DNA of 64,000 nucleotides from Candidatus Obscuribacteraceae bacterium (GCA_044226015.1 JBGAHS010000004.1:224001-288000); one strand, 5' to 3'. Shown: positions 1 through 64,000, numbered from the stretch's first letter. Notes: generated from the letters alone by a model not told the origin. Program-made: numbers and translations.

Positions 1-142
1 GCTCTTGACACTGCCAGAAAGTAAAGTTCGTAAACGCACTATTTGTAATGATCGCGGGGCACAAGGCCAGTCCCAGTATAATCAGGCTGCGCCAAAATGA
101 CACTTGGCGACCCTGCCATTACATTATAGAGAGGCGATAAAC

Positions 143-1171
143 ATGCGAATTGGCATCCTTACCGGCGGCGGCGACTGTCCAGGTCTCAATGCCGTGATAA
201 GAGCAGTTGTTAAAAGAAGTGCCAAAGACTACGGTTCTGAAGTGATCGGCTTCCTCGAAGGCTGGCGTGGACCGGTGGAAAATCTGGTTATGCCCCTGAG
301 CTTGCAATCAACCGGCGGGCTTATTCAAAGAGGCGGAACAATCATCAGAACTTCTAGAACTAACCCCTTCAAAGTTGAAGGTGGTCCAGAAAAAGTTCTG
401 GAATCAATGAAAAAAAACAACCTTGACGCACTCATTGCTGTTGGTGGAGAAGACACAACAGGAGTTGCGAACAAACTGTACAAGCAGTACAACCTTCCAG
501 TCGTTTGCGTTCCCAAGACAATTGACAATGACTTGAGCGCTACTGATTACACATTCGGTTTTGACACCGCAGTAAACATCGTGTGTGAAGCACTAGACCG
601 ATTGCACACGACTGCCGAGTCGCATAACCGAGTACTGGTCTGCGAAGTTATGGGTAGACATGCCGGATGGATCGCCTGCTACGGCGGTATCGCTGGTGGT
701 GCTGACTATATCTGTATTCCGGAAAAGCCCGTTGAAATTAAAGAGATGCTTCAGGTAATCAAAAAGCGTCATGCTCGTGGCAGACTCTTCTCAATTATCG
801 TTGTTGCTGAAGGCGCAAAGCTGGCTGAAGAAGAAATTCTCAAGGACAAAGAGCTTGATGCTTTCGGTCACGTTAAACTTGGTGGAATTGGTGAGCAAAT
901 CGCTAAGATTATCGAGAGAGAAACTGGCTATGAAACCCGTGCCATGACTCTGGGTCACTTGCAACGTGGTGGCGCTCCAAGCGCTTTCGACAGAATTCTT
1001 GGAACCAGATTTGGCGTTCGCGCTGCAGACCTGGTTCATGAGGGCAAATTCGGTTTGATGGTTGCGCTTCAAGGAACCAAAATTGTCAATGTTCCAATTG
1101 AAGAAGGTGTTGGTGCCCTGAAGACACTCGACGAAGAGATGTACAAAGTAGCAGAAGTATTCTTCGGCTAA
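143..1171 (+). CDS. pfkA: 6-phosphofructokinase
   Basis: GILTGGGDCPGLNAVIR, GGTIIRTSR, PKTIDND, EVMGRHAGWIA motifs; ATG at 143 behind GAGG preferred to the upstream TTG. Confidence 0.96.
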   Translation: MRIGILTGGGDCPGLNAVIRAVVKRSAKDYGSEVIGFLEGWRGPVENLVMPLSLQSTGGLIQRGGTIIRTSRTNPFKVEGGPEKVLESMKKNNLDALIAVGGEDTTGVANKLYKQYNLPVVCVPKTIDNDLSATDYTFGFDTAVNIVCEALDRLHTTAESHNRVLVCEVMGRHAGWIACYGGIAGGADYICIPEKPVEIKEMLQVIKKRHARGRLFSIIVVAEGAKLAEEEILKDKELDAFGHVKLGGIGEQIAKIIERETGYETRAMTLGHLQRGGAPSAFDRILGTRFGVRAADLVHEGKFGLMVALQGTKIVNVPIEEGVGALKTLDEEMYKVAEVFFG

Positions 1172-1206
1172 TAGTATTGCTCTGTAGTTTCAAACTATTG
1201 AAATGC

Positions 1207-1239
1207 AAAAGAGGAACCCTTAGCGGTTCCTCTTTTTTT
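1207..1239 (+). terminator. Rho-independent terminator after pfkA
   Basis: AAAAGAGGAACC-cttagc-GGTTCCTCTTTT perfect stem running into a T tract. Confidence 0.85.
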
Positions 1240-1395
1240 CCAGCTTGCTCACTTTTCCAGCTTAATGAATTTTTGGCAGCCAGCTGCAGCGGGCTCCAAA
1301 GCTTAAATCGCAAATAAAATTGCTTACACTCTTCCATATGTTCATCTCACCTGATACGCTTACAACCCTGTATTTGAGCTGGAGATGTAGAAGTC

Positions 1396-3504
1396 ATGAG
1401 CGAACTCGATGACAAACCCCGGAAGCTTGGCGAACTGCTGGTAGGAGCCGGGTTGGTGCCTGCTGAGCGCCTCAATGAGGGGCTCGATTACGCTAGAAGG
1501 CACAGTTTGCCTCTTGGTCGAGTTCTCATTACTTTGAAATTGCTTCGCGAGGAAGATCTGGAGTCAGTCTTGCATTCGCAAGCGCTCATGAAAATGGACC
1601 GCCTGCCCGCGAGACTTGCTGTAAAAGCTATTTCGCTGGCGTCAAGCAGCCATATTTCCATCGATAAAGCTCTGAAGAAGATTGGTTGGTTTTCTGAAAA
1701 ATATGTTGAAGGCGAAGCTATAAGCATTGCTGTTGCAAGAGAACAATTGCACAACTGCGAGTCATCTTTTGGTCACGACCATCCAGAAACCGCTGCTGCC
1801 TGTTTGAAGCTTGCCGAGTTGCTGACTGCAAATAGGAAGTTTCTCGATGCAGAACTGCTGTACAACAGAGCGCATCAAGTTGTTGAAGAGTGCTTCGGTG
1901 CTCAGAGCCTTGAGATGGCCAATCTGCTTTCACAAATTGGCGAACATTATTTCGCTCAAGATCGCTTTGCCGAAGCCGAGAAGAATTATTGGCAGGTTTA
2001 CGAAATCAAACTCAGCCTTTTGGGCGAACGAAACCTGGCGGTGGCAAAATGTTTGGAAGATCTGGCAGAGCTTTATGATGTTCAGTCAGAGTTTTTGCAA
2101 GCAGAACGCCTCTACCTGTCTTCGATTGGTATAAAAGAAAAACTGCTCGAAGCTGACGACCCTGAAATGCTATCGAGTCTGCGCAAGCTTGTTTTGATTT
2201 GCCGCCAGTCAGAGCACGGACCAGAGAGCCGCCCTACTGGTGAGTTGCTCGTAGAGTCCGGCATTGTTCAACAACAGCAGATTGATGAAGGCTTGAAAGT
2301 CGCTGAGAAATACAGCATTCCCATTGGTAGAGCACTCATCAATTTGAAGCAGCTCAACGAGGAAGACTTGCAGAGAGCAATGCACACTCAACTTCTAATG
2401 AAGGATGGTGGCATTCCTGGTTATATTGTGATTCGCGCGCTCAAAACAGCTTGTCGCATGAATCGCAGTTTGGCGGATGCTTTGAAATTATTGGGATGGA
2501 GGCGAGAACATCCCGCTGATCAACGTCATTTAGAACTACTTTTACGTTGTTCTGACGAGTTGATAAAACTTGAACAAGAACTAACCCCAGAGCATGTTGA
2601 TGTCGCAAAAAAATGCATTGAGTTAGCTGACCTTTATGCTGGAGCCAATAATTTGCGCGAAGCCGAGATTCTTCTGAAGCGTGCCTTGAACATTTTCATG
2701 GATCGCGTAGGTGAAGACGAAATTGATACAGCTTCTGCCTTGTGCAATCTCGCCCAAGTTCATTGCAGACAGCACAGGTTTGAAGAAGCAAATCACTTAA
2801 TGGAGAGAGCAATAAATCTGGCTCGCAAGCGGAACACAAAGGGCTCTCACGAGCTTGCAGATTATCTCGAAAAACAGTCGCGCATCTTGTTAGCTGCTGG
2901 ACAAAAAAAGGAATCATTGTCCAAGGCAAGTGAACTTTTGACTCTCGCTAAGAAGCTTGAGAAGGGAGACACAGCCTATATTTCGCAGATACTAGAACTG
3001 CAAGGCGACATCCATATGATGCTCGACCAGTCTGCTCCTGCAATCAAAGCCTATTTGCAGAGTTTGACGATTCGTGAAAAGGTTTTGACTGGTGGCAATC
3101 CACAAGTCACCGGGCTCTTAAATAAGATTGGTCAGATGGAACTGGCGGAGAAACGCCCCAAAGAAGCTCTTCCTCACTTTCAGAAGGCGCTCGATTTGAG
3201 CAGAAAGCTATTTGGTGACAATCATCCGATGACAGCTTTTGCTGAAATAAACACTGCTAATTGTTATGTGCAGTTGAAGGACCCGAAAAAGGCCAAAGTA
3301 TCCTTCGAAAGAGCTGTTAAGGCGATGGAAGACTCCGCAGAAGTGAATCAAAAGGACATGTCCAGCGTGCTTGAGCAGTACGCCAACTTCCTGCGCAACA
3401 ACGGGCTAGATACCGAGGCAAAGCACGTTGAAGATAGAATATCGAAATTGCGAGGTGCTACTGACCTGCGACAAACAGCTGTGCACCTGAAAGTAATGCA
3501 TTGA
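1396..3504 (+). CDS. TPR protein with two MshEN/GspE-N-like modules
   Basis: RKLGELLVGAGLV...LGRVLI...LHSQ and RPTGELLVESGIV...IGRALI...MHTQ, each followed by kinesin-light-chain-type TPRs (GxDHPxTA...). Confidence 0.75.
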   Translation: MSELDDKPRKLGELLVGAGLVPAERLNEGLDYARRHSLPLGRVLITLKLLREEDLESVLHSQALMKMDRLPARLAVKAISLASSSHISIDKALKKIGWFSEKYVEGEAISIAVAREQLHNCESSFGHDHPETAAACLKLAELLTANRKFLDAELLYNRAHQVVEECFGAQSLEMANLLSQIGEHYFAQDRFAEAEKNYWQVYEIKLSLLGERNLAVAKCLEDLAELYDVQSEFLQAERLYLSSIGIKEKLLEADDPEMLSSLRKLVLICRQSEHGPESRPTGELLVESGIVQQQQIDEGLKVAEKYSIPIGRALINLKQLNEEDLQRAMHTQLLMKDGGIPGYIVIRALKTACRMNRSLADALKLLGWRREHPADQRHLELLLRCSDELIKLEQELTPEHVDVAKKCIELADLYAGANNLREAEILLKRALNIFMDRVGEDEIDTASALCNLAQVHCRQHRFEEANHLMERAINLARKRNTKGSHELADYLEKQSRILLAAGQKKESLSKASELLTLAKKLEKGDTAYISQILELQGDIHMMLDQSAPAIKAYLQSLTIREKVLTGGNPQVTGLLNKIGQMELAEKRPKEALPHFQKALDLSRKLFGDNHPMTAFAEINTANCYVQLKDPKKAKVSFERAVKAMEDSAEVNQKDMSSVLEQYANFLRNNGLDTEAKHVEDRISKLRGATDLRQTAVHLKVMH

Positions 3505-4634
3505 TGGAGCAGTCCCAGGTCGATCGCGAAATGATGCAGCGATGCATCGCTCTTGCGCGTAAAGCTGAAGGACGAACCTCACCAAATCCGATGGTTGGTG
3601 CCGTGGTTCTAGATGCCGAAGGCAAGATTGTTGGAGAAGGCTTTCATCCGAAAGCTGGAATGCCTCATGCGGAAGTTTTTGCGCTTGATCAATCAGCTGA
3701 TAAAAGTGTGGGGGGAACGCTTTACGTCAATCTAGAGCCGTGTTCGCACTTCGGCAGAACGCCACCATGCGCTGATAGGGTTATCGCTAGTGGAGTGAAA
3801 AGAGTCGTGGTGGGCATGATTGATCCCAACCCGAAAGTTGCAGGAGCCGGCGTAAAGAGACTCACCGAATCTGGTATCAAGGTCGATTTTTCTCAACTCG
3901 AAACGGAGTGTCAAGTTCTCAATCGAGCATTTGTCAAACGAGTCAGCTCAGGTTTACCCTGGCTGACTCTGAAAATGGCTTGTACACTTGATGGGCGTAT
4001 TGCTGATCGCGATGGAAAAAGCCGCTGGATTTCCGGACCAGAAGCAAGGGCTTTTGTTCACTCACTGCGCAATACATATGACTGTGTTCTGATTGGCGGT
4101 GCCACGGTAGCGAAAGATGATCCTGAACTGAATGTTCGAGATATTGAAAACAGCCGTAACCCGCATAGAGCTGTTATCGCTCCTCGACTGGATCTCACTA
4201 AGGGACTGCGACTCTTCAAAACTACATCCCCAGATCTAATTACTGCGATTTTTTACGATAGCAGGAAGGTAGAAAAGGTTTCTGACTACGGACAGAACTG
4301 CACGTTGGTGAATTTGCATGAGCTTTCAGAAGGTAACTCATCTTTGAAGAATGCTTTGCTCTGGCTTGCACAGCAGGGAGTTCAATCAGTACTATGCGAA
4401 GGCGGTGGAAGGCTGGCGGCTGCGCTGCTCAAAGAAGGTCTAGTGGACGAGGTCTGCTGGATTCTCGCTCCGAAATTTCTTCCCGATGATCTGGCGAAAT
4501 CAGGGCTTTCTTCTGATGGAGCTGTGTCCATCGAGCAAGCCATTAACTTGCATGATCCAGAATACATTCAACTGGGGCGAGACATTCTGGTGCGTGGATT
4601 AGTCCGCTCTGGTGATGAGAAAAATACAATCTAA
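3501..4634 (+). CDS. ribD: Bifunctional diaminohydroxyphosphoribosylaminopyrimidine deaminase / reductase
   Basis: TSPNPMVGAV, HAE, LEPCSHFGRTPPC, TLDGRIA...SRWIS, EGGG motifs. Confidence 0.96.
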   Translation: MMEQSQVDREMMQRCIALARKAEGRTSPNPMVGAVVLDAEGKIVGEGFHPKAGMPHAEVFALDQSADKSVGGTLYVNLEPCSHFGRTPPCADRVIASGVKRVVVGMIDPNPKVAGAGVKRLTESGIKVDFSQLETECQVLNRAFVKRVSSGLPWLTLKMACTLDGRIADRDGKSRWISGPEARAFVHSLRNTYDCVLIGGATVAKDDPELNVRDIENSRNPHRAVIAPRLDLTKGLRLFKTTSPDLITAIFYDSRKVEKVSDYGQNCTLVNLHELSEGNSSLKNALLWLAQQGVQSVLCEGGGRLAAALLKEGLVDEVCWILAPKFLPDDLAKSGLSSDGAVSIEQAINLHDPEYIQLGRDILVRGLVRSGDEKNTI

Positions 4635-4792
4635 GCTGAACTTTGGAGCTTTCAAGGCTTTGATTTTCAATTTTTCCTTAGAGAATCTTTGGAAAGTGTC
4701 GGTCTGGGTATGCGTTTCCAGGTTTTAAGGTTACACTTAAGCCTGTACCTGTTTTCGCGGGCGATCCAAATCGCTTTCTAGGAGCGTGTCAA

Positions 4793-6181
4793 ATGACACA
4801 ATCACTTATTGACACCAAAAAAGTCGCTGAAGCAAAATCTGAAAAAGCCCAAGCTACCGTTTATATCGAAACATTCGGCTGCCAGATGAACAAGGCAGAC
4901 TCCGAAAACATGCTTGGATTGCTTGAAGAAATCGGTTACACAAAAACTGATGATCTCAAAAGCGCCGACTTGCGAATACTGAATACATGCGCTATCCGTG
5001 GTGGCGCCGAAGACAAAGTATTCAGTCATTTGGGTCACTGGCACAAGCTAAAGCGAACGATAAATCCAGGCAGTCTGATTGCTGTTGGTGGCTGTGTAGC
5101 ACAGGATGAGGGCGCGAATATGTTCAAGCGCTCGCCTGGCGTCGATATTGTTTTTGGTACTCATAATCTCTTCCGTTTGCCTGAGTTAGTCATGCGTGCC
5201 AGAGGCGGTGAAAAGAGAGTCGTAGAAATTTACCAGGAGCTGCCTGAAGATTTGCCCGAGATGCCAGTTATAAGGCAGAGTGACATTAGTGCCTGGGTTT
5301 CGGTTATTTATGGTTGTGATTACAACTGCACTTATTGCATCGTTCCTTACGTGCGTGGAAGAGAGAAGAGCCGTCCGGCCGATCAAATTCTTAGAGAAAT
5401 TGAAGAACTCGCAGATGCCGGCTATCTGGAAGTGACTCTGCTGGGGCAGAATGTAACTGCTTACGGTCACGATTTAGACCCGGTTTTGCATCTCGGTGAC
5501 CTTATTCGCAGAACTGGAAAAATCGAGAAAATCAAGCGCGTGCGCTTTTTGACAGGGCACCCGCGCGATTTGAAGGAAGAGATAATTGATGCCGTGGCAG
5601 AAACAGCGAATGCTTGCGAGAACTTTCATATACCAATTCAGTCGGGTGATGATCGCATCTTGAGGCGAATGGCTCGCGGATATAAGACTGATTTTTACAG
5701 AAAAATGGTCGACAAAATAAGGACCAGAGTTCCTAACTCAGCACTGACATCTGATTTCATTGTGGGCTTCCCAGGCGAAACAGAGCAAGAGTTCATGAAC
5801 ACCGTAAACTTCATTGAGGAAATGGGTTTCGATAGCTGCATGACTGCTGCTTATTCTCCGCGTCCGCACACACCTGCATCTAACTGGCCAGATCAGGTTC
5901 CGGAAACTGAGAAGTTTGAGCGCTTACGATTCCTCAATTCTGTCGTTAATGAGGTTGCTCATAAGTGCAACAAAGCTTATCTTGGGCGAACGGAAGAAGT
6001 CCTGGTTGAAGGTAAGAGTTCTCGTAATGAAGAGCGACTGACTGGCAGGACACGCACAGGAAAGATCGTAAACTTTGAAGGACCAGAACTCTTGATTGGA
6101 AAATTGGTCGACGTTGTGATTGAGTCTGCAAATCCATGGGCTCTTCGTGGAAGCATTAAAGTTCACGGCTTCGTGAAGTAA
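4793..6181 (+). CDS. miaB: tRNA-2-methylthio-N6-dimethylallyladenosine synthase
   Basis: TFGCQMN, NTCAIR, GCxAQ, CDYNCTYCIVPYVRGREKSR radical SAM motif, C-terminal TRAM domain. Confidence 0.96.
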   Translation: MTQSLIDTKKVAEAKSEKAQATVYIETFGCQMNKADSENMLGLLEEIGYTKTDDLKSADLRILNTCAIRGGAEDKVFSHLGHWHKLKRTINPGSLIAVGGCVAQDEGANMFKRSPGVDIVFGTHNLFRLPELVMRARGGEKRVVEIYQELPEDLPEMPVIRQSDISAWVSVIYGCDYNCTYCIVPYVRGREKSRPADQILREIEELADAGYLEVTLLGQNVTAYGHDLDPVLHLGDLIRRTGKIEKIKRVRFLTGHPRDLKEEIIDAVAETANACENFHIPIQSGDDRILRRMARGYKTDFYRKMVDKIRTRVPNSALTSDFIVGFPGETEQEFMNTVNFIEEMGFDSCMTAAYSPRPHTPASNWPDQVPETEKFERLRFLNSVVNEVAHKCNKAYLGRTEEVLVEGKSSRNEERLTGRTRTGKIVNFEGPELLIGKLVDVVIESANPWALRGSIKVHGFVK

Positions 6182-6204
6182 GCACTTTTCTTTTAGAAAT
6201 CAGC

Positions 6205-8760
6205 TCATTCATTTTCGTTGTCGGCGGCTTCGGCTGATTCCGCTTCTTTTTCTAATTTCTGGTATTCAGGCTCGCGCTTGCTCAATTCGTGATGACTGTC
6301 CATTGCTATTCTTGCCACGCGTAAGTAGTCTCTGCTAAGAGCTTTATTCTTTGTTTTGAGTTTATGGCAAAGTTCAAAGACCTTATTCAAAAACTCATCT
6401 GCGCTCGTTTTCTTGCAAGCTTTGTCTATGTAGTTCTGCGCTCTATCTGGAAACTTAATTGCAAGGTATGTGTATACCTCACAAATATGAGCGTTTGAAA
6501 ATTTAGCTCGGTCAATGTTCTGGTCGAGTAATTCAAGAACCCTGGTCTGTTCCCTTTGTGCTTTAGAACCTGTGTTGTTTTGAAAATCTCTAACCAGTTG
6601 AAGAAGCAGAGCCGCTGATTCCTCGGGCTCTGAATTCAGATGATTTGACAGTAATGGACCTATTGTTGTCCACAGTCTTTGATGGCTATATTCCACCGGA
6701 TAAAGCACTGGAATCAGAGCTTTGCTTGATGGCAAAAAATATTTTGTGTCCTCCGCGTCGATTCTACTCAAATAAGTCAAACCTTCCTTCAGTACAGTTT
6801 CTTTTCTGTTTGCGGCGCCGGACTTCAGAGCGGTTAAGTAGATAATCTCCACCTGATCTCTCAGGTCTGGTTTTAATTCATTCAGTCGCACTGCACGAGT
6901 CAGTGCTGTTGCGTATTGCAGCGCCTTTTGCGGCTCATTATTTTCGATGAATGCGTTTACTCGGTAGCTCATCAAATTGACTGATTCATTACTGTAAAAA
7001 TCACTTTTTTCGGTAGGAAGATCTCCGTACATAAATCCTGTAATTTCAAGCATTTCATTTGCGGAGATATCCTGACGAATAAGCCTGCAGAATTCTGCGA
7101 GTCTGGACACATTGATGAACTCCTCTTTTTCAAATGCTCTTCGTAATGAGTTCGCAGCTTGCAAGGCTATTGCCTTTCTCTTCTCTGATGAATATTCCGT
7201 GTGAAAAAGCAGTTCCCGAGTTAACGCAAGAGCCCTACCCACATTATCGTTTTGCGTTATGCTGACTAGATACTCATTTAGTTTTCTTGCGTTGTCTGAG
7301 CGTTTTGTAAGTCCGAAAACGTCTTCGCAAGCAAGTATGTTGTCGCGCAACATTGGCATCAATTCTGGTTCTTTCTCGATTGTTTTTGAAATTAATCGCA
7401 GATATTTGATGGTGTCATCATAATTGCTAATCCACGAGCTTAATAATGCCAGGTATGAAAGCCTCTCTAATTCACTTTTGGGGTCTGCTAAATGGGTTTG
7501 GCTGAGCCTGTTCAAAATGTTCTGAAAGACAGCTCGTTTTGAATAACCAGCATCGTTTTGCTTTTTGACAGTGATATTGTATTGAAGGCATTTCTGGGCA
7601 ATTTTAGCCAACTTCAAAGGCGCTATCGTCTTATTTGATGCATTTGAGATCAGAAAGCTGTTTGCCTGCTCAAACAACTTGTCGTTGCTAATATCGCTAC
7701 TTTCGCTGAAGTATCGTGCCCGGTCCTTGAGTTCTACTTTCTCGGGGGCTTTGCCAAAATGAAGGGCGCTAAGAGTAATCAACCCCATGATTAATCCGAC
7801 GGCTACAATAGACCAGAACCACTTTTTTTCAAGGACTTTTCTTGAATCTGATTCGCCCGAGGAATTTGAGCATGCTTCTAATGCTATTAGCAATTCTGAT
7901 GCAGTCTGAAATCTCTTTGTCCTGTCCTTTTCGCAGCAACGCAAAATGCAGTCAGCAAATTTCTTGCTTATGCCATATTTAGCTGGCACAGAGAGTAATG
8001 GTTTGTTTACGTGGTTGTGCATCGTTGCTAGCTCGTTTGCATCTTCCATGGGCGGCGTGCCCACCATTGCCTCGTACATCACGCAAGCTAGCGAATAAAT
8101 GTCAGAGCGTTGATCGAGTTCCTTTTCACTACATTGCTCTGGGCTCATGTAGTTTACGGTTCCCAACATGACGCCTGTCTGAGTCAGGTTTTGATTGCTT
8201 GATTGAAGTGCTTTGAATATTCCAAAGTCGAGCAGTTTTGCAATTCGTTCGTCGGGTTCCTCTAAAAGCATTATGTTGGCTGGTTTGAGGTCACGGTGGA
8301 TAATATGCTTTTCGTGCGCATATTCTAGGGACTTGCAAATTTTGATGAAAATTGGAATGGCTTCTTCTTGTTTCAGAGGACCGTTTTTTTTCAATTTCTC
8401 AGCAAGAGTCTCACCTTTTAGGCGCTCTAAAACCATGTAGTTGCGACCATCTGGGAGACTCGAGAATGCAAGAAACTGTACGATGTTCTCATGATCAAAT
8501 GTACTTAAGACCTGAGCTTCATTCTTGAATCGCAATGATGAATCAGAACTTTGTTCTGGAACCTTATTCAGGATTTTAACTGCTACTGTTTTTTCAAGTA
8601 GCCTGTGGAATGCTTCGTAAACAACTCCATTGCCACCTTCGCCAATGATCTTCCGTACTTCCATCTTCTGGTCAATTAGTGTTCCAACCAGGTTTGAAGA
8701 CGAACTCGGGCTGTCTGGCCTTTGTTGTTCGTCTTCAGGTTCGTGTTCGCGATTCTTCAA
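6205..8760 (-). CDS. Hanks-type Ser/Thr protein kinase with transmembrane helix and divergent helical C-terminal region
   Basis: IGEGGNGVVY, VAVK, HRDLKPANI, DFG, GTVNYMSPEQ, SDIYSL; hydrophobic WFWSIVAVGLIMGLITLSAL. Confidence 0.92.
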   Translation of the reverse strand: MKNREHEPEDEQQRPDSPSSSSNLVGTLIDQKMEVRKIIGEGGNGVVYEAFHRLLEKTVAVKILNKVPEQSSDSSLRFKNEAQVLSTFDHENIVQFLAFSSLPDGRNYMVLERLKGETLAEKLKKNGPLKQEEAIPIFIKICKSLEYAHEKHIIHRDLKPANIMLLEEPDERIAKLLDFGIFKALQSSNQNLTQTGVMLGTVNYMSPEQCSEKELDQRSDIYSLACVMYEAMVGTPPMEDANELATMHNHVNKPLLSVPAKYGISKKFADCILRCCEKDRTKRFQTASELLIALEACSNSSGESDSRKVLEKKWFWSIVAVGLIMGLITLSALHFGKAPEKVELKDRARYFSESSDISNDKLFEQANSFLISNASNKTIAPLKLAKIAQKCLQYNITVKKQNDAGYSKRAVFQNILNRLSQTHLADPKSELERLSYLALLSSWISNYDDTIKYLRLISKTIEKEPELMPMLRDNILACEDVFGLTKRSDNARKLNEYLVSITQNDNVGRALALTRELLFHTEYSSEKRKAIALQAANSLRRAFEKEEFINVSRLAEFCRLIRQDISANEMLEITGFMYGDLPTEKSDFYSNESVNLMSYRVNAFIENNEPQKALQYATALTRAVRLNELKPDLRDQVEIIYLTALKSGAANRKETVLKEGLTYLSRIDAEDTKYFLPSSKALIPVLYPVEYSHQRLWTTIGPLLSNHLNSEPEESAALLLQLVRDFQNNTGSKAQREQTRVLELLDQNIDRAKFSNAHICEVYTYLAIKFPDRAQNYIDKACKKTSADEFLNKVFELCHKLKTKNKALSRDYLRVARIAMDSHHELSKREPEYQKLEKEAESAEAADNENE

Positions 8761-8793
8761 TCAGAACTCACCGTTGATTATGGATTGGAAGTA

Positions 8794-10614
8794 TTATTCT
8801 TTCGGAGCTTTAATGACTGCTTGAACTGATTTCTGACCGTTTCGGAAAATCCATGGTGGAACTGGTTTAGCGCTGGTCCAGATACCAATCTTGGCTATCT
8901 TTGCAGTGTTCTGGAGCCGTTTCAGTTCTTCGTCTTTGGGGGCGTACTTGTCGCTCCACCAGGCCAGTCCCTTCTCAACCAGCTCTTGATTCAGATTGCA
9001 GCCGTCGTCGAGAATAACATCGGCAATGGTTCTGCCCATGCGATCCTTACCATGTAAGGTCAAAGTGACCATCTTATTCTTGCAAATTTGTTCTGTAAAA
9101 CTCTTCGCCTGGGGTCCATATTCCTGAGCCATCTCTGGGCAGTCTATTCCGTAGAGAATAACTTTCTCTTTTTTCTGATCACGCAGAATTGTAAGACTGT
9201 CTCCATCTTGCACCGATACAATTTTAGCCTTTATGTCTTCGGCGCTTGCCGGTAGGGCTGACAGTGCGATGAGCATCAATACGGCAAGAACTGACACGAG
9301 TTCCTTGCTTATTCTCTCGATTGTACTAAGCGCAATTTTTCTAACTTCTTCTCTTCTAGCCACTTTATCTCTTACTTTCATTAGTTCTTCCGGTGTATCA
9401 ATTATTCCCCAATTTGAATTTATTGGTTGGAAGTGCTTTGCGTCAGCACTAGTGATGTAGCGTATTAAAGCTCCGATCATGCAAGTACCCGGCAAAGTCA
9501 ATAATTCCTCGCCATTTAATCGTCTTGCTGCATTAATTGCAGCGATGATACCAGTGGCAGTGCTCTCCGAGTAGCCCTCTACGCCAGTCAACTGACCGGC
9601 AAAAAATACATCGGGACGTTTGCGCAGGTTCAAACTAGGCGACAAGACCACGGGGCTGTTCAAATAAGTGTTGCGATGCATGACGCCGAGTCTGACAAAT
9701 TCGGCAGATTCCAAACCTGGTATCAGTCCAAAGATTCGTTTCTGGTCAGGCCATTTCAAGTTCGTTTGAAAACCAACTATGTTGTAGAGCTTGGCGGCTG
9801 CATTGTCTTGTCTCAGTTGAACGACTGCGTAGGCTCGTTTTCCAGTCTTGGGGTCTTCCAATCCAACAGGTTTCATCGGACCAAATCGCAGTGTATCCAC
9901 ACCTCTTGAAGCGATGACTTCGACCGGTAAGCAAGATTCAAAATATGGTGTGTCTTTCTCGAAGTCCTTGAGCTCAACCCTTTCCCCTTCAGTTAAGGCT
10001 GTCCAAAACGCGAGGTACTGTTCTTTGTTCATTGGGCAATTAATGTAGACGCCTTCACCTTTGTCATAGCGACTTTTCTCATAGGCGATTTCCATGTTGA
10101 CAGATTCGCGCGTGAGAATTGGAGCTGCGGCATCGAAAAAATGTAATTGAGCTTCGCCCGTGGTGCTGCTTATTGACTCAGCTAGAGCTGCAGATGTTAG
10201 AGGTCCGGTCGCTACAACGCATACACCATCGGTTGGAATGCTCGTTATTTCTTCCCTGTGCAAGGTGATAAAAGAATTGCCGCTGATTGCTTCAGTAATT
10301 GTGTTTGCAAAAGCTTCTCTGTCGACTGCCAGCGCGCCACCAGCCGGAACTTTGCAGTTCCAGGCCGATTGCACAATCAGTGAATCGAGAATTCGCATCT
10401 CTTCTTTGAGAAGCGCCGAAGCATTCTTGCTATCATAAGAACCGAGGCTGTTCGAGCAAACCAGTTCGGAAAGATTATTTGTGTGATGCGCGCCGGTCAT
10501 CTTTACAGGTCGCATTTCATAAAGGTCGACGTGTATGCCTCGGCGCGCCAGTTGCCAGGCTGCTTCAGTTCCAGCCAGACCGCCACCGATAACCGTAACT
10601 CGCTTTTCGGACAT
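8794..10614 (-). CDS. trmFO: Folate/FAD-dependent tRNA (uracil-54-C5) methyltransferase TrmFO fused in frame to a hydrophobic segment and an SNase-like nuclease domain
   Basis: GGGLAGTEAAWQ, ELVCSNSL, FGPMKPVGL, VGFQTNLKW, GVMHRNTY, AGQLTGVEGY; C-terminal DGDSL...YGIDCPE...DRMGRTIA...GLAW...GIW..PPW. Confidence 0.93.
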   Translation of the reverse strand: MSEKRVTVIGGGLAGTEAAWQLARRGIHVDLYEMRPVKMTGAHHTNNLSELVCSNSLGSYDSKNASALLKEEMRILDSLIVQSAWNCKVPAGGALAVDREAFANTITEAISGNSFITLHREEITSIPTDGVCVVATGPLTSAALAESISSTTGEAQLHFFDAAAPILTRESVNMEIAYEKSRYDKGEGVYINCPMNKEQYLAFWTALTEGERVELKDFEKDTPYFESCLPVEVIASRGVDTLRFGPMKPVGLEDPKTGKRAYAVVQLRQDNAAAKLYNIVGFQTNLKWPDQKRIFGLIPGLESAEFVRLGVMHRNTYLNSPVVLSPSLNLRKRPDVFFAGQLTGVEGYSESTATGIIAAINAARRLNGEELLTLPGTCMIGALIRYITSADAKHFQPINSNWGIIDTPEELMKVRDKVARREEVRKIALSTIERISKELVSVLAVLMLIALSALPASAEDIKAKIVSVQDGDSLTILRDQKKEKVILYGIDCPEMAQEYGPQAKSFTEQICKNKMVTLTLHGKDRMGRTIADVILDDGCNLNQELVEKGLAWWSDKYAPKDEELKRLQNTAKIAKIGIWTSAKPVPPWIFRNGQKSVQAVIKAPKE

Positions 10615-10667
10615 TTTTCTTCCTCCGATGACACCCGCCATCGCTTCGGGAAGTCATTATATCCCAG

Positions 10668-11039
10668 CTATTCGAGGACGACTTTGCTGCGTGAAAAGTC
10701 GAGTGTAAGTTTTCGTCCTGACAAAAACTTTTCGCCAATTATTGCCCGATTTTTAATTCCACCGAGCACGACTACCTGATGAGGCTCGCCGCCCAGTGCC
10801 ATCGTGCCGAGATAATGGTCCATCAGTACCGTCTGGAAACCCACAACAACTCTGCGTGAGCCAAGCCTTCTCCAGCCCAGGCGCACAGCCAGCTCTTCGT
10901 TAATTGCCATGGCTCCGCCATATTCCAGAGACACAGCAGCTTCCACTTCTACTTCTAAGCCGTCTGCTGCAATAACAATAACCGGCAGCAAAACTTTACC
11001 TGCCTCATCTATGCGACCCTGGATTACCGAATTTCTCAA
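10668..11039 (-). CDS. Clan AA (retropepsin-like) protein lacking the catalytic DTG motif
   Basis: IQGRID...LPVIVI...EVEAAVSLEYGGAMAI..ELAVRLGW...AIIG..FL pattern matches small clan AA proteases, but SLEY stands where DTGF is expected. Confidence 0.55.
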   Translation of the reverse strand: MRNSVIQGRIDEAGKVLLPVIVIAADGLEVEVEAAVSLEYGGAMAINEELAVRLGWRRLGSRRVVVGFQTVLMDHYLGTMALGGEPHQVVVLGGIKNRAIIGEKFLSGRKLTLDFSRSKVVLE

Positions 11040-11060
11040 GAACCTGACCCTTTTGACGGA

Positions 11061-11324
11061 TTAACAAAGAGTGTCTACAGCCGGATTATCGCTCAGCCTG
11101 TATGCGAAGAACTGCGAGCGTGGATGTTTCTTTCTCGCTCTATTCAAAACCTCATAGTCGTCCAAACCAATGAAATAATCACCTGTCTCCGGCTCAATAG
11201 CCACGATCCAGTCCTTATAGCGCTCTCCCAGCTCGGTGTAGAGCCGTTCGAAGGTCGGAAAACAAAGGCGGTCCAATTCTTCCCTTGAATAAATCTTAGT
11301 TTCCCGTGATTCTGGTTGACCCAT
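11061..11324 (-). CDS. Small hypothetical protein (DUF5678-like)
   Basis: ERYKDWIVAIEPETGDYFIG...ARKKHP...FFAYRL, typical of the small partner genes of clan AA protease genes. Confidence 0.55.
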   Translation of the reverse strand: MGQPESRETKIYSREELDRLCFPTFERLYTELGERYKDWIVAIEPETGDYFIGLDDYEVLNRARKKHPRSQFFAYRLSDNPAVDTLC

Positions 11325-11646
11325 GATGCTTACCGAATGTTTCGTTGTTAGAACGATAGTAATATTGCTTGAAATGCTCTGAACGCTGCCAAGAGAAAGC
11401 GGTTTGAGACTTTAGTCAATTATAACGTCAGACTGCCTTGAATCATTCCTCTTGGCGTCAATCCTTCATTATGATAGCCTTTAGCTCTTGTTTCAGAGTA
11501 GAAGCCAGAGCAGGCGCCGTTTATTTTAAGACTGCTGGGAACACCAGACACTCAATTAAGTCTTTCAAATAGAGGAAAAAACGCGAGCGACTCAGTCATT
11601 CTTGTGATTAGTCGAACAGGAAATCAGGCAGGAAATCAGGCTAGGA

Positions 11647-14600
11647 ATGGTTCAGGAGCCGCTAACCAGAGAATCAGTCGAAGAGCCGCAGCCTGCAGAC
11701 GAATCCAGGCTGAAATTTCGCATCATCCTTAAGTTCTTTGCAATGTGGCTGAGCTCTCTTGCAGTGCTTGTAGTTATTGCCTTGTTAAGCAACATAGAAT
11801 GGGCTCGTCGACACATCGAGACGGCTCTGCGCCAATCATTTCATCGCCAGGTGCATCTTGGGCGCTTGAGTTGGAGCTTTGGTTTGCAGGGCTTAGCGAT
11901 AGATACCGATCGGCTAGAATTGAAAGAAGAGAAAACCGGGGCGCCTTTTATCAGTTCCGGACCATCTGAAATTGGTATTGCCGTCTTACCGCTTTTGCAA
12001 AAGAAGCTGGTTGTAAAACATCTCGAATTTGAGAAGCCTGAAGTTTGGGCAATCAAATTAGACGCAAAGCGTTGGAACTTCAGCGATTTAATTACTGAGG
12101 GACCGGAAATAAGAATGCTGCGTATTGAAGATGGTCAGCTTCATCTTCTCAACCATGACTTGAAGACTTTGAATCCAACTGTTGAGGGCAATTGGCAAAA
12201 GTATGACTTGAAGAACATCAAGTTGTCCCTCACGCTGCCGAAAAACAATCGTACCTGGCCAGCGTTTCTATCTTTCAAGCTTCCTGTTAAAGACGACTCA
12301 GGGCATGACTATGATTGCTCTGTGCGACTTTCTGCAACGGGCAAAGGTCCGTTTGATGCGTGGAACAAAAACAAATATACAGTTGATCTGCAGCTGCAAA
12401 AATTTGACCCATCGAAGTTTCGTCCCCTTCTCACTAAGTTGCCGAAATTGCGCGGCATTTGTGATCTCACATTAAAAGGCAGCGGAATATTTGACGAGGG
12501 ATTTTCAGCCACTGCAGATGGTGGCGTATCTGATTTGCGTCTTGAGACTGCCGAGCATAAAGAACTAGTAATTGCGTCAACCAAGCTGTCTAGCAATCTC
12601 ATGATCAGTCCAGGAGATTTGCGCTGGACAAATCTAAATGTAGGGCTGCAAGAATGGCAGCTGAATTCTGACGGTTCACTTTCTGACTGGCAAACTGACT
12701 CTTTCGCGTATAAGGCGCGCATTGGTGGACAGCTCAGTGACCTGAAGGGATTCTTCAACACTGTAGTTTCCAGGTTCTTGCCAGATCAAGCTGCGGCAAA
12801 ATCTAATGCTACCGACAATAAACTCAGCAAGATTGAGAAAGCCACGAAAAATGGAGAGCTTGCTGGCAAAGCAACAATTGAGCTGCATTTAAATGGAAAC
12901 AAGACTAATCAAACTGTGGCGACAAACATAAAGGCTGACGGTATTCCACTTGCGCAGTTGGTCGATGATGAGATGGCTAGTGGTGTTATAGAAGCCTTCA
13001 AGTTAAATCCTGATGCACCCATTCGTGGCGAGTTGAGCATAGACCCTGGCAAGAAACTGGAATTGAAAGATCTGGAAATTCCAATGGAAGATTCCAAAAT
13101 TCATCTCTCTGGTTTTGTCGATACAGTCACACGCGCCACTGAAATTGAGTTCAATGCTGACAATCTGAGCTTCGATACTTTCAAGAAACGAATTGGTGAA
13201 AAAAATGAACTCATCAAAGCAATATGCGGACCCAGTGGAAAAAACAAAGGCTATTATGTCGCTGGTAATCTGGACATAAAGGGCAGTTATAAATCTGATG
13301 GAGTCAAGGATGCAGTGATTCAAGTTGACTCCAACTTGAAAGGGCTGAAGCTAACCAGAGTTGATTCCAAAACCCCTGCCGCCACGGGCATCAAAGGGCA
13401 GATCAATTACTCTAATGATCGTGTGGACATCAAGCAACTCTCTGGTAGCACCATCTTCTCTCCGACAGATTCGGGTGATTTCGCTCTGAGTGGTTCTTTC
13501 AATCCAAAAAATTCGAAAAATGGATTGCTAGATCTCAAAGCTCATGGAGTGAATATCGCCACTTTGAAGGAATGGTCCAATCGGTTCAATATAAACCTGC
13601 AAGAACGTGGCTTTGACAGAATTGCGGGAGATCTGCACGAACTAAAAGCGCATGCAGAGTTAAAAAACGGACAGGTCGCTAGCACCTTCACGATTAACCC
13701 CTCTGACCTGTATGTGAATTTAGCTGGAACTGGAAAGGCGAACGAATCTAATCAACTAAGATTGAGTTCTGGAGTTATAAGTTATGAAGGTAATGAACTC
13801 AAAGTTGATGATGTGGTGCTGAGTAGCCGAGCCGGCAAATTAACTCTTGATGCAGGACTCTCTGGCGCTCTCGATGCACTTAAATTTCGTTGGGCCAAAA
13901 TCAGAACCGATGGATATGAACTGGCTGACTTGCACAGTGTGTGGCGAAGCAACATGGCTACTCCGCCCGCGAAATCTGCCAGTACGGCTGTAGCCAGCAA
14001 TAATGTCTTGCCTTCATTCTTGACGCCATCAAACAATTCGCAGTTACATGGAAAGGTTTATGGTGAAATGCAATTCTCTGCAAGTGGTGCCAACGCTGTT
14101 TCTGGCGTTGTGGGCTTCAGCAACGCAGGAGGTCGTTTTGGTAAGACTCAAGTCGCCGTTGAAAAATTGACAGGTGTTGCAGTGATAACAAAAGACCAGA
14201 TTGTGTTGCAGGACACGACAGGTCAAATTGGAAAGAGTACCTTTAATCTTGATGGAACAATGAGCAATTACGCTCAGGCAAATTGCAACTGGCAGGGACA
14301 ATTGCGGGGACAGTTCTATCCTGATGAAGTTGACGCGATTATGGATAATTTGGGGCATGGAATTGCTTTGTCCTCCAGGCAAAATGAAGCCCTTTCTCTG
14401 CGAGTCACCGGCAATGGTGACATGCGCAGTGCAAATCTGAAATTTAGAGGACGAGCCGCCGCGACACAGGTTTTGAATCTGAAGACTGCTTTTGGTGTGT
14501 TTCGTCAACCGAAAGGACGCCCACTGGATTTTCAGGGCGGGCTGAAGGTCGATGACGCGCAGTCAGAACTGGTTTTGAACGACTTTCAAATGAACTCTGC

Positions 14601-15834
14601 TAGTGAGGTTCTTCACGCAGATGGAGCCTTCCGCTGGGCGAATGAAACTGCGGAGAAGCCGGCTTCTCTCTCGTTCGCATTGAAGACACCAAGCCCCGTA
14701 AAGACAGCGACTCTTGTCGAAATAACATCGCAGAAACCATCAACTGAACCGATTCAGATTGGTGGCACTTCTGACCTTAATCTCAAGGTTGAGGGGCCGG
14801 TGAATGACCTCGTTTTGACGGGGAATATTTCGCTGGATAAGAACACGATGCCCAGCATCCACATGGATAATCTAACGGGCAAGCTTGATTTACCCGGTTG
14901 GCATTTCAACAAGTCCGGAAATGATTCCGCTGTTTCAATTGCAAAATTGCAATTGAAGTCTCTAAATCTTGGTGGTCTTGCTTTAAGAGAAGCAAACACC
15001 ACGCTCTCTTTGGAAGGAAACAAAATAAGTTTCAAGGACTTTCAAGCCGCCATGTCTGGTGGCAAGGTCAATATTTCAGGTTATGCCAACACAGATACTC
15101 AGAGTTTTCATGCTGAGATAAACGCGTCGAAGTTGGTTGTTGATGAGTTGGTGAAAGATTTGATTGATCACTCTGGTGGTGTCACAGGTCTTGCTGATGT
15201 AAGTTTGTCTATCGACAAAATTCCTGGTGAAGAGAAAAGCGGAAGCCTGACAGGAAGCGGAAAATTCAACATTTATCAGGGCTCTGTTGCCAGCTTTGGA
15301 AAGTTGCAGGTCAAACTAAATGAAGCCAACCTATTGCAACAGGGTCTATTTGGTTTCAACGTAAACAACTTACTGCAAGCAATGATGCCTGTCAATTCTG
15401 GTCAGTTCAATGAAGTTTCGGGTGACCTGCGCATGTCGAATGGCTCAATTCAGTTTGAACAAGTGCGATTCGAGGGCAACAATTTGCGAATGCGTGCAGC
15501 AGGCAGATTCGATTATCTAGGTCGAAGTATGGAGGTTGCTGTTGCAGGTGATATCCCTCGTGTCAGCTCAAGTTTGATTCCTGGTCCGATTGGTGAAATG
15601 TCGCGCAAAGTGACTCTGCAACGTATGTTCCGTATCGTCACTTTCAAAAAGCTGAAAGACTTACCTGCGCTTCCACTACTTGGAGACCTTGCGAATGATG
15701 ACCCTCGAGCATTTGCATTTTCTGTTAGTACTAGCACTGAGTCTCCTAAACTTATCACTCAGGCGGTAGAGAAATCATTCAAGTGGCTGCCAAACAAACC
15801 TTTTGCGTCTGCGCACCCTGTTCCCGGTATCTAG
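11647..15834 (+). CDS. Large AsmA-like (AsmA/YhdP/TamB superfamily) envelope protein
   Basis: Single N-terminal TM helix, AsmA-like N-terminus (PLLQKKLVVKHLEFEKPEV...WNFSDL), long beta-rich body, AsmA_2-like C-terminus. Confidence 0.75.
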   Translation: MVQEPLTRESVEEPQPADESRLKFRIILKFFAMWLSSLAVLVVIALLSNIEWARRHIETALRQSFHRQVHLGRLSWSFGLQGLAIDTDRLELKEEKTGAPFISSGPSEIGIAVLPLLQKKLVVKHLEFEKPEVWAIKLDAKRWNFSDLITEGPEIRMLRIEDGQLHLLNHDLKTLNPTVEGNWQKYDLKNIKLSLTLPKNNRTWPAFLSFKLPVKDDSGHDYDCSVRLSATGKGPFDAWNKNKYTVDLQLQKFDPSKFRPLLTKLPKLRGICDLTLKGSGIFDEGFSATADGGVSDLRLETAEHKELVIASTKLSSNLMISPGDLRWTNLNVGLQEWQLNSDGSLSDWQTDSFAYKARIGGQLSDLKGFFNTVVSRFLPDQAAAKSNATDNKLSKIEKATKNGELAGKATIELHLNGNKTNQTVATNIKADGIPLAQLVDDEMASGVIEAFKLNPDAPIRGELSIDPGKKLELKDLEIPMEDSKIHLSGFVDTVTRATEIEFNADNLSFDTFKKRIGEKNELIKAICGPSGKNKGYYVAGNLDIKGSYKSDGVKDAVIQVDSNLKGLKLTRVDSKTPAATGIKGQINYSNDRVDIKQLSGSTIFSPTDSGDFALSGSFNPKNSKNGLLDLKAHGVNIATLKEWSNRFNINLQERGFDRIAGDLHELKAHAELKNGQVASTFTINPSDLYVNLAGTGKANESNQLRLSSGVISYEGNELKVDDVVLSSRAGKLTLDAGLSGALDALKFRWAKIRTDGYELADLHSVWRSNMATPPAKSASTAVASNNVLPSFLTPSNNSQLHGKVYGEMQFSASGANAVSGVVGFSNAGGRFGKTQVAVEKLTGVAVITKDQIVLQDTTGQIGKSTFNLDGTMSNYAQANCNWQGQLRGQFYPDEVDAIMDNLGHGIALSSRQNEALSLRVTGNGDMRSANLKFRGRAAATQVLNLKTAFGVFRQPKGRPLDFQGGLKVDDAQSELVLNDFQMNSASEVLHADGAFRWANETAEKPASLSFALKTPSPVKTATLVEITSQKPSTEPIQIGGTSDLNLKVEGPVNDLVLTGNISLDKNTMPSIHMDNLTGKLDLPGWHFNKSGNDSAVSIAKLQLKSLNLGGLALREANTTLSLEGNKISFKDFQAAMSGGKVNISGYANTDTQSFHAEINASKLVVDELVKDLIDHSGGVTGLADVSLSIDKIPGEEKSGSLTGSGKFNIYQGSVASFGKLQVKLNEANLLQQGLFGFNVNNLLQAMMPVNSGQFNEVSGDLRMSNGSIQFEQVRFEGNNLRMRAAGRFDYLGRSMEVAVAGDIPRVSSSLIPGPIGEMSRKVTLQRMFRIVTFKKLKDLPALPLLGDLANDDPRAFAFSVSTSTESPKLITQAVEKSFKWLPNKPFASAHPVPGI

Positions 15835-15858
15835 TTTAGTTGATAGGAGATCAAATAC

Positions 15859-16557
15859 GTGAAAGCTTTTTCGATGGCTCTATCGTTGTTAGTACTTTGT
15901 TCTGTACCTGTTCTTGCTGCTCCCTCTGCAGCACCTGGCTCACCTGCAGCTAAGTCGACTGCCGCTAAGTCCACTGCCGCTGGTGCGGAGCTTGCAGATG
16001 AGAAGGCGTGCCGAAAATTTGTACAAGAGTTTTACGATTGGTACTTGAAGCAATCCAAGCGTGACGATAACAAGGACGATCCAAGTTCTACTGCGCTCAA
16101 AACAAGAAAGGACTCGTTTGATCCGCCTTTGATCAAGAAGCTGGAAGAAGATGAGGCTGCATCAGCGAAGTCACCCGATGAAATTGTTGGACTAGATTTT
16201 GATCCTTTCATGAATGCTCAAGATGTTCCTGAAAGCTACACAACTGGTAAAGTGGCAAGGAAAGGACAGTCTTATCTTGTCGAAGTCTACGGCAAATGGA
16301 CAGGCGACAACAGCAAAAATCGCAAGCCCGATGTCAGACCAGAACTTGTTTATCGCAACAATCACTTTGTGTTTGTAAACTTCCTCTATCCACCATCTGA
16401 TATTCCAGTGAATGCTGATTTGATAAGTGTTCTCAACGAACTTAAACGATCTCGCGATGAGGACAAGAAGTCTGCTTCGAACAAGGCTGTGAAGAGCAAA
16501 ACGTCCTCGTCAGCGAAATCAGCAGCAAGTAAGCCAGCTGGCAAATCCTCAAAATAA
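15859..16557 (+). CDS. Secreted DUF3828/YbjP-like protein
   Basis: Signal peptide; FVQEFYDWY and GLDFDPFMNAQD motifs; AGGAG RBS before GTG. Confidence 0.7.
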   Translation: MKAFSMALSLLVLCSVPVLAAPSAAPGSPAAKSTAAKSTAAGAELADEKACRKFVQEFYDWYLKQSKRDDNKDDPSSTALKTRKDSFDPPLIKKLEEDEAASAKSPDEIVGLDFDPFMNAQDVPESYTTGKVARKGQSYLVEVYGKWTGDNSKNRKPDVRPELVYRNNHFVFVNFLYPPSDIPVNADLISVLNELKRSRDEDKKSASNKAVKSKTSSSAKSAASKPAGKSSK

Positions 16558-16827
16558 AGACGCATCTTTTTGAGTCTGTCGCTTAGCGTGGAACATTTGC
16601 ACTCGAAAAGAAATCTATACCTATGTGAGCGATTATCGCCAAACCTGGTGCTTCGTTGATTTTCATTGAAGGAAATCGCTAAAACGCCGAAATATGCAAA
16701 ACATATGCTAGTCTGATGGCGATTTGCAGACATTGTCAGCAAATCAACGACAGTCGTCGTCGTGCAGTGACAAGCTTTCTAGCTTGTTTTGCGTAATTGT
16801 CAATATAGGAGTGTGAAGGACTAGCTT

Positions 16828-18888
16828 ATGAAATCATCCAGCCTGGTTCGCAATACTGTGCTTGTATCGTTTGCCTTTTCAATGCTGGCAGCGCAGGCTG
16901 CCAGCTCAGTGGTATCTGAAAAAGAACCAAAAATTCCACGCTTTTCAGTGGAAAACATGGACAAAAGTGTTGATCCAGGAAAAGACTTTTACATGTATGC
17001 AAACGGATCTTGGGTGAAGAATAATCCTGTTCCCGCTGACAAATCGCGCTGGGGTAGTTTTGGTGAATTGGCAGAGCGAAACAATTACCTTATTCACGGT
17101 ATTTTGGAAGAAGCTAAGAATGATGCTAATGCCAAGCCTGGCACTCCAAAAAAGGAAGTCGGCGATTTGTTCGCATCTGCGATGAATACAGCTAAGTTGG
17201 AGGAACTGAAGTTCAAGCCTATCGAAGCTGATCTTGCCAAAATTGATGCAGTGAAAAATGCTGATGATTTGATCAAGCTTCTAGCTTTCTTCCATAAAAA
17301 TGGCTATGGTGGCATTTTTTACAATGAAGTTTCTCCGGACGCAAAAGACTCTTCAATTTATGCTTTTCAATTGAGTCAGGGTGGGCTTTCCTTGCCCGAT
17401 CGTGATTACTATCTTTCCGATAGTTTCAGCAAGCAAAAGGAAGCATATGTCGCTCATGTGACCAAAATGTTGACACTTCTCGGTGAGACGCAGGAAGATG
17501 CAGCAAAACATGCAGCTACTATTTTATCTCTTGAAACCGAGTTAGCAAAGGCTAGTCGCTCTCGAGTAGATTTGCGGGATCCGATCAAGAACTACAATAA
17601 AGTTAAGACTGCAGATCTGATCGCTGGCGCACCTAACTTGCCATGGAAGCTCTATCTCTCAGACAGAGACATTGCCTCGGTTCCTTACGTGATTGTTGGG
17701 CAGCCCGAATTCTTCACGGCAGTCAACAACATGTTGAAAGACCGTCCAATCTCTGAATGGAAGACCTACATGCGTTGGAAAATTCTGCACGCTGCTGCAC
17801 CATTTTTGCATGATGCTGTTGAAACCGAGAACTTCAATTTCTTTGGCAAGACACTGTCTGGTCAGCTAGAGCAAGAGCCACGCTGGAAGCGAGCTTCCAA
17901 AGTCATTAATGATTCTATTGGTGAAGCACTTGGAGAACTTTATGTAGAGAAGTACTTCCCTGCTGAAGCCAAAGCCAGAATGGCTGAACTCGTAAACAAT
18001 CTGCGCGAAGTGTTCAAAGATCGTTTGCAACACCTTTCCTGGATGAGTGATGAAACTCGTGGAAAGGCCCTGGCGAAATTTGATCGCTTTACTCAAAAGA
18101 TTGGTCACCCTGATAAGTTCAGAGATTATTCGTCCGTCGAAATTAAGCGTGACGACTATCTAGGAAACGTTAAGAGAGCAGATGCTTTTGATACCCAGCG
18201 CAGGCTGGTTCGAGTTGGCAAACCTGTAGATAAGTCAGAATGGGAAATGACACCACCTACGGTGAATGCTTATTTTAATCCATTGTTCAATGAAATTGTA
18301 TTTCCAGCTGGAATTCTGCAACCACCTTTCTTTGACCTGAGTCTTGATGATGCTGTCAACTATGGTGCAATTGGCGCAGTCATCGGACACGAAATTACAC
18401 ACGGCTACGATGATGAAGGTCGGCACTACGACGCGAATGGCAACCTGGTTGAGTGGTGGACTGAGAAAGATTCGAAGGAATTTGAGGACCGAGCACAAAA
18501 GGTTGTCGACGAATACGACAAGTTTGAAGCTCTTCCAGGTCTGCACGTTAACGGCAAGCTAACCCTGGGAGAAAACATTGCCGACCTTGGTGGAGTAAGC
18601 ATCGCGTACGATGCACTTCAGAGAGCCTTGAAGAAAGACCCATCGAAGCGAAAGAACATCGATGGACTCACCCCAGAGCAACGCTTCTTCCTCTCCTTTG
18701 GTCAAATCTGGCACACAAATATTCGTGATGCCGAAGCGAAGCGTTTGGTTACGGTTGACCCCCACTCTCCAGGACGATTCCGCTCCTATGGACCGCTCGT
18801 TAATTTTCAGGAATTCTACGATGCCTTTGGTATTAAAGAAGGTGCTCCTCTCTGGCGGAAGGATACTGAGAGAGCAAAGATTTGGTAA
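16828..18888 (+). CDS. Secreted M13 family (neprilysin/PepO-like) metallopeptidase
   Basis: Signal peptide; VNAYF, FPAGILQPPFF, HEITH zinc motif, GENIAD, DPHSP. Confidence 0.95.
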   Translation: MKSSSLVRNTVLVSFAFSMLAAQAASSVVSEKEPKIPRFSVENMDKSVDPGKDFYMYANGSWVKNNPVPADKSRWGSFGELAERNNYLIHGILEEAKNDANAKPGTPKKEVGDLFASAMNTAKLEELKFKPIEADLAKIDAVKNADDLIKLLAFFHKNGYGGIFYNEVSPDAKDSSIYAFQLSQGGLSLPDRDYYLSDSFSKQKEAYVAHVTKMLTLLGETQEDAAKHAATILSLETELAKASRSRVDLRDPIKNYNKVKTADLIAGAPNLPWKLYLSDRDIASVPYVIVGQPEFFTAVNNMLKDRPISEWKTYMRWKILHAAAPFLHDAVETENFNFFGKTLSGQLEQEPRWKRASKVINDSIGEALGELYVEKYFPAEAKARMAELVNNLREVFKDRLQHLSWMSDETRGKALAKFDRFTQKIGHPDKFRDYSSVEIKRDDYLGNVKRADAFDTQRRLVRVGKPVDKSEWEMTPPTVNAYFNPLFNEIVFPAGILQPPFFDLSLDDAVNYGAIGAVIGHEITHGYDDEGRHYDANGNLVEWWTEKDSKEFEDRAQKVVDEYDKFEALPGLHVNGKLTLGENIADLGGVSIAYDALQRALKKDPSKRKNIDGLTPEQRFFLSFGQIWHTNIRDAEAKRLVTVDPHSPGRFRSYGPLVNFQEFYDAFGIKEGAPLWRKDTERAKIW

Positions 18889-18922
18889 TTGCGAAACTGA
18901 AGTTATTTGAAAGAAATTGAAG

Positions 18923-18954
18923 AGAAACGCCGCAGAAATGCGGCGTTTCTTTTT
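18923..18954. terminator. Probably bidirectional intrinsic terminator between convergent genes
   Basis: AGAAACGCCGCA-gaaa-TGCGGCGTTTCT followed by TTTT. Confidence 0.85.
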
Positions 18955-18993
18955 GCTGATACTAAAAGGTTGGAAATTTTCTGTGCCAGCAGT

Positions 18994-20034
18994 TTAAACC
19001 CTAACCACTAACTTACCCAGATTCTTCCCTTCAAAAAGGCTGTTTAGTGCCTCTGGAAGTTGCTCAAATCCATCAACCACTGTCTCTTCAAAGACAATTT
19101 CGCCGTCTTTTACCCAGGGAGATACTACAGCCAACATTTCATCCATTCTGTGGTTGTAGTCTCTCGCGAGCACGCCTTGAATTGTTGCTCTTTGAAACAG
19201 CATATGTTGTAAGAAACGTGGTCCCAATTCTGGCTTATCGAGTTTTCCATCGTACTGACTGATGGCTCCGCATATAATCACACGCGCTCTAAGCTTGATA
19301 TTGCTCATAACGGCGTCTGTGATCATTCCGCCCACATTATCAAAGTAGATATCAACGCCGCCTGTTTTCTTTGCAATTTCTTCGGACATTGATTCCAGGG
19401 TTTTGAATTGTCGATAATCGATTGCGCCGTCGAGCCCCAATTTTTTTGTTAAGAACTCACACTTCTCGCTACCGCCAGCAATACCATAAACCTTACAGCC
19501 GGCTTTCTTGCCGAATTGCACAACTAGCGAGCCCACAGCTCCGGCTGCTCCCGATACGAGAAGTGTTTCTCCCGGTTTCGGTTTTCCTGAATCCATCAAT
19601 CCGAACCATGCAGTTCTTCCCGGCATTCCAAGCACACCAAGCGCAGTGCTAACTGGTGCTGCAGCTGCATCGATTTTCTTGAGTTCGCTGGCATGACATT
19701 TTGCGTATTTTTGCCAGCCGCTGTATGCTAGAACCCAATCGCCCTCGGCAAAGTCTTTGCTTGCGCTTTGTTTAACCTGTCCGACAACACCAGCTCTCTG
19801 CACGATACCAATGGGGTGTGGGGCTTCCCATGTGTTTCTCTCAGCTTGTTGAATTCGCATGTATGGGTCAACGCTGATGTATTTCGCTTCCAATATCACT
19901 TCGTTCACTGCTAAAGCAGTGTTTAGCTCCGTTTCTCTGAGTTCATAATGTTCATTGGAAACACGACCATCCGGACGTTTTACGTAATACCATTGCTTGT
20001 TAGTGATGCTGGAATTTGCTGTTTGCGATGGCAT
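18994..20034 (-). CDS. NADP-dependent oxidoreductase (MDR superfamily, CurA/prostaglandin reductase-like)
   Basis: YISVDPYMR, LGVLGMPGRTAWFGL, VSGAAGAVGS, YFDNVGG, CGAISQY, GKNLGKLVV; ATG at 20034 behind GAGGGA. Confidence 0.9.
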   Translation of the reverse strand: MPSQTANSSITNKQWYYVKRPDGRVSNEHYELRETELNTALAVNEVILEAKYISVDPYMRIQQAERNTWEAPHPIGIVQRAGVVGQVKQSASKDFAEGDWVLAYSGWQKYAKCHASELKKIDAAAAPVSTALGVLGMPGRTAWFGLMDSGKPKPGETLLVSGAAGAVGSLVVQFGKKAGCKVYGIAGGSEKCEFLTKKLGLDGAIDYRQFKTLESMSEEIAKKTGGVDIYFDNVGGMITDAVMSNIKLRARVIICGAISQYDGKLDKPELGPRFLQHMLFQRATIQGVLARDYNHRMDEMLAVVSPWVKDGEIVFEETVVDGFEQLPEALNSLFEGKNLGKLVVRV

Positions 20035-20272
20035 TAACTGTCCCTCTATAGATGCAGGCTCGATCTTAGAGCAATCGTCGAATTCCAAGCCAAATTTCAT
20101 CTGAATCGCAACTCAAAGTAACATTATTCAGTGTGGAAGCGACTCCAGCAGTAGCGAGTTAGTAAAAGAAGTCCTCTGGGTTTCTTCAAGTTTTGATTTC
20201 TTCGCCTTTGCAGTTTTGAAGTTAGCAACAAGATTGTGTAATCTTGCTGTTAACTTCTTGCGAGAGAATCGT

Positions 20273-20881
20273 ATGGCAGTTTTTGAAAAGGTGTATGAAA
20301 TTGTTCGACAGGTTCCTAAAGGTAACGTCGTTACTTACGGAACGATATCTAAAATGCTGGGAGGTGCTCTGACGGCTCAGGGGGTGGGCTGGGCACTCAA
20401 AGCGCTTTCTCCGCTACCAACTCCGGAGAAGAAATATTCGTCATTGAATGTGCCCTGGTACAGAGTGGTGAATTCGAAGGGGGGCATCAGCACTCCTGTA
20501 TCGGGTGACGAGCCAGATTCGCAAAAGCGCTTATTGCAAGCCGAAGGTGTGCGTTTTAATCGGGAAAGTGGTTTGATCGATTTGTCGAAATACGAATGGC
20601 AATTTCGTGAGTTTGATGGAGCTGTTATTGGAGTAAAAATAACGGTAAAGAAAAAGAAGTCTGCAGAAAGCAGCGCAAAAACGTTGGACGCATCTAAGAA
20701 AGTGCCGGCTGCTAAGAAAGTGCCGGCTGCTAAGAAAGTGCCGGCTGCTAAGAAAGTGCCGGCTGCTAAGAAAGTGCCGGCTGCTAAGAAAGTGTCGGCT
20801 GCTAAGAAAGCGCAGGCTGCTAAGAAAGCGCCGACTACAAAAAAAGTGCAGCCAACGAAGAGAACCAAAAAGAGGTTGTAG
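20273..20881 (+). CDS. Alkyltransferase-like (ATL/YbaZ, MGMT family) protein with histone H1-like basic tail
   Basis: VRQVPKGNVVTYG, QGVGWAL, VPWYRVVNSKG (Trp replaces the MGMT Cys), QKRLLQAEGV; C-terminal (KKVPAA)n. Confidence 0.85.
   Translation: MAVFEKVYEIVRQVPKGNVVTYGTISKMLGGALTAQGVGWALKALSPLPTPEKKYSSLNVPWYRVVNSKGGISTPVSGDEPDSQKRLLQAEGVRFNRESGLIDLSKYEWQFREFDGAVIGVKITVKKKKSAESSAKTLDASKKVPAAKKVPAAKKVPAAKKVPAAKKVPAAKKVSAAKKAQAAKKAPTTKKVQPTKRTKKRL
20696..20839 (+). repeat. 18-bp coding tandem repeat AAGAAAGTGCCGGCTGCT (KKVPAA)
   Basis: 5 identical copies followed by about 3 degenerate copies. Confidence 0.95.
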
Positions 20882-21141
20882 TCCGCCTGGAGGAAGACTC
20901 GTCCGCGGAAAGCATTCACGCCACGAAACCTCTACTCTGTAAGCAACCCCCAGTTTGAAAAAAATGCCCCTTTCGCATAAGCAGTTTTCAGCGCTAAGCG
21001 AACAGCGCTTGTGCTTTCTCCTCCTCTGCGATCGGCGCCACCTGACATGTCGACGCTGAGCAGTGTCTGAGCCTGCCTCGCTTCATGCAAAGTGGACCCG
21101 AAAGTGTTAGATTTAGAATCGAAGCTGATTAGAGGTCGCCA

Positions 21142-21519
21142 ATGCCATTTCCTTACAAACAGCAGTCCAATGCAACCACTACCGAAAGGGTCATTGGCGC
21201 TTTGAGCTACTTAACATCTGGTCTTGCTGGACTTATTTACATAATTATTTCCCGGTCAAGCGCCCAGTCCAATTTTTTTCGATTCCATTTCCTGCAATCG
21301 ATTGTGCTGGGAATTATTTCGATTCTTTTGAGCTACAGCATCAGGGCTTTTGGGACAATCGCACCAGCCCTTGCCAGTATGCCTGGTGTTGGAACAGCCC
21401 TCTGGATAGGCGCTTCCGCCTTCAGCCTGGTCCCAATTTATGGACTAATCTTCTGTCTTCTTGGCAAGTACGCTGAAATACCATGGCTTTCGGATGTTGT
21501 GCGGAATCAGATGCGCTGA
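21142..21519 (+). CDS. Tic20/DUF4870-like small membrane protein
   Basis: ERVIGALSYL, FFRFHFLQSI, GKYAEIPWLSDVVRNQM; three hydrophobic segments. Confidence 0.75.
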   Translation: MPFPYKQQSNATTTERVIGALSYLTSGLAGLIYIIISRSSAQSNFFRFHFLQSIVLGIISILLSYSIRAFGTIAPALASMPGVGTALWIGASAFSLVPIYGLIFCLLGKYAEIPWLSDVVRNQMR

Positions 21520-21569
21520 TAAGCTTTGCTTGTGGTATGTAATTCCCAAGTGGAAGAAAGATCAAGTCT

Positions 21570-22436
21570 GTGGCTCAACCGGTAAGAACAAACAAAATAA
21601 TTTGCGTTGCTAACCAGAAGGGTGGCGTTGCGAAAACGACCACGGCGGCATATCTTGGTGCAGCGCTCGCACGCCTCAATAAGTATGTTTTGGTTATTGA
21701 TAGCGACCCCCAATGCAATCTCACCTACAGTATGGAACTGGATGAGAAGCAGCAAGAGCACGCGCTCGAAAATAATCTCGCCACCATATATGAATCTGGG
21801 CAGTCCGCCGATGAGTGTCTCGTCAGACTGAGAGACAATCTGACTTTGATCGCTGGCTCTTCGGACCTCGTAATGACTGAAATTACGATGGACAGCAATC
21901 CGCAGAGTCTTTCCTCTGACCCTGAACGAATCTTGCGCAACGCGCTTGCGCCGATGAAAAATCGTTTCGATTACACCATAATTGACTGCCCACCTAGCCA
22001 GGGTATGCTCACTCTAAATGCTCTTGTGGCCGCAGATTATGTGTTGATTCCATCGCTAGCTTCTGTGATCAGTTTGACTGGTTTGGAAAGAATGCTTGAA
22101 CAGATTCACGAAATCGTCCATGGTGATATGGCTTTGAACCCCGATTTGAAGCTGCTTGGTGTGCTAATCACTAGATTTAGAAAAGATAGAAACACCGAAC
22201 TCGAAATGGAAGCAAAATTGCGCTCCGCTGCCGAAGAATTCTTCGTGTTCAAAACTGTAATTCCCGACCGAAGTCAGTTTGGTTTAATGGGCGAACTGAA
22301 AACACAAACTGGCAAACATTTGATGGATCTATCCATGGTCAGCTACAGCTTGCTACCATACCTGACATTAGCTATGGAAGTCGAAAAAATGTTGCTGCCG
22401 AAGCCAGCTAAAGCTGGTGGAAACACTAATCAATAA
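21570..22436 (+). CDS. ParA/Soj family ATPase
   Basis: NQKGGVAKTTT deviant Walker A, IDSDPQCNLT, IIDCPPS, TLNALVAAD. Confidence 0.92.
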   Translation: MAQPVRTNKIICVANQKGGVAKTTTAAYLGAALARLNKYVLVIDSDPQCNLTYSMELDEKQQEHALENNLATIYESGQSADECLVRLRDNLTLIAGSSDLVMTEITMDSNPQSLSSDPERILRNALAPMKNRFDYTIIDCPPSQGMLTLNALVAADYVLIPSLASVISLTGLERMLEQIHEIVHGDMALNPDLKLLGVLITRFRKDRNTELEMEAKLRSAAEEFFVFKTVIPDRSQFGLMGELKTQTGKHLMDLSMVSYSLLPYLTLAMEVEKMLLPKPAKAGGNTNQ

Positions 22437-22475
22437 CATTGCTTCCCGCTAACAAAACGGGGTAGAAATAGAGAG

Positions 22476-24239
22476 ATGAGATCTGCAAGACGACGATATT
22501 CTCTCAGCATGTTGCTAGTGTTTTGCTTGCAACTTCAATTGCCTGTGTTCTCTGAAACCTACCTTGAGGCTTTCATGCGTGGGCGTAATCTTATGCAGGC
22601 TGGAGACGACGAAGGCGCAATCGCCGCTTATTGTATCGCCAAGGGATTGCTGAATTCGGGAAACAATAATGATGTTTCCACAGACCCCAGGTTGCCACTG
22701 GCGCGTCTTTATACGAAGTGCGGTCGTTATTCCGAGGCAGAGACGGAATATCAGGGGCTGATGAGTTATGGTGGCACACCAATCAAATATGAGTATGGAC
22801 AATTTCTGATGAATCAAGGGCGATTTGCAAGTGCAATGAGCATCTGGTCAGATTTGATCTCCCAAAACCCGAAGGATCCTATTCCTGTTTATGGGATGGC
22901 ACTGGCGCTAGAAGCCACTGACAGCCCTGATTCTGCAAAAGATTATTATCATCGCTGTGTGGACATGGCACCAAATTCGGAGCAAGCAGCTAATGCAAAA
23001 ATGAAGCTTGCTCGTCTTGATTCTGCGATTGAAAAACGTGATAGTGGTACTTTCTTTCCGGTTGACCCTGAGTACGGAGAGGGCGTTCTCGGCTGGTGGA
23101 GCCTTGAAAAAATGCCTCTGCATGTTTACATCGATGATGGTACCAATGTTCGCGGCTACCGTCCCGAAATGAAGAACTTCATTTATCGTGCGCTGGAAGA
23201 ATGGAGGCAAGCATCAAAAGGTCACATAACATTTGTGCTTGATCCGCCAGATCCGAAGGGAGAAGCAGCCTGGAGAGAAGCTTTTGGAAAGACTGACCCG
23301 CTTTTGAAAATGGAGTCAACAAAAATGCAGGCTCCGGAAGACCCTGTCATAACTAATATTCATGTGCATTGGACCGAGTCTCTCGGTGGTTTAGCTTTGG
23401 GACTAGCTTGGACGAGTGCTTACGGCAGTAAAATGAAAGGTAAAAAGCACGCGCTGAATTCGACTGCCCATATTTGGATAAATACAAATTCTCTGGCAGA
23501 CGGCAGCGCAATTCCTAAAATTACGGCTGCTAATACGGCCATTCTTGAGAAACAAAATCGTGTTATTTCTGAAGTATCAGTTCACGAATTTGGACATGTA
23601 CTCGGGCTGCCACATTCTTCAAATTCAAAGGACGTTATGTGTTCTGGCATATTCTCGCTGAACACTTCTGACCTGCTAGAGAGCCGCGCGCTTTCCGTGG
23701 GCGATATTCGCTCGTTAGCAGAACACTACAACAATTTCGAGGGGCGTGGATATCCTGCCTCTGCTATTTTGGTAGATGATGACGAAAAGGCTGATGATAA
23801 GCCATCGGAACTTAAGCCTCCGGCGGCTTCGGGGGGAGGTAAGGGGTCTTTTAAAGTTACTGCGCTGCCATCGACCGATTCAAGTTCTTCTGAAGCGAAA
23901 AAGAATCCTTCTCCAAATAACAAGGGGGCAGGCAGTCCCTATTCGATTCACATTCCGAGCCCACAAGAGTTAGCAAAAAAGAGGCTAGAGAAAGATCTCA
24001 ATGACGCCAATTTTGAAATCGAAACCAAGAATTACGCTGAAGCTATAACAAAGTTAGATAGCATTTTGCTACAGCAGCCTGCTAACCCGTCGGCTCATTA
24101 TATGAAGGCTGTAGCCTATGTTTATTTGAAAAATTACAAAGAAGCTCAAAAAGAATATGCTCTTGTGATTAAGGCTGCGCCGGGTTCGGCGCTTGCACAG
24201 AGAGCCAGTGAAGGGTTAGCCAAATTAAAGAACAATTGA
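22476..24239 (+). CDS. Secreted TPR protein with matrixin (metzincin) metalloprotease domain
   Basis: Signal peptide, N- and C-terminal TPRs, HEFGHVLGLPHS...DVM (Met-turn). Confidence 0.85.
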   Translation: MRSARRRYSLSMLLVFCLQLQLPVFSETYLEAFMRGRNLMQAGDDEGAIAAYCIAKGLLNSGNNNDVSTDPRLPLARLYTKCGRYSEAETEYQGLMSYGGTPIKYEYGQFLMNQGRFASAMSIWSDLISQNPKDPIPVYGMALALEATDSPDSAKDYYHRCVDMAPNSEQAANAKMKLARLDSAIEKRDSGTFFPVDPEYGEGVLGWWSLEKMPLHVYIDDGTNVRGYRPEMKNFIYRALEEWRQASKGHITFVLDPPDPKGEAAWREAFGKTDPLLKMESTKMQAPEDPVITNIHVHWTESLGGLALGLAWTSAYGSKMKGKKHALNSTAHIWINTNSLADGSAIPKITAANTAILEKQNRVISEVSVHEFGHVLGLPHSSNSKDVMCSGIFSLNTSDLLESRALSVGDIRSLAEHYNNFEGRGYPASAILVDDDEKADDKPSELKPPAASGGGKGSFKVTALPSTDSSSSEAKKNPSPNNKGAGSPYSIHIPSPQELAKKRLEKDLNDANFEIETKNYAEAITKLDSILLQQPANPSAHYMKAVAYVYLKNYKEAQKEYALVIKAAPGSALAQRASEGLAKLKNN

Positions 24240-25012
24240 GCAATGAATATCTGGTGTTAGAAAGAAAGGACGAGGAAATGCAAAATCTGCCGCTTATTGT
24301 TGCACATCGCGGAGGGCGCGATTGGGCTCCAGAAAATACAATGGCGGCTTTTCGCAAGACTGTCGCAGCAGGAGTCAAGGGAGTTGAGTTTGACGTACAT
24401 AGATGCTTGTCTGGTGAGTTGGTGGTGATTCATGATGATGACCTAAATCGCACCACCAATGGTGTTGGGCTCGTGAAAGAAAGCAGCTACGCTGAGCTTG
24501 TGCGACTCAGTGCCGGGCTTTGGTATGACAAAGAGTTTCGTGAAGAGCGTGTGCCGTTGTTGACCGAGGTGCTCGATCTATTTGATGAGGAAACCCTGAT
24601 TGATATCGAGATTAAGAATTCGCCAATCGGTTATGAAGGAATTGAAGAAGATTTGCTATCCGTTATTGAGCCCTATCGTCAAAGTCGTAGACTTTGCGTA
24701 AGTAGTTTTGATCATCGCTGCTTGAGGCGCCTTCGAGAGTTAGACTCGGAAATTGAAATCGGCGTACTTGCATCGGCATCTTTGCTCGACTTGAAAGAAT
24801 ACTGCGGCAAAGTCAACGCTGCTTTTTACATTCAGGACTATGATTGCTTGATGCCTGACGCGGTGCATGAGGCTCATGCTGCTGGTCTGAAAGTCATTGT
24901 TTGGACAGTCAACGATAAATACAAATGGCAGAAGCTGATTGACTTAGGCGTGTACGGTATCTGCACAGACACACCACAGGATCTCCAGCTCTACTATGAA
25001 AGCTTGAGCTGA
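24236..25012 (+). CDS. Glycerophosphodiester phosphodiesterase
   Basis: AHRGG..APENT, EFDVH, VVIHDD, IEIK, SSFD, WTVND, GICTDTP; true start may be ATG 24278. Confidence 0.92.
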   Translation: MSNEYLVLERKDEEMQNLPLIVAHRGGRDWAPENTMAAFRKTVAAGVKGVEFDVHRCLSGELVVIHDDDLNRTTNGVGLVKESSYAELVRLSAGLWYDKEFREERVPLLTEVLDLFDEETLIDIEIKNSPIGYEGIEEDLLSVIEPYRQSRRLCVSSFDHRCLRRLRELDSEIEIGVLASASLLDLKEYCGKVNAAFYIQDYDCLMPDAVHEAHAAGLKVIVWTVNDKYKWQKLIDLGVYGICTDTPQDLQLYYESLS

Positions 25013-25036
25013 CGGATTGTAAGTCTGGTTTCAAAC

Positions 25037-25573
25037 TTAAATATCGATTGCTTTAACAGGGCGCAAAATTCCCAATCGCAAAGTAATTTCCAACTTGGGA
25101 GGATTCACCAGGATTTTCTCGACAGGAAGATCTATGCCATGTTCGACAGCCGATAGACCTGCGATGTTGGTGAGAACGAGCCTATCTTTCTCTCTAGCGA
25201 CTTCAAATTTGATTTGCTCTTTCAATTTGATCAAATAACCAGACCAATTTGTTTGAGAGAAATGCACGTTGTAGAGCTTAATAACGTTGGACTGGCGCAC
25301 CACTTCTTTGAGATGGGCCGACAAAATATTTACCAATCCTGGAATCTCATCGTAGCTGCCAAACGTATCGAGAAGAACATGTTTCACCGATGAACCGTTT
25401 AGAGAAACATTTTCTGGTCGCTCATGGAGGAATCGAATAACAGCAGTGAAAGGATCGCTTGCTGTTTTGACAATGCGTTTTGCGGTATCAGTTATTTCTG
25501 CTATTTCCGCTTCGAGCTTTTGAAATTGCTTCGCTACGGAATCGCTTGGGTCGCCTGGGCAAGAGCAGCTCAC
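25037..25573 (-). CDS. Hypothetical protein
   Basis: 178-codon ORF filling the gap, GAGG before the GTG start; no family recognised. Confidence 0.6.
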   Translation of the reverse strand: MSCSCPGDPSDSVAKQFQKLEAEIAEITDTAKRIVKTASDPFTAVIRFLHERPENVSLNGSSVKHVLLDTFGSYDEIPGLVNILSAHLKEVVRQSNVIKLYNVHFSQTNWSGYLIKLKEQIKFEVAREKDRLVLTNIAGLSAVEHGIDLPVEKILVNPPKLEITLRLGILRPVKAIDI

Positions 25574-25877
25574 GTCTAATCCTCAAAAAGGGTTATAAGA
25601 TCGACTCTGAAGAACGGTATTTTAGGACCTCTTTGGTTCTATAAATATAGTGTGATACTAAAATGCACTCTTTGCAACAAAGTTGCCTTTTTTAGTCTGT
25701 CGGAAAGCGATTGTGCGGCAAGAACTTTCACGGCATGGTATGAAATGGAGCTGCCCAATTAATATTAATTCACTAAGAATGAAGCCCAGTAAAGGATTTA
25801 TTGCTCATGTCAAGCTAGCATATTAGCTTGCAAAGAAGCAGCGAGGAAGGCGCTTCTAGTTTCAGGAGGCTGAACGA

Positions 25878-26684
25878 GTGAAGAACAAGAAAGTAGCAGT
25901 CGTAATTCCGGCTCGCTATGCATCAACCCGATTTCCAGGAAAACCGCTAGTCGATATTGCTGGTATGACCATGATTGAGCGTGTCTACAAGCAAGCTCAG
26001 AAGGCTAAGTTGGTTGATGAGGTTCTTGTTGCAACTGACGATCAGCGCATTTTTGATAAGGTGCGTTCGTTCTCCGGGAATGTTCTGATGACCCGAAACG
26101 ACCACCCAACTGGTACCGATCGCCTTGCCGAAGTCGCAAGTGCGAGACCAGATGTCGATATCATTGTGAATGTCCAGGGTGATGAGCCGATGATCGACCC
26201 GGCTACCATCGATGCCGCTGTTCAGCCTTTGCTGGCAGACGACACGATGGATATGGGCACCATTTGTGCTCGCATAACTGATGCTGACGAGATCAACAGT
26301 AATACAATCGTCAAGGCTGTATTCGATGCCAGAGGAAAGGCTCTGTATTTTTCGAGACTACCAATTCCTTATTACCGCGAATCAGACGCGAATCAAAAAC
26401 ACTTTGCACATATTGGGCTCTATGTATATCGAACAGATGTGCTTTTGCGGTTGGCGTCTCTCGAGCCTACGCCGCTTGAGAAAGCTGAGGCGCTAGAGCA
26501 GCTCAGGGCGCTGGAAAACGGCATTTCTATCAGCGTTGTCGAAGTGGCACGCCGTTCTCCGGCAGTAGATCGTCCTGAAGACCTTGAAGCGGTGCTTGAG
26601 TGCGTTCGCCAGGCAGAATCGGCTCAGCCAGATCTGCCTCCGTTTGTTGCTGCTCCTGCTGCTGTCAACACAGGAACTAGATAA
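25878..26684 (+). CDS. kdsB: 3-deoxy-manno-octulosonate cytidylyltransferase
   Basis: IPARYASTRFPGKPL, TGTDR, NVQGDEP, ALYFSR, HIGLYVY, LEQLRALENG. Confidence 0.96.
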   Translation: MKNKKVAVVIPARYASTRFPGKPLVDIAGMTMIERVYKQAQKAKLVDEVLVATDDQRIFDKVRSFSGNVLMTRNDHPTGTDRLAEVASARPDVDIIVNVQGDEPMIDPATIDAAVQPLLADDTMDMGTICARITDADEINSNTIVKAVFDARGKALYFSRLPIPYYRESDANQKHFAHIGLYVYRTDVLLRLASLEPTPLEKAEALEQLRALENGISISVVEVARRSPAVDRPEDLEAVLECVRQAESAQPDLPPFVAAPAAVNTGTR

Positions 26685-26757
26685 GCAATTTCTCTAAAAC
26701 AAGCGAGCAAAGGCAAGTTCGTTTAGAATTTTGCTTAGTGAGTGTTTTGGGGTTGTC

Positions 26758-27546
26758 ATGCTAGCTAAGAAGATTCTTCCAGCTGTTCTGGTTTTCGCAG
26801 TTTCGCTTCCGAGCTGTTTTGGTGCTGGAACTGATTCGCGAGTGCCGCGTATGGCGCCAATCAACGGACTGGCTCCAACTATGCGTCCAATGGAAATGAA
26901 GAATCTGCCAGACTTCGCCAGCCATGCAAATGATCAGCCAACGCAGGACAATGGGCAAGGAACAGCACTGAGGGCTGGTGTTCAGTCAGCAACGCTTCCC
27001 ACTCAAACACACATGAAGTTGATTGTGGAGTATGCCGTTTCAGCGACCACAAGCCAGCCAGGCGATATTTTTGAAGGACACGTCAAAGAAGATATCTTTT
27101 TTGGCAGAACGCTGATTTTGCCTAGAGGCAGCTTGGTGCGCGGGCGAGTTGCTGAAGTGTCGAAACCTAGACTTCTTTCCAGGGCTGGAAAAATCGGCTT
27201 AAAGCTTGACCAGATTGATACGCCTACTGGTGAAGTGATACCGCTTGATGCAATGCTGGAGTTCCAAAAAGGCACCACCAATAAATCAGGTCAATTAGAC
27301 CCCGGCACCAATCTTGGTACCAGAGTAAATGCCAGCATCAGAACTGTGTCAGGAATGAACGAAACTGGTGCGGCTCGCGGTGCGCTCGTCGCAGCTAACG
27401 TTGCCACTCTTGGTGCACCAATAATCGCAACGGCTATAGGTAGTTCAGCAATTGGACTTTTCCGCTCTGGCGATAACATTAGCCTTCAACCCGGGCAAGA
27501 GCTGGAGATTCTGCTCACCAACGAACTCGGCGTTCAGGTGAACTAA
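26758..27546 (+). CDS. Exported protein with TrbI/VirB10-like beta domain
   Basis: Signal peptide; SATTSQPGDIF...LILPRGSLVRGRV...GKIGLKLDQI and LQPGQELEI pattern; glycine/alanine-rich hairpin. Confidence 0.6.
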   Translation: MLAKKILPAVLVFAVSLPSCFGAGTDSRVPRMAPINGLAPTMRPMEMKNLPDFASHANDQPTQDNGQGTALRAGVQSATLPTQTHMKLIVEYAVSATTSQPGDIFEGHVKEDIFFGRTLILPRGSLVRGRVAEVSKPRLLSRAGKIGLKLDQIDTPTGEVIPLDAMLEFQKGTTNKSGQLDPGTNLGTRVNASIRTVSGMNETGAARGALVAANVATLGAPIIATAIGSSAIGLFRSGDNISLQPGQELEILLTNELGVQVN

Positions 27547-27733
27547 GTCTTTATCGGCGTGTGTTTCAAATTGACCGAGATCTTCTAAGGCGGGCTCACA
27601 TGATCCGCGTGCATCGCTGCTTGCCTCCATTGGATCCATACCCCTTTGAAGATGCCCTGTAGCAAATTGATTGGGAACTTACCGAATGATGGTGTTCAAA
27701 AATTGGTGCGTGCTCAAAAATGACGAGCCGCGC

Positions 27734-28735
27734 TTACATCGTGGCGCCTTTGCGCTTCTTCTCTGCAATCTGTTTTTGCACCGAATTGATGTTTGCTGTG
27801 AAGGTCTGGTTGCCTGGGGAAAGTTCCTTAGCTTTGCGGAATTCTTGCAGCGCTTCTTCCGGATAGTTCTTTTGCAAGAACAGCACGCCGATGTTATTGT
27901 GCACCATTGGATCTCTCGGCTTCATCCGCATGCACATCTTGTACTCTTTGAGCGCATCTTCGAGTTTGCCTTCTTCAAGTAGTACGTTCGCTAGATTGTA
28001 TCTAGCTTCATAAGAAGCCCAGTTGTGTTGAAGCACCGCGCGTAGTTGCTCTTCTGCTCCCACATAATGCTTATGCTTTCTATGCAGTGCAGCAAGATTG
28101 ATGCGGACTTCATCCATATCTTTGTACTTCAGAATGTCCTGATAACGGCGAGCTGCGTATTTGTCCATTCCGACTAACTGGTAAACCAGTGCTTTCTTGT
28201 ACGAAGCTTCGTAATATCGTGGGCTCAACTCTAATGCTTTATTGAAAGCATCAAGCGCGAGCTGAAACTTCTTCATGCTGATGTATCTGCATCCAGCATC
28301 GTAATACATTTTGGGGTCGACCGTTCCGCCTGGATGTGAATCATCATGAGACATGTAAGCTTGTTCCCGAGCTTCTCTGTCGTCTTTTTCGATATCATCT
28401 GATTTCTCTCGATTGGCATCATGGTCATCCAAGTCTTCTTTTGGAGCCTGAGCCTTGTACTTCGAGGGGGCCGCTTCTTTGCCGGAAGCGCCTGCTGATG
28501 GTTCCATCTGCGAACTCGCTGCCACCGCTTTCGATGCTCTTGCGTCCGCTGCGTCCTTCAGGTTTTGTTCGCCATTGTCGATCAGTTCAGCTGGTTTTGC
28601 TGCGTCAGCGGCTTCTGAAATCGATTCTGTGTTCGCCGGCGCCGAGCTTGCCGAATTTTCACTTTTCGACGCATTCGCGCAGATGCCTAACTCTAGTATC
28701 GCCAGTATGGCTAAGAGAGCTACTGTTCTGGACAT
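27734..28735 (-). CDS. Exported TPR protein
   Basis: Signal peptide, acidic linker, about 5 canonical TPRs (ARYNLANVL, VHNNIGVLF). Confidence 0.85.
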   Translation of the reverse strand: MSRTVALLAILAILELGICANASKSENSASSAPANTESISEAADAAKPAELIDNGEQNLKDAADARASKAVAASSQMEPSAGASGKEAAPSKYKAQAPKEDLDDHDANREKSDDIEKDDREAREQAYMSHDDSHPGGTVDPKMYYDAGCRYISMKKFQLALDAFNKALELSPRYYEASYKKALVYQLVGMDKYAARRYQDILKYKDMDEVRINLAALHRKHKHYVGAEEQLRAVLQHNWASYEARYNLANVLLEEGKLEDALKEYKMCMRMKPRDPMVHNNIGVLFLQKNYPEEALQEFRKAKELSPGNQTFTANINSVQKQIAEKKRKGATM

Positions 28736-28867
28736 GCGATATGTCTCCTTCCGGCAGTGTTTTTGGTGCTATCGGGCGACTTTGAGTCCGATCGCGGCTC
28801 TGTCTATAATAGGGGAGTTTTCAACGGCTTGCCCGTCAAGAGTTCTAATCTAAATAGCGAAGTATAT

Positions 28868-29524
28868 ATGGCACTAACCCTGAAGCATAACTATCCTGGG
28901 AAACTCGTAGTCGTTGAGGGCGTGGATGGTTCGGGTAAATCAACTCAACTTAATCTTTTGCGCAACTGGTTGGAAGACAAAGGGCAGAAGGTGATTTTCA
29001 CTGAATGGAATTCTTCTAAGCTTATTTCTGAGACGATAAAAGAGGCAAAACGGAGCAACACGCTCATTCCCGTGACTTTTAGTCTTCTTCATGCGACAGA
29101 CTTTGCTGACCGAATGGAGAACGTGATTAAGCCCGCCCTTAAAGCCGGTTTAACTGTTCTGGCTGATCGCTATTGTTTCACCGCCTTTGCTCGTGATGTC
29201 GCCCGTGGTGTTGACCGAGACTGGGTTCGAAGTCTATATGGCTTTGCTATCAAGCCTGATGCAGCTTTTTACTTTCAGGTTCCTATCGAAGTTTCCCTGC
29301 AGCGAATTTCGGCAAGTCGTGCCCCGGGATTTTACGAAGCCGGCATGGACATAGGGCTTTCGAAGGATCCACACGCATCCTTTCAGATGTTCCAGAGTCG
29401 AGTCATCGCTGAGTATGACGGCATGGTGCAAGAATTCGGGTTGAATCTTATGCACGCCACTGAGTCAATTCACGACCAGCAAGTTGCTTTTCGCCAGAAG
29501 GTTTCGAAAATTTTCTTTCCATAA
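28868..29524 (+). CDS. tmk: Thymidylate kinase family protein, first paralog
   Basis: PGKLVVVEGVDGSGKSTQ P-loop, LADRY. Confidence 0.85.
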   Translation: MALTLKHNYPGKLVVVEGVDGSGKSTQLNLLRNWLEDKGQKVIFTEWNSSKLISETIKEAKRSNTLIPVTFSLLHATDFADRMENVIKPALKAGLTVLADRYCFTAFARDVARGVDRDWVRSLYGFAIKPDAAFYFQVPIEVSLQRISASRAPGFYEAGMDIGLSKDPHASFQMFQSRVIAEYDGMVQEFGLNLMHATESIHDQQVAFRQKVSKIFFP

Positions 29525-29560
29525 AAGTGCTCTCGCTCGTTTTATCGCTTTTAGAATTAG

Positions 29561-30316
29561 TTGCCACCATATTCACTTGAGGAACTCCACGTGCCGGAAC
29601 CATACCCCGGAAAATTAGTTGTGATAGAAGGAACCGACGGCGTCGGACGCAGCACCCAGGTTGAGATGCTGAAGCGCTGGTTGGAAATCGAAGGTTATGG
29701 GGTTGTCGTTTCTGAATGGAAATCATCTCGATTGATTGCGAATGCTATCGACAAAGCAAAGTCCAACAACGCGCTGAATACTATTACGTTTTCACTTTTG
29801 TATGCCACTGATCTGGCCGAGCGTCTGAATCGCGAAATTATTCCAGCTTTAAAAGCCGGTTTTATTGTCATCGCAGATCGTTATATTCATACAGCTTTCG
29901 CTCGTGATGTTGTTCGCGGAGCTGATGCAGCCTGGGTTCGTAAGGTATATGGCTTCGCCCCAGCGCCTGACCGTGTGTTCTATATGAAGATGCCCATCGA
30001 TGATTTGTTGAGGCGAATAATCAGCAACAAGGGTGGACTCGACTTTTATGAATCAGGTAGAGACATGGGAATGTCCTCTGACTTGTACCAATCATTCAAG
30101 TTGTATCAATCAAAAATCGTGCACGAATACGAGAAGATGATTGACGAGTTTCAGTTCAAAGTAATTGATGCTGGGCAGCATCAACAGCACGTGCAAAAGA
30201 TATTGCGAGCCAATTTGAAGTTGTTGCTTGGACATAATGAAGTTACGGTAGACCCACATGTGTATGTTCGCGACCACAATTCGTTGATGGATTTTCGCCC
30301 AACGAATCTGACATAG
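29561..30316 (+). CDS. tmk: Thymidylate kinase family protein, second paralog
   Basis: PGKLVVIEGTDGVGRSTQ (Lys to Arg P-loop), IADRY; colinear similarity to the first copy. Confidence 0.8.
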   Translation: MPPYSLEELHVPEPYPGKLVVIEGTDGVGRSTQVEMLKRWLEIEGYGVVVSEWKSSRLIANAIDKAKSNNALNTITFSLLYATDLAERLNREIIPALKAGFIVIADRYIHTAFARDVVRGADAAWVRKVYGFAPAPDRVFYMKMPIDDLLRRIISNKGGLDFYESGRDMGMSSDLYQSFKLYQSKIVHEYEKMIDEFQFKVIDAGQHQQHVQKILRANLKLLLGHNEVTVDPHVYVRDHNSLMDFRPTNLT

Positions 30317-30409
30317 ACGAGGTCCCAGAAAGCAGGCTGGAAACCTGCGCCCCAGGTCAAAGCAGGGGCTGGAAGTCTCCACTCTCAGGGGGAGAGCAAG
30401 AATATAGCG

Positions 30410-31705
30410 TCAGCGCTTTCTGGTTCTAATACTCTTCAGTCTGTCTTCTAATTCGCTTACTTCAGTTTCGGCATTCTGTTTCTTACATAGCTCGAGATAT
30501 TCTTTGAGGACTTTGCCTAGAAGTGGGTGATTGGAGCCAAAGGCGTTCTCTCGGTATTTGATTGTCTCATCAAAAAGTTTCTTTGACTCTTCAAAGCGTC
30601 CTTGCTCTCGATATAACTTTGCGAGTTCAAACATGGTTTCGTGTGTCTGCGGAGATTTGTATTTTTGTCGAATTCGTAGTGATTCTGTCAAATCTTTTTC
30701 GGCGGCTTCAAGATTTCCTGTTGCGCAGAGCGCGTTTCCGCTATTGCAGAGAACTGCGCTCCAGATTCGATGATTCATTTTTGCAAGATTTATTTCTTCG
30801 CCGATTTTCTTTGCCTTTATGCAATTTTCGGCACCTTCTTGAGTGTTGCCTGCGCACAGGTGCGTATAGCCCAAGTTTGTGTACCCGGTTGCTGCCTCGC
30901 GACTCAATTCGCCAAAAGCCTCAAGCTTTATATCTAGCGATTTCTTGTAAAGCTCAAGAGCCGCTGCTTCTTCGCCGGCTTCTTCAAAGCAGCTTGCTGT
31001 GTTGTTTAGAATCATACCTAGCGAAATTGTGTCCTGCTTCTTAACGAATGGATTAGTCTCGTTGGCGAGAAGCCGTTCTTGCATTTTGATTGCTTTATTA
31101 CCAGCTTCCAAAGCTGCATCCATCTTTCCCATTTTTGAATGAGTTGCCGCTACATCAGCCAATGTGGCGGCTATCTGGCGAGGGTCAGCATCACTTGATT
31201 CCATTTCATGAATTGCTTCTTTCATAACTGATTCTGACTTGGAGTATTCTCCTTGAACTGATAAAGCCGTACCTAACAGTACCTTTGCTTTGGCTATGGA
31301 CAGGCGATAGCTAGGTTTGTATTTTTCAAGAAATCCTATTAACTCGTAGCTCTCCTTGACGGCATCCTGGGTTTCTTCAAGGAAGATTAGCGCGCTAATT
31401 TCGGTCTGCATGTAATTGTGCAGGCTTAAACTCAATGGGTTTGCAGGAATGAGATTCAAAATGCGAGCCATGAAAACGGCGTTCGATGCACAGAACGCCA
31501 TCAGCTTGTACCGCCGTTGCATACAAAAAATCATTGACGCCATATGAAGCCAACCTGGCATCAGCAAGAAGACTAATACGGCGTTTCCAATGACCCGTCC
31601 TTGCCAGTATGAATTGGGGAGGATGTTGAAAATCACGAGCGTGACAAAAACGAGTGTGCTGGCTTGTGCTCGCTTCGTTTGGTCTGATATCTCTTCGGAG
31701 TCCAA
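30410..31705 (-). CDS. Membrane-anchored TPR protein
   Basis: N-terminal hydrophobic helices; TPRs such as ILNNTASCF...ALELYKKSLDIK. Confidence 0.75.
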   Translation of the reverse strand: MDSEEISDQTKRAQASTLVFVTLVIFNILPNSYWQGRVIGNAVLVFLLMPGWLHMASMIFCMQRRYKLMAFCASNAVFMARILNLIPANPLSLSLHNYMQTEISALIFLEETQDAVKESYELIGFLEKYKPSYRLSIAKAKVLLGTALSVQGEYSKSESVMKEAIHEMESSDADPRQIAATLADVAATHSKMGKMDAALEAGNKAIKMQERLLANETNPFVKKQDTISLGMILNNTASCFEEAGEEAAALELYKKSLDIKLEAFGELSREAATGYTNLGYTHLCAGNTQEGAENCIKAKKIGEEINLAKMNHRIWSAVLCNSGNALCATGNLEAAEKDLTESLRIRQKYKSPQTHETMFELAKLYREQGRFEESKKLFDETIKYRENAFGSNHPLLGKVLKEYLELCKKQNAETEVSELEDRLKSIRTRKR

Positions 31706-31767
31706 TTTTGTGCCTCGGCCGCTGCCACGATTATGGCAGGTTTAGGCTTGCCTTGCATTGTGCAATC

Positions 31768-33039
31768 CTATCTCAGGCTGAGCGCAGGTTCCGGGCGAGA
31801 AACTGGAGCGAATTTTGACTTTAGTGTTTCATGCCACGAATTCCAGATTTCAATTGCCTGTTCAGAACTGAGATAAATAGAACTGCTTCGTTTTGAGTGT
31901 GAGCCTGCCAGCGACTGGGTGATTGAACCTTGTGAGTTTAGCGTCGGAATTAGCTCGGAGAAGTATTTGAATGCTTGTGAGCCAACTATCGTTAGCTTGG
32001 ATACGCCAAAGCTTATTCTGGCTAGTTTCACCCCTGGTGTATCTGCCAGTGAATTCAAAATGCCTTCTCCTGAAGCTTTATTGCTGCAAGACAGAATGTA
32101 ACGCAAGACAGTCCCAGCTCCCTGCAGTTCGCGTTTCTCGACTATGTTAACTGAGCCGGCGGCGACTCGGACTATTTTTTCTATCTCTGAGATCTGGCAC
32201 GCAGTATCGTCGATCTGTAAATCGAGCAGGGCGTAGTCGTTTAGTATGGCAATTCCGCTCAACTCTGGGCATGCCGATTGTAATTTGCTAACAACGGTTC
32301 CAGAATTTGCGACATTGAAAACATTTCGGATGCGAATGTCTAATCCATTTTCATTAGCGCATTCAACTGCTCTTGGATGTATTACTTGCGCTCCGTTGGC
32401 GGCTAGTTCGAGGCAGTCTTCATAAGATAGTTTTTCGTGCTGAATAGCACCATTAATAATATTTGGGTCTGCGCTGAAGATTCCATCTACGTCAGTATAT
32501 ATCTCACATTCGTTGGACCCAATAGCTGCGCAGATAGCAACCGCAGATGTATCTGAGCCGCCTCGTCCTAATGTTGTTATGTCGCCCTGGCTCGTCACTC
32601 CCTGAAATCCGGCAACTACGATTACGTCGTTTTCTTGAAATGCGTCAAGTATTTTTTCTTTGTTGATACTCAGTATTTCTGCATTTCCGTAATTGGCTTC
32701 AGTGACAATTCCCAATTGAGTTCCGGTGAAAGACTTTGCCTTGATGCCGTGATCTTTGAGAATAATACTAAGCAAAGCGATTGTCTGTTGCTCTCCGCAA
32801 GACAGTAGTACATCGAGCTCGCGGCGGTCTGGCTCATCTGCGCAAAGCTCAGCCAGCTGAACTAAGCTGTTTGTGTGATCACCCATGGCAGAAACGATTA
32901 CCACGGTTTGGTTCTTATCGCAGTAGCTCGAAACTATCTGCGCCACGTGCGCGAGGCGCTGTGGGCTTTTGACGGATGTGCCACCAAACTTAAGCACTTT
33001 TATTTTCTTGTCTTCTGTCATTTTAATTCTCTTCTCCAT
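31768..33039 (-). CDS. Aspartate kinase
   Basis: KFGGTSV, VSAMG, RELDVLLSCGE, VAGFQG, TTLGRGGSDTSA, YTDVDG..ADP; divergent C-terminal ACT region. Confidence 0.92.
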   Translation of the reverse strand: MEKRIKMTEDKKIKVLKFGGTSVKSPQRLAHVAQIVSSYCDKNQTVVIVSAMGDHTNSLVQLAELCADEPDRRELDVLLSCGEQQTIALLSIILKDHGIKAKSFTGTQLGIVTEANYGNAEILSINKEKILDAFQENDVIVVAGFQGVTSQGDITTLGRGGSDTSAVAICAAIGSNECEIYTDVDGIFSADPNIINGAIQHEKLSYEDCLELAANGAQVIHPRAVECANENGLDIRIRNVFNVANSGTVVSKLQSACPELSGIAILNDYALLDLQIDDTACQISEIEKIVRVAAGSVNIVEKRELQGAGTVLRYILSCSNKASGEGILNSLADTPGVKLARISFGVSKLTIVGSQAFKYFSELIPTLNSQGSITQSLAGSHSKRSSSIYLSSEQAIEIWNSWHETLKSKFAPVSRPEPALSLR

Positions 33040-33053
33040 CTGGTCTTAAAGTT

Positions 33054-34250
33054 CTAGACTGCGATTTTGCTTGCACGTTCTGCAAAGCAAATCGCGTAAT
33101 CGATGTCGTTTATGAGGTCATCGGCGCTTTCTATGCCCACCGATAAACGCACGAGTCCATCCACTATTCCAAGTTGATCTCTAACTTCTTTGGGAATCGG
33201 AGCGTGTGTCATGCTTGCAGGATGGCAGAGGAGTGATTTGACACCACCCAGACTCTCGGCCAGTTGGAAAAGTTCGGTGCTGTTAACGAAGTCTCTGGCT
33301 GCGGCGAAGCCGCCTTTTAGCACAAACGAAACGACTCCGCCGAATCCCTTCATCTGTTTCTTTGCAAGAAGATGCTGGGGATGGCTCTCAAGCCCCGGAT
33401 AAAAAACTCTGTCAACGAGCTTATTCTCACTCAGGAAATTTGCGACTAATGTAGCATTTCTTTCGTGTTCTTTCATTCTCAACGAAAGCGTTTTAATTCC
33501 ACGTAGTGTTAAGAACGAGTCGAAGGGTCCGGGCACCGCGCCGGCAGCATTTTGAATGAATTTCAGTTCCTCATATAGGTCTGCGCGATTGGTGATTATG
33601 GCACCGCCTATGATATCGCTGTGTCCGCTCAGGTACTTTGTTGTGCTATGAACGATTATATCTGCGCCGAGTTCAAGTGGCTTTTGAAAATATGGCGTCG
33701 CAAAAGTATTGTCTACGGCAAGCAGTATATTTTCTCTTTTGCATATTGCGCTTATTTCTTCTATGTCCGCAAGGTTTAGAAGCGGGTTAGTGGGTGTTTC
33801 GATCCACACCAGTTTTGTGTTGCTTTTTATTGCATTTGCAATTTCTTCGGGTACGCTGGCATCGACGTAGCTAAAGTCAATATTGAATTTGCGTTTTACT
33901 CGTTCAAATAATCTATAAACACCACCATAAACGTCTTTGCCTACGATTACATGATCTCCGGCTGAAAGTATGTCAGCTACGATTGATACAGCCGCGAGCC
34001 CCGATGCGCAGCCAATGCCGAACTCCGCTCCCTCAAGTGAGGACAGGCAAGACTCTAGAGCGCTTCTGGTTGGATTATGGCTGCGTGCATACTGATACCC
34101 TTTGTTTTTACCCAACTCATCTAGAACAAAAGTTGATGTTTGATAGATTGGAGTTATCAGCGCTCCTGTTGCTGCGTCTTTTTCTTGTCCTTGATGAATA
34201 GCCAGAGTTTCGAAGCTATATTGTTGGTTTTTGTTGCGTAGTTTGCTCAT
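33054..34250 (-). CDS. PLP-dependent transsulfuration enzyme (cystathionine gamma-synthase/lyase, MetB/MetC family)
   Basis: PIYQTSTF, YARSHNPTR, ETPTNP, DNTFATP, HSTTKYLSGHSD (PLP lysine), AESLGG, RLSVGIE. Confidence 0.93.
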   Translation of the reverse strand: MSKLRNKNQQYSFETLAIHQGQEKDAATGALITPIYQTSTFVLDELGKNKGYQYARSHNPTRSALESCLSSLEGAEFGIGCASGLAAVSIVADILSAGDHVIVGKDVYGGVYRLFERVKRKFNIDFSYVDASVPEEIANAIKSNTKLVWIETPTNPLLNLADIEEISAICKRENILLAVDNTFATPYFQKPLELGADIIVHSTTKYLSGHSDIIGGAIITNRADLYEELKFIQNAAGAVPGPFDSFLTLRGIKTLSLRMKEHERNATLVANFLSENKLVDRVFYPGLESHPQHLLAKKQMKGFGGVVSFVLKGGFAAARDFVNSTELFQLAESLGGVKSLLCHPASMTHAPIPKEVRDQLGIVDGLVRLSVGIESADDLINDIDYAICFAERASKIAV

Positions 34251-34261
34251 TGAAAATCTCC

Positions 34262-34297
34262 AAAAGAAAACGCCCTTCCCGGAAAGAGAAGGGCGTT
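34262..34297 (-). terminator. Attenuator terminator hairpin (3:4)
   Basis: Minus strand AACGCCCUUC-ucuuuccgg-GAAGGGCGUU-UUCUUUU, ending about 12 nt before the ATG at 34250. Confidence 0.88.
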
Positions 34298-34319
34298 GTG
34301 TGCTCAGTAATCTAAAGAC

Positions 34320-34406
34320 TTATCTGAACCCGGACGACAACACACCTTCCCGCTGGGGAGGCATTGGCATGTTCATCATCATCATTGAGTTCGTCATGCA
34401 GGTCAT
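34320..34406 (-). CDS. Met-rich leader peptide MTCMTNSMMMMNMPMPPQREGVLSSGFR
   Basis: 28 codons with 8 ATG, including a run of four; GAGAG just upstream; lies directly 5' of a Met-pathway operon. Confidence 0.85.
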   Translation of the reverse strand: MTCMTNSMMMMNMPMPPQREGVLSSGFR

Positions 34407-34577
34407 TATGCTCTCGATTTCGGAAATTACAAGCGAGAGAATTCTTATTGGTAACATTTCGGAATAATTTTTTGGAAGATCCATATATGTTATTGAGTGC
34501 ACAATCGTTGACTTTCGCAAGTGGCTAGCTGCTGCCAGGAAAAGAAGAGAATAGTGGGTTCTGCTGGTGTTAAGTTC

Positions 34578-35063
34578 TTAGCTATTCTGTCGCTTCAGTT
34601 GAATCTCGACTCTCACTTCTTCGGGTGAAGGTGCGCAGCACGCAGACTTCTTCGCCATTGGAGCATCACTTGAGCTCACCTCATTGTCGTCACCATATAC
34701 GGTGGATTCACCGGTGGTGAGAAAAGTTTCCCAGGCTATGCCTTGTGGATCTACTACCCATGCTTTTTCCGACTTGGCATAACAACAAGTGGTCGCACCT
34801 TCATCCAGAACCTGCATGTTTGCTTGTTTTAGGCGGGAGGAAACTTCTTGAAGCTCTTCTGTGTTTTCAACTTGAACGCCAAGATGGTCTAGCCCCGGTT
34901 CTCTGCCTCGAGCTGAAATTGCAAAATTCACGCGGGGATCATCTAGCATCCATTTTGCGTAGTCTTGCTTCGAAACCGAAGGTCCGGTGCCGAAAAGATT
35001 TGAATAAAACTCGGTGGATTTTTGCAAGTCCTCAACTGCCACATGCACGTGTAGTCTTTTCAT
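34578..35063 (-). CDS. ArsI/CadI family VOC metalloenzyme
   Basis: MKRLHVHVAV, YAKWMLDDPRVNFAIS, LDHLG, TTCCYAKSEKAWVVDPQGIAWETF. Confidence 0.88.
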   Translation of the reverse strand: MKRLHVHVAVEDLQKSTEFYSNLFGTGPSVSKQDYAKWMLDDPRVNFAISARGREPGLDHLGVQVENTEELQEVSSRLKQANMQVLDEGATTCCYAKSEKAWVVDPQGIAWETFLTTGESTVYGDDNEVSSSDAPMAKKSACCAPSPEEVRVEIQLKRQNS

Positions 35064-35362
35064 TAGCATTTGCCTCCATTGTCAGCGCAGCAATTCTCAA
35101 GCAAAAAGTTGATGAGTGTTTGCATGTGCGCATAATTTGCTGAATATATGATTGAACGACTTTCTCGCCGAGCAGATATTAGTCCTGCATTGGTCAGTTC
35201 CTTTAGATGGAATGACATCGTGGCTGGTGGCATTCCAAAATGTGTACTCAGATCGCCAGCCGCCATTCCTGCGGACCCTTGTCTCACCAAGAGTCGGAAA
35301 ATTTCCAGACGTGTTTCTTGTGCCAATGCCGCCAGGGCGTTGACTGCGTTGTTCGTTTTCAT
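35063..35362 (-). CDS. arsR: ArsR/SmtB family repressor with C-terminal Cys pair
   Basis: LAALAQETRLEIFRLLV, TMSFHLKEL..AGLI, RSIIYSANY, LLENCC...C; stop overlaps the arsI-like start. Confidence 0.88.
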   Translation of the reverse strand: MKTNNAVNALAALAQETRLEIFRLLVRQGSAGMAAGDLSTHFGMPPATMSFHLKELTNAGLISARRESRSIIYSANYAHMQTLINFLLENCCADNGGKC

Positions 35363-35512
35363 ATTTCCAATAATATCGAAATGTTGTTTCTTGGTCAAGC
35401 CCTTTCGAGTGTATTAAAATGGTGGTTTTTGAAGAAAATGGAGCAGAGTAGTTCGAAAAAGAATAATTTGGACCCATTTTGAAGAAATTGGACCCAGGTC
35501 GAGTTTTTTTTT

Positions 35513-35716
35513 GTTGAGATGCCGGATCTAATTGCTGAGCGATTCGTGCTTTTTGTGCATAGAAATGGTGGCACTCTTCCAAACAAGCGAAGGAAGAGAG
35601 AATTCGCTGCATTGAAAGATGAAGAGCTTACAAACTTGGAAGAAATAGTTCGCGACGCATTCGATGGTTTCGAAGAGGTGGCTGGAACAGATCTGCGCCG
35701 GGCTTCGGAAGATTAG
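35513..35716 (+). pseudogene. C-terminal remnant of a Fic-family protein
   Basis: VEMPDLIAERFVLFVHRNGGTLPNKRRKREFAALKDEEL resembles the C-terminal helix region of long Fic proteins; no Fic core upstream. Confidence 0.5.
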
Positions 35717-35789
35717 CTAAAACCCTGTCTTCCTGTTAGTTCTTGGTGCGAAGGATGTATAATTGTCCGACCATCGAAGGTAATAAATT

Positions 35790-36752
35790 ATGCCAGACCA
35801 AGATTACTTGCAAAATATTAGTAAGCAGCTGCTTGAAGAACTTGATGCTTTTTTTGGCTTGCATAAAGGTTTTCGCCCAGTTCATGCAAAAGGCATTATT
35901 TGCACGGGAACTTTCACTCCTTCTCCTGAGGCTGTTAGTTTAACTTGAGCACCACATGCGCAGAGTTCCTCCACCGATGTGATGGTGCGTTTTTCTAATT
36001 TTGGTGGTTTGCCAATGATTAGCGATACCGATCCGAATGCGGCACCGCGTGGCATTGCTGTGCGATTTAATTTAGCACCACATGTCCACACTGATATTGT
36101 TGCTCACACTAAAAATGGCTTTCCTGTGCGAACTGGCGAAGAATTCTTGGACGTTCTAAAGGCTCTTGTTGCAAGCCGTGACAGCGCAGGCAGTCCATCT
36201 CCTTTCGAGCAATATCTGGCTGCACATCCAAAAGCCAAAGAATTTTTCACTACGCCCAACCCAGTTCCTGCGAGTTTTTCCACCGAATCCTTTTATGCAG
36301 TCAATGCTTTCAAGTTCACGAACAAAGAAGGTAAATCTTGTTATGGGCGCTTACAAATTTTGCCGGAAACTGAGGCGGAGTATTTGGATGATGCTGTAGT
36401 AAAAACGAAGGGTAGTGAATTTCTATTCAATGAATTGGAAGAACGCGTCAAGAACGGAACTATCAAAATGCGTATTGTCGTTGAGCTCGCACCTGATGGA
36501 ACCGAAGTAAATGACGCTACTATTTGCTGGGGCGAAAATAGCAAGAAATTGCCTTTTGGCACCATCGAATTGAACAAACTTGTACCTCCAGGCGATGTTG
36601 AATCTGACAGAGTTATTTTTGATCCGATTCCACGCGTGGATGGCATTGACCCTTCGGACGATCCACTAATTGAGTTGCGTGCGGCAATTTACCTTTTGAC
36701 AGGACGCCGGCGTCGAGCTGCAGTAAAAGAGCGTGAGCATTCACAAGCTTAA
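35790..36752 (+). pseudogene. Catalase-related (SrpA-like small catalase) gene with an in-frame TGA
   Basis: Frame from ATG 35790 reads MPDQ...GFRPVHAKG...SLT*APHA...VRFSNFGG...; stop at 35946-35948; downstream FDP...DDPLIELRAAIY. Confidence 0.85.
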
Positions 36753-36823
36753 GCATGAAATTTGAGGAAATTGGAACCTCGGTTAGAATTCTCGAGCGAT
36801 CTGGAAGCTTATTTTGCAAGCAT

Positions 36824-37447
36824 TCAGGAGGCTTTGTTTAGTATTCGAGACCAAAACATTTGGGCACCACTAGTGGTGTACTGGCTCATTAGTGAGTGCA
36901 TCAAAGATAGATGAACGCCTGCTTTTATATCCAGGTCGTAACTGAGTAAATGGAAATGACGCAAAAATTGAAACAACCGATCATCGGGTACTTCAACTCC
37001 GGCGTTTGCCTTCTTGAGCTGTTCCCTGAATGCTTTCAACTTGTCTTGTTTGTCTTTGCTGCTCAAATTGGACATATCAACCATGCGCAGAAATTCTTCT
37101 GCACTGTTCGTATGTCTCGCCCATTCCAAAATTCCACGGGCGCCACTGATGTCAGTGTTGCTTAATGGTCCTGTTATCAAAGCAATCGAATCGCTACCTT
37201 CAGTGAACAAATCAGGATTATTGAAATCGTTCCACGCAGCTTGAATCACTTCTCCAAACACTTTACCGGCAGTTGTTATCGCCACAGTATGCTTTATCTG
37301 AGCCAACAGGTTTCGCTGCTGATCGCCACTGAGTTTCTCGACAAAGACAATCATTCGTCAGTGTCGAATCCGTCCATCTTTCCCTGCAACTTAATCTTCA
37401 AGATGGGCCAGCATGGCAACGATGGCGCGAGTAAAACTAGTCTGCAC
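36824..37447 (-). pseudogene. Frameshifted N-terminal remnant of a nuclease-NTPase (Avs/NACHT-associated type) gene
   Basis: APSLPCWPILKIKLQGKMDGFDTD then 1-nt frameshift near 37355 into MIVFVE...AQIKH...VIQAAWNDFNN...IALITGPLS...LLSYDLD; truncated after about 200 codons. Confidence 0.65.
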
Positions 37448-37622
37448 GAAAGTCACACTCATGCGCCAGCGGCGTTTCACGACCGTGGATAAGCGTTTCA
37501 TCGATATCCAGGATAAGTAACGGGCGCTGTTCCATTCTTCAATACACCAGCTCTGTCGGCGCAACCGCTAAATGTATTCCCGTTTTTCGACATTGGCCTT
37601 CATGATGTAATCTTTGCAAGTG

Positions 37623-37839
37623 GCACCATATATAGTGGCGAGTGAAGCAATTCTTTCGCCGGGTAAGGCAGCGGGTAAGGCGTGCGCTGAGCATCGCGAA
37701 CCGCGCGGGTTAGGCAGTGGGTTAGGTGAGAGAGCGCTGGAGGTTGTCGCCGCGTTCTTAATTTACCGATCGACAAGCGACAGACAAACATCGTTGATAG
37801 TGGTTCTTCACGCTCAACCAATCTGATCGCATTTGCATT
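37623..37839 (+). repeat. Island end module, copy 1 (diverged direct repeat of 53249-53447)
   Basis: Colinear shared blocks GCACCATATRTAGTGGCG, GTGGGTTAGG, AGCGAYAGACAAAC, CGTTGAT, ACGCTC and an exact 18-mer TCTGATCGCATTTGCATT. Confidence 0.8.
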
Positions 37840-38816
37840 TGCAGGAGTTGTTCGACCATTACAGAGTTGGGCATTTGCAAAAGAGGGCAAAACGTGTGGC
37901 TGACGCGGAGAACGATTTCAAGCGTTGGTTTGGTTCGCTTGCAAACAAGAAAATATCTTCTTTTATTCATAGCGACGCTCACAGACTGCATGCCAGCATG
38001 TCAAAACGTACTCCGGTATCAGCCAATCGAGCGGTCCAGCTCGGCCGCGCCATGTTTAATTTCGGCATTAGGACACGCTTTATCCAGGGCGAAAATCCTT
38101 TCGGCGGAATAAGTTTAAACAGGGAGGCGGAGCGCGATCGCGTCCTTACAGACGTTGAAGCCGGAAAGCTCTTATCGGCGCTTGACGCAATTCCTGCCAC
38201 GCACTCAGACGAACGTACTTTACGTGATTGGGTGCTGTTATCGCTGATGACTGGAGCACGAAAGGCAAACATTCTCGGCATGCGTTGGGAAGAAGTGGAT
38301 CTAGGCGGCGGTACTTGGACCATACCCGCAGAAAAGATGAAGGGTGGACGAGTGCAAAGCATACCCCTAAACACGCTTGAATTATCCGTTCTGTCAGAGC
38401 GAAAACAATTGTTGAAGAAGGCCCATGTCGTCTCGCCATGGGTCTTTCCTGGGACTGGAAATAAAGGACACATTGTCGATCCTGGAAATGCTTGGGAAAC
38501 TCTACGTTCACGACTTGGGCTAGAAGATTTATGGATTCACGACTTGAGGCGGAGTCTGGCATCCTCAATGGCGAACACCGGAGCAGATGTTTCGATTGTA
38601 CGAGCAGCTCTCAACCATACCGACACGCGAACAACTTTAAAAGCATACATCAGGACTAACCAGCAAGCTCAGCTTGATGCACGACAGAAGGCGCAAGATG
38701 CTTGGCTCGAGGCGATGAAGCGGCAATCAAAAACAACGCCAGATCCAACTGATGAGTCAGGACAGCCTGTCGTATCAATCTCCAAACGCAAGCGTAAGAA
38801 GAAAAAAAATCACTAA
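37833..38816 (+). CDS. Tyrosine integrase, probably N-terminally truncated
   Basis: TGARKANI (R), HDLRR, LNH, AYIR catalytic set; begins abruptly at LQELFDHY with only a TTG start. Confidence 0.88.
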   Translation: MHLQELFDHYRVGHLQKRAKRVADAENDFKRWFGSLANKKISSFIHSDAHRLHASMSKRTPVSANRAVQLGRAMFNFGIRTRFIQGENPFGGISLNREAERDRVLTDVEAGKLLSALDAIPATHSDERTLRDWVLLSLMTGARKANILGMRWEEVDLGGGTWTIPAEKMKGGRVQSIPLNTLELSVLSERKQLLKKAHVVSPWVFPGTGNKGHIVDPGNAWETLRSRLGLEDLWIHDLRRSLASSMANTGADVSIVRAALNHTDTRTTLKAYIRTNQQAQLDARQKAQDAWLEAMKRQSKTTPDPTDESGQPVVSISKRKRKKKKNH

Positions 38817-38887
38817 ATCGTATCGGCTAGCCTAGAATGTCCAATTAACGACCTTTTCAGCTCAATCAGGATTTGTGAGGTCATTTT

Positions 38888-38941
38888 CGAATATTGACAA
38901 TATTGCGATTGTTTCGAGTGTTGCGAATATTGCGAATAGAT
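38888..38941 (+). repeat. Six head-to-tail 9-bp units (consensus CGAATATTG), candidate operator
   Basis: cgaatattg acaatattg cgattgttt cgagtgttg cgaatattg cgaatagat, immediately upstream of the HTH gene. Confidence 0.65.
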
Positions 38942-38975
38942 GGTATGTTCTGTATATAGTGACCAGGACGGAATT

Positions 38976-39431
38976 ATGCCAGCATTAGCAGATGAACCAT
39001 TGCTACCAACAGCACAAGACGTAAGAGTGGCTACGGAATTGATTTTCGAACTTAACTCTGCCAAAGGAAAGCGACGTCCCAAGTTTTTGCTTTCCAGCAA
39101 CAAAGGTGAACAGATCGAGCTTTCAGAAGGTGCTTACGTTCTTCTTGTGAAGGTCTTGGAGGAGATGTCCAAGGGCAACGGAATAATGGTGATGCCAATA
39201 CACGCGGAGCTTACGACGCAGCAAGCAGCAGATTTCCTAAATGTGTCACGGCCTTTTCTCATTGGTCTGCTTGAAAAAGGAGAATTGCCTTTTCGGACTG
39301 TAGGCCGTCACAGGCGAGTTCGCTTGGAAGATATGATGAAATACAAGAAGCTCAATGATGAAAAACGCTTGGCGGCATTGGACGAGCTTGTCGCCCAGGC
39401 GCAAGAGCTTAATCTGGGCTATGGGCGCTGA
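38976..39431 (+). CDS. Excisionase-family (MerR-like HTH) DNA-binding protein, putative antitoxin
   Basis: ELTTQQAADFLNVSRPFLIGLLEKGELPF..VGRHRRVRLEDM...ALDEL..AQEL.LGY; stop overlaps the PIN gene ATG. Confidence 0.88.
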   Translation: MPALADEPLLPTAQDVRVATELIFELNSAKGKRRPKFLLSSNKGEQIELSEGAYVLLVKVLEEMSKGNGIMVMPIHAELTTQQAADFLNVSRPFLIGLLEKGELPFRTVGRHRRVRLEDMMKYKKLNDEKRLAALDELVAQAQELNLGYGR

Positions 39432-39643
39432 TGTTCACCCAGTTCGCTGTCGTTTACGATGCCTGCGTTTTGTATCCAGCACCGTTGCGAGATCTTCTCA
39501 TGCACCTGGCTATGACAGGTCTGTTTCGCGCAAAATGGACAAATCATATTCACGACGAATGGATCAGGAGCTTGCTGAGGGATAGGCCGGATCTAACGCC
39601 CTGCAGCAAGGTAAAGATGAGCAAGAAAACACACAATCCGTAA
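39431..39643 (+). pseudogene. Truncated PIN-domain (VapC-like) toxin
   Basis: VVYDACVLYPAPLRDLLMHLA..LFRAKWT..IHDEW..LL.DRPDL; similarity ends near 39600. Confidence 0.8.
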
Positions 39644-39827
39644 ATAACGGCTATGATTTTACATTACATCGAGCGATTCCTCTGGATAAGCTTGTTAAAC
39701 CAGGTTGTTTGCCCCCTGCGCAAGGCGGCGGACTCTGAATCAAGGAATCCGTATCAATCGGTTCCTTCTACTAGTGCCTTGTTTCATGATCACATCTACT
39801 GCCTAAAATGGTAATAGGAATACTTGC

Positions 39828-40802
39828 ATGCAACCTCGACCGAGTGACAAAATCGCCAAACTCTATCGCAGTTGCGCATGGTTGCTTCTTTCGATCTCTG
39901 TCATTTCCATTTGTTCAGTGCTTTGGTTGTTCATCGTGCCGGTGACCATCGGAAGAATTCGTTTCTCGAATCAATTGGTTACCGATTGTCTTTTCAATCT
40001 CTCGATTTCGTCGCTTTGGATTTTTGGCATCACGGTGGTCATCCTGCTGCCGGGAAAGTTGAAATGGTTCGGCTTGCCTATATTCCTGGCCGCGTTTTGC
40101 ACTCTTCCATTTGTATTACTGGCACTAATTCATCCGTTTAGCTCTGATCTGGAGTACACGACAGGTAAAGTCGCTGCGGGCCAAATACAGTTTGTTAATT
40201 ATCGATCTTGTGACAAACATGGTCATTTCTCGCACAGCATAGTTCAAGAACAGGAGATATTGCCTGGCGTGCTCTGGAGTCGGCTGATCAAGCACTTTGA
40301 GCAAGGCGTGGCTGTCTATCTTTTGACTGCCGATAGCACAAAGCTAACACTTGCGACTGATGTCGGTAGATGTACATCAAGTATTGAGATCACCCTCTCC
40401 AATCTACTTGAACGTCGTTTAGGCACAACCGTGTTCTCTGGTGGACAAATCTCCACAGCTGCGCCAGTGTATGCCCAGAAAGGTTCTGTCGTTTTTGCTA
40501 AAAGTGGGTCGACTGTTTACGCAAAGAGGGAGTGCGTTGTTCATGCCGAACAAGGTTCCCTTGTGAAACAAGAAGAGTTCAACAGCAAAGCTCCAAAGGA
40601 TGACTCAATTGTTAGCGGCGAAAATATCGTCTACGCAAAGGAGAAGTCTACTGTTTACGCCACAAATGGCTCAACTGTGTATGGCTGGAGCGGATCTAGT
40701 ATTATTGCTGAGAACAATTCCCTTGTACACGCTGAACCGGGCAGCATAGTTCTTCCTGGAGGTCCAAACGACTCCAAAAACTATGGACCGTTTAGTCAGT
40801 AA
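39828..40802 (+). CDS. Hypothetical membrane protein with C-terminal 8-residue repeats
   Basis: Three TM segments; repeated (V/I)YAxxGSx units. Confidence 0.65.
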   Translation: MQPRPSDKIAKLYRSCAWLLLSISVISICSVLWLFIVPVTIGRIRFSNQLVTDCLFNLSISSLWIFGITVVILLPGKLKWFGLPIFLAAFCTLPFVLLALIHPFSSDLEYTTGKVAAGQIQFVNYRSCDKHGHFSHSIVQEQEILPGVLWSRLIKHFEQGVAVYLLTADSTKLTLATDVGRCTSSIEITLSNLLERRLGTTVFSGGQISTAAPVYAQKGSVVFAKSGSTVYAKRECVVHAEQGSLVKQEEFNSKAPKDDSIVSGENIVYAKEKSTVYATNGSTVYGWSGSSIIAENNSLVHAEPGSIVLPGGPNDSKNYGPFSQ

Positions 40803-41017
40803 AATGCAGCGCTGGATAGCTCAGAACTCACCGACTCTACAAGATGATTCGCCATGGCTGGAAAAGCGATTATTCAAGCCACGTTTTCGAGAAACACAGT
40901 TTGAGAAGCCTTGAAAATTTGGCGGGACCAACTCCGGGGTCAGTTTCCCAGCCGGCGCCTCACATAACCCTTGCCAGCTGGCTGGCTCAGTTCCCGCACG
41001 TCTAGTAAGATGACCGT

Positions 41018-41974
41018 ATGACTCCAATGCGACTTACATTCCTTTTGATCACTTGCATTCTCTGTATGCCGGTTGCGTCAGCTGAGCTTTCCGGCGAGGA
41101 ATTCGACCGGGCAATTCATAACTTTATGGCTAATGGGAACAAACGAAAAGCACGAGTTCTGTGCCACCGCGCACTGACTGTGTACCCTGACGATTTCAAC
41201 CTGAATCAGCTAATGCTAAGCCTTTACAGGGATAAGGGAGATCTGCTTTCATCTATCAGGCAGGCAAAGCGTTGCTTGGAACTCCAACCCGAGGATGCTG
41301 CAATTAATACATACGTTGCACTCTGGAGCCTTATGATCTTGGATGGCAATTACATTGAGGCCAAAAAATATATCAATCAAGCCATTGCCTGTAACGACGA
41401 AGAGTCAAGCGAGAAGGTCAGGGAACTGCGCAAGTGCTACTTTCTGTCAAAGTTAGCTATCACTGCTTACAAGCAAGAAAATACAGCCGAGGCACTTTTG
41501 ATGTTTGAGAAAGTTATCCAGAATAAAGAGCATGATGATTTAGATGTATTGGCTCACGGAGATATTCTTTTGCGCAATGGCAAGGTCCAGGAGGCTCAGG
41601 CTGACTTTCAGCGTACTGTTTCTGAGAGCAACAGCTGGATTGGCCGACTGTACCTCGGCTCATCAGAGTTGCTGCTGGGGCACAAAAGGGAAGCGCAGGG
41701 CTGTTTCAAGCAAATAATCGCTGCGGATTTTCCAAACGTTGGCTTGTATTGCTCTGAGAAGTTTATGCGCTCGAAGGCTAAGCAGGGTCTTAGCTTGACG
41801 AGGAAGTCAAAAACTACTACCAGAGCGATTTCCAAATTGCTTGGTAAACCGCTCTGGTATCTTGAATATCCCTGGCCCGGCAAAATTATCTGTGGACCCG
41901 GCTTGGCACAAAAGAGGGAGCCACTTGAAGAACAAGACCCTGAAGAGCTTCCAGAAAAACAAAAAAGACCCTAA
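41018..41974 (+). CDS. Exported TPR-like protein
   Basis: Signal peptide ending ASA; helical repeats such as GDILLRNGKVQEAQADFQR. Confidence 0.65.
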   Translation: MTPMRLTFLLITCILCMPVASAELSGEEFDRAIHNFMANGNKRKARVLCHRALTVYPDDFNLNQLMLSLYRDKGDLLSSIRQAKRCLELQPEDAAINTYVALWSLMILDGNYIEAKKYINQAIACNDEESSEKVRELRKCYFLSKLAITAYKQENTAEALLMFEKVIQNKEHDDLDVLAHGDILLRNGKVQEAQADFQRTVSESNSWIGRLYLGSSELLLGHKREAQGCFKQIIAADFPNVGLYCSEKFMRSKAKQGLSLTRKSKTTTRAISKLLGKPLWYLEYPWPGKIICGPGLAQKREPLEEQDPEELPEKQKRP

Positions 41975-42323
41975 CCACACTCATCCCAAGAAACCATTGC
42001 CACCAGATGCGCTTCTTTTGTAGCACTTCTTCCTTTTTTGCCTTCAGCTGCGCAAGTTCCGCTCCCGTTCCGCAAGCACAATCATAGCTGCTCCAAGCGC
42101 CGAGAAGCCCAGATGGAGTCTGCTGAGCATTTGCAAGTACTATTGCGATTCCTGATATTTCGTCATTCGGCATAGTCGCCCTAACCGAGGGGCAAAATAT
42201 CTGGCACCGAGACACAGACTGTTCGCCAACCGAGCCTATCTCAGTTAAGAGTTATAACCACCATTCGGCATAATTTATATGAACGAGCCAAGGAGGCCCG
42301 GATTATTACCCAATGCCGAGTTG

Positions 42324-43562
42324 TTATTGATCAATGTCAAAGGACCAGAGACGGCCAGCGGCTGGCAGAGTATCTGCGAGCTCTTTATCTGCTTTAGCTA
42401 AGTCAGGTTGTTCTTGGGCCTCATAGACTCTTGCTCTCCAGAGATAGGGCTCTTTCCTTTTGATCGACAAAAGGGAGATCGCCTTGTTGAGATCATCCAA
42501 AGCTTTCTCGGTCTGTCCGAGATTCAGCTCGGCAAGTCCTCTGCCAGCGTAGACCCTGCCTGCGCGAAAATCACCAGCCATAGGGTGTAAGGAATTCTCG
42601 CTAAGCAAATACTTCAATGCCACAGAATAGTCGGCAATAGCATCATTGTATTTCCTAAGTTTCATGTAGAGGCGAGCACGATTCTCGTGTCCAGTCGTCG
42701 CAGCTTGGTCTACGGTCAAGCTAATCACTTCAGAATAGTCTTGAATGGCTTTCTTGTATTGTTTGGACTCGGAATGCAAATGACCCTGCGTACTCCACAT
42801 GTTGGAGTCGTTTGGATAAAGTTGCAAGAATCTCGAACTTGCTTTTAGTGCAGCCGGAAAATCTTCTGGCGGGATCATGTTCTTTTTTACCGCATTCATC
42901 AACTGCTCATCTTCGGAAAGCGATAATTCAACAGTCGAGAATTGCTTTAGTCCCTTAGATTTTGCTTCGGCAGTGGCCTTATCATCTAATGCTTTTTCTT
43001 CTGGCGAGTCTACCCACTCATCAGTCTCGCTGTATCCTGGTTTCTTTGGAAAGAAAAAGCTCGTTCCTCCTGTTTGCCGATATTTTGTGACTTTATCATT
43101 TGAAAATGCAAATTGCAGTGACGATGGATGATGGCTCATTGGATAGTAAATAAAGTAGGAAGCATAGCTGTGAAAAGAGCTTCCTGGTTCCGGATGTCCC
43201 AAAAGTGCGTACAGCTCTTTTCTACTCATACCAATCAATTTGTAATTAGCCAATAGGTCACCAATCATATCTTTCTTGGTAGCAAGGTGACTTGGGTCGT
43301 GCTTCCATCGGATCGGATCGAATTTGTTCTTTTTCTTCGATTTTGTTGCTTTTGCGGGGGAAACTCTTTTCGTTTCTGTTGCTACTGGTTCGCAAGTGTC
43401 AAGTAAGAGAACTTCTTTCTTGGCTTGCTGCTGCTGGCCCAGTGCGGACGCTGGATTGACAAGGGCTAAGGTAAGCGAACAGAGAACGAGCTTGTTTCGG
43501 CTAAAGACCAATTTCGTTAGAGTTGCCGTGCCAAGCCTGGACAATTTCCACACAGGAATCAC
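42324..43562 (-). CDS. Exported TPR protein
   Basis: Signal-like N-terminus; TPRs (YKKAIQDYS, YNDAIADYS, ALDDLNKAI). Confidence 0.75.
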   Translation of the reverse strand: MIPVWKLSRLGTATLTKLVFSRNKLVLCSLTLALVNPASALGQQQQAKKEVLLLDTCEPVATETKRVSPAKATKSKKKNKFDPIRWKHDPSHLATKKDMIGDLLANYKLIGMSRKELYALLGHPEPGSSFHSYASYFIYYPMSHHPSSLQFAFSNDKVTKYRQTGGTSFFFPKKPGYSETDEWVDSPEEKALDDKATAEAKSKGLKQFSTVELSLSEDEQLMNAVKKNMIPPEDFPAALKASSRFLQLYPNDSNMWSTQGHLHSESKQYKKAIQDYSEVISLTVDQAATTGHENRARLYMKLRKYNDAIADYSVALKYLLSENSLHPMAGDFRAGRVYAGRGLAELNLGQTEKALDDLNKAISLLSIKRKEPYLWRARVYEAQEQPDLAKADKELADTLPAAGRLWSFDIDQ

Positions 43563-43636
43563 TCCAAAGCATATTTCAGTTCCTCAAGATTACATCATAC
43601 CGTAAGTCGCTTGGTATGTAATTTCCTGATAGGTCC

Positions 43637-44893
43637 GTGGAGGGAATTCTTATGTCGCTTTGGTTGTTTTTTTCAGATCAGGAGACGATCTCGCGGTTTC
43701 ATTTGCATCCATTAGGCAAGTACATGGATGAATATGCGCAGTGGCTTTATCAGAGAGGCTATTCCAGGGATCACGCTCGTTGCAAATTGAGAACTGTGGC
43801 ACGGTGGAGTCCATGGTTAAAAAGGTATGGAATCGCAGCCAGCCAGCTAACTCAGGAGCATTTAGCAAAGTATTTGAAAATGAAAGTGAGAAAGACACCG
43901 CCGCTTAGAAGAGAGGATGGGGTGAATCTGAAACAATTCCTCGATTTCTTGCAAGAGAAGGGCGTTATTCAGATCAGGGAACACCGAGAAAGAACGGCCG
44001 TGGATGAGTTCGTTGCTGAATTTGCATCATATCTGGCAACTGAGCGGGCATTGTCGCAATCAACAATCGAGCAATACACAGCGCATGCAATGAAATTTTT
44101 AGAGGAAAATTTTAACGACCGATCTGTGGATTTTTCCACAATAGACAGCGCTGGTGTCTCTAAATACGTTCAAAGAACAGCAAGCATGAGATCGAAAAAA
44201 AATGCAAAATTGATGTGCACAGCTTTGCGTGCGTTGTTTCGATATGCCAGACATCAGGGGCTTTTGATGACTCAACTTGATGCTGCAGTGCCCAGCGTAG
44301 CTAATTGGAGGCTTGCTTCCATACCATATTCTCTGCCAGCAGAATCAGTAAAAGGAATTGTGTCCAGTTGCAACCGCGGAACTAGTATTGGAAAACGCGA
44401 CTATGCAATTATTCTTCTCCTGGTGCGCCTGGGTTTAAGGGCAGGCGAGATCATCACGCTAAACCTAGATGATATTGATTGGAGGTCAGGAATCATCACG
44501 ATCCACGGAAAAGGCAGTCACCGCTCGCAGATGCCTCTTCCTCCTGATGTTGGTGAGGCGCTGGCAGCTTACCTTCAGTTCGGGCGCCCCAAGAGTTCAA
44601 ACAGGAAAGTTTTCCTGAGTTCGCAAGCACCCATTCGCGCATTCAATAGATCTGGAGCGGTCACTTTTCTGGTAAACCGCGCGATTAAACGCTCAGGTAT
44701 CAGTGGCGCAAAATCCGGCGCTCATCAATTTCGACACTCGATTGCGACAAATTTACTTAGTGGTGGCGCATCACTTTCTGAAATTGCAGAGCTGCTTCGC
44801 CATCGCACAATAGACTGCACAACAATTTACGCGAAAGTCGATCTGCCATCGCTTCGAACACTTGCACTTCCTTGGCCAGGAGGTGAGAAATGA
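43637..44893 (+). CDS. Tyrosine recombinase RitA-like
   Basis: RDYAIILLLVRLGLRAGE, IHGKG, HQFRHS, LLRH, TTIYAKVD...PWP. Confidence 0.9.
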   Translation: MEGILMSLWLFFSDQETISRFHLHPLGKYMDEYAQWLYQRGYSRDHARCKLRTVARWSPWLKRYGIAASQLTQEHLAKYLKMKVRKTPPLRREDGVNLKQFLDFLQEKGVIQIREHRERTAVDEFVAEFASYLATERALSQSTIEQYTAHAMKFLEENFNDRSVDFSTIDSAGVSKYVQRTASMRSKKNAKLMCTALRALFRYARHQGLLMTQLDAAVPSVANWRLASIPYSLPAESVKGIVSSCNRGTSIGKRDYAIILLLVRLGLRAGEIITLNLDDIDWRSGIITIHGKGSHRSQMPLPPDVGEALAAYLQFGRPKSSNRKVFLSSQAPIRAFNRSGAVTFLVNRAIKRSGISGAKSGAHQFRHSIATNLLSGGASLSEIAELLRHRTIDCTTIYAKVDLPSLRTLALPWPGGEK

Positions 44894-46194
44894 AAACCTT
44901 GAGACAATCACTGAAAGAGTATTTGGCTGAGAGGCGAGAAGAAGGATACAAACTCCACTCTGCCGGTTACGGTCTCTTGCGATTCGTAACATTCATGGAG
45001 CAGCGGAAATGTTCTTACATTACAACAGCTCTGGCTTTAGAGTGGGCGAAACAAGGCTCCAAAGCAAAGAATCAAGAGTATGCACGTGCCCAGTGCTTAG
45101 GTTTTGTTCGAGAGTTTGCAAAATACCTCTCAGCAAAAGACGGGCGAACGGAAATTCCACCATTTGGTCTATTGCCGCATCCAGCACGCAAAGTCAAAAG
45201 TGTAGCGAAGCCAAAAGAGAACCGTTTGGAACAGGCTGAGCCGAATAGCACTATACGGGAAGCGATAATCGAATACCTCAAACTGCGGCGCGCTTTGGGA
45301 TTTAAGTTGCATCTTGCCGGTAAAATGTTGCTTCGATTTGCATCGTTTATGGAATCCAATAATGCCGAATATGTAACCGTCAAACTTGCAATGGAATGGG
45401 CGCAGCAACCAGCGAATTCCAAGACTTCTACCTGGGCGCAACATTTAGGTTATGTCAGAGATTTCGCGAAATTTAGAATCGCTGCTGATTCAAGAACAGA
45501 GATTCCGCCGTGGAGCTTGCTTCCATATTCTTGTAAGAGGATGCAGCCACACTTGTATTCAGAAGAAGAAGAGATACAAGCATTGCTTTGTGCTACGCAG
45601 AATCTTCCTGCTTGGAGTGCAGCCGGCATTCTAAGACGGCACACGTACTACTGTCTCTTTGGTTTGTTAAGCGTGACAGGAGTGCGCATCAGCGAAGCAA
45701 TCAATTTGAACCTTGCCGACATTGATTTTGAAGCCGGAGTTTTGACAGTGAAACAAAGTAAGTTTGGGAAGTCGCGGCTTGTTCCGGTCCATGCCACCAC
45801 CGTTGACGTTCTAAGAAACTATAACGAAGTTCGGACTAAGTACCTCATTTGCCGAGGAGTGCACTCTGAATATTTTTTCGTGACGCACTCAGGCGGAAAG
45901 CTTGATGGCGGTGATATACGCCGGAAGTTCTATTCAATGTCCAAACATGTTGGCTTGCGCGGAGAAGGAAAAAATGTCGGACCGCGAATTCATGATTTTC
46001 GCCATGGATTTGCAGTTCGAACAATCTTGCAATGGTATCGAAGCGGTGCCGATGTTGAGAAAAAACTTCCTCTGCTTTCCACATATCTCGGTCATACAAA
46101 AGTCAAAGACACGTATTGGTACTTAAGCGCAACTCCAGAGTTGATGGGCACGGCCGTCAAACTGCTTGAGAGTCGCTGGGGAGAAACACTATGA
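44890..46194 (+). CDS. Tyrosine recombinase RitB-like with duplicated N-terminal domain
   Basis: TGVRISEA, SKFGKSRLVP, HDFRH, LSTYLGH, TYWYL; two copies of EYL..RR..G(Y/F)KL...EWA...RTEIPP. Confidence 0.9.
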   Translation: MKTLRQSLKEYLAERREEGYKLHSAGYGLLRFVTFMEQRKCSYITTALALEWAKQGSKAKNQEYARAQCLGFVREFAKYLSAKDGRTEIPPFGLLPHPARKVKSVAKPKENRLEQAEPNSTIREAIIEYLKLRRALGFKLHLAGKMLLRFASFMESNNAEYVTVKLAMEWAQQPANSKTSTWAQHLGYVRDFAKFRIAADSRTEIPPWSLLPYSCKRMQPHLYSEEEEIQALLCATQNLPAWSAAGILRRHTYYCLFGLLSVTGVRISEAINLNLADIDFEAGVLTVKQSKFGKSRLVPVHATTVDVLRNYNEVRTKYLICRGVHSEYFFVTHSGGKLDGGDIRRKFYSMSKHVGLRGEGKNVGPRIHDFRHGFAVRTILQWYRSGADVEKKLPLLSTYLGHTKVKDTYWYLSATPELMGTAVKLLESRWGETL

Positions 46195-46592
46195 AAAAGA
46201 AACCTGATCCAAACCTGGCATTCTTGCTTGAAAAATTCTTTCTGGAGCGGCTTCTAAAGCAGCGGAGCGCCAGCCTTCACACAATCAAATCATATCGAGA
46301 CAGCTTCAGATTGCTATTGCAGTTTGCGCAGCAACGACTAGGTAAAGCTCCTTCTTCGATGGAATTTTGCGAGATCGATGCACCACTGATTTCGGCATTT
46401 TTGGAAAAACTAGAGCAGGACCGGAGACACTTCTTCCTGAGTCAAGAAATTGATAATGCGTTTCTCAAATCGTTTTCCTGGAATAGCCAAAACTCTCTGG
46501 ATCTGCAACGAGTGCGAGGGGACTTCCAGCGCAGCATATTTGAAGAATGACTTGATTGCAGTAAGGCGAAGATTTCGGCTGCGCGATGCAAG
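46191..46592 (+). pseudogene. RitC-like recombinase remnant with an internal inversion
   Basis: Plus strand SLHTIKSYRDSFRLLL...FLEKLEQDR; continuation LASRSRNLRLTAIKSFF...FLTQEEV lies on the minus strand at 46592-46428. Confidence 0.85.
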
Positions 46593-46593
46593 T

Positions 46594-47160
46594 ATGGCCA
46601 TCGTAGCAATCATTGTCGGAACATTCGTGTTCCTTCTCACCGGAGCACTTATCGGCGACGCAACGCACGACGCAGGAGCGGGCGTAGTGCCCGGACTAGT
46701 GCTCGGAGTCCTCGCCGCAATTCCAATTTTCAAAGCCGCATGCGAAGAGCGCGCGAAATTTCTCCATCCTCAACCGCGAGAATACAGGGTTCCAGCAAAA
46801 ATCGCATTCGCTAAAATCCGCGATATTCTCGCCGAAATCTCATACAACTATGGCGACAAGTGGCACGTCGTAACGGCGGATACACAGACTGGCAGAATCA
46901 CAGCAAATCTTCGCTTCATTGACGAATTCACAAGATTCGAAGGCGATGCGCGCGGACAGATCCACACCCGAAAGGAACGCTTACAGCGCTTTCTGGCAGT
47001 GGAGATTCATGTACAACCGACGGAAAGAAGCACCACATTGATCCAAATGCATTTCGCGCCGACTGTCGAGGGCGTCAATTATGCCGCGTACGACTCGATC
47101 ATTACGTCGCTAACTGCGCAAATCGAATCGTCGCTCGGCACGCGACTCTCAAAGGATTGA
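46594..47160 (+). CDS. Hypothetical membrane protein, probably missing its 5' end
   Basis: Two TM helices then a soluble domain; begins right at the inversion breakpoint. Confidence 0.5.
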   Translation: MAIVAIIVGTFVFLLTGALIGDATHDAGAGVVPGLVLGVLAAIPIFKAACEERAKFLHPQPREYRVPAKIAFAKIRDILAEISYNYGDKWHVVTADTQTGRITANLRFIDEFTRFEGDARGQIHTRKERLQRFLAVEIHVQPTERSTTLIQMHFAPTVEGVNYAAYDSIITSLTAQIESSLGTRLSKD

Positions 47161-47197
47161 CTCGCAAGAGTCGTTGCTACAAGCTCGGTTCCTTACA

Positions 47198-48103
47198 TCA
47201 CGATTGAGGGGGCAAGCTTTGGTCCTTTTTCAATGCGGAGAACCGCTGATCGCCTGGGTTCGATTTCTTCGCTTCTTCCCTTAGTCGCGCTTCATAGCGC
47301 TCCAAATCGCTTGCTGATTTGGTTGCGCGTAGGTATTCACCGGTCTTAACTGCCCAACCCACACAGCTGCCGAAGAGCTCAGCATCGATGGGCTGATTTC
47401 TCAGATCGAACGATCCTGGCATTCGGATCTGCGGACGATTTTGCGAAGGAGGATTGACGTACGTAAGGAGCACGCCGTTAGCGAATTTTCCGAAAATTGC
47501 AATCTCATTTTTCTTGCCCTTGCTGCTGGTGTTCATCAGGACGGAGAAATCTAGAGTGCCTAGAAACCATGCATAGATCCCTTGCTTTAGCTGCAAGTCG
47601 TACTGCATCTTCAGCGCTGCGATCTGTCGGTCAATTTCTTGTTCGTCATACAGATGAATGTGATGCTGGTAATTGCCTGGCTGATTCGATTTGTTTGCAA
47701 GAAAGAGACGCCACGTCGAACAGGCTTCCTGCAACATGCGCTTAGCTTTCACTGAACGAATTAAGCCATCATCCAAGGCTACTAGCGAAACTCGCCAGGC
47801 CAGCGAGGCGGCAAACTGTAACAGCCACTTGTCGTAGGATATGGCCGCAGTCGTTTGGTTGAGAAAAGGTTGCCATATCTCCTTACAGAATTTATCCTCA
47901 TATCCGCCGATGACAGTGTTGTCGCAATCAGCACACATCAACCTCCTTCGATGCGCTTGCTGCGCGAAAGCTTGATCCGGCGCGTGCGATATGAACTGAG
48001 TCGCAAAGGTCTGCTTCCTCGACGCTCTGACCGCAAAATTAGGCATGATGTGCCCATCAACCAATGGCTTCTGGAAGTGGCACAATTTGCAGATCTCAAC
48101 CAT
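47198..48103 (-). CDS. Hypothetical protein with N-terminal Zn-binding HNH-like motif
   Basis: CKLC...LVDGHIMP...LMCADCDN..IG.YE. Confidence 0.6.
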   Translation of the reverse strand: MVEICKLCHFQKPLVDGHIMPNFAVRASRKQTFATQFISHAPDQAFAQQAHRRRLMCADCDNTVIGGYEDKFCKEIWQPFLNQTTAAISYDKWLLQFAASLAWRVSLVALDDGLIRSVKAKRMLQEACSTWRLFLANKSNQPGNYQHHIHLYDEQEIDRQIAALKMQYDLQLKQGIYAWFLGTLDFSVLMNTSSKGKKNEIAIFGKFANGVLLTYVNPPSQNRPQIRMPGSFDLRNQPIDAELFGSCVGWAVKTGEYLRATKSASDLERYEARLREEAKKSNPGDQRFSALKKDQSLPPQS

Positions 48104-48299
48104 AAGTATTCATTTCCCGATAATGCAGCTCTGAGCATTCCCCCACACCTGCAGTTGGTTAAGCAACCGCAGCGGAAACTTCCAGTTCACGACCAAATTC
48201 CCGGCGAGGAACCTCAAGAATAGCATGCGGCTGTCAAGGGTTGTATCGTGACACGCTACACGCTACAGTTCTTGTGGACGAAAGAAATCAGGAATCGCC

Positions 48300-51200
48300 A
48301 TGACCAACAAAACAGCTAATGCCTTCCATCCCGGCTTGTATGTCAAAGACCACGTCCTTCCGAAAGGGATGACAGTTACAGACGCAGCCAAACTTCTTGG
48401 CATTGGGCGTCCTGCGTTCTCCAACTTTCTGAACGGTAAGGCTGCGTTATCTGCGGAAATGGCCATTCGAATTGAAAAGACATTCAGTGTGGACAAAGAA
48501 CACTTGATCAAACTGCAACAGAAGTTTGATAGCACAATGAATAAACATATAGAGAACAGAGTGATCGTTTCCTCTTACGTGCCAAGCTTTCTAACTATAA
48601 CTGCTCACCAGATTGATAATTGGGCGAGCGGATTAGATGCCAGAAAACTTCTATCCGTGCTGCTGCGCAAACTAATACACTCAACCACACCAGAAATTAC
48701 TAACATTGACTTTCCGGGGTTCGACAATGCTGAGCGAAAGGGATGGGACGGTATTTTGGAATGCGGTCAAGCCACACCGTGGGTCGCGCAAGGAAGATCT
48801 GGATGGGAGTTCGGCTGCAATGCTAGCCCGGCGCAGAAGGCGGAACAGGATTATCTTGCACGAACAAAATCTGTCGATGTCGCACTAAGAGCCGTTACTA
48901 CGTTTACGTTTGTGACGCCACGAAACTGGCCCGGCAAAACGAAATGGGAACAGGATAAACGCGCGCTCCGAGAATGGAGTGCCGTCAAGGTCCTGGATGC
49001 CAGCGATTTAGAACAATGGCTGGAACAGTCAGTACCTGCGCAAATATGGCTTGCTGAGCAGATCGGGCTTCCTGTTACTGGTTTCTCAACGCTGGAGCAT
49101 TGGTGGGACAAGTGGGCCCTCGCATCAGAACCTGCCATGTCGCGGGAATTGTTCGAGCCCATGATAAGCGCATCGAGATCTCAATTCATCGAATGGCTCA
49201 ACAGACCCAGCTCAAAGCCACTCGTCGTGGCTGCAGATTCCGTAGAAGAAGCGCTTGCATTCGTTGCGGCAATGTTTTCAGATGAAGAAGTTGCCAAGCT
49301 ACCGCATAGCTCAACTGTTTCCGTCTTCAATGACCCTGCTACCTTGCGAAAACTAGGTGCATCGCCAGCGGCGTTCATCCCAGTCGTTTACACAAGCGAC
49401 ATGGACAAAGAACTGATTAAGATGTGCAAGCAACGGCATTGCATCTCAATCCAATCACGAGGCACGGTTAGATCAGAACCGGATGTGGTGTTGGAAAAAA
49501 TAGGTCCTGATCATTTTCAGGCGGGGCTCGCAGCAATGGGAGTCGATCAAGAGCGTTCTGCCAGGCTCGCTCGCGAAAGTGGACGTTCCCTTACCGTATT
49601 GCGCCGAAGACTATCGCTGATTGAATCTGTCCGTATTCCAATGTGGGCAAGTGATCCTGCACGCTCGGCTGCATTAGTTCCAATGTGCTTGATTGGCGCT
49701 TGGAAGGAAAGCTCCAAGGCCGACCGGGAAATAATTTCTGTTTTGGCAAGAAAGGATTATGGCACCGTCGAAGCAGAATTAGCGCAATTTCTACAGTCGG
49801 AAGATGCTCCGGTTTGGTCCGTCGAATCGGGTCGCGGCGTCGTCAGCAAAGTCGATGTCCTCTTCGCTATCAGCCGCTTGGTGACACGGGAGCATCTCGA
49901 CGATTTTTTCGTGATAGCGGAGTTGGTACTGTCCGAAGCCGATCCCGCACTGGAGTTACCAGATCGGGATAAATGGACGGCCGGCATGTACGGAAAGGTG
50001 CGTGATCATTCTGGCACTTTGCGCGAAGCTTTGTGCGAAACCATGGTGATTTTAGCCATGCATGGAAATGATCTCTTTTCGGAACGTCTGGGAATGAACG
50101 TCCAGACAAAGGTAGAAGTAGTGGTTCGAAATCTACTTTCACCTTTTATTTTGGAAAAATTGAAATTGCAGGATCGAAATCTGCCGTATTATGCGGAAGC
50201 CGCACCCGAAATGTTTTTGACACTTGTCGAGAAAGATTTGCGCAGTCCTAACTCTGCCGTAATGGGACTGATGAAGCCGGTTGAACCAGGAATCTTTTCG
50301 CCATGCTGGCGAACTGGAATTCTTTGGGCGCTGGAGTGCATCGTTTGGAAAGCTGAGTATCTACCGCGAATAACATTGGCGCTCGGCAAGATGGCCGAAC
50401 AGAAACTAGATGACAACTGGAATCACAAACCTATCAACACGCTAAAAGCCATTTACCGATGGTGGCTGCCACAAACGGCCGCTTCTGCAGATGAAAGAAT
50501 TTCGGGGCTTAAACTTTTGGCCAAGAACTTTCCAGAGACTGCCTGGGAAATATGCTTGGAGCAAATACGATCAGAACGAGTCGCCTTTCCGAATTACAAA
50601 CCGAACTGGAGAGATGAAGCTGATGGGTTGGGGGAACCTCGGCGGTTAGAGGAAGGTGGTCGATTTCGACTCGAAGCTCTTCGGCTTGCTATCGCATGGA
50701 CAACACACAATGAACAAACTCTCGGCGATCTTATCGAGCGCATTAATATCATGCCTGAGGAAGAACAATCGCGAGTTTGGGATCTAGTTGACGTCTGGAG
50801 AAAAGATGCAACCGAAGTCGCCAAAAGCGTTTTGAGAGAACGGATTAGGCGTAGCACCTTCACCAGAAGAGGGAGACGGAAGGATCTGAAAGGCGCTGGC
50901 AGAAACCGGGCGCAGGACGCATACCAGAAACTGGCAAGCAAAGATCCTGTTTTCAAACACAAATGGTTGTTTGAGAGCGATTGGGTTGAACCATCATTCG
51001 ACGACCTTGAGGACGAGCAGTACGACTACAAGACGAGTACTAAAAAGATTGGAGAGGACCGCAAGAAGGCTTTGCGGGAAATTTGGCGTGAGCAAGAATT
51101 AGATGGCGTAATTAAACTAGCGAATGAAATCGAACCAGTTCATTTGGTCGCTGGTTATTGGGTTGATAACAACTCGCAGGGGCTGAAGTTGGACTCGCTG

Positions 51201-52379
51201 TTGATGGACCTCGTGCTCGACAAGCGCTTCAAGTCGGAGCGAAAACGAGATGCGTTTGTTTCCACTCTGTTGCGTTGCATAGATTTGGAGATGCGAGATC
51301 GATTCTTCGATTTGGCTATACAGTCGGGAATGAAAAGTGTCCGGCTCGCGAAGCTCCTTACACTTGCGCCGTGTGATCGCTCAACATGGACCACGGTTGC
51401 CAACCAGCCGAAAAGCGTAAAAGCAAAATACTGGGGATCCGTGCATCCGAGGTGGCGGGATTACAGCGAAGATGATCTGGCATTATTGATCGACGAGCTT
51501 CTTGAGGCAGGTAGACCGCGCGCCGCATTTTTCGCGGCTCACATGGATTGGGGCAAGGTTGAGACGCCTCGGCTGATGCGGTTGTTGAATTCACTCATTT
51601 CGAGCGCAGAGCCGGTCCAAGAATATCAGCTAGAGGGATACGACATCTCGGCAGCCTTCGAATCGTTGAATTCTCGCCCAGATAAAAATCCGGAACAACT
51701 CGCGAATCTAGAATTTCAGTTCATCAGCGTGCTGACTGATGATACCGAATACGGTGTCCCGAACTTGCAACGGGAGTTTTCCAAATCACCAAAACTCTTT
51801 TCGGACATTGTAGCAATGGCGACAAAAAGGTCTGATGATGCCCAAGATCCACCGGCGCTGGTGATCTCAGATCTCGATAAACAGCAACAGGTGGCAAAAG
51901 CTTGTTTTACTGCTCTGAGCCACATCAACCATGTTCCCGGATATGACACAGAAAAGCAGTCGATAAATTTGCGTTCAATGCTGGACTGGTTAACGGAAGC
52001 GCGCTCTCGCCTTGCGGATTTGGGACGACAGAATATTGGCGATCAGTTTATTGGGCAACTGCTCGCTCGCCACAAACCCGTATCAGAAGCCGATTGGCCA
52101 GCGGACGAGATCTGTGAGGCCTTAGAGACCATGGGGTCCGATCACATCGCAAAAGGGTTTGCGAATCAAATTTTCAATAGTAGAGGCGTGCATTGGACTA
52201 GTGGCGATGGGAACCAGGAGCGTGAACTTGCGCTCAAGTATAGAAGTCGTGCTCGGCAGTTGGCATTTGAATATCCTTTCGTATCGAGCATTCTTGAAGG
52301 CATCGCGGCTGGATATGACAGGCAAGCACTAAGTGAAGAGACGGAAGGAAAACGACGGAAGCAGTCTTTAAGGGAGTAA
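48300..52379 (+). CDS. 1359-aa protein: HigA-like HTH, putative PD-(D/E)xK-type nuclease domain and large helical region
   Basis: HPG.YVK..VLP.GMTVTDAAKLLGIGRPAFSNFLNGKAALSAEMAIRIEKTF; GWDG...GWEFG...KAEQDY..RT...FTFVTPRNW. Confidence 0.75.
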   Translation: MTNKTANAFHPGLYVKDHVLPKGMTVTDAAKLLGIGRPAFSNFLNGKAALSAEMAIRIEKTFSVDKEHLIKLQQKFDSTMNKHIENRVIVSSYVPSFLTITAHQIDNWASGLDARKLLSVLLRKLIHSTTPEITNIDFPGFDNAERKGWDGILECGQATPWVAQGRSGWEFGCNASPAQKAEQDYLARTKSVDVALRAVTTFTFVTPRNWPGKTKWEQDKRALREWSAVKVLDASDLEQWLEQSVPAQIWLAEQIGLPVTGFSTLEHWWDKWALASEPAMSRELFEPMISASRSQFIEWLNRPSSKPLVVAADSVEEALAFVAAMFSDEEVAKLPHSSTVSVFNDPATLRKLGASPAAFIPVVYTSDMDKELIKMCKQRHCISIQSRGTVRSEPDVVLEKIGPDHFQAGLAAMGVDQERSARLARESGRSLTVLRRRLSLIESVRIPMWASDPARSAALVPMCLIGAWKESSKADREIISVLARKDYGTVEAELAQFLQSEDAPVWSVESGRGVVSKVDVLFAISRLVTREHLDDFFVIAELVLSEADPALELPDRDKWTAGMYGKVRDHSGTLREALCETMVILAMHGNDLFSERLGMNVQTKVEVVVRNLLSPFILEKLKLQDRNLPYYAEAAPEMFLTLVEKDLRSPNSAVMGLMKPVEPGIFSPCWRTGILWALECIVWKAEYLPRITLALGKMAEQKLDDNWNHKPINTLKAIYRWWLPQTAASADERISGLKLLAKNFPETAWEICLEQIRSERVAFPNYKPNWRDEADGLGEPRRLEEGGRFRLEALRLAIAWTTHNEQTLGDLIERINIMPEEEQSRVWDLVDVWRKDATEVAKSVLRERIRRSTFTRRGRRKDLKGAGRNRAQDAYQKLASKDPVFKHKWLFESDWVEPSFDDLEDEQYDYKTSTKKIGEDRKKALREIWREQELDGVIKLANEIEPVHLVAGYWVDNNSQGLKLDSLLMDLVLDKRFKSERKRDAFVSTLLRCIDLEMRDRFFDLAIQSGMKSVRLAKLLTLAPCDRSTWTTVANQPKSVKAKYWGSVHPRWRDYSEDDLALLIDELLEAGRPRAAFFAAHMDWGKVETPRLMRLLNSLISSAEPVQEYQLEGYDISAAFESLNSRPDKNPEQLANLEFQFISVLTDDTEYGVPNLQREFSKSPKLFSDIVAMATKRSDDAQDPPALVISDLDKQQQVAKACFTALSHINHVPGYDTEKQSINLRSMLDWLTEARSRLADLGRQNIGDQFIGQLLARHKPVSEADWPADEICEALETMGSDHIAKGFANQIFNSRGVHWTSGDGNQERELALKYRSRARQLAFEYPFVSSILEGIAAGYDRQALSEETEGKRRKQSLRE

Positions 52380-52384
52380 GAAAG

Positions 52385-53233
52385 TTGGAAGGCGCAAAGC
52401 CAAAACTAAAGCCCGTCGGCGAGTCAGTGTTCGAAAGATATCTGACCAATTTATCGCTAACTTGGGACTATGAACCTCTTGTAGGCACCAAACGACCTGA
52501 TTACTTGATTCTTGTTAAACCGGACCTGAAGGTATTAGTCGAGGTGGAAGACTTCACTGGGAGCAGCCATGAGCTATCAATACTCGACGAAATAGCTGCT
52601 GGTCGGAACCCTGCTGGTCCATGGGATCCAATCAAATACATCAATCGTGCAATTCGAGATGCAGCTGCGCAGCTTAAACCAGGCAAGGGAACCTACCCAT
52701 GCGTGGCAGTACTGTACAACGATGCCACTATGCCCTACGACAACGAATTGTTTGTTACTCAAGCCATGTTTGGCAGGCTTAAGATCACTCAGCTTGTCGG
52801 ACCAGAGGGAGCTATGAGCGAAGCCGAAAGCGTCTATTCTCCAGATGAGCGGTATCTTACGCCAAAGCAAAACACAACAATTAGTGCCGTTGCAGTGCTC
52901 GAGGAAATTCAACCAAATATCCACATCCTCCGGGAAGCCGAACAAGAGTTATTCGCACGTATCGATGCAGAGGAGCCCCCGGATGATCCCTATGAGCGCG
53001 GCTTTGCTTCGGTCACGCGGAAAGCGAAGAAGGCACTACCACAGCTGGAACTCTTACGAGCGGAACTAGAACGCCAATATGGAGCGGAATTTCTCGATAA
53101 GACATGTGAGAGACTTCGTATATATCACAACCCTTGGGCTGCAGTTCCGCTTCCAGCAGAAGCGCTGAACGGCGAATACGATGAGCATTTGTATTACGAC
53201 CTAGAGCGCAGGACATTTACTCGTCATCGGTAA
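52385..53233 (+). CDS. Hypothetical protein with restriction-endonuclease-like motif
   Basis: GESVFERYL...YEP...KRPDY...LVEVEDF...AAAQL; TTG start 5 nt after the previous stop. Confidence 0.55.
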   Translation: MEGAKPKLKPVGESVFERYLTNLSLTWDYEPLVGTKRPDYLILVKPDLKVLVEVEDFTGSSHELSILDEIAAGRNPAGPWDPIKYINRAIRDAAAQLKPGKGTYPCVAVLYNDATMPYDNELFVTQAMFGRLKITQLVGPEGAMSEAESVYSPDERYLTPKQNTTISAVAVLEEIQPNIHILREAEQELFARIDAEEPPDDPYERGFASVTRKAKKALPQLELLRAELERQYGAEFLDKTCERLRIYHNPWAAVPLPAEALNGEYDEHLYYDLERRTFTRHR

Positions 53234-53248
53234 ACATTAATCCCTACT

Positions 53249-53447
53249 GCACCATATGTAGTGGCGGCACGATCAATTACTCTGCCAACGCTGTGGGTTA
53301 GGCAACGCGCTAGGCACAGGCCGCCTTACCCAACGCCTTACCAGTGAAACTACTCGCTATAGCAACTTTGATAGCGATAGACAAACGATAGACGAATTCC
53401 GTTGATTGAGCTTTCCGACGCTCTACGATTCTGATCGCATTTGCATT
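53249..53447 (+). repeat. Island end module, copy 2
   Basis: Same colinear blocks as 37623-37839; exact 18-mer at 53430-53447. Confidence 0.8.
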
Positions 53448-53486
53448 AGGCATTGCATTAGGCGCGCCGTTTTTGCATACCCCAAT

Positions 53487-53518
53487 AAAAAACCGGCACT
53501 TCTCTCGAAACTGCCGGT
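53487..53518 (-). terminator. Terminator downstream of tRNA-fMet
   Basis: Minus strand ACCGGCA-13 nt-TGCCGGT-TTTTT. Confidence 0.7.
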
Positions 53519-53535
53519 CCTTCTATACTTTTAAT

Positions 53536-53612
<77 letters not shown>

Positions 53613-53712
53613 GTAACAATCTAAATGGTAGCATAAAACCGAGGTGAGCAACGGCGCGTAAATAAATTGTCGCTCACAGGCTGGACAGTACAGGGTTTTG
53701 GCGGTTTACAAA

Positions 53713-54177
53713 ATGAAAGCAGTATTACAACGTTGTTCACATGCTAATGTCGTCGTCGATGGAAAGGCTGTTGGTTCAATCGATTTGGGGTTAATGATTT
53801 TGCTCTGTGTTGAGCAGGGCGACACAGAAGCCGAGTGCGATTTCATCGCAAAAAAATCAATAGAGTTACGAATCTTTGCCGACCCGGAAGGAAAAATGAA
53901 TTTGTCGCTGCAAGACGTCGGCGGTTCCGTCTTGTTGATATCGCAATTCACCCTTGCTGCTGAATGGAAGAAAGGGCGTCGACCCGGTTTTACGAAAGCT
54001 GCCAGTCCGCAAGAAGGGCAGCGGTTATATGAATACTTTGCGGCTCAGCTTGAAAAGCAAAACGTGCGTGTTGAGCGCGGTATCTTTGGCGCGCACATGG
54101 AAGTCTCGCTTTGCAACGATGGTCCTGTCACTTTAATATTGGACCATAAAGTGGAACCGTCTGAAATTAAGAGCTAA
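53713..54177 (+). CDS. dtd: D-aminoacyl-tRNA deacylase
   Basis: MKAVLQR, LRIF.D..GKMNLS, SQFTL, KGRRPGF, GIFGAHMEVSL.NDGPVT. Confidence 0.96.
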   Translation: MKAVLQRCSHANVVVDGKAVGSIDLGLMILLCVEQGDTEAECDFIAKKSIELRIFADPEGKMNLSLQDVGGSVLLISQFTLAAEWKKGRRPGFTKAASPQEGQRLYEYFAAQLEKQNVRVERGIFGAHMEVSLCNDGPVTLILDHKVEPSEIKS

Positions 54178-54407
54178 ACGCTAAGGCTGAGTGTGCATGC
54201 CCGCAGCACAGCCTTGTTTCGTCCTAGCATAGTGAAAGATGGAGTGAAGGAAGGCGGCCATCTTGTTGAAAGAGACAGCCAGAAGCGCAGAACTAGATGC
54301 GCTCCTTGTTGAGCCTCCTGCCGCACACTCGTTGTTGAGGCGCTCAGAAACGGTAATGTGGAAACAGGAGACTCTCACTGTTTCACATCGATTTCAATTA
54401 GAAGATT

Positions 54408-54481
54408 TGGAGCGGGTAGCGGGAATCGAACCCGCGTGTGCAGCTTGGAAGGCTGCCGTTCTACCATTGAACTACACCCGC
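54408..54481 (-). tRNA. tRNA-Gly (TCC)
   Basis: GCGGGTGTAGTTCAATGGTAGAACGGCAGCCTTCCAAGCTGCACACGCGGGTTCGATTCCCGCTACCCGCTCCA. Confidence 0.97.
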
Positions 54482-55074
54482 ATATATGTAAATGGTAGCA
54501 CATCCCCGATTTTGCGCAATCGAATCACGACTGCTTGGGACGGAAGTTCCAAAACGCGCTTACTTGCGGGATTCGCTCAGTAACATCTTGAAACAGAGTT
54601 GGCTTTCGAGGCTTGCTTAAAAATTCTGAACTTAGTTCGCTGGTTCTTTGAATCGAAGTGCAGCGAACTGATTAACTTGATTCAATCTTTTCGTTGCCTG
54701 CTTGGAACAAACCAGCATCTTCGGAGAATGTGCATTTGGTAAGCCTATAGATGTTATTTCAGTAGGCACCATATGTGGTGCAGGATCTACGCTGAGCGGC
54801 GTCTAATCAACATTGGCAAAATAGGGCGATTGTCTTGCAGTATTGTCGAACTTTTTCGACGCCCGCCGCGCAAGGAATTCCCGGCGACAGCAGCCGTCTA
54901 CAAAAATAGTAGCCAAGCATTAGACCTTTCTGATACAGGCTGTATTTGCGGCTTTTGTCCTTGTGCGCAAATCCGTTGAATGATACATTTCCGAATTAAG
55001 GCTTGTATCAAGGAATATGAGCTTTAGGTTAACATTCTCTCGCTACCCAACTGATAGTATAGGGTGTCCTTGAC

Positions 55075-56244
55075 ATGAACACAGTACAGCGGCTCTGGTG
55101 GATGAACGAATCAAGCGCAAACGCAAATTCTTCGCGCACCGACAACGTATCGGTTCCAAAAAGATTAGTGCCTCCGCACATCGAGGCTTTGAACGCCTAC
55201 CAGCCGGGAAGACCTGCTGATGCGCTCAAGGCTGAACTAGGAATTGATAGATTCATCAACCTTGCGTCAAACGAGAACCCACTTGGTCCTCCGAAAAGCG
55301 CATTGGATGCTGTACAAGCAAGCTTGAAAGAAATCAATCGCTACCCCGAATCTGGTGGCTTCCGATTGAGAGAAACTCTTGCTGAGGTGTATCGCGTCAA
55401 AGCCGAAAACGTAGTTGTCGGCAGCGGGTCTGAAAGCATCATGGCAAACATCGTTCGTGCATTCTTGCATGGCGACGATGAAGTTGTGACTTCAGAAGGT
55501 ACATTCATTGGTCTCTACGTTCTTGTGAATTCGCAGGGCGTCAAGCTCGTCAAAGTTCCACTAAAGGACTACAAGTTTGATCTCGATGCAATCGCAGAAG
55601 CGGTTACAGAAAAAACAAAACTCGTTTATTTGTGTAATCCCAATAATCCGACAGGCACGATGTTCTCTCGTGCAGAGTTCGAAACTTTCATACAGAAAGT
55701 GCCCGACCACGTCCTTGTGATTCTCGACGAAGCATACTTCGAATTCACAATGGGCATCGCTGAATTCCCCGACTCGATGACATACCGCTATGACAATGTA
55801 CTCACTCTTCGCTCCTTTTCGAAAGCTTATGCAATGGCTGGGCTTCGTGTCGGCTACGGCATGGGACACGAATACCTCATCAACTACGTCAACAAAGTCA
55901 AACTACCTTTCGAGCCAAACATGCTCGCACAAGTCGCGGCTACAGCCGCGATCAAAGACACGACATACCTCGGCGGCGTCCTCGAAAACAACGACGAAGG
56001 CATGCGATACCTCACCAACGAATTTGAAAAACTCGGCTGGGAGTACGTTCCCTCATCGACAAACTTCATCATGTTGCCGACGAAGAGTGCAGAGCGTGTC
56101 AAGGAAATTCACGAGGGCATGTTGCGCCAAGGTATAGCGATTCGTCCGCTCACCGCGTTCGGCTTGCCTCATTGCTTCCGCATCACCATCGGTTTGCCCG
56201 ATGAAAACGAAGCCTGCATCAAAGGTCTCAAGAAACTGTATTAA
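55075..56244 (+). CDS. hisC: Histidinol-phosphate aminotransferase family
   Basis: YQPG, LASNENPLGP, RYP, NPNNPTG, DEAY, RSFSKAYAMAGLRVGY; true start may be ATG 55102. Confidence 0.9.
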   Translation: MNTVQRLWWMNESSANANSSRTDNVSVPKRLVPPHIEALNAYQPGRPADALKAELGIDRFINLASNENPLGPPKSALDAVQASLKEINRYPESGGFRLRETLAEVYRVKAENVVVGSGSESIMANIVRAFLHGDDEVVTSEGTFIGLYVLVNSQGVKLVKVPLKDYKFDLDAIAEAVTEKTKLVYLCNPNNPTGTMFSRAEFETFIQKVPDHVLVILDEAYFEFTMGIAEFPDSMTYRYDNVLTLRSFSKAYAMAGLRVGYGMGHEYLINYVNKVKLPFEPNMLAQVAATAAIKDTTYLGGVLENNDEGMRYLTNEFEKLGWEYVPSSTNFIMLPTKSAERVKEIHEGMLRQGIAIRPLTAFGLPHCFRITIGLPDENEACIKGLKKLY

Positions 56245-56341
56245 TAGGCTCGATTGCTGCGTCTAATTGTGGTTAAGTTGTTTAACCGCAATTACCCTGT
56301 TGTCGTTCTTTCTGGGCATAATAGTCTGGGGAGAATTTGGC

Positions 56342-58936
56342 ATGTCTGAGGACGATACACGCAAAGCCAGGCAAAAGAAACGCACGAGTCAAAGTAAGCG
56401 GTTCGTGGCGCCTGATAATGTGCCAGAGGGTCAACCCTGGATTGGTGCGCCGCCAAAGGCGAAGCTAGACCAGGGCAAGGGTCCTTCGTCGCCTCCTGCT
56501 GCGAAGGCTCAGCCGCCCAGAGCTAATCCGTATTTGAATAAGTCGGCGGCTCCGCAGCAGAATCCTTCCAATCCGATGGTTCCCAATCCAAATATTCAGG
56601 GTGGAATTGTGGGACCACAAGCAGGATTTCCTCAGCAGCAGCAGAGACCAGTGAATCCTGCAGCACAGAATCCGTACGTGCAGGGCGCAACACAGCAAGG
56701 ACCACAAACAGGTTTTCCAATGCAGCAGCAAATGGCGGCGAATCCTGCAGCGCAAAATCCGTACGTGCAGGGAGCGCCACAACAGGGACCACAAACAGGG
56801 TTTCCGCAACGACAGCAGATGCCAGCGAATCCTGCAGCGCAAAATCCGTACGTGCAGGGAGCGCCACAACAGGGACCACAAACAGGTTTTCCTCAACAAG
56901 AGCAGATGCCAGCGAATCCTGCAGCGCAAAATCCGTACGTGCAGGGAGCGCCACAACAGGGACCACAAACAGGGTTTCCGCAACGACAGCAGATGCCAGC
57001 GAATCCTGCAGCGCAAAATCCGTACGTGCAGGGAGCGCCACAACAGGGACCACAAACAGGGTTTCCGCAACGACAGCAGATGCCCGCGAATCCTGCAGCG
57101 CAAAATCCGTACGTGCAGGGAGCGCCACAACAGGGACCACAAACAGGGTTTCCGCAGCAACAGCAAATGCCAGCGAATCCTGCAGCGCAAAATCCGTACG
57201 TGCAGGGAGCACCACAGCAGGGTCCGCAGACAGGTTTTCCGCAGCAACAGCAGATGCCAGCGAATCCTGCAGCGCAGAATCCGTACGTGCAAGGCGGACC
57301 ACAGCAAGGATCACAACAGCAAGGACCACAATCAGGTTTTCCAATGCAACAGCAGCAAATGCCAGCGAATCCTGCTGCGCAAAATCCGCATGTGCAAGGC
57401 GCACCACAGCAAGGATCACAGTCAGGTTTTCCACTGCAACAGCAGCAAATGCCAGCGAATCCTGCTGCGCAAAATCCTTATGTGCAGGGCGCACCACAGC
57501 AAGGACCGCAAACAGGGTTCCCAATGCAGCAGCCGCAGGCGAATCCTGCTGCGCAGAATCCGTACGTCCAGGGCGCACCACAGCAAGCACCACAAGCAGG
57601 TTTTCCACTGCAACAGCAGCAAATGCCTGCGAATCCCGCAGCGCAAAATCCGTATGTGCAGCGCGCACCACAACAAGGACTGCAATCAGTTTCTCCACAG
57701 CATGTGCCACCAAATACGACGGCGCAAAATCAATCTCAACCCACAGCGGACCCCTTCGATTTGAATCTGACTCCTGTCACTAAGCCGCCAGGTGTTATAA
57801 AAAGAACTGACTCTGTGAGAAAGGGAGCTGCACCTGCAGCGCCAGTTAGCAGGAAGCCTCGCCGCGTTACCAAAAATTGGTATTGGCCAGAAGAGGATGA
57901 AGATGCATGTGGGCAGAAGTTGTATCCGGCACCAGTTTTTTCCAAGCCGCTTTCTGCACCACTTGGACTATTGCGTGACGACGGTGAAGAAGAAGGCGAC
58001 TCCAAGAAGAGTGCGTTTGCCCAAGCTATTGATGATTACGATTATTCTCGCTCTCAGGTCAAAGATGAGAGCAAAGCGTTCGCACAGGTTATCGATGAGA
58101 TACTGAACCAAGCCATCGAAACTGACGTGGACGCCCGTGCTTGCATCGATAAATTAGCCCGCAGTTGTTCTGCCAAAACGGTTACGCGTGAGTTGACTGA
58201 GTTGGCGCCAAGAATCGCGAGTTTGGTAAAAGCAAACAAGGAGCTGCTCAGCGACCTGATTGAACTTTGTCGCGCTGTTGAACGCCAATGGCTTTCGGTC
58301 GATGGACTTACCAAAGTCTTCGAGCAGTTAAACCGACTGTACGATGCGCCAGTTCTTGGTAGCAGACGGCAATTGGTCGTTGAGCACTACTTGCGCGTTG
58401 TAGGGCGAGGGCTTGCAATCAAAAAGATTGAGCAAGAGCCGCTTGGTCAGATGGAATTGTGTGAAACGCTGCTCTTAAGCCGCTACCCCGACCGAGCTGC
58501 AGAATTCTTGCTGTCTGTGATGACTTCAAGTCGCATCAACAATGATGAACTCGCAATTCGTCCATTCAAGTTTGACCGAGATAAAGCGCGAACCGTTGTG
58601 AAGGTATCTCGTGATGCGCTTGAGCCAGAGCCAGCAATGCGGCAGTCAGAAAGTGTTTTTCAAAGCAACTATTTTTCGTTTCTTCTGAAGACCGTGGCAC
58701 TAAATGCGGTATTACAAGATTCCATGCCAACTAGCAGGTATATTCGGCGAAAAGGCAAAGACCTCATTTACAGCGTGTCTGAACAGGAAGTGAAGCCTGG
58801 TGTTTTTCGTGTTACTCCGTCGGCAACGCAAGAGTTTAGCGGATTAACGCTCGAACAAATGGCTTGGGTGAATAGGCAATTTGCCGGTGTGAAGCCGCGA
58901 CATAGCTTGCCCGACAAAGTAAAAATGTTCGACTAG
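56342..58936 (+). CDS. Hypothetical protein with long Q/P/N-rich repeat region
   Basis: Long ORF; ATG 56342 behind GGGGAG; 12 NPAAQNP repeats followed by a helical C-terminal domain. Confidence 0.75.
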   Translation: MSEDDTRKARQKKRTSQSKRFVAPDNVPEGQPWIGAPPKAKLDQGKGPSSPPAAKAQPPRANPYLNKSAAPQQNPSNPMVPNPNIQGGIVGPQAGFPQQQQRPVNPAAQNPYVQGATQQGPQTGFPMQQQMAANPAAQNPYVQGAPQQGPQTGFPQRQQMPANPAAQNPYVQGAPQQGPQTGFPQQEQMPANPAAQNPYVQGAPQQGPQTGFPQRQQMPANPAAQNPYVQGAPQQGPQTGFPQRQQMPANPAAQNPYVQGAPQQGPQTGFPQQQQMPANPAAQNPYVQGAPQQGPQTGFPQQQQMPANPAAQNPYVQGGPQQGSQQQGPQSGFPMQQQQMPANPAAQNPHVQGAPQQGSQSGFPLQQQQMPANPAAQNPYVQGAPQQGPQTGFPMQQPQANPAAQNPYVQGAPQQAPQAGFPLQQQQMPANPAAQNPYVQRAPQQGLQSVSPQHVPPNTTAQNQSQPTADPFDLNLTPVTKPPGVIKRTDSVRKGAAPAAPVSRKPRRVTKNWYWPEEDEDACGQKLYPAPVFSKPLSAPLGLLRDDGEEEGDSKKSAFAQAIDDYDYSRSQVKDESKAFAQVIDEILNQAIETDVDARACIDKLARSCSAKTVTRELTELAPRIASLVKANKELLSDLIELCRAVERQWLSVDGLTKVFEQLNRLYDAPVLGSRRQLVVEHYLRVVGRGLAIKKIEQEPLGQMELCETLLLSRYPDRAAEFLLSVMTSSRINNDELAIRPFKFDRDKARTVVKVSRDALEPEPAMRQSESVFQSNYFSFLLKTVALNAVLQDSMPTSRYIRRKGKDLIYSVSEQEVKPGVFRVTPSATQEFSGLTLEQMAWVNRQFAGVKPRHSLPDKVKMFD
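56620..57680 (+). repeat. ~87-bp coding tandem repeat, 12 copies (PANPAAQNPYVQGAPQQGPQTGFPQxQQM)
   Basis: 87-bp period seen at 56821 and 56908; central copies nearly identical. Confidence 0.95.
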
Positions 58937-58968
58937 GGTGTAGGCTCGGAGATCCGACGGCTGCGGAC

Positions 58969-59061
58969 TCCAGGGCTGCTGAATCCAGGGCTGCTGAATC
59001 CAGGGACTGCTGAATCCAGGGACTGCTGAATCCAGGGACTGCTGAATCCAGGGCTGCTGAA
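58969..59061 (+). repeat. Six tandem 15/16-bp units TCCAGGG(A)CTGCTGAA
   Basis: Direct reading; unit lengths 15,15,16,16,16,15. Confidence 0.95.
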
Positions 59062-59291
59062 TCTCAGTGCCGGAATCCGGCTTGAGCACTGTTCTTCTTT
59101 TGCGTTCGCTTACTTCGCCAACTAACAATAACAATGGATCCAATGGAAGCAACGGCAACATCCCCAGGAAAAAACAAGCGGGCTAGCTAAGCAGCCCGCA
59201 AGAGGGAGGAACGTTTGTGTGTGTGATCGACTTCCCTATCTGCTAGAATACCATACATACGACTGGTAAGGCAAACGGAAAACGGGCTGTC

Positions 59292-60056
59292 ATGGGATTA
59301 AATGTACGTGAGATCAAGTCGAAGTCTATACTGACTCCGCAGGGATTCGGGTCACTCTCCGAGCATTACGACTTTTCCTTAAATCCTTATGCTGGGTGCG
59401 CTTTCAGCTGCTCATATTGCTATGTTCCTAAGTTTCCAAATGGAGAACACAGTCCTGAGGAGTGGGGGCAGTGGGTTAATGTCAAGATGAATGCTCCCGA
59501 GCTTATCCGTCAGAATCGGCTGAAGGTGTTCGGCAGTCGCATCTTTTTCAGCTCTGCCACAGATCCCTACCAATATATAGAACTCAAATATCGTCTCAGC
59601 CGAAAGTGTTTGCAGGAACTGAAGCTTTACCAGCCCTCCAGGCTAACTATGCATACAAGAAGTCATTTAATTCTGCAAGATCTGGAATTGCTCAAATCCT
59701 TTGGTGACAAATTGCAGGTCGGGGTGAGCTTTACCACCGACAACGACTTTATTCGCCAGGAATTTGAGGGGCGCGCACCGAGCATAAATCGTCGGCTGGA
59801 ACTTATCAAAACACTCAGTGCTGCTGGCATTAAAGTGCATGCCTCACTTTCTCCGCTATTGCCGTGCGACCCTGAGCGGTTGGTTGAGCTAATTTCTCCG
59901 CATGTAAACAAGATTTGGATCGATGAAATGCGATGGACTGAGGTAAACACGCGCCCACAGCTGGTCGAAAAGTATGCTGATTTTTTCGATGCAAAAAATC
60001 ATGCTGCCATTAGAAACTTCATCAAGAAGCTGCATTTTCAGTCACTTAATTCTTAG
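59292..60056 (+). CDS. Radical SAM protein, spore photoproduct lyase-like (SplB/Rv2578c type)
   Basis: SLNPYAGCAFSCSYCY, WVNVKMNAPE, SSATDPYQ, TRS.LI.QDL, EGRAPS...RL. Confidence 0.88.
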   Translation: MGLNVREIKSKSILTPQGFGSLSEHYDFSLNPYAGCAFSCSYCYVPKFPNGEHSPEEWGQWVNVKMNAPELIRQNRLKVFGSRIFFSSATDPYQYIELKYRLSRKCLQELKLYQPSRLTMHTRSHLILQDLELLKSFGDKLQVGVSFTTDNDFIRQEFEGRAPSINRRLELIKTLSAAGIKVHASLSPLLPCDPERLVELISPHVNKIWIDEMRWTEVNTRPQLVEKYADFFDAKNHAAIRNFIKKLHFQSLNS

Positions 60057-60067
60057 CGGCGTAGATT

Positions 60068-60240
60068 CGCCCGGAGTACGCGGTGATGGGACCGCATTGA
60101 TTAGGGATCCGCCCGGAGTACGCGGTGATGGGACTGCATAGATTAGGGATCCGCCCGGAGTACGCGGTGGTGGGACTGCATTGATTAGGGATCCGCCCGG
60201 AGTGCGCGGTGGTGGGACTGCATTGATTAGGGATCCGCCC
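60068..60240 (+). repeat. Four tandem 42-bp units plus a partial fifth
   Basis: CGCCCGGAGTACGCGGTGRTGGGACYGCATTGATTAGGGATC starting at 60068, 60110, 60152 and 60194; no spacers. Confidence 0.95.
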
Positions 60241-60496
60241 TGGGGTCCATGGTGGTGAGGTTCCGCTTGAGTGCGCAGCTACCCCGTTTTTTATTCGGTT
60301 TTGCTGCACAGTTGCGGAACTGTTTTGCTTGGTGTTTGCGCCAAGCCCTGGATTTGTATATTTGAAATATTGATGCCGGTTCAAACCAATACCTCGTGAT
60401 TCTGGTATTGCATATGGTGTCAAAAACTACGCAGAAATAATTGAATAAGCATCCGTGAATTCTCTGAATTCCAATTCTCATGCCAAGGGAGCAACC

Positions 60497-62350
60497 ATGT
60501 CAGCCAAATCTAATGTAACGCCCGAACTTGAAAAAGCTGCCTCTGTCGATGTGTCAGGGTGCCAAAGAGGGTATGATTTTCCGAGTGCAAACGGAAATAC
60601 TTTGAATACTTTTGATATCAAGAGGCAAGAACCTGGCATGAACACACCAACAAGCCAAGCAAAAGAATACGAGCAGGGCGTTCTCTCGCTTTTGCATGCT
60701 AGAGCTGCTCAATTCGGCGACCGCGAGGCTTTTCGCATGAAAGAAGGTGGCGAGGTTCGTGCGGTCACATATTCACAGCTTTCTGAACGCACGCGTCAGC
60801 TAAGCTCGTACTTGATGGAAAAAGGGGTGAAGCAGGGCGATCGAATTGCCATTTTGAGTGAATCGAGACCGGAATGGGGCATCGCATTTTTCGGTTCAGT
60901 ACGCGCTGGAGCGACTATCGTTCCGCTTGACATAAAACTCACAGAGACAGAACTCGTGTCCATTCTCTCTGATTGCAGACCGAAGGCTATCATTTGCGAT
61001 AGCAAGCATCTGGAGCTGGCTCAACGCTTGCCGAAATCGGTTGACTCAATTGCAGACGTTTATTTGATTGAAGATGGAAAAGGTACAGAGCAGGTTAAAT
61101 CGATTGATCAGTTGCAAGCATCATCAATTCTCGAAGGCGTTCAGCGAAAGAACGATGAGGTTGCAGTTCTAGTCTACACTTCTGGTACTACCGGTAGTCC
61201 CAAGGGTGTCATGACCACTTTTGGAAACTTGATTTTTCAGATCAGCAGCTTCAAAGCTATTATCGACCTCTCGGAAAATGATCGTTTCCTTTCAGTATTG
61301 CCATTGAACCACTTGTTTGAGCTTACTGGCGGTTTCCTGGGTATTTTGAATGAAGGTGGAACTATTGTGTTCTGTCATTCGCTATTTCCGCAGGAAATCA
61401 TCAAAACGATGAAAGAAGAAAAGATCACCGGAATGATCGCAGTTCCCCTATTCTTCAAGTCTCTGAAGAGCGGAATCGAGCGCGAGGTTAAGCGCAAGGG
61501 TGAAGAGGCAATCGCTAGATTTCATGCAGGCATCGAAGCTGCGGGGCAGCTGCCGCTGGAAAAACGGCGCGAAATGTTTGCACCTGTTCTTGCTGAGTTG
61601 GGCGGACATTTGCGTGTATTAGTCAGTGGTGGTGCGCCGCTTGAAGTTGAAGTGGGCAAGTTCTTCCAATCAATCGGTATACCGATGTGTGAAGGGTATG
61701 GTCTTACTGAAACAAGCCCCGTCATCGCTGCGAATAGTTTGGTGGCAGCAAAAATTGGAAGTGTCGGCAAGCCGCTGAATGGTCTAGAAGTAAAAATTGC
61801 CAAAAAGACAGAGACCGATACCGAAGGTGAAATCATAACGCGCGGACCTCACATTATGGCTGGCTATCACAAGCGTGAAGACTTGACCAACGAAGCAATC
61901 GACTCTGAAGGTTGGTTCCACAGTGGTGACATTGGACACATTGATGAAGACGGTTTCTTGTTCATTACTGGAAGAATTAAGAATATGATTGTTCTTGGTG
62001 GTGGCAAAAAGATCTTCCCTGAAGAAGTTGAGGCTGCTTTTGGACCAGCCACGACGGTCAAAGAAGTTTGTGTGCTTGGAGCAAAAACTAAAGAAGGTGG
62101 CTTCAAGGGTGGAACCGAAGAAGTGTGCGTGGTGGCAGTGCCATCAGACGCTCTTGTCCATGAGCACAAGGACAACCCTCAAGCTATACAAGCCGCAATC
62201 AAAAAGGAATTAGACGGCTTGGCTGAACATCTCGCAGTGTACAAGCGCCCCACAAAACTAGTAATCAGCATGGAAGATCTTCCGAAGACAGTTACTCGCA
62301 AAATTAAACGCCCGGCCGTTCTTGAATGGTTGCAAACACAGGGAGCATAG
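60497..62350 (+). CDS. Long-chain acyl-CoA synthetase / AMP-binding enzyme
   Basis: YTSGTTGSPKGV, LPLNHLFE, SGGAPL, GYGLTETSP, WFHSGDIG, GRIKNMIV; start uncertain (60455, 60497 or 60638). Confidence 0.9.
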   Translation: MSAKSNVTPELEKAASVDVSGCQRGYDFPSANGNTLNTFDIKRQEPGMNTPTSQAKEYEQGVLSLLHARAAQFGDREAFRMKEGGEVRAVTYSQLSERTRQLSSYLMEKGVKQGDRIAILSESRPEWGIAFFGSVRAGATIVPLDIKLTETELVSILSDCRPKAIICDSKHLELAQRLPKSVDSIADVYLIEDGKGTEQVKSIDQLQASSILEGVQRKNDEVAVLVYTSGTTGSPKGVMTTFGNLIFQISSFKAIIDLSENDRFLSVLPLNHLFELTGGFLGILNEGGTIVFCHSLFPQEIIKTMKEEKITGMIAVPLFFKSLKSGIEREVKRKGEEAIARFHAGIEAAGQLPLEKRREMFAPVLAELGGHLRVLVSGGAPLEVEVGKFFQSIGIPMCEGYGLTETSPVIAANSLVAAKIGSVGKPLNGLEVKIAKKTETDTEGEIITRGPHIMAGYHKREDLTNEAIDSEGWFHSGDIGHIDEDGFLFITGRIKNMIVLGGGKKIFPEEVEAAFGPATTVKEVCVLGAKTKEGGFKGGTEEVCVVAVPSDALVHEHKDNPQAIQAAIKKELDGLAEHLAVYKRPTKLVISMEDLPKTVTRKIKRPAVLEWLQTQGA

Positions 62351-62357
62351 CACTCAG

Positions 62358-62936
62358 ATGGACAAAGGTGTCCTCATTCTGATTTGTCTGAACTTCATTT
62401 ACATTGCTCTTCTGCCTGTTATTTTTTTCAGAAAAGATGGAGGACTAAATCTGGGGTGGTTCGCTACTGCGCTTCCATTCGGGGTTTGCCCTCTGTCTTT
62501 AATCGCAACCTATTATGGTTATCTAGTTCGATTGACTGGTGTCAATACTCCGTGGGGAAGTTTCTCCGACACGGTGCCGATACTACTTTCTTGTTGCTCA
62601 ATCGCGTTGATTTCTTTCACTCTCGGAACACATCGCATACCGATAGCGCTATGGCACCAGGAAAATGACGCGCCGCAAAGCATAGTCACATTCGGACCCT
62701 ACAAATGGGTGAGACACCCGTTTTATACCTCCTTCATTGTAGCGTTCGCTTCAGCGTTTATTTATGCACCAAATGTGATGACAACAATCAGTTTGATCTA
62801 CGGTTTAGCTATTCTGAATTTTACTGCAGACCGCGAAGAGAAGCGCCTTTGTCAGTCTGATTTCGGAAAAGAATATGAGTCCTACATGTCGCGCACCGGA
62901 CGATTTCTTCCGAAATTTCTTGATTCTATAGGTTAG
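62358..62936 (+). CDS. Isoprenylcysteine carboxyl methyltransferase (ICMT/PEMT) family membrane methyltransferase
   Basis: IVTFGPYKWVRHPFYTS, EEKRL...FG.EY..Y...TGRFLP; multiple TM helices. Confidence 0.88.
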   Translation: MDKGVLILICLNFIYIALLPVIFFRKDGGLNLGWFATALPFGVCPLSLIATYYGYLVRLTGVNTPWGSFSDTVPILLSCCSIALISFTLGTHRIPIALWHQENDAPQSIVTFGPYKWVRHPFYTSFIVAFASAFIYAPNVMTTISLIYGLAILNFTADREEKRLCQSDFGKEYESYMSRTGRFLPKFLDSIG

Positions 62937-62938
62937 TC

Positions 62939-63886
62939 ATGGACGCGTATATTGGAAGCTTGAGCTATTGCCTGGGAGAACAGAGCTACTCTCTGGATGA
63001 ATCAGCTGAAGCTGGGCGGCTAATTTCACCTGTGCAAGCCCTCAAAGATTCTGGTTTTGCCAATCACCGAATCTGCGCTGACAATCAATCTGCATACGAC
63101 CTGGCTCGTGATTGTGCCCGGCAGCTGTCTGACCTTGAAAAAGTCGGAGCCATCATTTATTCCACTTGTTTGCCATTGAATGGGAATTGCGGCGATGCTA
63201 CCTTGTTCGACCAGACCAGAGACGTAAAGTACTTGATGGATTTTCCTGCAAGTCACTTGCAATCAGAGTTTGGAATGAACGACGCTTTCGTTTTAGGCAT
63301 CAATCAGCAAGCCTGCACTGGAATGCTCGGTTCCATCAGGCTTGCACGCATGCTGCTCAACGACGATGAATCCATAGATTCTGTCCTCTGCATAACTGCC
63401 GACAGGTTTCCTTACGGCGCCAAGTACGAGCAAGCTTACAATCTCATTTCTGATGGAGCTGCAGCTACGATTGTCAGTCGAAAGCCTGGTCGATACAAAA
63501 TTCTTGCTTGCCACGGTATCACTAATGGTGGCTTGGCTCAGGCTAGTGATGAGGAAGCGGCTGGAACATACTTCGTTTATTGCAACAGGGTAATTCGCGA
63601 GACTCTGGCCAAGGCGCGCTTAGATTTGAGCGATATCTCCTGGATTATTCCGCAAAACATGAACAGCAAGGCGTGGCAAATTTTGGCTCGGCTTTTGAAA
63701 TTTGATGAGAACAAAGCATTCGCAGGAAGTCGGGCTGAACTGGGGCATGTTATCAGTGCAGACAACATGATAAATCTATCTCTTTTAACCCAAGGTGGCG
63801 GCGCAAAGTCTGGGCAATATTTACTGCTGATTATGGCTGGTTATGGCATGAACTGGCAGTGTGTGATTTTGGAGGCTTGCAAATGA
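62939..63886 (+). CDS. FabH/KAS III-like condensing enzyme with atypical active site
   Basis: QQACTG catalytic Cys, SDGAAA, IIPQN, GHVISAD, GYGMNW. Confidence 0.8.
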   Translation: MDAYIGSLSYCLGEQSYSLDESAEAGRLISPVQALKDSGFANHRICADNQSAYDLARDCARQLSDLEKVGAIIYSTCLPLNGNCGDATLFDQTRDVKYLMDFPASHLQSEFGMNDAFVLGINQQACTGMLGSIRLARMLLNDDESIDSVLCITADRFPYGAKYEQAYNLISDGAAATIVSRKPGRYKILACHGITNGGLAQASDEEAAGTYFVYCNRVIRETLAKARLDLSDISWIIPQNMNSKAWQILARLLKFDENKAFAGSRAELGHVISADNMINLSLLTQGGGAKSGQYLLLIMAGYGMNWQCVILEACK

Positions 63887-64000
63887 TTAGTCTCTCTGAC
63901 ACAGCCAAGAAATTGTCTGAACTCTCGACCAAAAACTATTTGAATCCATACACATACATAGACTGGGCTGCCGAAATGCCTCGAGAGCAGTGGTTTATGT
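63883..64000 (+). CDS. Partial CDS, possibly AurF-like/ferritin-fold diiron oxygenase
   Basis: ATGA overlap with the previous gene; MISLSDTAKKLSELSTKNYLNPYTYIDWAAEMPREQWFM, open to the window end. Confidence 0.45.
   Translation, partial: MISLSDTAKKLSELSTKNYLNPYTYIDWAAEMPREQWFM

Follow-up and report, generated by a model that had tools for sequence, protein, structure and literature searches.

A conserved methionine-codon leader ahead of a metB-like and aspartate kinase operon in Candidatus Obscuribacteraceae, a probable ribosome-mediated transcription attenuator

Bacterial methionine genes are textbook examples of control by repressors, SAM riboswitches or T-boxes. In a 64,000-nucleotide stretch of a Candidatus Obscuribacteraceae genome (GCA_044226015.1 JBGAHS010000004.1:224001-288000; the whole stretch is called the window here), a metB-like gene on the minus strand is preceded by a short open reading frame (uORF) crowded with Met codons and by an intrinsic terminator. 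The question that this locus raises is whether transcription of Met genes may also be attenuated through Met codons. Met is an awkward signal for an attenuator, since it is also the first residue of any leader peptide. Our results suggest that the element is very probably a ribosome-mediated transcription attenuator, which would sense charged elongator Met-tRNA ahead of a metB-like/aspartate kinase operon. An initial annotation of the window had proposed an attenuator, and this interpretation is supported by the conservation, the covarying stems and the lack of a SAM riboswitch or T-box match. The host family lies within Candidatus Obscuribacterales, which are uncultured relatives of cyanobacteria.

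The first gene of the operon (33054..34250, minus strand) encodes a MetB/CGL-family PLP enzyme of 398 aa, which matched PRK07811 at cut-off with 513 bits, and a Shine-Dalgarno (SD)-like GGAG precedes it at 34258..34261 on the same strand. It is followed by an aspartate kinase gene (31768..33039, minus strand; 423 aa, TIGR00657 above cut-off). The target had been annotated as metB/metC-like; the metB-like part of this description held, and the operon also contains this second aspartate kinase of the genome. The other copy lies in a hom-thrC-thrB-lysC-like cluster on contig C6, and hom, thrB and metH are all encoded in the genome. As the genome holds, in addition, a CBS-linked paralogue of the MetB-like enzyme together with the hom-thrC-thrB-lysC-like cluster and metH, the regulated pair looks Met-dedicated, and it is likely that the metB-like gene and the second aspartate kinase form a dedicated entry to Met, made of an aspartate kinase and a transsulfuration enzyme. 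The same pairing is known from E. coli metBL, where metB stands with a Met-dedicated aspartate kinase; that operon is under MetJ/SAM control, whereas the present genome has no MetJ match.

The product of 33054..34250 is likely a cystathionine gamma-synthase (CGS), judging from its sequence matches. The solved structures closest to it carry a cystathionine gamma-lyase-like (CGL-like) label, so its specificity stays putative. MetX (TIGR01392) and MetA (PF04204) were searched for in 104 family genomes and matched in none, and for this reason the enzyme may use O-phosphohomoserine, by analogy with the plant CGS, whose substrate this is.

To see whether such a leader occurs in relatives, as the initial annotation had proposed, 90 loci around MetB-like homologues were collected, comprising the best-scoring family matches, paralogues and loci of other families. 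Orthologues were chosen by protein score and gave 58 loci from 18 genera, with lysC downstream in 54, a contig end in three and another gene in one. A promoter, an ATG 6 or 7 nt after it, a uORF with Met codons and a hairpin were present in 58/58 orthologous loci across the 18 genera; the uORFs have 22-34 codons with 1-6 internal Met, and the hairpins range from -15.3 to -33.1 kcal/mol. Removal of six duplicates left 52 distinct leaders, in which kin are not independent. The combination of promoter, Met uORF and terminator was seen in 0/32 of the other homologue loci, a weak control because most of these loci (23) are internal genes that follow CBS. A lysC-linked locus of another family (L086) also had no leader.

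Beyond this set, the loci of more distant metB/CGL homologues (L101-L174) included one in 74 with a three-Met short upstream ORF, found in a Peregrinibacteria record (L136) with a weak terminator. In a Magasanikbacteria record (L145), a CGL-family gene has a Cys-rich short ORF in front of it. By eye, and with ATG, GTG and TTG starts considered, hom, metH, the second metH-like gene and cbs showed no codon-biased leader, and a degenerate Met-codon pattern searched across 21 genomes of the phylum returned mostly noise.

The window leader was indeed found to contain the annotated Met-rich frame, running on the minus strand from ATG 34406 to the stop at 34320 (28 codons, with 8 Met among the first 15). 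The start, on the other hand, probably lies elsewhere. A predicted sigma70-type promoter places its -35 box at 34427..34432 and its -10 box at 34405..34410 (both minus strand). In alignment A3, which aligns by sequence alone 31 leaders picked from the 52 to span the genera, a TTGAC-type -35 box is conserved and four columns of the -10 box are invariant in 31/31 rows. ATG 34406 overlaps this -10 box, and the GAGAG (34415-34411) that had been annotated ahead of it sits in the promoter spacer. An ATG at the 34406 position recurs in only 23/58 loci, where it belongs to the -10 box, and this start was rejected. The invariant ATG of the alignment is the one that follows the -10 box by 6 nt (25 loci) or 7 nt (33 loci) in all 58 orthologous loci; in the window it is ATG 34397. 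Since this spacing is so short and an SD-like word precedes the uORF ATG in 1/58 loci, the uORF is likely leaderless, with transcription beginning at its own ATG 34397. It would then consist of 25 codons plus stop (34320..34397, minus strand), with Met at codons 1, 5-8, 10 and 12, and the control codons are the six Met among codons 5-12 (34362..34385, minus strand).

The genome-wide signal for leaderless starts is modest: 14 long ORFs begin 6 nt past a -10 box, compared with 2-7 at distances of 1-5 and 7-15 nt. When 125,495 short ORFs of this genome were scanned for promoter- or SD-led, codon-biased frames followed by a terminator, 27 hits were obtained, of which the Met leader ranked first and was the sole leaderless one, being promoter-led with no SD. 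Among 86 short ORFs that start 6-7 nt after a strong promoter, five have a terminator, and two form a duplex with the terminator arm of -20 kcal/mol or below, namely the Met leader and one that precedes an ABC exporter.

An ArsR-family regulator and an ArsI/CadI-family gene adjoin the operon directly upstream in the window (34578-35398, minus strand), and binding of Cu(I) by Met-rich motifs is well established. The uORF might accordingly encode a metal-binding micropeptide or serve as a Cu/Ag-sensing uORF linked to arsR-arsI. We regard this as barely conceivable and rejected it, as relatives differ in the upstream neighbours but always keep the metB-like gene downstream, the uORF stands behind a promoter of its own, and only the Met positions of its peptide are conserved. 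Elsewhere in the window, two tRNA genes occur on the minus strand (53539-53612 and 54411-54481), the first with a CAT anticodon and initiator-like features.

When each of the 18 genera is represented by a single leader, Met makes up 71/270 of codons 2-16 against a background of 1.9%, and the ATG triplets fall 71/0/0 by frame. Between the start ATG and the last codon of the Met block, 31/31 aligned rows keep the reading frame, and their indels preserve it. Internal Met codons number only one or two in 6/52 distinct leaders. Thr, Asn, Ser, Pro and Arg are also mildly enriched, 1.5-1.9 times.

These figures bear on a multivalent attenuator, in which Met would be the main signal and Thr codons, or Lys/Arg codons in one genus, would also exert control, an arrangement that would suit an aspartate kinase operon. 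Thr accounts for 29/270 of codons 2-16 (1.9 times, nominal p 8e-4) and occurs in runs in genera g54 and g3, and genus g15, with one or two internal Met, has Lys/Arg codons nearby. However, the window leader has a single Thr codon, the non-Met enrichments are small and alike for the unrelated Asn, Ser, Pro and Arg, and Thr synthesis is served by its own hom-thrC-thrB-lysC-like cluster. We therefore consider multivalent control unlikely; it is a modification of the attenuator explanation and does not exclude it.

The RNA structures expected of an attenuator were examined in the window leader and across the family. The annotated terminator was confirmed (34262..34297, minus strand), with a 12-bp stem at 34297-34269 that includes seven G-C pairs and a U tract at 34270-34262; in 49/52 leaders, at least five of the 8 nt that begin with the first T run are T. 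The protector 5' strand, region 1 (34356..34392, minus strand), has its core at 34364-34356 and an extension that takes in the Met run. The minimum-energy fold contains the annotated 1:2 hairpin, with 34364-34356 paired to 34351-34342, and this fold of the leader region has z = -2.96, with 0/200 shuffles folding as well. Region 2, the antiterminator 5' strand (34324..34351, minus strand), begins at +14 after the last Met codon, and region 3, the 3' strand (34286..34307, minus strand), includes the terminator 5' arm 34297-34286. The pairing of 34351-34337 with 34299-34286 proposed earlier was recovered as 7+7 pairs with one bulge, but the duplex is longer than stated and reaches 34324:34307.

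In an alignment-free comparison of the 18 genera, cognate 2:3 antiterminator duplexes averaged -26.4 kcal/mol and non-cognate ones -19.8 kcal/mol, a difference reached in 0/20,000 permutations, and the cognate partner ranked first of 18 for eight region-2 and six region-3 sequences. Within single leaders the duplex was matched by 0-5 of 300 shuffles. On A3, the 2:3 core was the best-paired helix scanned (89%). With the structure taken from one member's fold, it showed 47 both-side changes against 24.7 in shuffled alignments (0/500), and its covariation score was reached by 2/500 shuffles; two of five covariation measures on A3 were not above shuffles. The terminator showed 33 both-side changes against 15.6 (0/500). 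The covarying stems foreseen in the initial annotation were thus found for the terminator and the 2:3 helix, while the 1:2 hairpin, which forms locally in 50/52 leaders, covaries weakly (9/500 and 13/500 shuffles).

A terminator/antiterminator pair ahead of Met genes is also the usual riboswitch layout, and the leader might be an undescribed riboswitch for SAM or another ligand, or a protein-binding leader; in either case the ORF would be incidental. The frame-specific ATG triplets and the frame-preserving indels described above argue against this, and apart from the ATG triplets there are no conserved unpaired columns resembling an aptamer. The window and seven related leaders gave no Rfam match at gathering score, other SAM classes included, and a search up to E 10 returned sub-threshold generic terminator-like hits only. 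The initial annotation had named a SAM riboswitch or T-box as the identity that would speak against an attenuator; both were rejected on the lack of a covariance-model match, and SAM-I (RF00162), T-box (RF00230) and MetJ are also without a match throughout the genome, which is 92% complete. A riboswitch or protein-binding leader is highly improbable on this evidence.

The placement of region 2 is informative for the attenuator. In 52/52 distinct leaders it begins +9 to +20 nt past the last Met codon, and this puts it at the leading edge of a ribosome sitting on that codon. When a ribosome window was modelled on the pre-terminator transcript, the antiterminator probability exceeded 0.5 in 52/52 leaders with the ribosome no more than two codons before the last Met, in 45/52 on the last Met, in 3/52 three codons later and in 6/52 six codons later. 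In this prefix-fold model the E. coli attenuators behaved as the Met leaders did, with the antiterminator present on the control codons and lost just after them. With the ribosome at the stop codon, a windowed mask, which allows pairing across the ribosome, gave the antiterminator a probability above 0.5 again in 44/52, and masking of all 5' RNA gave 0/52. As 2:3 re-forms at the stop codon in the model, termination would depend on kinetics. In the full-length equilibrium fold, the terminator probability fell below 0.5 at a Met codon in 34/52 leaders (11/18 genera) and only to about 0.4 in the window leader. The thr, trp, his and leu leaders of E. coli showed no switch in this test, so it is non-discriminating, as true attenuators also stay terminated in it.

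The same results bear on a nascent-peptide arrest that senses a metabolite such as SAM, with the hairpins merely reading out the stall. TnaC, SpeFL and plant CGS1 are precedents for arrest-type sensing; the regulated gene here encodes a CGS-like enzyme, and many leaders have Met-Pro after the Met block. However, the Pro codon falls within the C-rich region 1, and at this place Leu, Arg, Thr or Ala is found in several genera. The C-terminal ends past the last Met show no common motif across the 18 genera, and the region 2 offsets fall in all three reading frames, which together argue against an arrest peptide; a conserved stall-site motif is absent, and the class was rejected. The modelled switch point, moreover, maps to Met codons. 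We judge peptide arrest to be improbable.

We infer stalling, readthrough and termination in the attenuator from the sequences and their predicted folds, as follows. When Met-tRNA is scarce, a ribosome would stall on codons 5-12 and cover region 1; region 2, freed in this way, would pair with region 3, the terminator would not form, and the operon would be transcribed. With ample Met, by contrast, translation would carry the ribosome across region 2, the 1:2 hairpin would form again in its wake, and the terminator would end the transcript some 135 nt after its first base.

The Met start codon remains to be accommodated in this scheme. For trp, failed initiation has been described to lead to super-attenuation (PMC1183508). 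In the Met leaders, the fold of the untranslated prefix favoured the antiterminator over the protector in 51/52 cases (median -7.2 kcal/mol, window -1.8 kcal/mol), in contrast to the four E. coli leaders, in which the protector was favoured (0.0, 0.0, -0.7 and 0.0 kcal/mol). The balance of 1:2 and 2:3 implied by the initial annotation needs revision accordingly, as the computed folds of the naked transcript put the antiterminator slightly ahead of the 1:2 protector in stability. If this preference holds in cells, failed initiation would give no super-attenuation, and its absence would suit Met because Met is needed for the start codon. In such a default-ON attenuator, both failed initiation for want of fMet-tRNA and stalling at internal Met codons would lead to readthrough. 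On the other hand, the computed refolding barriers (median 11.3 kcal/mol, window 12.7 kcal/mol) may trap the protector, contrary to a default-ON state. The start-codon problem could alternatively be solved by selective charging of initiator and elongator tRNAs; the principle is given in PMC1183508, and its application to Met would be our extension.

A sequence profile built from promoter and leader was searched over the family and class genomes to see how far this type of leader extends. It matched in 65/104 family genomes and in 29/151 class genomes, weakly outside the family. We fetched 20 family hits beyond the orthologue set and three of nine class hits from other families. All 20 family hits had the promoter-6/7 nt-ATG arrangement; three were Met leaders before an aspartate kinase or MetB gene (L219-L221), nine were Cys-rich, and the others preceded a PLP decarboxylase (one), ABC exporter-type genes (six) and RtcB (one). 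One genome (G006) carries two Met leaders, before the metB-like gene (L004) and before an aspartate kinase (L219), and the latter closely resembles the window leader.

The Cys-rich leaders are leaderless and followed by terminators in front of cysD-cysN (L227) and a desaturase-family gene (L229). Seven more Cys-rich leaders with terminators (L223, L224, L226, L228, L230, L231 and L234) stand before a protein of about 170 aa for which no Pfam or NCBIfam match was found. Leaderless uORFs without codon bias, each with a terminator, precede ABC exporter-type operons (G000:C4:88868 on the minus strand, L222, L232 and L235-L238), and they are candidate sensors of ribosome stalling by antibiotics on a similar scaffold. 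A leaderless uORF with a terminator is also found ahead of an RtcB RNA ligase (L233:410-1687). In another family (G040), two tandem Met-run leaders, each with its terminator, precede a MoaD/SAMP-like sulfur-carrier protein (L239:606-970, minus strand). Met-run leaders with terminators were further observed before a Melainabacteria-specific protein family (L240, L241, L242-L249, L259, L260, L270 and L271), in 12/30 loci and several with an SD-like word. This protein had no Pfam or NCBIfam match, and the ESM Atlas returned hypothetical Melainabacteria clusters only; a Met-related role such as uptake would be a guess.

The specificity of the control codons follows the gene, with Met before metB/lysC (L219-L221) and Cys/Met before cysD-cysN (L227). 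Profile match, promoter spacing and terminators are the grounds for placing the Cys, ABC exporter, RtcB and other-family leaders on the same chassis. It is conceivable, though we hold it only tentatively, that the Met leader is a default-ON attenuator on one leaderless chassis that was codon-swapped within Obscuribacterales for Met, for Cys and for general ribosome stalling; the ABC exporter and RtcB leaders would be the general stalling variants. Leaders with codons for other amino acids are present in the genome as well. Ahead of a trpE-like ORF (G000:C7:767278, minus strand), an SD-led leader that holds three Trp codons and is followed by a terminator is an ordinary trp attenuator. A leader with four Tyr codons and one Trp codon, also with a terminator, stands before an ORF read from its sequence as DAHP-synthase-like (G000:C9:287073, minus strand), and it resembles aroR of C. 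glutamicum.

The Met leaders share with E. coli trpL, thrL, hisL and leuL a short uORF with codons for the pathway product, the 1:2/2:3/3:4 layout and an intrinsic terminator, and they differ in sensing Met and in the likely leaderless start. Met control codons ahead of an aspartate kinase have been proposed before: Vitreschak and colleagues reportedly predicted in 2004 a Pasteurellales thrA leader that responds to Thr, Ile and Met. That leader is said to be multivalent and of the thr type with Met as a minor signal, whereas here Met is the dominant signal and a metB-like gene comes first.

The initial annotation knew of no characterised Met-codon attenuator. A search of full texts, largely openly available ones, yielded no tested case, and this part of the statement stands; predictions do exist, in the Pasteurellales thrA leader and in 'metL' of Streptomyces lividans (SLIV_29928; PMC8079986). 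The accessible portions of PMC2965389, PMC2659441, PMC3783181 and PMC6123439 contain no Met attenuator case. As the present leader probably is too, 'metL' is a leaderless short ORF before Met-related genes, here metNIQ; its codons earned it the label methionine-dependent, as an annotation only in the section that describes it. Two internal Met stand in its peptide beside Cys and many Thr, and the paper states that it lacks a typical Rho-independent terminator. The genes behind it serve transport and not synthesis. The mycobacterial polycysteine sORFs (Ms5788A; bioRxiv 10.1101/834739) are comparable to what is proposed here, as leaderless uORFs that respond to a sulfur amino acid via charged tRNA. 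They differ, as the preprint describes them, in that their control codons are Cys and act on translation through masking of the SD, with no terminator/antiterminator.

Taken together, the element is real and conserved across the family, and its function as an attenuator is likely. The 52 distinct natural leaders, each shorter than 200 nt, form a directly testable set; they predict an unusual phenotype for start-codon mutants and would be compact sensors of charged Met-tRNA. The leaders may also serve as annotation tools, since they suggest Met or sulfur roles for the Melainabacteria-specific family (12/30 loci) and for the MoaD-like protein behind the two tandem leaders. For the host family, in which MetA and MetX were detected in 0/104 genomes, they suggest that the MetB-like enzyme is the entry step of Met synthesis.
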